Positions 1-16,588 of a stretch of DNA of 16,588 nt are shown here, piece by piece; position 1 is the first letter of the stretch; the number at the start of each line of letters is the position of its first letter. Origin of the DNA: an uncultured Deinococcales bacterium (GTDB taxonomy: Bacteria > Deinococcota > Deinococci > Deinococcales > JAAFIG01). The stretch covers positions 1 to 16,588 of the forward strand of contig CAXTKV010000115.1 in assembly GCA_964244895.1 (NCBI GenBank). The letters run 5' to 3'. Made by a program: the position numbers and the translations under genes. A model generated the notes under the pieces. That model had not been told where the DNA came from and did no database searches. It saw only the letters and a program-made list of their open reading frames with translations.

Positions 1-136
1 CGTCGCTCGGGCGCTGCTCGGGCAGCCTAGTCTCGAATCGTCGGTGGTTTGTGATTCGGGCAGACAATCCGAACGGAATGGGCATGGAGGCACTTCGCCT
101 TGAGAGGCTTGAGATCGCGTGCTGGAGGCTGTTCAT
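1..136 (-). CDS. Possible 5' end of a hypothetical protein running off the left edge (MNSLQHAISSLSRRSASMPIPFG...)
   Basis: ATG at 136-134 with GGAG about 10 nt upstream and an open frame to the window edge. No recognisable motif. Confidence 0.35.
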   Translation of the reverse strand, partial: MNSLQHAISSLSRRSASMPIPFGLSARITNHRRFETRLPEQRPSD

Positions 137-173
137 ATCTGTCAGTCTCCGTCTAATACCGTGCTGAGGGTAT

Positions 174-207
174 GGGACGTGACAACCCGGTCGGGTTGTC
201 ACGTCCC
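174..207. repeat. Perfect 16-bp inverted repeat (hairpin or operator)
   Basis: GGGACGTGACAACCCG-GT-CGGGTTGTCACGTCCC; the arms are exact reverse complements. Confidence 0.85.
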
Positions 208-610
208 TGGACACAAGTTCCGATTGCCTCGCATCAACATTGACGGTCCGCGAGATCGGCCACGCGACGTGCTCGAGAACCCGAACGTCTACATCCCGCC
301 TGGTCCGCCGATCGATCGTCAACGGCTCAGAGCGCCGTTTCGTCGCGCGGCAGCCGTGGGGCGAAGCGCTGCGCCATACGCTGCTCTCGATCTCGCTCCG
401 CCCGGCCCACCTGACGGGATAGATCGCGGTGCTGGGCGCGACCATCCGCCCGTGCCCGTTTGTCTGGCAGGTCTCAGAGGAGGCCGAGGTGGAGCAGGAC
501 AACCCGCTGGGGTTCGCGTACGGTTCGACGTGCGAACCGCGCATCGCCTGAATACGTATTCCGGTTCGCACTCGCGCCCGATTGGAGCGAAACTCGATTT
601 TGGAACCCTG

Positions 611-718
611 GTGAGCGACCCGCAACCCCCGCCCGCACGAACCATCGAGATCAGGGCATACCGAAGCTCAGACCGCCCGGTGGTGCGGCGCATCGCGTAC
701 CTGACCGGGCTGTTCGGC
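611..718 (+). pseudogene. N-terminal fragment of a GNAT-family acetyltransferase-like gene
   Basis: The GTG-started segment ...IEIRAYRSSDRPVVRRIAYLTGLFG resembles the beta1/alpha1 start of GNAT proteins (IRxY...DR..V..I). The frame then becomes non-protein-like, Ser/Arg-rich sequence. Confidence 0.4.
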
Positions 719-911
719 TCACGCTCGACCGACGCACGGAGCTGTCCAAAAGGCCGGAACTCACGATCAAGCTCGATCTCGCGCGCGTCCAACAGACAGG
801 CCAGATCAGCCAGAACTTCCTCTTTTGTGAGCCTGTCAAAAACCAGACGTTCTGGGGGGTTGTCGCCCCTGAAACGCCGGCTTCGGCGGCGATTCCAAGC
901 GACCGATCCCT

Positions 912-1409
912 CTAGGACTTCGCGTTCTTCAAACGTTTCGACTCGCCAGCACCCTGGAGGCCGACCGCTTTCTTTACGAGCGCGCCGATCTTTGCTTCGT
1001 CGGTGGCAGTCAACTCCTTCAGCGCAAAAGCGACCGGCCAGAGGCTGCCTTCGTCGAGCTTCGCTGTGTCGTTGAAACCGAGTGTCGCGTACCTCGTGTT
1101 GAACTTCTGCGCGCTCTGGAAGAAGCAGACGATCTTGCCATCCTTGCCATCCCCGGCATACGCGGGCATCCCGTACCAGGTTTTCGGCGAGAGGGCTGGC
1201 GCGTTGGCCTTGATGATCTCGTGGATCCGCTTGGCCATGGTGCGATCCGGTTCTTGCATCTCGGCGATCTTCGCGAGGACGTCGCTTTCGCCCTCCGCCC
1301 TGTCCTTGTCCGCGCGCGCTTCGGCCTTCAGCTCTTTGGCGCGCTGCCTCATCGCGGCCCGTTCCTCGTCCGTGAACCCGTCGGCGGCCCGACCCGTGCT
1401 GCCCTTCAT
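912..1409 (-). CDS. DUF1801 (YdhG-like) domain protein
   Basis: Family-typical [60 protein letters not shown]. The start overlaps the upstream VOC stop (ATGA). Confidence 0.9.
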
Positions 1410-1840
1410 TGCGGGCCTCCGCTCAACCGTTTCGAAGCTCCTTGGACGCGAACCAGGTTGCCCGCAGGATCGCGGAAGGCGCAGTCGCGAACGCCGTAAG
1501 GCTGCTCGGTCGGCTCCTGGACGACCTCGGCACCGCTGGCCTGGATTCGATCGAAGACGCCCTCAAGGTCGGTGGCCGCAAGCAGGAGGGTGGCGTAGGT
1601 ACCCTTGGCCATCATCTCGGCGATGGTGCGGCGCTCGTCGTCGGTGAGCCCTGGGGTGGCGACCGGCGGGTAAAGCACGATGGACGTGCCAGGCTGGTCG
1701 GTGGAACCGAGGGTGATCCAGCGCATCCCGTTGTACCCCACATCGTTGCGAACCTCGAAGCCGAGGGTGTCGCGGTAGAAGGCCAGGGAGGCGTCTGCAT
1801 CGTTGTGCGGCAGGAAACTCGCGTGAATGGTGATGTTCAT
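1406..1840 (-). CDS. VOC family (glyoxalase/bleomycin resistance-like) protein
   Basis: [34 protein letters not shown]...[26 protein letters not shown]. The true start is taken as ATG 1840 (TAGAAT lies 7 nt upstream), not 2038. Confidence 0.92.
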
Positions 1841-1845
1841 GGCGG

Positions 1846-2295
<450 letters not shown>

Positions 2296-2384
2296 CGGCA
2301 AGAGTCTACTTCCTCGCCCCCTGCGAGATCGGGCGCTCGTGCGCCTCGGAGCGCAGGCTGGTTTTTGGGTCAGCCAGAACCTGT

Positions 2385-2687
2385 GCGCTCGAGGGACGCT
2401 GGGGACCTCCGTTCGCCATGATCACCGAGGGCGATTTGTGCGTCTGGCCGAGCGGGCCGGGAACGTCGGCGGCCAAACCGATGCCCGACGGTCGCCAGCC
2501 CTCGCCCAGCGGTTGGAATCGGTTGGTGATCGAGGTCGGCGATCTCGAGATTGTGGTCGCGCGCATGAAGCAGGCTGGCGCGCCATGTCGAAACGAGAAT
2601 GTGAGCGAACCGGACGGTGAGCAGATTCTGGACGATGATCCCAGCGGAAACCCGATTGAGCTGCTCGAGGCTTCGCGGGACGCGTGA
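2385..2687 (+). pseudogene. N-terminally truncated, decayed VOC family gene
   Basis: The frame reads LEGRWGPPFAMITEGDLCVWPSGPGTSAAKPMPDGRQPSPSGWNRLVIEVGDL...QILDDDPSGNPIEL. VOC similarity extends upstream of the ATG at 2418, but the first beta-strand/helix (VRY.V.DV..A..FY) is absent and the usual GPGG reads EPDG. Confidence 0.75.
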
Positions 2688-2732
2688 TCCGAAGTCGCTG
2701 CCGTCGGCGAGGGTTCAGGGCTTCGGTCAGCC

Positions 2733-3761
2733 TCAGCGCGAGCCGGGGGGTAATGCCTGATACGCCCCGAGCGGGCCGTCGGGCACGAGGCCGTCGCGCT
2801 GGTACATCTGGTACGCCCTGACGATCAGGCTCCCACCCTCCAGCGCCTTGCCTTGGCGCTGGTAGACCAGCCCCAGCACGTAGGTCGCCAGCGGATTCTC
2901 CGGTGCCAGACTGACGGCTCGCTCGAGGAAATTGGCCGAGGCCGCTCGCCCCTCAACCGTCTTGGGGCCGTTGATGAACCCGCCCGGCACGCGCTCTCCG
3001 CGGTAGTAAAAGTATTGCGAGCGGATGTAGTTCCACGGCAGCAGTTGCACCGCCGAGGGCGAAACCGTTTCACCGTTCAGCGCGCGGTAACCGCCGATCG
3101 TGTTGTCCGGGTTGTAACGGGCCTCCACGAAGCGGTACTGGCCGTTCACCAGCGTGAACAGGCCGGGGTGCGGGTAGAACGGCGTCGGCTCGGACGCGTC
3201 CACCAGAACGTCGCGCCCGTCCGCGAGGCGAAGCACCGCGACCATGTGGCCGAGGTTGCTGGCCTGACCCGCCGGGTTCTTCCAGACCATTACGATGCCC
3301 GCATCGAGGCCCGCGCTCTGCAGCATGCCCGAGATCAGGGTCGATTGCAGCAAGCACTGGCGCTCGCCTTTGGAGACGGTGTAGGCGAACTCGTAACCGC
3401 GCTCCAGGCTGAAGTTGGGGATGGTGGCCTTGATCAGCTTGTGGAGCCACGCGCCGGTGTCCAACTCGAGCTGGCTGCGGGCGGAACCCTGGAGCGCGGC
3501 CAGTTCAGTCGCGCGCTGTTGCAGCGCTTCGCGCAAGGAGAGTTGGGGAAAGCCCGGTAATTTGGCGGCTGGGGTGGCGGCGTAGCGCGCCTCGAACCAG
3601 GCGTAAAAGTCCGGGAGGCTCTTGTCACCGACCACTGCGTAGGACTCGCTGATCAGGGAGCTCATGGCCTGTGAACCGTAGGCGAACTGCGCCGGTTGAT
3701 TCTGGGCGAGCGACCCGGAGAGCATCAGGCTCAACAAGGCGATCAGGATTCGAGGTTTCAT
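2733..3761 (-). CDS. Secreted protein with transglutaminase-like Cys-His-Asp core and C-terminal TPR
   Basis: Signal peptide MKPRILIALLSLMLSGSLA|Q. The only Cys is in ERQCLL, with His at +36 (NLGHMV) and Asp 16 residues further (VLVDAS). TPR-like FLERAVSLAPENPLATYVLGLVYQRQGK. Confidence 0.7.
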   Translation of the reverse strand: MKPRILIALLSLMLSGSLAQNQPAQFAYGSQAMSSLISESYAVVGDKSLPDFYAWFEARYAATPAAKLPGFPQLSLREALQQRATELAALQGSARSQLELDTGAWLHKLIKATIPNFSLERGYEFAYTVSKGERQCLLQSTLISGMLQSAGLDAGIVMVWKNPAGQASNLGHMVAVLRLADGRDVLVDASEPTPFYPHPGLFTLVNGQYRFVEARYNPDNTIGGYRALNGETVSPSAVQLLPWNYIRSQYFYYRGERVPGGFINGPKTVEGRAASANFLERAVSLAPENPLATYVLGLVYQRQGKALEGGSLIVRAYQMYQRDGLVPDGPLGAYQALPPGSR

Positions 3762-3972
3762 GGCCGCCAGACTACATGAAGCGCGCTCGACGCGATGGAA
3801 CCCGACGGAGGCCCGGAGTGCCTGAAAATGCGGCGATTTTCTGACCGAAAAATCGGTGCAAGCCCGTCGACGGGCTCATCCCTGCGGACGGGGCGCCGCC
3901 GTTTGGCGATGATGCCGACGGTGCGAATTCCGGATCGCGTACGCGCGAGGCTGAAGCCCTCGCCGTTCCGGC

Positions 3973-4917
3973 TCAATGCAGACGCGCCTTGAAAAAGGCC
4001 GTCGCCCTCGAGATCAGCAACGCGTCCGAGGAACCGTGAAACGTGTGCCCGGCCTTCGGGTACGTGAAACACTCGACCACCTTGCCGAGGGCCTTGAGTT
4101 TTCGGCACAGCTCGAGCGACCAGGCGAGCGGCACTTGATCGTCGCGCTCGCCGTGGTGGACGCTGACGGCGGCCCGAATCCGCTCGAGGAACCCGATCGG
4201 CGAGATTTGCGCGAGTTGCGAGGGGGTCGCCTTGAGTTCCTCGAGTCCGCGCGTCCCACCCGACAGGACGCTCGAGATGCGCAGGAAGTTGCGCCGTTCG
4301 TCACCGCCCATCGCGCCGTACAGCAAGGCCGCCCGGATGCCGGGATCGACGGTCATCACGCGCAGGGCGATCCCGCCACCCATGCTGTGCCCGAAGAGTC
4401 CGATCGACCTCGGGTCGGCGCTCGCGAGCGCACCGGGCTCGCCGCCCCAACGGCGCAGGCTGGCGATCAGGTTCAGCACGTCCACCGCGTACCCGACGCG
4501 GAACAGCGGGTCGGCTCGGCCCTGCGACGGGCGGTGCCCGCGCAGGTTGGGGTGCACCACCACGAAGCCCGCCCGCGCCAGCGCGTCGGCGTAGCGGGTG
4601 GTGTAGGCCAGGGTTCGGTAGCTGGCCGGGTCGAGGTAGCCGTGAATCACGATCACCACCGGGTGCGCTCCGCGAGCGGTGGGGATGTCGATGAAGCCGT
4701 ACTGGCGCGCACCGTCGCTCTGCCAGCGAAGGAGCGAGCGGGTGAAGCCCGCCTGACGCTCGAGGACGCGCTCGAGCACGAGCGGGCCGCCGTCGTAGGT
4801 GCGAGCCGAGAGGGACGCGATTCCGAGCGGATCTGGGGGCTGGAGGGATTGCGCCTGGATGCTCAAGCATCCGAGGGCGCCGATCGAGACGATCAGCCCG
4901 CGGCGAAAGTTGTTCAC
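3973..4917 (-). CDS. Secreted alpha/beta hydrolase (S9 peptidase/esterase-like)
   Basis: Signal peptide, VIVIHGY oxyanion region, GHSMGG nucleophile elbow, HGERDDQVP (Asp) and AGHTF (His). Confidence 0.9.
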   Translation of the reverse strand: MNNFRRGLIVSIGALGCLSIQAQSLQPPDPLGIASLSARTYDGGPLVLERVLERQAGFTRSLLRWQSDGARQYGFIDIPTARGAHPVVIVIHGYLDPASYRTLAYTTRYADALARAGFVVVHPNLRGHRPSQGRADPLFRVGYAVDVLNLIASLRRWGGEPGALASADPRSIGLFGHSMGGGIALRVMTVDPGIRAALLYGAMGGDERRNFLRISSVLSGGTRGLEELKATPSQLAQISPIGFLERIRAAVSVHHGERDDQVPLAWSLELCRKLKALGKVVECFTYPKAGHTFHGSSDALLISRATAFFKARLH

Positions 4918-4957
4918 ACCTCAGATCGAACCATACCCTCCGACCGGGCGGAATACC

Positions 4958-4980
4958 CAGATACACAGATACACAGATAC
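4958..4980. repeat. 8-bp tandem repeat (CAGATACA)x~3 upstream of the hydrolase
   Basis: CAGATACA CAGATACA CAGATAC(G), preceded by a degenerate GGAATACC unit. Confidence 0.8.
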
Positions 4981-5138
4981 GCGAACGGCAGGGGCTCGAG
5001 CGCCGGCACCGGCGTCACCCGACCGGGCCGAGGATCGACCCGCGACGCCGCGGACTTTAAATTCAGGATCACGGGTTCGCGGTTTCTGCGTCGCGTTCGC
5101 TCCCGGTACCGATGCTGGAGCGACCCGAGGCGTTTCGT

Positions 5139-5828
5139 CTACGGGCCGCGCTTGACCGCGTACCGCTTGGTGGGTCGCCCCACCCCACCGTGGGCCACCT
5201 CGAGCGAGACGAAGCCGATGCGGGCCAGGTGTTCGAGGTAACGCCAGGCGGTCACGCGGTTCAGGCCGACCCGCGCCCCGACCTCCTCGGCGCTCAGGGG
5301 TTCGTTGGCCTCGAGCAGCGTTTCCCTGACCCGCTCGAGGGTGGCCGGATCGACGCCTTTGGGCAAGTGCGCGTCCGAGGCGTGCCCGAGCAACCGATCC
5401 AGCCGCGCCTGCGTCAGGTTGCGCCCCTCGCGAATGGCCTCGCGCTCGCGGTAACGCCCGAGCGCTTGGCGCAACCGCGGGCGCTCGAAGGGCTTGATCA
5501 GATAGTCCAGGACTCCGTCTCGCAGGGCGATCTGCACCGAATCCACGTCGCTGGCGGCGGTGATCATGATCACCTCGAAAGACAGGCGTTCGGCGCGCAG
5601 CCGGTGAACCAGCTCCAGACCGCTGCCGTCGGGCAGGTAGACGTCCACCAGTAGCAGATCGGGCGCGAGCGACCGGGCGAGCGCCAGGCCTTCGCGAACG
5701 CTCTCGGCCTGTCCAACCACGAAGAAATCTTTTTCGGCCTCGACCATCTCGCGGTTGACGCGCGCCACCCAGAGGTCGTCCTCGATGAGGATCGCGCGGG
5801 CGGGTCGCGTCGAACTTCGGGCGTTCAT
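5139..5828 (-). CDS. CitB/DcuR/DctR-family response regulator
   Basis: Receiver domain IEDD...DLLLVDVYLPDGSG...ITAA...DYLIKPF, family-typical LPKG linker, and HTH LSAEEVG..VGLNRVTAWRYLEHL...GVGRP..Y. Confidence 0.93.
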   Translation of the reverse strand: MNARSSTRPARAILIEDDLWVARVNREMVEAEKDFFVVGQAESVREGLALARSLAPDLLLVDVYLPDGSGLELVHRLRAERLSFEVIMITAASDVDSVQIALRDGVLDYLIKPFERPRLRQALGRYREREAIREGRNLTQARLDRLLGHASDAHLPKGVDPATLERVRETLLEANEPLSAEEVGARVGLNRVTAWRYLEHLARIGFVSLEVAHGGVGRPTKRYAVKRGP

Positions 5829-7516
5829 CGCGGGTCGACGTCCGCGAGGGCGCTGGACGGAAGGCTCACCTGGAAGACCGTCAGACCGTCGCGCTCGAGG
5901 TGAACGACCGTCCCGCCGCGCGATTCGACCCGCTGCCGGACGAGGAAAAGCCCCAGGCCCCGCGACGCACCGCGCGTCGAGAAGCCGCGCTCGAAGATGC
6001 GCCCCAGCGCGGCGGGCCGCACGCCTGGGCCGCCGTCGCAGACCTCGATCTGCGCGCCGTCCGGGTCTTCACCGAGGGTCAACGTGACCGCCGAGGCTGG
6101 ACGCTCGAGCGCGGCATCGAAGGCGTTCTCCAACAGGTTACCGACCACCGGCACGAGCACGTCGGTCGCCAGCCGATCCCAGGCGCTCGAAAGGCCGGAG
6201 CCGGGTTCCAGCGAGAACGGAATCCCGAGTTCTCGGGCGCGCTCGAGCTTGCCGATCACCAGCGCGGCCAGTTTGGGCACTTCGATATCGCTGATCGCCT
6301 CGCGCACGGCGTCCTTCTGCGCGGATTCGTGCTGAATCAGCGCCAGCGCATCGAGCGGGCGCCCGAGCTGGATCAACCCGGCGATGGTGTGCAGGCGGTT
6401 CATGAACTCGTGCGTCTGGGCGCGAAGCAAGTCGGCGTACTCGCGCGTCTGGGTCAGTTCCTCGGCGATGCGCGTGACCTCCGCGCGGTCGCGAAAGGTC
6501 ACGACGCGCCGATCCTCCGAGGCCCGCAGGACGCGCACCAGCACGGGCATCCCCGAGGCCGAGAGCGCCTGGTTGATCGCGTTGGAGTCGCCCTCGAGTA
6601 ACCCGCTGGCGGCGAGCTCCGGCCAGGTCTCGCGGATCGGTGCGGGCAGGATGGTCTGCGGCTCGAGGCGCAACATCTCGGCGGCGCGAGGGTTCAGGAT
6701 CAAGATCTTTCCGCCCGCGTCCAGCACGATCACGCCCTCCTGGAGGGCGCTCAGCACGGCGCGGTGCTGCAAGACGAGCGCGGCGATCTCGTCCGGCTCG
6801 AGTTCGAGCAACTCGCGCTTGAAGCGCCTCGAGATCACGATGCTGCTCGAGAGCGCCAAGCCGAGCGCCAGCCCGAACCACGGCCAGAGCGTTCGGCTGA
6901 CGCGCGCGACGGTCGTCTGCACGGTCGGCAACAGGTAACCGGTCGAGACGAGCCCGATCACGCGCCCGTTCGCATCGCGGATCGGCACCTTGCCGCGCAC
7001 GGACAACCCCAGCCCGCCCAGCGCGACCGTGATGATCTCGCGCCCGGCCAGGGGCTCGAGCGTGTCCGAGGCGGGTTCGCTGCCCTCCATCATCGAACGC
7101 CCGATCTTTTCGGGCTGCGGGTGCGAAAGCCGGATGCCGTGGACATCGCCGACCACGATGAAATCCGCGCCGACCCGCCGGCGAATCCGGTTGGCGAGCG
7201 GATCGATGGTGCTCGAAGGCGCAGCTGACGTCGCGATCGCGCCCACCACCTCCGGCATGGCGGCGACGATCCTCGAGATGGCGAGCGCGCGCTCCCCGAA
7301 TTCCTCGCGGGTCGAGCGCTCGAGTACGAGCGTCAACGTCGCGGCCAGCACCAGCGTCAGCAGCGTGACCACGCCCGCCTGCCACAGGAACAACCTCGCC
7401 TGAATCCCGAGCGACCACCCGTTGCCGCGCGGCGGCACGACATCGCGCGTGCTGGCTGGCCACCCCGCGCGAGACCTCGAGCGTCCTTTGGTGTTGTCGC
7501 GTACCCGGACGCTCAC
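5825..7516 (-). CDS. CitA/DcuS/DctS-family sensor histidine kinase
   Basis: Two TM helices flank an sCache-like domain (DFIVVGD..GIRLSHP..EKIG, SVRGKVPI), followed by PAS (LQEGVIVLD), H-box RAQTHEFMNRLHTIAGL, N-box GNLLENAFDA and G boxes DGGPG/GFST/GLGL. GGAGG precedes the GTG start; the stop overlaps the regulator start. Confidence 0.93.
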   Translation of the reverse strand: MSVRVRDNTKGRSRSRAGWPASTRDVVPPRGNGWSLGIQARLFLWQAGVVTLLTLVLAATLTLVLERSTREEFGERALAISRIVAAMPEVVGAIATSAAPSSTIDPLANRIRRRVGADFIVVGDVHGIRLSHPQPEKIGRSMMEGSEPASDTLEPLAGREIITVALGGLGLSVRGKVPIRDANGRVIGLVSTGYLLPTVQTTVARVSRTLWPWFGLALGLALSSSIVISRRFKRELLELEPDEIAALVLQHRAVLSALQEGVIVLDAGGKILILNPRAAEMLRLEPQTILPAPIRETWPELAASGLLEGDSNAINQALSASGMPVLVRVLRASEDRRVVTFRDRAEVTRIAEELTQTREYADLLRAQTHEFMNRLHTIAGLIQLGRPLDALALIQHESAQKDAVREAISDIEVPKLAALVIGKLERARELGIPFSLEPGSGLSSAWDRLATDVLVPVVGNLLENAFDAALERPASAVTLTLGEDPDGAQIEVCDGGPGVRPAALGRIFERGFSTRGASRGLGLFLVRQRVESRGGTVVHLERDGLTVFQVSLPSSALADVDPR

Positions 7517-7658
7517 GTCAAGCCTCCAGCCCGTCCCCCAAGAAGTGTGATGCCCTCAGTCTACGCGCGAGCCCGAGCCAAATCCTGAACCCGCCCGTGG
7601 GCGTGCCGAGCGTCCCGTCTCCAGCATTCAGCTCGAGAATTCGTTCAGGACAGTCTTT

Positions 7659-8513
7659 TTACTCGCTCAAGACCGCCGGACGCCATTTGATCAGCCGATT
7701 CTCGAGCGCCGTGATCAACCCTTCCGCCGTCAACGCGACCGTCGCCAGGATCAGCATCGAGGCGAACACGCCCGCCGCGTTGAAACTGCCCTGAGCGGTC
7801 GCGATCATCAGCCCGATGCCGTGCCGCGAACCCAGGAACTCGCCCACCACCGCACCGACCAGCGCGAAGCTGAAGCTGATGTGCAAGCTGGCCAGAATCC
7901 AGCTCATGGCCGAGGGGATGATCACGGAGGTCGTGACCTGGCGCGGGCTCGCGCCCAGGATGCGGGCATTCGCGATCAGGTTCCGATCCGCCTCGCGCAC
8001 GCCCTGGAACGCGTTGCCGAAGACCACGAAAAAGACCATCACGACCGCCAGCGCGACCTTCGATTGCATCCCGAGCCCCAGCGTGATCACGAAGATCGAG
8101 CCCAGCACCACGCGCGGGATCGAGTTGGCGATGCGGATGTAGATGCTGAACACATCCGCCAAGAGCTTGTTGCGCCCCAGCGCGATGCCCGCGATGATGC
8201 CCAGCACCGCGCCGATCAGGAAGCCCAGCACGGTCTCCTCGAGCGTCACCAGAATTTCGAGCCACAAGGGTCCCTGGGATGTGCCATCGCGCGCCCAGAC
8301 CCAGACCTGCTCGAGCACCTTTGAAGGCATGGCGAAGAAGAACGGGTCGATCACCTTGAGCCGCGCCAAGCCTTCCCAGCCGCCCAGCGTCACGACCAGC
8401 ACGGCCACGCGCAGCGCGTTCACCAACTGCGAACGACGCCTGATCTGCTCGCGCGCCTGCACCTCGGCGGGGCTCGGCGCGGCGATCTGCGCGGCAGCGT
8501 TCGGCGCGGTCAC
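7659..8513 (-). CDS. NitT/TauT (SsuC/TauC-like) ABC transporter permease
   Basis: Multiple TM segments, NSIPRVVL, EAA-like loop NARILGAS..Q and GAVVGEFLGS..GIG. Confidence 0.93.
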   Translation of the reverse strand: MTAPNAAAQIAAPSPAEVQAREQIRRRSQLVNALRVAVLVVTLGGWEGLARLKVIDPFFFAMPSKVLEQVWVWARDGTSQGPLWLEILVTLEETVLGFLIGAVLGIIAGIALGRNKLLADVFSIYIRIANSIPRVVLGSIFVITLGLGMQSKVALAVVMVFFVVFGNAFQGVREADRNLIANARILGASPRQVTTSVIIPSAMSWILASLHISFSFALVGAVVGEFLGSRHGIGLMIATAQGSFNAAGVFASMLILATVALTAEGLITALENRLIKWRPAVLSE

Positions 8514-9349
8514 GCCGTCCCCCGCGCGCTGGAAAGCCGCTTGGATGTCTCGTAGGCGACCAGGACTTCCTCGCGCAGGTCGTTCCAGATGGTCTTGGAC
8601 AGCTCGACGAAGTGCGGGTCGTAACGAATTTCACTCGTGACCCTCGGGCGCGGCAGGTCGATGTCGTAGACGGCCTTGACCGTCGCCGGGCCGGAGGTCA
8701 GCACGAAGACGCGATCCGAGAGCGCGATCGCCTCCTCGAGATCGTGCGTCACGAAGACCACCGACGCGCCGCTCGAGGCCCACAGGTTCAGCAACTCGTC
8801 CTGCATCAGCACGCGCGTCTGCACGTCGAGCGCGCTGAAGGGCTCGTCCATCAGCATGATCTCGGGCTCGTTGATGAAGGTCTGCGCCAGCGCCACGCGC
8901 TTGCGCATTCCGCCGGAAAGCTGGTGCGGATAATGCCCCTCGAAACCCGCCAGCCCGACGCGCCCCACCCAATCCCGCGCCTTGGCCAACGCCTCGCGCC
9001 TCGGCGTACCGCGAAAAAGGGGCCCGGAGGCGACGTTCTCGAGCACGCTCTTCCACGGGAAGACCGCGTCCTGCTGGAACACGAAGCCGATGCGCGGGTC
9101 GATCTTCGTGACGGGCTGACCCATGACGCGCACCTCGCCATCGTTGGCCCGAGCCAACCCGGTAATCAGCCCGAGCGTGGTGGATTTGCCGCAGCCCGTC
9201 GGGCCGACCACCGCGCAGAACTCGCCCTTCTTGACCGTCATCGAGAAATCGCGCAGCGCCGTCAGCATCGACCCGTCCGGCGTGACGAAGCGCCGACTGA
9301 CGTGGCTGAGTTCGATGGCCGTATTCGGATCGGAAATCGTTTGTGTCAC
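8510..9349 (-). CDS. NitT/TauT (SsuB/TauB-like) ABC transporter ATP-binding protein
   Basis: Walker A GPTGCGKST, signature LSGGM, Walker B MLMDEPFSALD, H-loop VTHD, and C-terminal DLPRPR. Confidence 0.95.
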   Translation of the reverse strand: MTQTISDPNTAIELSHVSRRFVTPDGSMLTALRDFSMTVKKGEFCAVVGPTGCGKSTTLGLITGLARANDGEVRVMGQPVTKIDPRIGFVFQQDAVFPWKSVLENVASGPLFRGTPRREALAKARDWVGRVGLAGFEGHYPHQLSGGMRKRVALAQTFINEPEIMLMDEPFSALDVQTRVLMQDELLNLWASSGASVVFVTHDLEEAIALSDRVFVLTSGPATVKAVYDIDLPRPRVTSEIRYDPHFVELSKTIWNDLREEVLVAYETSKRLSSARGTA

Positions 9350-9392
9350 CCTTCACCCCTCTCCTGATTGCGTCCGGCTCGGGCCTCATATC

Positions 9393-9447
9393 CGAGAACA
9401 CCGTCCAGCACGATGTCGACTGAATCGCGTCCTGGACGGTGTTCTCG
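9393..9447. other. Intercistronic stem-loop between the substrate-binding protein and ATPase genes
   Basis: CGAGAACACCGTCCAG (9393-9408) and CTGGACGGTGTTCTCG (9432-9447) form a perfect 16-bp stem with no adjacent U-tract. Confidence 0.75.
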
Positions 9448-9465
9448 AGCCGTACGCTCGGGCCG

Positions 9466-10479
9466 TTACTTGACGTTCTTGACGAACTCGGTGGTGAAGG
9501 TCTTGGAAAGGTCGATGGTGGCGTTCTTGACGGTCGGCTTGAAGGTCGAAAGCACCTTCAGCACGGTCGGCGGGCCGCTTTCGGGCATCACACCGTCGAT
9601 CGTGAACATCAACTTGCCCGCCGCCAGCGCGTTGATGTAGAGTTCCGGATCACCGACCAGGTAATCGTTGGGCATCCTGGAGGCGATCGTCTTGGCATCG
9701 TTCTTGACGATGAAGCGCAGCGTCTTGACAAACGCATTGGCGAGCTTCTGCACCTCGAGCTTGTGCGAATTCACGTAATCTGTCGGCATGTACAGGCAGG
9801 CCGCCGGGTACAGCCCGCCGAGCGCCTTCTGGGTTTTTTCCGGGGTGCGCATGTCCACCAACACCTTCGCATCGCCCGTCTTGAGCATCCTCGAGATCGT
9901 GGGTTCGGTGGTCATGCCGACGTCGATCTGGCCCTGCTGCATGGCGGCGATGAAGGTGTTGCCCGCGCCGACCGGCAAGCGCGAAAATTGATCGACCCCG
10001 ACGCCGTTGATCACGCCCAGGTACTGCGTCAAAAAGTCGGTCGACGATCCGATGCCGGTCACGCCCGCCGTGCGGCCCTTCCAATCTTTGGGCGACTTGA
10101 TCTCGGCGGCTTTCTTGCTGGAGACGAGTTCGACCTCGCCGGGTGCGCGGCTGAATTGCACGACCGATTCCGTGCTCTTGCCGATGGCTTGAAGGTCGAC
10201 GTTGTGATCGTAGAAGCCGACCACGCCATCCACCTTGCCCGCCAGCATCTCGGTTTCGGCAGACACCCCTGCGGGTTCGTCCAGCAAATCGACCTCGAGC
10301 CCCTCGGCTTTGAAGTACCCAAGTTGCTCGGCCAGCTTGGCGGGAAGGTAGATCTGCTTGCTCAGACCGCCGACCATCAGCGTGACCTTCGATGTTTGCG
10401 CCCCGGCTCCATTGATCGCGACCAGACCAAGCGGCAAGAGCACGACCCCGACGGCGACGATTTTCGAGACTGGCTTCAC
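9466..10479 (-). CDS. NitT/TauT (NMT1/SsuA-like) ABC transporter substrate-binding protein
   Basis: GTG start at 10479 with a GGAGGAG SD. Signal peptide ending AGA|Q. MVGGLSKQIYLPAKLAEQLGYFKAEGL and GVTGIGSSTDFL. Confidence 0.92.
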   Translation of the reverse strand: MKPVSKIVAVGVVLLPLGLVAINGAGAQTSKVTLMVGGLSKQIYLPAKLAEQLGYFKAEGLEVDLLDEPAGVSAETEMLAGKVDGVVGFYDHNVDLQAIGKSTESVVQFSRAPGEVELVSSKKAAEIKSPKDWKGRTAGVTGIGSSTDFLTQYLGVINGVGVDQFSRLPVGAGNTFIAAMQQGQIDVGMTTEPTISRMLKTGDAKVLVDMRTPEKTQKALGGLYPAACLYMPTDYVNSHKLEVQKLANAFVKTLRFIVKNDAKTIASRMPNDYLVGDPELYINALAAGKLMFTIDGVMPESGPPTVLKVLSTFKPTVKNATIDLSKTFTTEFVKNVK

Positions 10480-10621
10480 GAATACTCCTCCCTTTCGCTC
10501 GAGACGCACCGCACCCGACCCGATCGTCGCGGCGTGGCACGACACACCCCTGCCGTATCTCGTCAGGCCAACCACGAGGACGCCTCACGACGGACAAATC
10601 TGATGTGTTCGATTGGTCGCC

Positions 10622-10671
10622 AGCTTACGGATCTCGCCGGGTGGCGGGCAAGTTTTCGTGCATTTCGTTCA
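10622..10671 (-). promoter_or_regulatory. Candidate sigma70 promoter of the ABC operon with upstream 9-bp direct repeat
   Basis: Minus strand: TGAACGAAA-TGCACGAAA-AC-TTGCCC-N18-TAAGCT. Confidence 0.6.
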
Positions 10672-10899
10672 TTGATTGCCGCCAGAGCGCACGAAAGAGA
10701 TCCGAGCGCTCGCGTGTCGTCCGCCGCAGGTCAGCGGCGACCGGGCCGTTGGTCTGGCGCCGGACTCGCCGATCCCGGTCGCGTTCGACACCCACCACCT
10801 AAAGCTTCAAGGCTCCGCAAAAGAGCAGCGCGCTCCGCGAGACACACTGCCCAAATGAAGAGCTCCAGGTTCAGATGGAATGTTCAGTCGTTCCCGGCT

Positions 10900-11445
10900 T
10901 CAGCTGGTCGCGGGCGGATTCCTGCCGCAATCGCCGTACATCAGTCGCTGGTTGATGCACCTGGTTCGTGAGGGGACAACGTTGCCGCGGTCGTCGTAGG
11001 ACACGCGCAGCAGCCACCCGAAGACATCGGCGGGCCACAGCGCAGGCCAGCTCGACTCCGGCGGCAGGTGAGCTGCATCGACGCCCAGTGCAGCCGTCAG
11101 TTCGAGGATGTCTCCGTGGTGCCAGCAGATCAGGACGTTGCTGTGGTTGTACTCCGAATCGTGAAGGATGTCCTCGACGAGTTCCTTGTGATCCCGGTGC
11201 TCGCAATCGATGTTTTTACCGATCGCGTTCGAGAGGGGCTCGAGGGTCAGGCGAGACCGATGGCTGTCGGGCGAATCGGCGGCGGCGAACAGGTAATCGA
11301 GCTCGATCGGGTCTGAAAATATCGACTGAATCTGGAAGTAAATCGTGTAGGCCTGCGCGCGCGCTTGACCCGCCGGGGAGAGGCCGGGGCCGGAGTCGGG
11401 CTTCTCGCCGTGACGCATGATCAGGACGTTCGTGTTTTGTGGCAT
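10900..11445 (-). CDS. Histidine phosphatase (phosphoglycerate mutase-like) superfamily protein
   Basis: IMRHGEKP catalytic motif, LSPAGQARA, S.R..LTLEPL and VLICWHHG (second His). GAGG SD. Confidence 0.85.
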   Translation of the reverse strand: MPQNTNVLIMRHGEKPDSGPGLSPAGQARAQAYTIYFQIQSIFSDPIELDYLFAAADSPDSHRSRLTLEPLSNAIGKNIDCEHRDHKELVEDILHDSEYNHSNVLICWHHGDILELTAALGVDAAHLPPESSWPALWPADVFGWLLRVSYDDRGNVVPSRTRCINQRLMYGDCGRNPPATS

Positions 11446-11681
11446 GAAGACCTCGTTGGGTGGATCGGGGCGCGTTCAGTTCGTGTGACCGCAGCCTCGC
11501 GCTCGGAACATCGTCCCGCACGCGCGCTCGGGTTGGCGTCTAGGACGGTCTTCGATGAGTCTGCGAGCGGCGAGAGGGCGTGTTCATTCGGCGGGTCATC
11601 TGGAGGATCGTGAAGGAAGCCGAAATCCTTCCCGCACGATCCTCACGGCGAGCGCAAACGGGGGCGCTGCGCCTTACTTGT

Positions 11682-12290
11682 TTACTTGCCGCCCACCGCG
11701 CGATACCCCGCAGCCTTCGCGTCATCCGGCGTGGCGAAGCAGGCTTTCGCCTTCGTCCTGGCGTAGTTCGAGTCGCCCGTGGGCAGATGATAGATCCCCT
11801 TCTTCGAGCCTTTCACGGGCGCGCTCGTCGGGCACGACCCGTCCGGGTTCGGTGCGATCCCCTTGCCCAGATTCGCGCTCGGCGTGTTCCTGGTCTTCGG
11901 TGTGGTTGCCGCGACAGTGGCAGTTCCCGCCGCTGCGGTTCCTACCGTACCGGCGGCCACAGCCGGTGGGTTGGCGGTCGTCGAGGCCGGTGCGGAGCCG
12001 AAGCTGATGAGCGGCTCGAGCTTCTTGACGCTCTTCTTGCCGATGCCGTTGACGCGGCTCGCCAGGTCGTTGACGTCCTTGAACGGGCGGTTCTTGATGA
12101 TCTCGTCGGCGATCTTTGAGCTGATGCCCGGCAGGGTTTCGAGCTGCTGGAGCGTCGCGCTGTTGATGTCGATCAGGGTTGAACTCGCCGTCGCGGGCGG
12201 GTTGGTGGTCGATTGCGCGAGGGTGGCAACGACTGGAAAAAGCGCAGCAGTTGCGGCCAGAATCGCGATTTTGATCATGTTTCGTGTCAA
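11682..12290 (-). CDS. Secreted ComEA-like helix-hairpin-helix DNA-binding protein with C-terminal Cys-containing (Ada-metal-binding/'sunset'-like) domain
   Basis: TTG start with GGAGG 5 nt upstream and a signal peptide. HhH pair IDINSATLQQLETLPGIS.KIADEII.NRPFK...L.SRVNGIG. C-terminal CP..APVKG...IYHLP...Y......CF.T...A.AAGYR. Confidence 0.85.
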   Translation of the reverse strand: MTRNMIKIAILAATAALFPVVATLAQSTTNPPATASSTLIDINSATLQQLETLPGISSKIADEIIKNRPFKDVNDLASRVNGIGKKSVKKLEPLISFGSAPASTTANPPAVAAGTVGTAAAGTATVAATTPKTRNTPSANLGKGIAPNPDGSCPTSAPVKGSKKGIYHLPTGDSNYARTKAKACFATPDDAKAAGYRAVGGK

Positions 12291-12404
12291 ATGAACCTCC
12301 TCGGGTCGGAATAGGTTCTCGGACTCCAGGGTGAACCCAGCGTGAAACAGTTGAACTCGCGCTGAAGATCGCGCCGCCGTAGCGCACGGCGTTGGCGCAC
12401 ACCG

Positions 12405-12719
12405 TTACCGACGCGCAGCCTGGCATTCGAAGGATGCGCATGAATGGTGAGCAATCGAGGACGCAGGTGCTACCTCCGACCATTCATCATTTGCCTCCCC
12501 TCGCCGGTGGCCGTATTCGGTGACTTGGTCGAATGACCAGGTGCGCCAGCGAGGTAATCGCACGCTATTCAGGAAAAATGACGGACTCATCCCTCGAGCG
12601 CGATCAAACCCAAATTGCGAAAGTGGGAGAATTCGTGCGTCGACGAGGCTTTCGAGTGTTGACTTACTCAGACCTGCTGGAGAAGTAGTCGAACCTGCCT
12701 GTGGTATCGGATTCGACAT
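12405..12719 (-). CDS. Hypothetical small protein directly downstream of XRE-1
   Basis: ATG lies 4 nt after the XRE-1 stop; 104-aa ORF in a visibly less GC-rich stretch with no motif. Confidence 0.3.
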   Translation of the reverse strand: MSNPIPQAGSTTSPAGLSKSTLESLVDARILPLSQFGFDRARGMSPSFFLNSVRLPRWRTWSFDQVTEYGHRRGEANDEWSEVAPASSIAHHSCASFECQAARR

Positions 12720-12723
12720 GGTT

Positions 12724-13002
12724 CTATTTCGTCCGCCGTTGGTTTGGCTCCGACAAGGTGACCAGCGCTCTCAACTCTACCGGTTCGTAAACCAGTTCGA
12801 AGGCGTAGACCTCGAGCGCGATCGCGATCTTGTTGATGACCTCTAGCCCTGGGTTCCTGCGTCGACCGCTCTCAAGGTTCTGAAGGTACTTTTCGCCCAG
12901 GCCCGCGCGCGTGGCGAGTTGCTCTTGCGTATAGCCTCGCGCCTCGCGCAGCAACCGAATCCGGTTGCGGAGCGTGTCGGCGTCGATGGCGTACTGGGGC
13001 AT
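12724..13002 (-). CDS. XRE/Cro-C1-type HTH transcriptional regulator (XRE-1, 92 aa)
   Basis: RIRLLREARGYTQEQLATRAGLGEKYLQNLESGRRRNPGLEVINKIAIALEV. The start at 13002 aligns ungapped with the XRE-2 Met. Confidence 0.93.
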   Translation of the reverse strand: MPQYAIDADTLRNRIRLLREARGYTQEQLATRAGLGEKYLQNLESGRRRNPGLEVINKIAIALEVYAFELVYEPVELRALVTLSEPNQRRTK

Positions 13003-13035
13003 GCCCTCGCACCGTACGGATTCGACCCCAGTCAA

Positions 13036-13057
13036 TACACCTCCGTATGGAGGTGTA
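13036..13057. promoter_or_regulatory. Palindromic operator 1 overlapping a plus-strand -10 (TAGAAT, 13056-13061)
   Basis: TACACCTCC-GTAT-GGAGGTGTA, between the divergent XRE-1 and lipoprotein genes. Confidence 0.8.
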
Positions 13058-13128
13058 GAATCTCGAGCGTACCCAACGACCCCGCCCGACAAGGCGGCGA
13101 TCGACCCAACCCGCACGCGGAGGATCGG

Positions 13129-14301
13129 ATGCCCGAGCAGACCCCAACCGTCGCACCCACCAACTACACATCGCTCCCACCCCACACCGTCACGGTTTCC
13201 CTGCGCATGGCCCAGGATCCCAGACCCGCCCTAAGGCGTCCTTACCCCCGCCGCGCGTGGTTCCCGCTCGCCCTCACGCTCGCTCTGCTCCCCGCCTGCG
13301 CCCCCCAACTTGCCGCTGGTAAATCCCGCACCGCGCTCGCCGTCGAACCCCTCCAACGCCTCCTGATCATGATGCGCAAAGGTGACATCGACGCCGTCAA
13401 CACCTTCCCAGTCGCCAACACGACCGCCGGAACCGACACCGACACCACTTCTATCCGTGCCTACGACCCCTTCCAGACGCGCGACCTCAAAGACCTGCTC
13501 GCGCGCTCCCCAAAGCTCAAAGAGGCTCTCGCTCGGATCGCCATCGATCCCGATCCGCCGTTCGTCGAGGAAGGCCAGGCGTTCCTCTCAGGCCAATCAT
13601 TCGAGGGGCAGCCGATCTACTTCTACTCGGGCCGCGTGATTTTCAAACTCGCTCTGCCGGACGCGCCAGCCGAGAAGTTCACCTTGACCTACTGGATCGA
13701 TGGGCCGAGGGTGACGTACGCCGACTCCGGGTTGAGCGGCCCTCGGGCGATGCTCGCCAACTACCGCCGCTACATCGAGTCGTATCCCGAGCGCGCGAAA
13801 CTGGCCGCGCCACCGGCTCAGGGCAACCCCAGCGCATCCGGGACGTCTAGCGCACCCTCGAGCACTCCAAACCTCCCAACAGCCTCCTCGGCTATCCCGC
13901 TGGCGGCGAACTCCGCAGTGCAACCGACGTTGCCCAGTTCGGCGGTGGCTTCCGCCTGGTGGCCGACCATCAACGCAGGTCAGACGTGGGACGTGACGGT
14001 GGGCCGCTACGCTTGGCGGGTGACGCTCACCCAGCGGGTCGAGCAGGCTGGAGCCTCGAGCATTGTCGGTTCGGCAGTGGGAACCACGGGCGGCGCGCCC
14101 GGTGCGATCGCGGCGTTCGCAATCGTGCCATCCTCGAGCGCGGTGATCCTGGCCTTGCAGAACGACGCGTTTAGCCTCAGGTGCGAGTTCAGCGCGGCGC
14201 AATCGGGCGGCACGAAGCTGGGCGGAATGGCGACGCTGCGCGCGGCACGCTCAAGGATAGACGAGGCCTTCGGGCCGTGCAGCGCTGCGCTCGAACGATG
14301 A
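13129..14301 (+). CDS. Putative two-domain lipoprotein of unknown function
   Basis: ATG 13129 with GGAGG SD (alternative ATG 13207). RRAWFPLALTLALLPA|C lipobox-like signal, Ser/Pro/Ala linker, and a beta-rich C-terminal domain with two Cys. Confidence 0.7.
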   Translation: MPEQTPTVAPTNYTSLPPHTVTVSLRMAQDPRPALRRPYPRRAWFPLALTLALLPACAPQLAAGKSRTALAVEPLQRLLIMMRKGDIDAVNTFPVANTTAGTDTDTTSIRAYDPFQTRDLKDLLARSPKLKEALARIAIDPDPPFVEEGQAFLSGQSFEGQPIYFYSGRVIFKLALPDAPAEKFTLTYWIDGPRVTYADSGLSGPRAMLANYRRYIESYPERAKLAAPPAQGNPSASGTSSAPSSTPNLPTASSAIPLAANSAVQPTLPSSAVASAWWPTINAGQTWDVTVGRYAWRVTLTQRVEQAGASSIVGSAVGTTGGAPGAIAAFAIVPSSSAVILALQNDAFSLRCEFSAAQSGGTKLGGMATLRAARSRIDEAFGPCSAALER

Positions 14302-14357
14302 ACCGCTGCACTCCGCCTCGCGCTCGCAAAAACGTGACGAGCATAGTCGGCAGGACC

Positions 14358-14615
14358 TCACGCCTCCAACTCGAGCATTTTTTTGAGTACATCAGGCTCG
14401 TAAAGGAGTCCGTATACGTGTACTTCGAGGGCGAGTGCGAGTCGGTTCAGTACATCCAGCCCTGGGTTTGCGCGACGGCCCAGTTCGAGATCCTGGATGT
14501 ACTTCTCGTGCAATCCGGCGCGCTCAGCCAGCTGTTCCTGGGTCAAGCTTCGGGCTTGGCGCAAGGCTCGAATGCGGCGCTGTAGTGTCCGGGGATCCAC
14601 CGTAAGGGCCGTCAT
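14358..14615 (-). CDS. XRE/Cro-C1-type HTH transcriptional regulator (XRE-2, 85 aa)
   Basis: RIRALRQARSLTQEQLAERAGLHEKYIQDLELGRRANPGLDVLNRLALALEV; paralog of XRE-1. Confidence 0.93.
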   Translation of the reverse strand: MTALTVDPRTLQRRIRALRQARSLTQEQLAERAGLHEKYIQDLELGRRANPGLDVLNRLALALEVHVYGLLYEPDVLKKMLELEA

Positions 14616-14650
14616 GCGTGAGGCCACGCTATGGAGTTCAACTACGAACG

Positions 14651-14672
14651 AACACCGTCAACTGACGGTGTA
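14651..14672. promoter_or_regulatory. Palindromic operator 2 overlapping a plus-strand -10 (TAAACT, 14671-14676)
   Basis: A-ACACCGTCA-AC-TGACGGTGT-A, between the divergent XRE-2 and the 589-aa gene. Confidence 0.8.
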
Positions 14673-14790
14673 AACTGCCTTTGCTTTTTGTACATATCAG
14701 CCCGTGTGCTTCGAACACCTACCCCGCCGGACTTCTCCCACTGCGACGTGCTGGCCGTATCGAACGATGCGGTTCCGCCTGGAGGAAACA

Positions 14791-16560
14791 ATGCCGAAAC
14801 GACGAATATTCCGATCCGTGACGCCCGGACAGTACGCGCAACTGAAACGGCTCATCACTCCTGCGCTCGTGAGCGGCAACGGCGTCGCGATCGAACCCGA
14901 TCCTGAACCGCTCGTACCGTTCGCCAACACTTGCGGTCCGCGTGTTTACGTCGCGCGTCGGCAGCGAGGATGGAGCGCGACCCGGCTCGCAAGCGAGGTC
15001 AACGTCCTGCTCGAGTCTTTAAGCGCAGAGCCCCCCGAGATCATTCCGGGCGAGTTCATGGTCGGCGACCTCCAGCGCGAGCGCGCGGCGTTTTTCGGCA
15101 CCAAGGGGCGGCTATGGAACGGATTCTTGGCGACAGACAAGCACCGGGCTGCCGTCGCACCATCGACGCGACCCCGACGGCTGAGCGCGCGCTCGGTCAT
15201 CGGCATCGAACAGCGCGAACTCTGCGTGAGCGACACGCTGCTGGACCCCCTGGCGACCGTCCTCGGCGTCCCGAAACACTGGCTACAAGACGAGCGCGCC
15301 GTCTGGCCACCCGAGACCGGAAGTGCGAACCCGGACGAGCTAACCGCTGCACTTGATCTCCTCGAGGGAGGCGATGGGCTCGAGTCGGGCGAGTTCGCGT
15401 GGCTCCGGCCCGTTCTGGCGGAACCCGCCGCACTCAGGGTGATCGAATCGGCCTGCGGCGCGCTCGCGCGCTACGGGGATCCAACGATGAAAATCATGAA
15501 GACTGAAATGCTTCAGGTCGACCGGCTCGAGCGCACCTGGCGACGGATTTTCGGGGGATTGCCCGAGGCTCCTTGGTTTACGGACACGTGGGAGGTGCAG
15601 CTGCAAGACCTCGACCCTCTGGACGACGCGTTCGAGCAGCATCGAATGTGGCTGCGCGACGCAATCCGTAACGACATCAGATTCCGCGAGACACTCGCCG
15701 AGCGTCGGGCGTACGCCAACGGCGTGAACGACGCCCGACGCGAGACGCTGGTCAAGTTGAGCGCCGTTCAGCGCGCGGTTCATGAAACGTTCGGCTCAAA
15801 AGATGAGTTCGAGGCTCCGCTCGAGGTGCTGCGGCTGCGCGCTGAACTCGAACGCGCGCAATCCGAAATTGCGACGATGCACCACCAAAATATATCCGCA
15901 GTCCGAGCGCTCGAGGAGGTGAACAAAACCAACAAACGGTTGGAAAAAAATCTGGCGGACTTTCAAAGTGCGGTGCGACCTGCGACGCCCATCCCAACAC
16001 GATCAGAACTGGTTCGATTTGCGGAGCAGTACGAAGTGCTCGAGCCGAGGGGGCCGATCCCCGCCTCGAGTGAGGAGCTGACCACAGCCTTGACCCAATT
16101 CCTGATCGAACTGCGCGCTTTCCTCGACGAGCAGCTGAGCGAGCGAGATGCGCTGGCCCACGAGCGCGAACAGCGCACGCTGATCCGCATCGAGACGCAG
16201 ATGCGCAAGATGGTCGAGCAGTTCGAGCAGATCCGGGCGCGCGTTCGAGCGCAGAACGCGCCAGCGCCTCAAGGCAACCCCAGCCCTTCGCGGCCAGCAG
16301 CGGGCAGCGGATCGGCGCGCACCGCACCCCCGAAGTACACGACCGCCGAAGCACGCGAGATCGAGCGCGTATCGGGCAGCATCGTCGCGTCGCTGCGCGC
16401 AAACACAAACCGCGAAATGACAAAATCGGTGATCGCCTCCCGGCACACCGACGAGGACAAGCGTTACCTGGCTGCGGCGTACCAGCACCTCGAGAGCAAC
16501 CGTGTCATCAGCATCGTCGGCAACACGGTAAAGTGGGCGTGTCAAGCGAAGTGTGGCTAA
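14791..16560 (+). CDS. Uncharacterised 589-aa protein: interrupted XRE-like HTH, coiled coils, C-terminal winged-helix-like domain
   Basis: GGAGG SD 5 nt before ATG 14791. GPRVYVARRQRGWSATRLASEV...LSARSVIGIEQR...LDPLATVLGVPKHWL, heptad-rich LRLRAELERAQSEI...LEKNL, and C-terminal MTKSVIASR...LAAAYQHLESNRVISIVGNTVKW. Confidence 0.75.
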   Translation: MPKRRIFRSVTPGQYAQLKRLITPALVSGNGVAIEPDPEPLVPFANTCGPRVYVARRQRGWSATRLASEVNVLLESLSAEPPEIIPGEFMVGDLQRERAAFFGTKGRLWNGFLATDKHRAAVAPSTRPRRLSARSVIGIEQRELCVSDTLLDPLATVLGVPKHWLQDERAVWPPETGSANPDELTAALDLLEGGDGLESGEFAWLRPVLAEPAALRVIESACGALARYGDPTMKIMKTEMLQVDRLERTWRRIFGGLPEAPWFTDTWEVQLQDLDPLDDAFEQHRMWLRDAIRNDIRFRETLAERRAYANGVNDARRETLVKLSAVQRAVHETFGSKDEFEAPLEVLRLRAELERAQSEIATMHHQNISAVRALEEVNKTNKRLEKNLADFQSAVRPATPIPTRSELVRFAEQYEVLEPRGPIPASSEELTTALTQFLIELRAFLDEQLSERDALAHEREQRTLIRIETQMRKMVEQFEQIRARVRAQNAPAPQGNPSPSRPAAGSGSARTAPPKYTTAEAREIERVSGSIVASLRANTNREMTKSVIASRHTDEDKRYLAAAYQHLESNRVISIVGNTVKWACQAKCG

Positions 16561-16588
16561 CGGCTTTCACACCGGCATCCGATCCTCG

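Follow-up and report, generated by a model that had tools for sequence, protein, structure and literature searches.

We consider it probable (roughly 60%) that the window, the whole stretch of 16,588 nucleotides analysed here, carries two XRE cassettes in tandem, old paralogs of each other and each a self-contained single-operator switch in which the XRE protein activates its own gene and represses a divergent cargo gene. The underlying layout, an XRE gene and a divergent unknown gene on either side of a palindrome, twice in succession, had been recognized in a preliminary description and is confirmed here, with both divergent ORFs coding by codon usage (scores of 0.154 for the 390-aa gene and 0.135 for the 589-aa gene, all alternative frames being negative) and each preceded by a GGAGG ribosome site. 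An ORF at 12405-12719 was rejected as a gene on its non-coding codon-usage score, and no tRNA was found in the window. The genes and predicted operators are as follows:

13002-12724, minus strand: XRE1, a 92-aa HTH_3 regulator, predicted leaderless, with helix GEKYLQNLE (G36, N42)
13037-13056, unstranded: predicted operator 1, ACACCTCC-GTAT-GGAGGTGT, 9-bp arms with flanks (ACACC-TCC-GTAT-GGA-GGTGT)
13129-14301, plus strand: gene of a likely lipoprotein of 390 aa (LLPA-C; Cys kept in 3/3)
14615-14358, minus strand: XRE2, an 85-aa HTH_3 regulator, predicted near-leaderless, with helix HEKYIQDLE (H36, D42)
14652-14671, unstranded: predicted operator 2, ACACCGTC-AACT-GACGGTGT (ACACC-GTC-AACT-GAC-GGTGT)
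14791-16560, plus strand: gene of a 589-aa protein with a split XRE-like HTH, coiled coils and a C-terminal domain

The two regulators align without gaps with 47/85 identical residues, as previously counted, and both pass the Pfam HTH_3 cut-off of 23 bits (XRE1, 52.4 bits; XRE2, 50.2 bits). At the nucleotide level the two genes align over 172 nt only, at 68%, so the duplication behind them is old, as judged from sequence. In the phylogenetic tree P0003 (67-72% identity) is the sister of XRE1 (support 98/88) and XRE2 joins next (96/87). P0003 shares G36 and N42 with XRE1, and its gene would accordingly carry the core ACC-TCx-n4-xGA-GGT at 33-36 nt upstream of the ATG. A third XRE paralog of the same assembly lies on C191, and the Deinococcales XRE group as used here consists of five loci from three genomes (two in the window, C191, G001 and G008), whose monophyly is not settled by the tree. 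The recognition helices, earlier called near-identical, have different residues at positions 36 and 42, and their operators are not identical either. A plasmid search with XRE1 gave no match at E 1e-6, and scans of metagenomes and of viral contigs returned generic XREs only, with no close group member in the viral set (best E 4e-9).

Each palindrome is 20 bp long and lies 34 nt (operator 1) or 36 nt (operator 2) upstream of the XRE start codon. Perfect 8-bp arms with a 4-nt spacer are found in 332 of the 5,118,702 genomic 20-mers, which argues that the palindromes are not there by chance. The pattern ACACC-N10-GGTGT has five copies in the assembly, three of which precede the three paralogous XREs. 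The expected linkage of the palindrome to homologous XREs was also found: the core ACC-xyz-n4-z'y'x'-GGT lies 33-36 nt before the ATG in 5/5 members of the group, a count that is partly by construction because the motif and the distance windows were taken from these same five loci. The independent parts are a genome-wide count (3/498, below) and the outgroup, where the same core at 25-45 nt upstream occurred in 0 of about 149 other XRE rows. Seven cells of the inner triplet carry a two-sided compensatory change, a number matched by 1 of 500 shuffles and compared with 0-2 in slid controls, and the columns invariant over the five loci are ACC, GGT and the T, A and T of the XRE -10 box. It is very likely that the palindromes serve as operators. 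The covariation between protein residues and operator bases is weak (4 of 52 variable columns share one split of the five loci), and none of 120 viral matches to operator 1, full flanks being available for 80 only, lies beside an XRE.

Activation is argued solely from the position of the operators relative to the predicted promoters. A sigma-70 consensus scan detected no promoter and no TTGACA-like -35 element; according to the accessible text of PMC12340547, leaderless genes of Deinococcus-Thermus are marked by TANNNT 6-7 bp before the ORF. The following -10 boxes are predicted:

13011-13016, minus strand: XRE1 -10 box TACGGT, 22 nt from the operator core and 8 nt before the ATG
13056-13061, plus strand: lipoprotein-gene -10 box TAGAAT, overlapping the last base of operator 1
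14626-14631, minus strand: XRE2 -10 box TAGCGT, 22 nt from the operator core and 10 nt before the ATG
14671-14676, plus strand: 589-aa-gene -10 box TAAACT

Across the five loci the distance from the core to the XRE-side -10 box is 22, 22, 22, 22 and 23 nt, and that to the divergent -10 box varies between 15 and 18 nt. Relative to the XRE promoter the core covers about -50 to -35, with its centre at about -42.5, and relative to the divergent promoter it covers about -29 to -14. Among 498 strand-wise core matches in the genome, an XRE-side -10 box is present in 6, a divergent one in 14 and both in 3, and these three are exactly the three XRE operators. The conserved palindrome overlaps the predicted promoter of its XRE gene and the divergent predicted promoter, as in VpxR- and cI-like switches. 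Transcription is predicted to start at the XRE ATGs or no more than 4 nt away from them, and on the divergent side near 13068 and near 14683.

From this geometry the XRE protein is expected to activate transcription of its own leaderless mRNA and to repress the divergent gene. An XRE dimer would likely bind the single palindrome before its own gene; given its position, the bound protein would likely activate its own leaderless promoter, presumably in the manner of lambda OR2 with an operator centre near -42, and would likely block the divergent promoter of the cargo gene. DNA entering a cell that holds no XRE would then give a burst of cargo expression (zygotic induction) followed by shut-off, a logic set out for Xre regulators in the accessible part of 10.1101/2020.07.02.184150. 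In the available text of PMC12150760, VpxR (VPA1391) of a Tn7-like CAST island likewise activates itself and represses a divergent hypothetical gene. Should the XRE instead repress both promoters (negative autoregulation) and activate nothing, operators and insulation would be the same; the core does extend as far as the -35 position on the XRE side, repression of the own promoter is described for some I-F3b Xre proteins (10.1101/2020.07.02.184150, accessible part), and DdrO represses itself (PMC6868357, accessible part). We nevertheless hold plain repression to be unlikely: the XRE-side spacing is fixed while the divergent one floats, which would be expected for polymerase contact rather than for a steric block, and the XRE promoter would be weak unaided because no TTGACA-like -35 was found.

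Little cross-talk is predicted between XRE1 and XRE2, which should be largely insulated, since the inner triplet and helix residues 36 and 42 have diverged, and insulation is likelier than cross-talk because operators 1 and 2 differ at 4/12 core arm bases (inner triplets TCC vs GTC). The preliminary description had favoured one coordinated system, in which the two XREs cross-bind or heterodimerise and co-regulate the lipoprotein and the 589-aa protein. The XRE genes are indeed adjacent, co-oriented and sisters in the tree at the 96/87 node, both operators have the outer arms ACACC/GGTGT, and a linker stretch of 33 nt is 28/33 identical between the cargo genes, which hints at a shared local history. 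One coordinated system is nonetheless improbable, and co-regulation, with operators that differ, was not upheld: operator 1 is nearer to the unlinked C191 operator (2/12 core bases differ) than to operator 2, the three other group members with readable context are single, so that the tandem arrangement is seen in the window only, and no 589-aa relative adjoins a lipoprotein homolog in the contexts read. Sites with at most 2 mismatches in the 16 arm bases number one per locus, operator 1 also matching C191 and one C20 site, and no hybrid or further operator site was found in the assembly at that threshold. Nor does the window represent the regulon once proposed, as far as sequence can tell, because complete copies of the architecture number just three in the 5.1-Mb assembly, each of them beside its own XRE.

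Operator 2 bears a resemblance to a repeat of its genome. Its 8-bp arms (ACACCGTC/GACGGTGT) are the ends of an abundant REP-like repeat, which is defined by a 3-nt CWG-type centre or a 27-39 nt spacer between these arms, and ACACCGTC has 2,808 copies here vs 40-259 in each of 18 relatives. While 116 repeat copies pair the same arms over a 3-nt spacer, operator 2 alone among the 117 short-spacer arm pairs is spaced by 4 nt, and its centre (AACT) does not resemble CWG; by spacer and centre it is not a copy of the repeat. A general match between the repeat of each host and that host's operator was considered and rejected; the G001 and G008 operators are not amplified at home (one copy each in their own genomes), and no Y1 transposase was found in the assembly (91% complete). 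That palindrome 2 derives from or is tied to the repeat, with XRE2 binding repeat ends as a decoy sink or as genome-wide sites, is very improbable: the abundance of the arm, the 3-nt-spaced copies and the presence of ACACC/GGTGT in all three operators of this genome, though not fully in G001 and G008, speak for it, but HTH dimers are usually strict about spacing, position and -10 geometry equal those of operators in genomes that do not have the repeat, and the single-copy operators of G001 and G008 count against it as well.

The cargo of module 1 is a protein with an N-terminal alpha/beta domain, a Pro/Ala/Ser linker and a C-terminal predicted 8-stranded avidin-like beta-barrel, with close homologs in P0005 (64%) and P0006 (53%). 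In the structure model (pLDDT 59) the barrel scores Z 9.6-10.9 (rmsd about 2.9, about 100 residues aligned) against designed barrels and avidins alike, at 6-13% identity; biotin binding is not implied. Foldseek gave no match at E<=0.001, no family was found in Pfam, PHROG, NCBIfam or PADLOC, and other genomes showed weak C-terminal-domain matches only (22 of 363 searched). The 33-nt linker stretch shared by the two cargo genes is unique in the genome at a threshold of at least 25/33.

The cargo of module 2 has, as first described, an HTH and coiled coils. Its XRE-like HTH lies in two segments (residues 49-74 and 132-164) with an insertion between them, coiled coils extend over about 275-488 and are followed by a Pro/Ala/Ser linker, and a C-terminal domain at about 506-581 belongs to an unnamed Deinococcales family. 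A split profile scored 26.5 bits vs a maximum of 11.2 over 150 shuffles, its split point having been picked after inspection, and the unsplit XRE-profile HMM search gave a non-significant 3.4 bits (top shuffles 4.1-5.5). The assignment agrees with a match to the phrog_2328 repressor (E 1.6e-4), with Atlas HTH clusters at 0.90 and with long helices in the AlphaFold model, whose pLDDT of 43.7 makes it unfit for structure search. PADLOC returned only a weak ZorA coiled-coil match (E 0.006), and the proposed defence island was dropped. A search with the whole protein recovered only itself among the 8000 candidates scored, and P0004 was discarded as a spurious, low-complexity match. The C-terminal domain, reached via two weak genome hits, has 9 matches in 6 genomes, i.e. 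8 loci besides the window, and in 6/6 loci with readable upstream DNA a divergent XRE heads the gene run. Searches with it gave no match in PDB or in viral contigs and no meaningful one in Pfam, and its winged-helix-like character is for that reason by inspection only.

The mobile setting suggested earlier is seen in homologous loci and, on the window contig, is limited to one feature:

16535-16588, plus strand: end of a multicopy insertion element at the contig break, with identical sequence at 8 contig ends

This end supplies part of codon 582 and codons 583-589 of the 589-aa ORF; the opposite side of the insertion was not identified among contig ends, and beyond the IS end the window contig has no transposase, integrase or att site. 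The G+C of 11570-16534 (63.1%) is near the genome mean (62.7%) and gives no sign of recent mobility of the window copy. The homologous cassette on C191, however, is accompanied by tniB, tniQ and a tyrosine recombinase. In G008 (G008:C14) the XRE lies between tniB and tniQ and directly precedes tniQ-cas5-cas8c-cas7, Cascade genes of type I-C (Cas5d, Csd1, Cas7), on an element of about 49 kb that has related end repeats at its bounds and adjoins tRNA-Met. This recurrence on Deinococcales mobile elements supports the notion of a reusable XRE-operator cassette, in which the XRE points away from an operon whose last gene encodes a coiled-coil protein with the 589-aa-type C-terminal domain; module 2 would be a stranded copy of it, and module 1 would carry an envelope cargo gene in the same slot.

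The closest known counterparts are the Xre regulators of I-F3 Tn7-CRISPR-Cas elements (accessible parts of PMC12150760 and 10.1101/2020.07.02.184150), which are likewise small stand-alone XREs on Tn7-like elements and occupy the slot of the G008 homolog, between tniB and tniQ-cas. The operator, the Deinococcales host and the type I-C Cascade of G008 are different; the exact-arm G008 operator, a single copy in its own genome, has no second copy before the array or tniQ-cas, and the two window copies have no tnsABC/tniQ-cas or transposon genes on their contig. Controller proteins of restriction-modification systems (C.AhdI, C.BclI and C.Esp1396I-type; PMC2632904, available text) share the XRE fold and size, as PADLOC (Control_protein, E 2.7e-8) and PDB matches also indicate, together with a palindrome just upstream, a leaderless mRNA and, as with the ten C-protein motifs given there, a motif that tracks the protein clade. 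Unlike them, the present XREs have a single operator each, where C proteins have a double box or add a weaker copy downstream of the palindrome (scanned here at <=2 mismatches), and no R-M genes occur among the ORFs scanned in the window, C191 and G008:C14. DdrO of Deinococcus (PDB 6rnz, 6jq1), from the same bacterial order, is the best solved-structure match of the HTH domain (E 4.6e-13), but the match covers only residues 2-63 of its 129, with alignments ending at residue 62-66 and the XREs here having 85-92 aa. The C-terminal part of DdrO, which serves dimerisation and IrrE cleavage, has no counterpart in the match, and the operator differs from the 17-bp RDRM (PMC6868357, accessible part).

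Lambdoid cI/cro has divergent promoters that share operators, three in number, and a peptidase domain in cI. The shared operator recurs here and the divergent gene of module 2 encodes an XRE-like HTH; in contrast, a peptidase domain on the XREs, multiple operators and phage genes were all absent at the window.

The switch logic itself is well known, and the type is familiar from mobile DNA; apparently new are the operator family and the partner family, and tandem stacking is seen only here. The literature search, with thin coverage of subscription papers, returned nothing on the XRE group or the operator motif, and we could not find a description of the binding-site family or the partner-protein family. 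It is a long shot that the group forms orthogonal single-operator switches with a simple code, in which residues 36 and 42 read the first variable base, freely swapped among cargo genes and in control both of a coiled-coil DNA-binding family not described before and of type I-C CRISPR-associated transposons in Deinococcales, with the XRE2 half-site amplified about 2,800x as a REP-like repeat; if so, a single regulator from a mobile element would read a whole chromosome or be titrated by it. A precise and testable operator and promoter architecture is now given for an XRE group of an uncultured Deinococcales family, and its five natural operator variants could be used as insulated regulatory parts or to test HTH specificity on a small scale. 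The apparent orphan 589-aa gene is placed in a recurring mobile-element cassette, and there are indications of Tn7-like elements with a type I-C Cascade in the same Deinococcales family.

The repeated arrangement of a small XRE regulator, a palindrome and a divergent gene, proposed in the preliminary description, was borne out. Both regulators lie on the window, which is the entire contig C115 of a 5.12-Mb assembly (91% complete).

XRE1: 13002-12724, minus strand, HTH_3 protein
XRE2: 14615-14358, minus strand, HTH_3 protein

The two proteins align without gaps (47/85 residues identical), each has one palindrome upstream (at 34 or 36 nt), and both divergent partner genes are coding by codon score. 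At the DNA level, the two XRE genes can be aligned over just 172 nt, at 68%. XRE1 is nearer to its JGI homolog P0003 than to XRE2, so that, judged by sequence, the duplication is old.

When 363 genomes of the order were searched with a profile, five strong members of this XRE group came up, from three genomes of one family, with E values of 2.5e-41 to 2.6e-35 (next best 6.9e-18). All five carry ACC-xyz-n4-z'y'x'-GGT 33-36 nt before the ATG, with inner triplets TCC, GTC, TCA, GTA and GGA mirrored on the opposite arm and a single mismatch, on contig C191 of the same genome. The paralog encoded there (XRE3) has an identical ACACC-N10-GGTGT 34 nt ahead of its start codon. The motif was absent at 25-45 nt from all 149 control XRE rows (159 minus three short of upstream DNA, the five group members and two XRE1/XRE2 fragments), the effective number being slightly smaller because at least two rows start at the edge of their locus and so lack genuine upstream DNA. 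The sole control row with the motif nearby, 23 nt from the model anchor, is on contig C271 (G000:C271:1228-1243, locus L119), where an XRE less close to the group, opposite a divergent gene, has the operator core upstream with one mismatch and without the -10 geometry. Two-sided compensatory change was found in seven cells, a value equalled in 1 of 500 shuffles, with 0-2 in slid controls and the palindrome structure taken from these same sequences. The palindromes are, on this comparative evidence, a conserved cis-element. A perfect hairpin with 16-bp arms at window 174-207 bears no relation to the operators.

Across the five aligned loci, the invariant columns are one A ahead of the core, ACC, GGT and the T, A and T of a TAnnnT box. 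On the XRE side, this predicted -10 box begins 22, 22, 22, 22 and 23 nt past the core, and its end lies 6-10 nt upstream of the ATG, a layout that PMC12340547 describes for leaderless genes in the Deinococcus-Thermus phylum. On the opposite strand, all five loci have a second TAnnnT, which starts at a distance of 15-18 nt from the core's first base. If the first T of each box is numbered -12, the centre of the operator falls near -42.5 in the XRE promoter, and in the divergent promoter the operator occupies roughly -29 to -14. A centre near -42 is typical for activators touching sigma region 4 (lambda OR2), and the predicted span on the divergent promoter is typical of repression. An XRE on its operator would activate its own promoter, and the same bound XRE would repress that of the divergent gene.

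Of the genome's 498 strand-wise matches to the core, just three have both boxes, counted within distance windows that came from these very loci; these three are the XRE operators. The genome, as far as it is assembled, therefore contains no wider regulon, and the regulon proposed in the preliminary description is not supported. Its suggestion that the two modules are co-regulated likewise found no support, since operator 1 departs from operator 2 at 4 of its 12 core arm bases; from the C191 operator it departs at 2. Helix residues 36 and 42 go with the first variable base: where it is T they are G and N/K, where it is G they are H/N/S and D, and this split runs across the tree; the same five-sequence split is seen in 4 of 52 variable columns. 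Position 42 is base-contacting in 434-type HTHs, and, as a hypothesis only, both residues would read this base. The arms of operator 2 are identical to the ends (ACACCGTC) of a REP-like repeat with 2,808 half-sites in the genome, and the operator's spacer is unique among the short-spacer arm pairs. Two copies of the repeat lie in the window (9397-9443 and 11507-11552); genome-wide, 373 have a 28-nt spacer, 119 one of 38-39 nt and 116 one of 3 nt. The repeat is specific to this genome among 19, the exact palindrome being absent from the 18 relatives, and no Y1 transposase was found in the 91% complete assembly.

The divergent gene of module 1 encodes a likely lipoprotein of 390 aa with two close homologs and, in the predicted structure, a C-terminal beta-barrel. 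Secreted-looking genes, judged by eye from their N-terminal sequence, also occupy the first divergent slot on contig C235 of the same genome and on G001:C66 of a relative. Both cargo genes of the window contain, in frame, a 33-nt linker stretch (13806-13838 and 16257-16289; 28/33 identical), a pair beyond chance (0/200 local codon shuffles) and the sole such pair in the genome.

The 589-aa protein of module 2 was alone returned by whole-protein homolog searches. Its N-terminal XRE-like HTH is interrupted by ~57 residues and followed by long helices in an otherwise unreliable model. Two weak genome matches defined a conserved C-terminal domain (27% identity), whose profile gave nine matches in six genomes, all within this bacterial family. 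Three of these loci are cut by contig starts; at all six assessable ones (window, G001:C774, G002:C55, G007:C418, G013:C77 and G000:C235), an XRE lies divergent at the front of the gene run, directly adjacent in two and with one or two genes between in four. The gene in between belongs to a family without a name, members of which also face away from XRE3 and the G008 XRE. The XREs themselves belong to several groups, several with their own, differing palindromes, and in the two relatives scanned the place of the HTH is taken by a weak match to a Zn-ribbon, N-terminal or central. The last codons of the 589-aa ORF are supplied by an element end that begins at 16535 and was found at eight contig ends. 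Homologs extend about 6 to 25 residues past this junction, so the C-terminal loss may be small. A second, similar end at contig ends C173, C240 and C246 may be the partner inverted repeat of this IS, which, by its end sequences, may be IS256-like.

Homologous cassettes have the following surroundings.

C191, same genome: tniB, tniQ, XRE3 cassette, 1267-aa orphan, tyrosine recombinase
1267-aa orphan: L021:4626-8429 (G000:C191), downstream of XRE3, between tniQ and the tyrosine recombinase
G001:C66, a relative: XRE upstream of a PIN-domain pair
G008:C14 element, a relative: L022:9445-15163 and L199:6324-9682, about 10.3-59.2 kb, Tn7-like, ~49 kb, two ends described

The orphan, without Pfam, PADLOC or PHROG match, is a candidate for defence cargo, and the C235 recombinase is 88% identical to that of C191. 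No comparable mobility gene was seen on the window's contig, and no repeat element from ~11560 to its end, where codon scores are lower and G+C is ordinary. A ComEA-like HhH protein, whose C-terminal domain is a weak Ada-type metal-binding match, is encoded at 11682-12290 (minus strand); similar HhH domains occur at four other loci of the genome.

One end of the G008:C14 element carries tniB and an 837-aa gene, labelled transposase-like by inspection and without NCBIfam match, and the other carries an XRE, then tniQ-cas5-cas8c-cas7, with related end repeats at both ends. On the Cascade side lie three CRISPR-like repeats, degenerate in sequence, and, next to tRNA-Met, three end repeats; neither cas3 nor cas1 was among the ORFs listed for the element ends, and none of the spacers matched the tRNA flank. 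The element looks like a type I-C CAST in which tniQ adjoins the cas genes, and it would have a mini-array and a tRNA site. In the I-C CASTs of bioRxiv 10.1101/2021.08.16.456562, tniQ lay beside tnsABC, and both an array and a tRNA site were absent. A second tniQ-cas5-cas8c-cas7 cluster, 31-53% identical to that of G008, lies on G007:C418 (L234:219-8209); behind it come an XRE cassette and a gene related to that of the 589-aa protein. Type I-E-like Cascade genes adjoin the same cassette type on G002:C55 (L237:3380-6222; cse1 weak, cas7 above cut-off) and G000:C235 (L241:1-1225; similar ORFs by eye).

According to PMC12150760, VpxR on a Tn7-like island activates its own promoter and represses the hypothetical gene divergent from it, and it appears closest in mode of action to the window's predicted switches. 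These also resemble the zygotic-induction circuits of Xre (10.1101/2020.07.02.184150) and C-proteins (PMC2632904). By the features tested, the window XREs fall outside the C-protein, DdrO, prophage cI and I-F3 Xre groups. The XRE/operator cassettes are real and better supported than the preliminary description could show, and the kind of switch is already known. The operator family appears to be new; also new are the cargo family and an association with elements that bear a type I-C Cascade.

Follow-up and report, generated by a model that had tools for sequence, protein, structure and literature searches.

A palindrome upstream of small XRE regulators in a Deinococcales genome as a likely operator for the regulator and its back-to-back neighbour

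Two small XRE regulator genes lie in the 16,588 nt stretch of DNA analysed here (the window), each preceded by a similar palindrome in the intergenic region that separates it from a divergently transcribed gene. The question this locus raises is what the palindromes do and which protein reads them. An earlier note on the same DNA had proposed a shared operator overlapping the -10 box of each divergent gene. Our analysis indicates that the 20-base palindrome before each small XRE gene is likely a binding site through which the XRE would switch both itself and its back-to-back neighbour, and we put the probability that the two palindromes are operators, each bound by the adjacent XRE as a predicted homodimer, at roughly 0.75. 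The regulator genes and predicted operators are as follows.

12724..13002, minus strand: XRE1 (P0001), HTH_3 regulator of 92 aa, ATG at 13002; the start fits the N-termini of 22 aligned subfamily members
13036..13057, no strand: operator 1 (predicted), TACACCTCC-GTAT-GGAGGTGTA, core ACACC-N10-GGTGT at 13037-13056, dyad between 13046 and 13047
14358..14615, minus strand: XRE2 (P0002), HTH_3 regulator of 85 aa, ATG at 14615
14651..14672, no strand: operator 2 (predicted), A-ACACCGTCA-AC-TGACGGTGT-A, core at 14652-14671, dyad between 14661 and 14662

Both sites could be read directly from the DNA as the earlier note gave them, TACACC-TCCGTATGGA-GGTGTA at 13036-13057 and AACACC-GTCAACTGAC-GGTGTA at 14651-14672, and their equivalent placement was likewise borne out, at 34 and 36 bp from the minus-strand ATGs at 13002 and 14615. 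The arms measured 9 bp in the window (TACACCTCC/GGAGGTGTA in operator 1, ACACCGTCA/TGACGGTGT in operator 2), and the inner 10 bp were self-complementary in four of five base pairs at each window site, consistent with the symmetry described previously. The pattern ACACC-N10-GGTGT matched the window twice, against a mean of 0.03 expected from 200 dinucleotide shuffles, none of which contained two or more matches.

XRE1 and XRE2 are paralogs with 57 % identity, and both matched HTH_3 (Pfam PF01381) well above the curated cut-off of 23 bits (XRE1, E 5e-14, 52.4 bits; XRE2, E 3e-13, 50.2 bits). A third paralog, XRE3, was present on another contig of the same genome (C191:3976-4227). The subfamily to which they belong is rare, with about 21 members of 75-92 aa among 5.8 billion proteins, and in the phylum it was found at five places in 3 of 364 Deinococcota genomes at E<=3e-36, the next best place scoring 8e-18. 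A scan of genome contigs for further orthologs returned no locus beyond two already identified. The 80 loci recovered from metagenomes encode only more remote XREs, 38-66 % identical along part of their length, and served as controls for the upstream motif, and viral contigs held no close relative (best match 46 % over residues 15-71). The predicted fold was of the Cro/C1 type, five Cro-like helices plus a C-terminal helix (pLDDT 85), and its nearest structures were NHTF, C.AhdI (40 % identity over 63 residues), SinR, DdrO and CapH. Modelled as a homodimer, the protein scored 0.75 compared with 0.04 for the best of three controls; three runs shared at least 93 % of contacts with a partner pLDDT of at least 85, and the modelled interface takes in the invariant N50-P51. 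The mark applied was reached by 20/30 solved homodimers and 1/23 solved single chains, which are rough counts because our own alignment was used, and the pass may itself stem from likeness because related XRE dimers have already been solved. The models thus support a predicted homodimer as the acting form of the XRE.

Beyond the window, the palindrome recurred at the other subfamily loci with reachable DNA. XRE3 carries the site ACACCTCATTAAAGAGGTGT 34 nt before its gene, with the same motif at the same offset. Across 81 XRE loci, ACC-N10-GGT occurred within 100 nt upstream at five, which were exactly the five subfamily members (motif start -51 to -54 from the ATG), and within the same distance it was absent from all 76 other loci. 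These five comprise three loci of one genome and two orthologs; they are kin and so are not independent observations. The expectation that the motif would be kept upstream of orthologous XREs held in both orthologs with reachable DNA, where ACC-N10-GGT palindromes were present. ACACC as the common readout did not survive the same comparison: in these two orthologs one or both half-sites read GAACC or ATACC, so that the conserved part is ACC/GGT. This trinucleotide is invariant (half-site positions 3-5), while the inner bases differ by paralog yet keep their mirror symmetry at every site. Each specific operator was unique, with no near copy elsewhere in the genome, and the suggestion that symmetric inner bases give paralog specificity fits these private, genome-unique arrangements. 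The operators of XRE1 and XRE3 have ACACCTC...GAGGTGT in common, through which cross-talk between these two regulators is possible.

A genome-wide scan for ACACC-N10-GGTGT, as the earlier note had proposed, gave a divided answer. Five matches were found in 5.12 Mb, compared with about six predicted from base composition by our own arithmetic (62.7 % GC), so there was no numerical excess; three of the five nevertheless lay at the same offset before the three XRE paralogs, and the excess is therefore positional rather than numerical. The reversed control pattern matched once genome-wide. Several other positions were considered as regulon sites and set aside: C150:6031 and C303:418 are attributed to chance (inner pairs complementary in 1/5 and 2/5, respectively, with no XRE adjoining), C93:1111 is a hairpin with a trailing T-run that resembles a terminator, and C300:2963, judged by eye, seems to lie inside coding sequence. 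A homolog of the partner gene that occurs without an XRE, on C235, had no such palindrome upstream.

On both sides of each palindrome we identified hexamers of the form TAnnnT, listed here with the divergent genes.

13011..13016, minus strand: TACGGT, predicted -10 of XRE1, 30 nt from the dyad and 8 nt before the ATG
13056..13061, plus strand: TAGAAT, predicted -10 of divergent gene 1, starting 9 nt after the dyad, 5/6 to TATAAT
13129..14301, plus strand: divergent gene 1, 390 aa, GGAGGA at 13119-13124, lipoprotein-like LLPAC motif, GC3 0.78
14626..14631, minus strand: TAGCGT, predicted -10 of XRE2, 30 nt from the dyad and 10 nt before the ATG
14671..14676, plus strand: TAAACT, predicted -10 of divergent gene 2, starting 9 nt after the dyad, 4/6 to TATAAT
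14791..16560, plus strand: divergent gene 2, 589 aa as read, GGAGGA at 14781-14786

TAGAAT and TAAACT were found as previously described, oriented to the divergent ORFs at 13129-14301 and 14791-16560. That the site overlaps the -10 box of its target stands in part: a TAnnnT hexamer directed at the divergent gene abuts or overlaps the distal end of the palindrome in 5/5 loci, starting 9, 9, 10, 7 and 10 nt from the dyad, but its role as a -10 is a prediction, with no sigma-70 promoter or good -35 found. A strict sigma-70 scan of 12600-14900 returned no promoter-like sites against 0.3 expected, and no -35 candidate at spacers of 16-18 nt exceeded 3/6 to TTGACA. The hexamer on the XRE side had been missed in the earlier note and is the better fixed of the two in distance, which puts the operator at around -42 relative to the predicted promoter of the XRE. 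Dyad and hexamer are 30 nt apart in four loci and 31 nt in the fifth, while the distance from hexamer to ATG varies from 6 to 10 nt; its agreement with TATAAT is just 3/6.

Near-leaderless transcription may be the setting for this XRE-side hexamer. XRE1 has no Shine-Dalgarno sequence at the usual distance from its ATG. Across the genome (13,129 candidate starts, 2,969 ORFs), TAnnnT peaks at -12 (379 occurrences) and -13 (188) against a background of about 35, a leaderless signature, and 60 % of the mRNAs of D. deserti lack a leader (PMC4007540). The most frequent spacing between hexamer and start codon in the genome is 6-7 nt; in the window the XRE-side hexamers stop 8 and 10 nt short of the ATG, so that the predicted XRE transcripts would have leaders of 2-4 nt and would not be strictly leaderless. 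Taken as a whole, the geometry suggests that one operator is positioned at about -42 of a predicted XRE promoter and at about -21 of a predicted target promoter.

We propose a switch in which each monomer of the XRE dimer would read a half-site made up of the invariant ACC and the next three to four paralog-specific bases, the half-site centres lying about one helical turn apart. Since the dyad falls about 21 nt upstream of the predicted divergent start, XRE on its site would stand in the way of RNA polymerase, repressing the neighbour gene. With the same dyad at about -42 of the near-leaderless XRE promoter and its poor -35, the dimer, once bound, would activate its own gene at low level, for which lambda cI at OR2/PRM and Xre (VpxR) of a Vibrio CRISPR-associated transposon serve as models. 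Self-activation, as opposed to self-repression, is proposed from the position of the operator. The three paralogs of the genome would then form three parallel switches.

The same operator could also be used for repression only, with the XRE shutting down both promoters by negative autoregulation and neighbour repression and no self-activation, which we consider unlikely. In its favour we counted that XRE regulators often repress their own genes, that I-F3 Xre proteins do so at high dose (available text of 10.1101/2020.07.02.184150), and that the XRE-proximal palindrome end overlaps the expected place of the -35, which is 16-18 nt from the XRE-side hexamer on its upstream side. Against it, the dyad keeps a constant 30-31 nt to a -10-like hexamer in 5/5 loci and the -35 is uniformly poor; this is the geometry of a class II activator or of lambda cI at OR2, and spacing so exact would be unneeded by a pure repressor.

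Far less probable, and in our view very improbable, is that the palindrome is read by a protein other than the adjacent XRE or acts through DNA or RNA structure as a cruciform or hairpin. As single strands the palindromes fold at -9.3, -8.2 and -7.0 kcal/mol (z-scores -4 to -6.6), and compensated changes in the arms are also expected of a structural element. Against this, the palindrome accompanies the XRE gene from locus to locus, next to differing neighbours, it would fall outside both predicted transcripts, and no Rfam family matched (the sole hit, E 0.48, was located elsewhere). Arms of 8-9 bp are also short for cruciform extrusion, and with a single-strand fold of just -7 to -9.3 kcal/mol the cruciform raised in the earlier note would not be required. 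Chance resemblance of two intergenic regions would accord with a genome-wide pattern count no higher than base composition predicts, but is hardly credible given that 0/200 shuffles of the window had two sites, that the offset is the same in 3/3 paralogs and 2/2 orthologs, and that the motif is absent at 76/76 other XRE loci.

What the switch would control varies from locus to locus. The two targets in the window are unrelated, and a family of about 200 aa lies beside the XRE in C191 and in the relative G010. Protein atlas clusters of the 190-aa partner family were all labelled 'hypothetical protein', and neither divergent gene of the window matched a family above noise in Pfam, NCBIfam or PADLOC. 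GC composition over the XRE region displayed no marked shift. The left flank of the window consists of ordinary chromosomal genes, and on the right it runs into a repeat, starting at 16535, that is also present at other contig ends; the true 3′ end of divergent gene 2 is uncertain because its last eight codons fall in this repeat. A ComEA-like neighbour used as a synteny query in 19 family genomes gave domain-level matches only, which set no insertion boundary. Joining the window end to the contig of the same genome that carries a tniQ-cas arm (C161) was considered and rejected: the same repeat is present at both ends but also at four or more other contig ends, and the flanks lack duplicated bases.

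Two of the five subfamily loci probably sit in Tn7-like elements. In G010 the XRE lies directly upstream of genes for TniQ, Cas5d, Csd1 and Cas7 (tniQ-cas5-cas8c-cas7) on a contig that also carries, 40 kb further upstream, a TniB-like gene, and the 9.9 kb contig of XRE3 also encodes TniB and TniQ. A search of 35 kb of G010 for a second operator near the guide or tniQ gave one copy of its own operator and one match with four mismatches at locus position 34537, and the tniQ-cas arm on C161 held no near copy of the three operators of the window's genome. We raise, tentatively and as a doubtful possibility, that in Deinococcales the subfamily is devoted to type I-C CRISPR-associated transposons and related Tn7-like ones, as their switch with one operator and two promoters. 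RNA-guided transposons might then have recruited a controller-like Xre a third time, independently; the tandem modules of the window might be cargo-control cassettes, and 'ACC plus four private bases' might describe natural, mutually orthogonal repressor-operator pairs in one genome. A literature search on type I-C CAST elements in Deinococcus gave nothing relevant among the papers listed, and the available text of Rybarski et al. treats xre in general terms only, with no account of type I-C class regulation found there (10.1101/2021.08.16.456562).

These results provide a concrete, testable map of the predicted regulation of a rare XRE subfamily not described before, comprising the operator, a half-site rule and the geometry of the promoters to either side. 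The genome's three diverged pairs of regulator and predicted operator amount to a small natural experiment in how paralogous repressors avoid or keep cross-talk, and in one relative such a regulator stands directly upstream of type I-C tniQ-cascade genes. Should the transposon link be borne out, the operator would offer a way into how such elements are switched on after transfer.

Comparison with known systems places the proposed switch among several established designs. The best solved-structure sequence match was DdrO, the radiation-response repressor of Deinococcus in the same phylum (6rnz, 6jq1; E 6e-13, HTH domain only). DdrO differs in being about 130 aa long with a C-terminal dimerization domain cleaved by IrrE, whereas the proteins compared with it here are of 83-92 aa and lack that domain, and its RDRM operator is a different motif. 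A type II antitoxin with XRE fold (HigA/HipB-like) was considered and rejected, the neighbours being divergent, large (390 and 589 aa) and without a toxin family match. Controller proteins of restriction-modification systems, C.AhdI (1y7y) and C.Esp1396I (3clc), are similar in size and fold (C.AhdI with rmsd 0.8 over the 63 aligned residues), act as dimers at palindromes upstream of their own gene, as predicted here, and favour activation from the distal site. In contrast to these, each locus here has one ACC-N10-GGT palindrome within the 100-110 nt upstream of the ATG and no C-box pair; C-boxes are of the GACT/AGTC type, which the operators here are not, and no restriction or methylase family was found among the window neighbours in Pfam, NCBIfam or PADLOC.

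In lambda and 434, cI at OR2 between PRM and PR uses one dimer site to serve two back-to-back promoters. The predicted arrangement here would be analogous: the site would activate from about -42 of the weak promoter that drives the regulator, and would repress by covering the core of the promoter facing the other way. As in the 434 operators, outer bases are conserved and inner bases variable. Unlike the three cooperative sites of lambda there is a single site, the proteins have no separate C-terminal oligomerization or cleavage domain, and no phage genes were found nearby. Closest in setting are the Xre regulators of CAST elements: VpxR activates its own promoter and represses divergent VPA1392 (available text of PMC12150760), and in I-F3 elements Xre proteins bind in front of xre and act as activators at low dose and as repressors at high dose (available text of 10.1101/2020.07.02.184150). 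Shared with these, as far as the available text describes them, are a small XRE, probably on Tn7-like elements at two of the loci here, and a box upstream of its own gene in a divergent region, and the G010 XRE occupies the slot of xre in I-F3 elements, directly before tniQ-cas5-cas8c-cas7. They differ in transposon type (I-C in G010, TniB-TniQ in C191), in the second box, none having been found here near the guide or tniQ, and probably in the operator, which here is ACC-N10-GGT. In sum, the proposed switch resembles those of controller proteins, lambda cI and CAST Xre regulators, and as a mechanism it is ordinary.

The two palindromes were read directly in the sequence, and the coordinates and offsets that an earlier note had assigned to them were all correct on re-reading. 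Both lie within divergent intergenic regions, with a small minus-strand XRE gene to the left and a plus-strand gene to the right:

12724-13002, minus strand, XRE1, 92 aa, HTH_3 match (E 5e-14)
13036-13057, palindrome 1, TACACC-TCCGTATGGA-GGTGTA
13129-14301, plus strand, divergent gene 1, 390 aa, lipoprotein-like, GGAGGA ribosome-binding site
14358-14615, minus strand, XRE2, 85 aa, HTH_3 match (E 3e-13)
14651-14672, palindrome 2, AACACC-GTCAACTGAC-GGTGTA
14791-16560, plus strand, divergent gene 2, 589 aa as read, GGAGGA ribosome-binding site

The paralogs XRE1 and XRE2 are 57 % identical, and neither divergent gene matched a family in Pfam, NCBIfam or PADLOC. By eye, residues 48-180 or so of the 589-aa protein (window 14930-15330) look like a helix-turn-helix of XRE type interrupted by a long insertion, after which come extended stretches of coiled-coil character; Pfam gave the N-terminal part no helix-turn-helix support (best E 0.15, unrelated families). 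The pattern ACACC-N10-GGTGT matched exactly twice in the window versus a mean of 0.03 in shuffles, none of 200 of which reached two. The genome-wide scan proposed in the earlier note (5.12 Mb, 62.7 % GC, 328 contigs) returned five sites against approximately six predicted from base composition by our own arithmetic, and the signal is therefore positional. One of the five, ACACCTCATTAAAGAGGTGT, lies 34 nt upstream of the ATG of a third paralog, XRE3, identified by tblastn of the genome (C191:3976-4227, 49-53 % identical). Sites on contigs C150 and C303 were rejected as further operators, having no adjoining XRE gene and inner bases that are not symmetric.

The XRE subfamily is rare. A five-sequence profile found only five places at E<=3e-36, in three of 364 Deinococcota genomes (three in the window's genome and one in each of the relatives G060 and G010), with the next-best place at 8e-18; a 130-aa protein that most genus g7 genomes encode scored about 1e-13. 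Among 5.8 billion proteins, 21 reached E<=3e-19 and the next scored 1e-13. A 22-member tree joined XRE2 to P0009 (support 95/92) and XRE3 to P0006 (99/98), and placed XRE1 in a group of lower resolution that also includes P0016, P0018 and P0020; the three paralogs thus represent old lineages rather than recent duplicates.

Conservation upstream of orthologous XRE genes, the lack of which the earlier note named as refuting, was borne out in the shorter form ACC-N10-GGT: G060 (ACCGGAT-AA-ATCCGGT) and G010 (ACCGTATATATACGGT) carry it in the same place as the window's sites. When 100 nt of upstream DNA was searched for each of 81 XRE loci, the pattern turned up in each of the five subfamily members, with its start 51-54 nt ahead of the ATG, and in none of the 76 more distant loci from metagenomes. 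Comparison supports the predicted operator function of the confirmed palindromes well.

Half-sites (outside to dyad, the symmetry centre; ten in total, two per locus) and TAnnnT hexamers at the five loci
XRE1: half-sites ACACCTCCAT and ACACCTCCGT; divergent side TAGAAT, starting 9 nt from the dyad; XRE side TACGGT
XRE2: half-sites ACACCGTCAG and ACACCGTCAA; divergent side TAAACT, 9 nt; XRE side TAGCGT
XRE3: half-sites ACACCTCATT and ACACCTCTTT; divergent side TATGCT, 10 nt; XRE side TAGGGT
G060: half-sites ATACCGGATA and GAACCGGATT; divergent side TATTGT, 7 nt; XRE side TAACGT
G010: half-sites ACACCGTATA and GAACCGTATA; divergent side TATAAT, 10 nt; XRE side TAGCCT

Positions 3-5 are ACC in all ten half-sites, whilst positions 6-9 vary from protein to protein and are mirrored within every site. 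The common ACACC readout previously put forward is narrowed to ACC, the outer AC being a feature of the three sites of the window's genome. We infer that the stretch recognised in each half comprises ACC and the three or four bases after it; the centres of the two half-sites would then be about one helical turn from each other, the spacing expected of a Cro-type dimer. Each specific operator occurs only once in the genome; the XRE1 operator includes the whole 14-letter XRE3 pattern, and cross-talk between XRE1 and XRE3 is therefore possible. Other XRE clades from metagenomes have palindromes of their own, each at a set distance upstream of the ATG: AGGGACTATAGTCCCT at about -50 in five loci (L052, L062, L089, L092, L094), ACACGCATATGCGTGT at -50 in one (L067) and TGCCAAT-N2-ATTGGCA at -34 in eight loci of longer XRE proteins (L025, L031, L035, L039, L040, L046, L048, L072).

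The palindromes are likely each bound by a dimer of the XRE encoded alongside. The AlphaFold model (pLDDT 85) shows five helices bundled as in Cro, plus an additional helix at the C-terminus; H2 spans residues 26-33 and H3, the recognition helix, residues 37-45; K38 and Q41 are invariant and residues 36, 37, 39, 40 and 42 clade-specific. The nearest Foldseek chains were NHTF, C.AhdI (40 % identity over 63 residues), SinR, DdrO, CapH and C.Esp1396I, and DdrO was also the best solved-structure match of the subfamily profile. The homodimer model passed (score 0.75 versus 0.04 for the best of three controls), with at least 93 % of contacts agreeing across three runs and partner pLDDT of at least 85, at a mark that 20 of 30 solved homodimers and one of 23 solved single chains also attained (rough counts; own alignment used). 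The modelled interface comprises the invariant N50-P51 loop, helix 4, the N-terminal arm and the C-terminal helix. Since solved dimers of related XRE proteins exist, the pass may reflect likeness.

On the XRE side, exactly one TAnnnT lies between palindrome and ATG at each of the five loci, starting 30 nt from the dyad in four and 31 nt in one, despite a variable 6 to 10 nt to the ATG. A Shine-Dalgarno sequence at the usual distance was absent from all subfamily XRE genes examined. Across 13,129 candidate start codons from 2,969 ORFs of the window's genome, TAnnnT peaked sharply 12-13 nt before candidate starts (379 and 188 versus a background of about 35, or 10 and 5 times background). We read this peak as the signature of leaderless mRNAs, which probably make up a large share of this genome's mRNAs, as in Deinococcus deserti, where a figure of 60 % is reported (PMC4007540). 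If the hexamers are -10 elements, the dyad would fall near -42 in the XRE promoter and near -21 in the divergent one. Against this promoter reading, a strict sigma-70 scan of 12600-14900 returned zero promoters, every -35 candidate matches TTGACA at three or fewer of six positions, the XRE-side hexamers match TATAAT at only three of six, and the window's two XRE hexamers predict leaders of 2-4 nt, not zero. At XRE3 (TGTTATGCT; L125 3914-3941) and G010 (TGTTATAAT; L014 2938-2963), the operator's distal TGT stands just before the divergent TAnnnT; this predicted extended -10 (TGn) could explain the missing -35 there, and the window's two sites, shifted by one base, are without it.

The window is contig C115 in full (16,588 bases). 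Ordinary genes fill its left 12.3 kb (ABC transporter, histidine kinase and response regulator, hydrolases, ComEA-like protein), and the XRE modules occupy its right end. The last 54 bases (16535-16588), which include the last eight codons of the 589-aa gene, are identical to at least four other contig ends (C5, C187, C215, C297) and nearly identical at C161 and C225. They appear to mark the edge of a repeat or insertion sequence present in several copies, which on C161, where the genome has its own tniQ-cas5-cas8c-cas7 arm, truncates tniQ at its 5' end. The 9.9-kb contig of XRE3 (C191; L125, 362-9860) encodes TniB (362-1264), a 464-aa TniQ (1216-2610), two small minus-strand orphans, a 190-aa partner divergent from XRE3, a 1,267-aa orphan with no family match (4626-8429) and, at its end, a tyrosine recombinase (integrase) fragment. 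The G010 XRE (C14; L014/L126) is divergent from two paralogs of that partner and lies directly upstream of TniQ, Cas5d, Csd1 (Cas8c) and Cas7 (L014 3001-6198), followed by a NUDIX gene; the contig also carries a TniB-like gene some 40 kb upstream, and the ORFs checked included no Cas3. This locus, with its own Xre, looks like an arm of a type I-C CRISPR-associated transposon, a class described from metagenomes (10.1101/2021.08.16.456562). Another homolog of the approximately 200-aa partner family of C191 and G010 (C235 2929-3486, window's genome) had neither an XRE gene nor an upstream ACC-N10-GGT palindrome.

A cruciform or hairpin, as floated in the earlier note, would give the palindromes a structural role. 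That role is not needed: the arms measure only 8-9 bp, with folding energies of -7 to -9.3 kcal/mol, no Rfam family matches the region, and the palindromes would fall outside both predicted transcripts. As an operator-bound dimer, XRE would occlude the divergent promoter from about -21, and from about -42 may either assist RNA polymerase at the weak promoter of its own gene or repress that promoter. Self-activation is preferred over self-repression because of the fixed spacing and poor -35.

The new details are the XRE subfamily, its predicted ACC-N10-GGT operator and the apparent link of XRE3 and the G010 XRE to Tn7-like elements; the proposed switch mechanism is of an already known kind. VpxR of a Vibrio parahaemolyticus CRISPR-associated transposon is described as activating its own promoter and repressing divergent VPA1392 (PMC12150760), and Xre proteins of I-F3 elements as binding upstream of xre, with activation at low dose giving way to repression at high dose (10.1101/2020.07.02.184150), which together provide a precedent for self-activation.

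Follow-up and report, generated by a model that had tools for sequence, protein, structure and literature searches.

An orphan gene of an uncultured Deinococcales bacterium encodes an apparently XRE-derived domain split by 59 codons

In a stretch of 16,588 nucleotides from an uncultured Deinococcales bacterium (here called the window), the open reading frame P0001 proved to be a genuine gene that is subject to purifying selection and is also conserved in a second sample. Its N-terminal module appears from the sequence to be derived from the helix-turn-helix (HTH) domain of the XRE family and to be split by 59 codons. Our favoured reading, held tentatively and with somewhat less than even confidence, is that P0001 is a selected orphan with a split XRE domain, predicted to act as a DNA-binding oligomer and likely repressed by a small divergent regulator, XRE2, through a 20-bp palindrome. 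Bacteria have few DNA-binding modules more common than the XRE/Cro-C1 domains, in which, to our knowledge, the geometry of helix 2, turn and helix 3 is treated as invariant. The features of the gene, with their positions in the window, are as follows.

14781-14786, plus strand: Shine-Dalgarno sequence GGAGGA, ending 4 nt before the ATG of P0001 at 14791
14791-16560, plus strand: P0001 open reading frame, 589 codons, a sequence orphan
14932-15003, plus strand: XRE-type helices 1-2 (residues 48-71), by profile match; pLDDT >90 in the alignment-guided model
15004-15180, plus strand: 59-codon insert in the predicted HTH (residues 72-130), by the optimum of the deletion scan; pLDDT 42-65 in the guided model
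15181-15285, plus strand: XRE-type helices 3-5 (residues 131-165), by profile match; pLDDT >90 for residues 148-166
15286-15612, plus strand: acidic Trp-rich region (residues 166-274, net charge -10), by composition; its first part varies between the two copies
15799-15987, plus strand: heptad stretch 1 (residues 337-399), one register, window scores 0.65-0.88
16156-16281, plus strand: heptad stretch 2 (residues 456-497), one register, scores 0.65-0.78
16255-16338, plus strand: Pro/Ser/Ala-rich linker (residues 489-516), read from the sequence
16339-16533, plus strand: small C-terminal helical domain (residues 517-581), three helices in a low-confidence model
16535-16588, no strand: end of a multi-copy repeat, supplying codons 582-589 of P0001 (ACQAKCG after W) and the stop codon; contig end

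The earlier note on this DNA had placed a 589-aa frame at 14791-16560, and these coordinates held, in agreement with the Shine-Dalgarno sequence and with a GC content by codon position of 0.68/0.48/0.75. The GC3 of 0.75 stands at the 13th percentile of the long ORFs and is no outlier, so the composition gives no sign of a foreign origin. Besides the copy in the window, one other copy of the gene is known. It lies on a metagenome contig of 1,630 nt in run X1, which is about 90% identical to the window and could be aligned without gaps to 14945-16399, where 145 positions differ; neither frameshifts nor stops were found over this interval. The 48 differences listed of the 145 fall in 43 codons, and 24 of these codons are changed synonymously as against 26% expected, compared with 8/44 and 10/43 for the listed differences when read in the other two frames. 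Beyond 16399 the X1 contig and the window remain collinear with clustered substitutions (VATNYEMTKS vs ANTNREMTKS). The frame is intact over 581 codons and is preceded by a strong Shine-Dalgarno sequence. A search of sequencing runs matched a single run by a small share of words, with no RNA run among the matches listed, and a scan of 12300-16588 for sigma-70-like promoters gave no sites.

When two libraries derived from some 15 billion proteins were searched for homologues of P0001, one returned the query alone and the other the query and P0003 (E 2e-4). The latter was judged spurious, being a repetitive Cys/Ser/Val-rich sequence in which one 40-residue stretch was matched four times. The gene was not found in 60 related genomes, where the two matches obtained, in two of the genomes, were weak and of low complexity and both fell on the Pro/Ser/Ala linker. 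No relative was detected in phages, in plasmids (tblastn) or in viral contigs, the whole protein matched nothing in Pfam, NCBIfam or the PDB sequences, and PADLOC returned nothing better than E 0.006 (13 bits). Synteny with one complete genome of the family was limited to a 181-aa gene in common. The opinion that this architecture belongs to no known family therefore stands, as no characterised family matches.

A profile built from 80 XRE sequences matched P0001 in two collinear pieces, profile positions 3-28 with residues 48-73 and positions 27-57 with residues 131-161, and no other comparable match was seen in the rest of the protein. By this profile all five XRE helices are present and collinear, and 59 extra residues stand where helix 2, the tight turn and helix 3 would otherwise be contiguous. 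The native N-terminal 180 residues scored 10.6 bits, a value reached by none of 500 shuffles (maximum 3.8). When 1,050 deletions were made in silico, the best were 73-131 (24.2 bits) and 72-130 (23.7 bits), both of 59 residues; the same scan on 100 shuffles, each with 1,050 deletions, gave a maximum of 9.5 bits. Since removal of residues 80-138 defines a second register at 21.7 bits, the insert may lie either in the turn between helices 2 and 3 or within helix 3. Independently of the profile, MAFFT opened a single gap of 59 columns and aligned E140 with the invariant Glu of the XRE 'IERG' motif. The earlier proposal of an XRE HTH split by 59 codons at 15004-15180 is accordingly borne out by the two profile halves, the deletion scan, the shuffles and the MAFFT gap.

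Searches against curated and structural collections were also made. In PHROGs, phrog_2328 ('transcriptional repressor') matched P0001 at E 1.6e-4 and 22.4 bits, with the best stretch at residues 145-177 and no single stretch passing alone; the same family was matched by both neighbouring XRE proteins. HTH_3 clusters were among the nearest to P0001 in the ESM Atlas (0.76-0.79), values that serve as leads only. Pfam at E up to 10 gave no HTH family, either for the whole protein (8 families listed) or for the pieces 41-71, 131-173 and 1-173. An AF2 model of the N-terminal domain, guided by an alignment of XRE rows, had a mean pLDDT of 70, with helices 1, 2, 4 and 5 above 90 and a helix 3 that was not continuous. 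With the insert trimmed, VIA-align superposed this model on CapH-NTD (Z 9.9, rmsd 1.9, 65/66 residues) and on the 434 repressor (Z 9.2, rmsd 1.5, 63/63 residues), and all 50 rows listed were XRE/Cro-C1-type HTH structures by entry title. As the model was itself XRE-guided, the superposition indicates compatibility with the XRE fold and is no independent evidence for it. When the N-terminal model was searched with Foldseek, nothing was matched at E <= 0.001.

Within the insert, 13 of the 15 codons changed in X1 (listed differences) are synonymous and there are no indels, counts by which the insert itself is judged to be under purifying selection. A mobile-DNA origin was ruled out by the lack of direct or inverted repeats of note in the flanks, by the lack of a second copy of the insert DNA or peptide elsewhere in the genome, and by an Rfam scan of the window that found no family. 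Internal duplication was also rejected as its source, as the score of 22 against residues 131-178 was equalled by 278 of 1,000 shuffles and the XRE profile gave no match to the insert. No description of an XRE/Cro-C1 domain with an insert in its HTH was found in those parts of the literature that were open to full-text search. If the halves of an XRE fold have been kept around a selected insert of 59 residues, this would show the limits to which the fold can be remodelled. The domain is invisible to standard annotation, Pfam being empty, and was recovered by the split-profile test and validated by the 90% identical second copy in X1. With only two copies in existence there is neither a covariation signal nor an independent structure, and the impact is limited for now.

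Following the split domain, the Trp-rich region and the Pro/Ser/Ala linker described in the earlier note were both recovered, the former with 6 Trp in residues 166-290 and the latter at residues 489-516. In the comparison with X1, 11 of the 15 changed codons in residues 166-221 (listed differences) are non-synonymous, including L184P and S199P, and the linker carries the substitutions Q494R, P497I and S498D. Heptads were scored with a home-made measure, distinct from COILS and MARCOIL, for which the null distribution has its 95% level at 0.60 and its 99% level at 0.70. At least four heptads in one register and free of Pro and Gly were found at 337-399 and at 456-497. These stretches cover about 60 and 40 residues and have Pro-containing breaks between them, so that of the coiled-coil rod proposed previously the heptads could be retained and the long rod could not. 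A single-sequence AF2 model of P0001, with a mean pLDDT of 43 too poor to serve as a query in structure searches, placed long helices at 275-335, 342-395 and 427-488; its pLDDT exceeded 65 only at about 300-390 (65-78). A complex prediction with two copies of residues 275-490, run without controls, scored 0.18 against a mark of 0.32. The C-terminal helices of the single-sequence model, at 518-548, 554-569 and 572-588, had pLDDT values of about 40-48 and no hairpin. Pfam with the C-terminal piece at E up to 10 gave nothing but a coiled-coil model at E 0.34, the sole match in a PDB sequence search was a designed helical repeat, and the nearest ESM Atlas entries for the C-terminal 85 residues, DsrD and Mnd1-HTH at 0.83, were sub-threshold and flagged 'often chance'. 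Neither the helix-helix-helix-beta-hairpin (winged-helix) end nor the second DNA-binding module that had been claimed for the C-terminus found support in the model, Pfam, PDB or the Atlas.

The C-terminus in this copy is not native, given that residues 582-589 and the stop codon come from the multi-copy repeat. Identical stretches of 50-54 nt were observed at 8 contig ends on 7 contigs; here the repeat begins inside codon 582, and the contig ends within it, 28 nt beyond the stop codon of P0001. The tail ACQAKCG* also ends three other ORFs, among them a metallo-beta-lactamase (MBL)-fold ORF and a MazE-like ORF, both of near-normal length, and a CarboxypepD_reg ORF enters the repeat in another frame. 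The repeat is present in run X1 as well, with another flank; the X1 contig that carries the second copy of the gene continues for 175 nt beyond 16399, with an end that did not align to the repeat part. In 20 relatives the repeat was not found, and two metagenome scans and the plasmids gave none. A diverged copy in C15 had no Rfam match, and folding of the repeat revealed no unusual fold. Because its 3' end was replaced by the repeat, the P0001 copy in the window may be truncated.

The region upstream of P0001 contains two small XRE genes, and its features are listed below.

12724-13002, minus strand: XRE1, paralogous XRE regulator of the neighbouring module (HTH_3, E 1.7e-13)
13129-14301, plus strand: XRE1 cargo gene, an orphan ORF with a lipoprotein-like hydrophobic segment and an LLPAC motif
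14358-14615, minus strand: XRE2, small XRE regulator (HTH_3, E 2.1e-13), divergent from P0001
14652-14671, no strand: 20-bp palindrome ACACC-N10-GGTGT in the intergenic region (175 nt), putative operator of XRE2, located upstream of the XRE2 ATG at a distance of about 37 nt

The start codon of XRE2 was taken as the ATG of an 84% identical relative, P0004, and by this choice the XRE2 and P0001 starts are 175 nt apart (14616-14790). The 18-nt core of the palindrome is unique in the window (0.01 expected) and the palindrome aligns with that of XRE1 (13037-13056). The pattern ACACC-N10-GGTGT occurs at 5 sites in the 5.12 Mb genome, three of them upstream of three XRE paralogues, and in each of these three 8 of the 10 spacer positions are self-complementary. 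P0001 and XRE2 thus form a divergent pair of a large and a small HTH gene, with a putative operator in the region between them. XRE1 and XRE2 are identical at 47 of 84 residues, and the nearest solved relatives in the XRE alignment are restriction-modification (R-M) controller proteins, SinR, DdrO and CapH. The geometry upstream of the XRE1 cargo (GGAGGA at 13119-13124, ATG at 13129) equals that of P0001. The cargo ORF had no match in Pfam, PHROGs or PADLOC, the neighbours of the third XRE paralogue belong to no Pfam family, and no relation was detected between P0001 and either the cargo ORF or the ORF divergent from the third XRE. A scan of 28 ORFs across the 16.6-kb contig gave no integrase, replication, packaging or other mobile-element gene, and neither a ParA/ParB/SMC-type partner nor a tRNA was found in the window. 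The divergent small XRE repressor with its palindrome, the duplication of the module next door and the failure to find the gene in 60 related genomes speak for an accessory gene under local regulation and not for a nucleoid protein.

According to the favoured reading, the interrupted XRE domain of P0001 would bind DNA, the two heptad-repeat helices would hold the protein as an oligomer, and XRE2 would repress P0001 transcription through the intergenic palindrome. The two proteins could then constitute a local switch of the accessory region, similar to cI/Cro or Stl/Str, in which the insert may re-shape or gate the recognition helix. A bolder form of this reading, in which a 59-residue module in the recognition-helix region re-specifies or gates binding as a new DNA-binding design and P0001 makes a two-component switch with its Cro-like neighbour, is considered improbable. 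As the XRE1 cargo is lipoprotein-like and has no HTH, the small XRE proteins may be plain local repressors and no switch partners. A further argument against the favoured reading is that an insertion of 59 residues in or directly at the recognition helix could prevent the domain from binding DNA. The XRE-like domain might then be a relic that no longer binds DNA, serving as an interaction or sensing module of a scaffold or effector which XRE2 merely represses. The site of the insert, the lack of a match to any curated HTH profile and the unformed helix 3 of the guided model agree with a relic, as do the unrelated lipoprotein-like cargo controlled by the paralogous XRE1, the resemblance of XRE2 to regulators of defence genes, namely CapH and the R-M controller proteins, and the patchy distribution of the gene. 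However, in both XRE halves the hydrophobic core and the signature positions are preserved to the extent that the domain gives 24 bits when the insert is taken out, the mostly synonymous changes in the insert (13/15 of the listed differences) indicate that the whole domain is maintained, and a defence effector finds no PADLOC match better than E 0.006. We regard the relic as rather unlikely.

Replacement of the 3' end could also mean that the copy in the window is decaying, cut by a mobile repeat and non-functional here, with only the ancestral gene functional. The stop codon comes from the repeat, which begins within codon 582; the repeat also ends three other ORFs with the identical ACQAKCG*, and the unaligned end of the X1 contig hints weakly that the repeat is missing from the relative at this place. 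Against this, 581 codons are intact behind a strong Shine-Dalgarno sequence, no frameshift or stop separates the copy from X1 over 14945-16399, and the loss, if any, may be of a few residues, given that two other ORFs with this ending, the MBL-fold and the MazE-like one, are of near-normal length. Decay of this copy thus seems quite unlikely. Still less probable is the role suggested in the earlier note, in which a coiled-coil rod with a DNA-binding module at either end would serve bridging, looping or segregation of DNA, as in a nucleoid- or partition-type protein. The N-terminal XRE-type module is supported and heptad stretches exist; the Atlas leads DsrD and Mnd1 HTH are winged helices, though of the 'often chance' class, and by eye the C-terminal sequence fits a helix-helix-helix-strand pattern. 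However, no fold or family evidence favours a C-terminal winged helix, and the C-terminus here is derived from the repeat. The short, broken heptads together with the variable segment 176-221, which accepts Pro substitutions, do not make a long rigid rod. The window offers no ParA/ParB/SMC-type partner, and a gene absent from 60 related genomes is unlikely to encode a core nucleoid protein.

Compared with XRE/Cro-C1 proteins (HTH_3, PF01381; CapH NTD 7t5u, SinR 1b0n, 434 repressor 1per, C.AhdI 1y7y), P0001 has both profile halves in order, its guided model superposes on the structures over 63-67 residues with Z 9.2-9.9, and the adjoining genes XRE1 and XRE2 are ordinary members of the family. 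It differs from them in the conserved 59-residue insert at the junction of helices 2 and 3 or within helix 3, in reaching no curated HTH profile in Pfam even at E 10, and in its length of 589 aa, the remaining 420 or so residues belonging to no known family. KfrA of IncP plasmids and RacA of Bacillus have an N-terminal HTH followed by an alpha-helical coiled-coil tail, and PF11740 presumably comprises the KfrA-type HTH plus coiled-coil proteins. P0001 has a similar order, an HTH-type domain and then long helices with heptad character. Unlike these proteins, it had neither KfrA_N nor a MerR-type profile among the 8 Pfam families listed at E up to 10, its HTH class is different, its heptads are short and interrupted, and it has neither a plasmid or partition context nor a plasmid match by tblastn.

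The pairs cI/Cro and Stl/Str of SaPI are divergent repressor pairs, and P0001 resembles them as a large protein with a predicted N-terminal XRE domain, encoded divergently from the small XRE2 with a putative palindromic operator between; the structure of Stl was among the VIA-align matches of the guided model. In contrast to these systems, the P0001 contig has no integrase, excisionase, replication or packaging genes, in P0001 neither a peptidase S24 domain nor another of the known C-terminal repressor domains is found, and the paralogous XRE1 is paired with a non-HTH cargo. For the insert itself, a parallel is offered by the atypical homeodomain of HNF1A (LFB1), which is eukaryotic, does not have the XRE fold and contains 21 inserted residues as against 59 in P0001; there is no sequence relation and the likeness is an analogy only. 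If the insert in P0001 does re-specify or gate DNA binding, it would be a bacterial counterpart of the 'looped' homeodomain of HNF1, with an insert nearly three times longer.

P0001 is a real gene under constraint. The window is one entire contig of an assembly of 328 contigs (completeness 91%), in which the gene was read as follows:

14704-16560, + strand: open frame of P0001 (ORF reading), with 589 codons from ATG 14791
14781-14786, + strand: Shine-Dalgarno sequence GGAGGA of P0001, 5' of ATG 14791

The strongest support for the gene came from its comparison with X1, a public sequencing run holding the other of the two known copies. The X1 contig (1,630 nt) aligns without gaps to 14945-16399 and differs from it at 145 positions. 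Codons were analyzed for 48 of these differences, namely the first 40 by position and 8 in 16240-16399, and 24 of the 43 changed codons were synonymous, against a random expectation of 26% and against 8 of 44 and 10 of 43 in the other two forward frames. The 30 letters of X1 past 16399 were in frame and collinear (VATNYEMTKS vs ANTNREMTKS in the window). The GC content by codon position (0.68/0.48/0.75) had the pattern typical of coding sequence and, since GC3 lay at the 13th percentile among 1,229 long coding-like ORFs of the genome, P0001 was not flagged as foreign by composition.

The N-terminal domain of P0001 is XRE-derived and carries a conserved insert of 59 residues. No HTH was among the eight families listed by Pfam for the whole protein (all E >= 0.16), none of the three NCBIfam rows (all E >= 0.044) or two PDB sequence rows (both E >= 0.03) was relevant, and the separate N-terminal pieces had no match in Pfam. 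A profile was made of 80 XRE sequences: the small XRE genes XRE2 and XRE1 of this window, 6 database relatives and 72 tblastn matches from 80 fetched loci. It aligned collinearly with residues 48-73 (profile positions 3-28) and 131-161 (positions 27-57), and apart from these two halves had no notable match in P0001. Native residues 1-180 scored 10.6 bits, a value reached by 0 of 500 shuffles (maximum 3.8). The best of 1,050 in silico deletions removed residues 73-131 (24.2 bits), and removal of 72-130, likewise 59 residues, gave 23.7 bits. When the scan was repeated on 100 shuffles, the maximum per shuffle was 0.2 bits at the median, 3.2 at the 95th percentile and 9.5 at the highest, and 58-residue deletions at other places in P0001 reached at most 3.6 bits. 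The split observation is therefore well supported, and the earlier note, which had placed an interruption of 59 residues at 72-130, was correct on this point. An alignment by MAFFT of residues 40-175 with 38 XREs contained a single 59-column gap, set at 80-138, and deletion in this alternative register gave 21.7 bits. Depending on the register, the insert falls in the turn that joins helix 2 to helix 3 or in the final turn of helix 3. P0001 matched phrog_2328 of PHROGs, 'transcriptional repressor' (E 1.6e-4), and HTH_3 clusters were among the nearest to the domain in the ESM Atlas (0.76-0.79, leads only).

The single-sequence AF2 model of whole P0001 was poor (mean pLDDT 43). Modeling of residues 40-175 with an XRE alignment as input gave a mean pLDDT of 70, with helices 1-2 (48-59, 63-70) and 4-5 (148-158, 162-166) above 90, helix 3 broken rather than continuous, and the insert, which includes one helix (92-104), at 42-65. 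Foldseek with the N-terminal model found no match at E <= 0.001. After trimming of the insert, all 50 matches listed by VIA-align carry an XRE/Cro-C1-type HTH domain, the best being CapH-NTD (Z 9.9, rmsd 1.9, 65/66 residues) and the 434 repressor (Z 9.2, rmsd 1.5, 63/63 residues). Because the rows of the guiding alignment are themselves XREs, this result indicates compatibility and is no independent proof. The insert belongs to the protein: among the listed differences 13 of its 15 changed codons were synonymous, and no indel separates it from its X1 counterpart. Searches found no further copy of it in the genome as DNA or as peptide and no flanking repeats, and it resembles neither the XRE profile nor the helices that follow.

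The Trp-rich region reported after the XRE part was found at residues 166-274, with a net charge of -10. In residues 166-221, 11 of 15 changed codons among the listed differences were non-synonymous and two changes were to proline, which suggests that this stretch acts as a variable linker. A home-made heptad score followed one register across 337-399 and another across 456-497, with 275-335 and 427-455 not standing out. The coiled-coil rod of the earlier note is thus supported only as two modest heptad stretches; long helices in the single-sequence model (275-335, 342-395, 427-488) had pLDDT 65-78 only near 300-390. The Pro/Ser/Ala linker lies at 489-516, as had been described. The winged-helix-like domain proposed for the end of the protein was not confirmed: its beta-hairpin is not seen in the low-confidence model, and the last 70 residues have no family and no PDB relative, their only match being a designed helical repeat; the ESM Atlas gave weak leads to small winged-helix families.

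The C-terminus of P0001 is not native, its 3' end being derived from a repeat. Positions 16535-16588, the final 54 nt of the window, start GGGCGTGTCAAGCG and are identical over 50-54 nt to terminal sequence of six further contigs (C5, C161, C187 at both ends, C215, C225 and C297). At all eight ends, that of the window included, unique sequence runs into the repeat. It enters P0001 within codon 582 and encodes ACQAKCG and a stop. The same tail closes three ORFs unrelated to P0001 (metallo-beta-lactamase-fold, MazE-like, and one without a family), and a CarboxypepD_reg ORF runs into the repeat in a different frame. The repeat is present in X1 too, with a different flank. The element behind it (insertion sequence or MITE) was not recognised in searches of 20 relatives, two metagenome scans, plasmids or, for a copy on C15, Rfam. 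The shortest contigs of the genome are at least 2 kb, so the own contig of a short element may be missing. The diverged C15 copy of the repeat end (about 79% over 56 nt; C15:20139-20559, L089 4140-4560) sits in the 480 nt that separate a DUF4432 gene from a HAMP/HisKA kinase gene. A different portion of this spacer recurs on C153, C67, C46 and C98. At the other end of the window, positions 1-70 agree at 98.6% with the opening 70 nt of contig C258, so another assembly-breaking repeat is suspected, and a 34-nt near-palindrome occupies 174-207.

Divergent from the P0001 gene lies the small XRE gene XRE2 (HTH_3, E 2e-13), which has upstream of it a palindrome specific to its family. The start of XRE2 (ATG 14615) was set from P0004, a relative 84% identical. 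Its paralogue XRE1 (47/84 residues identical), 1.4 kb upstream, is on the - strand and forms with a divergent cargo (+) a second module at 12724-14301. The features are:

13129-14301, + strand: XRE1 cargo, a lipoprotein-like orphan ORF (hydrophobic segment, LLPAC lipobox-like motif), no family match
13037-13056: 20-bp palindrome ACACC-N10-GGTGT upstream of XRE1
14652-14671: 20-bp palindrome ACACC-N10-GGTGT upstream of XRE2
contig C191, 3922-3941: 20-bp palindrome ACACC-N10-GGTGT upstream of a third XRE paralogue of this genome

The palindrome-to-gene distance is equal for XRE1 and XRE2. The 5.12-Mb genome has five such sites, three of them those upstream of the XRE paralogues, where 8 of 10 spacer positions are self-complementary; the spacers of the other two are non-palindromic. 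The palindromes probably act as autoregulatory operators of one family that differ in inner specificity. By sequence profile, the nearest relatives of the XRE alignment, composed mostly of the small XREs and their relatives, were R-M controller proteins, SinR, DdrO and CapH. The cargo of XRE1 and P0001 share the same start geometry (GGAGGA, 4 nt, ATG). The 14-nt GAGGATCGGATGCC at 13120-13133, spanning the Shine-Dalgarno sequence and ATG of the cargo, is the reverse complement of 16572-16585 in the contig-end repeat, an identity that may reflect coincidence or past recombination. Elsewhere the contig encodes a hydrolase and a ComEA-like protein; neither tRNAs nor genes of mobile elements were found on it. 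The stretch 5139-10575 (-) encodes an ordinary CitA/DcuS-like sensor kinase (sCache_3_2, PAS, HATPase), a DpiA/CitB-like response regulator and, next to them, an ABC transporter whose binding protein is of the NMT1 type.

From the interrupted XRE domain, P0001 is predicted to bind DNA, and it would also oligomerise; its gene would be repressed by XRE2, the two forming a putative cI/Cro-like pair. In the main rival to this reading, the domain would have lost its DNA binding and P0001 would be an effector or cargo controlled by XRE2. DNA bridging by P0001, as proposed in the earlier note, would call for a second DNA-binding end and a rod, but neither was confirmed.

P0001 is an orphan protein, and its interrupted domain is a new form of a very common one. 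Full-text literature searches gave no XRE example of an insert between HTH helices 2 and 3, and the one precedent they brought up is the homeodomain of HNF1A (PMC4901127).
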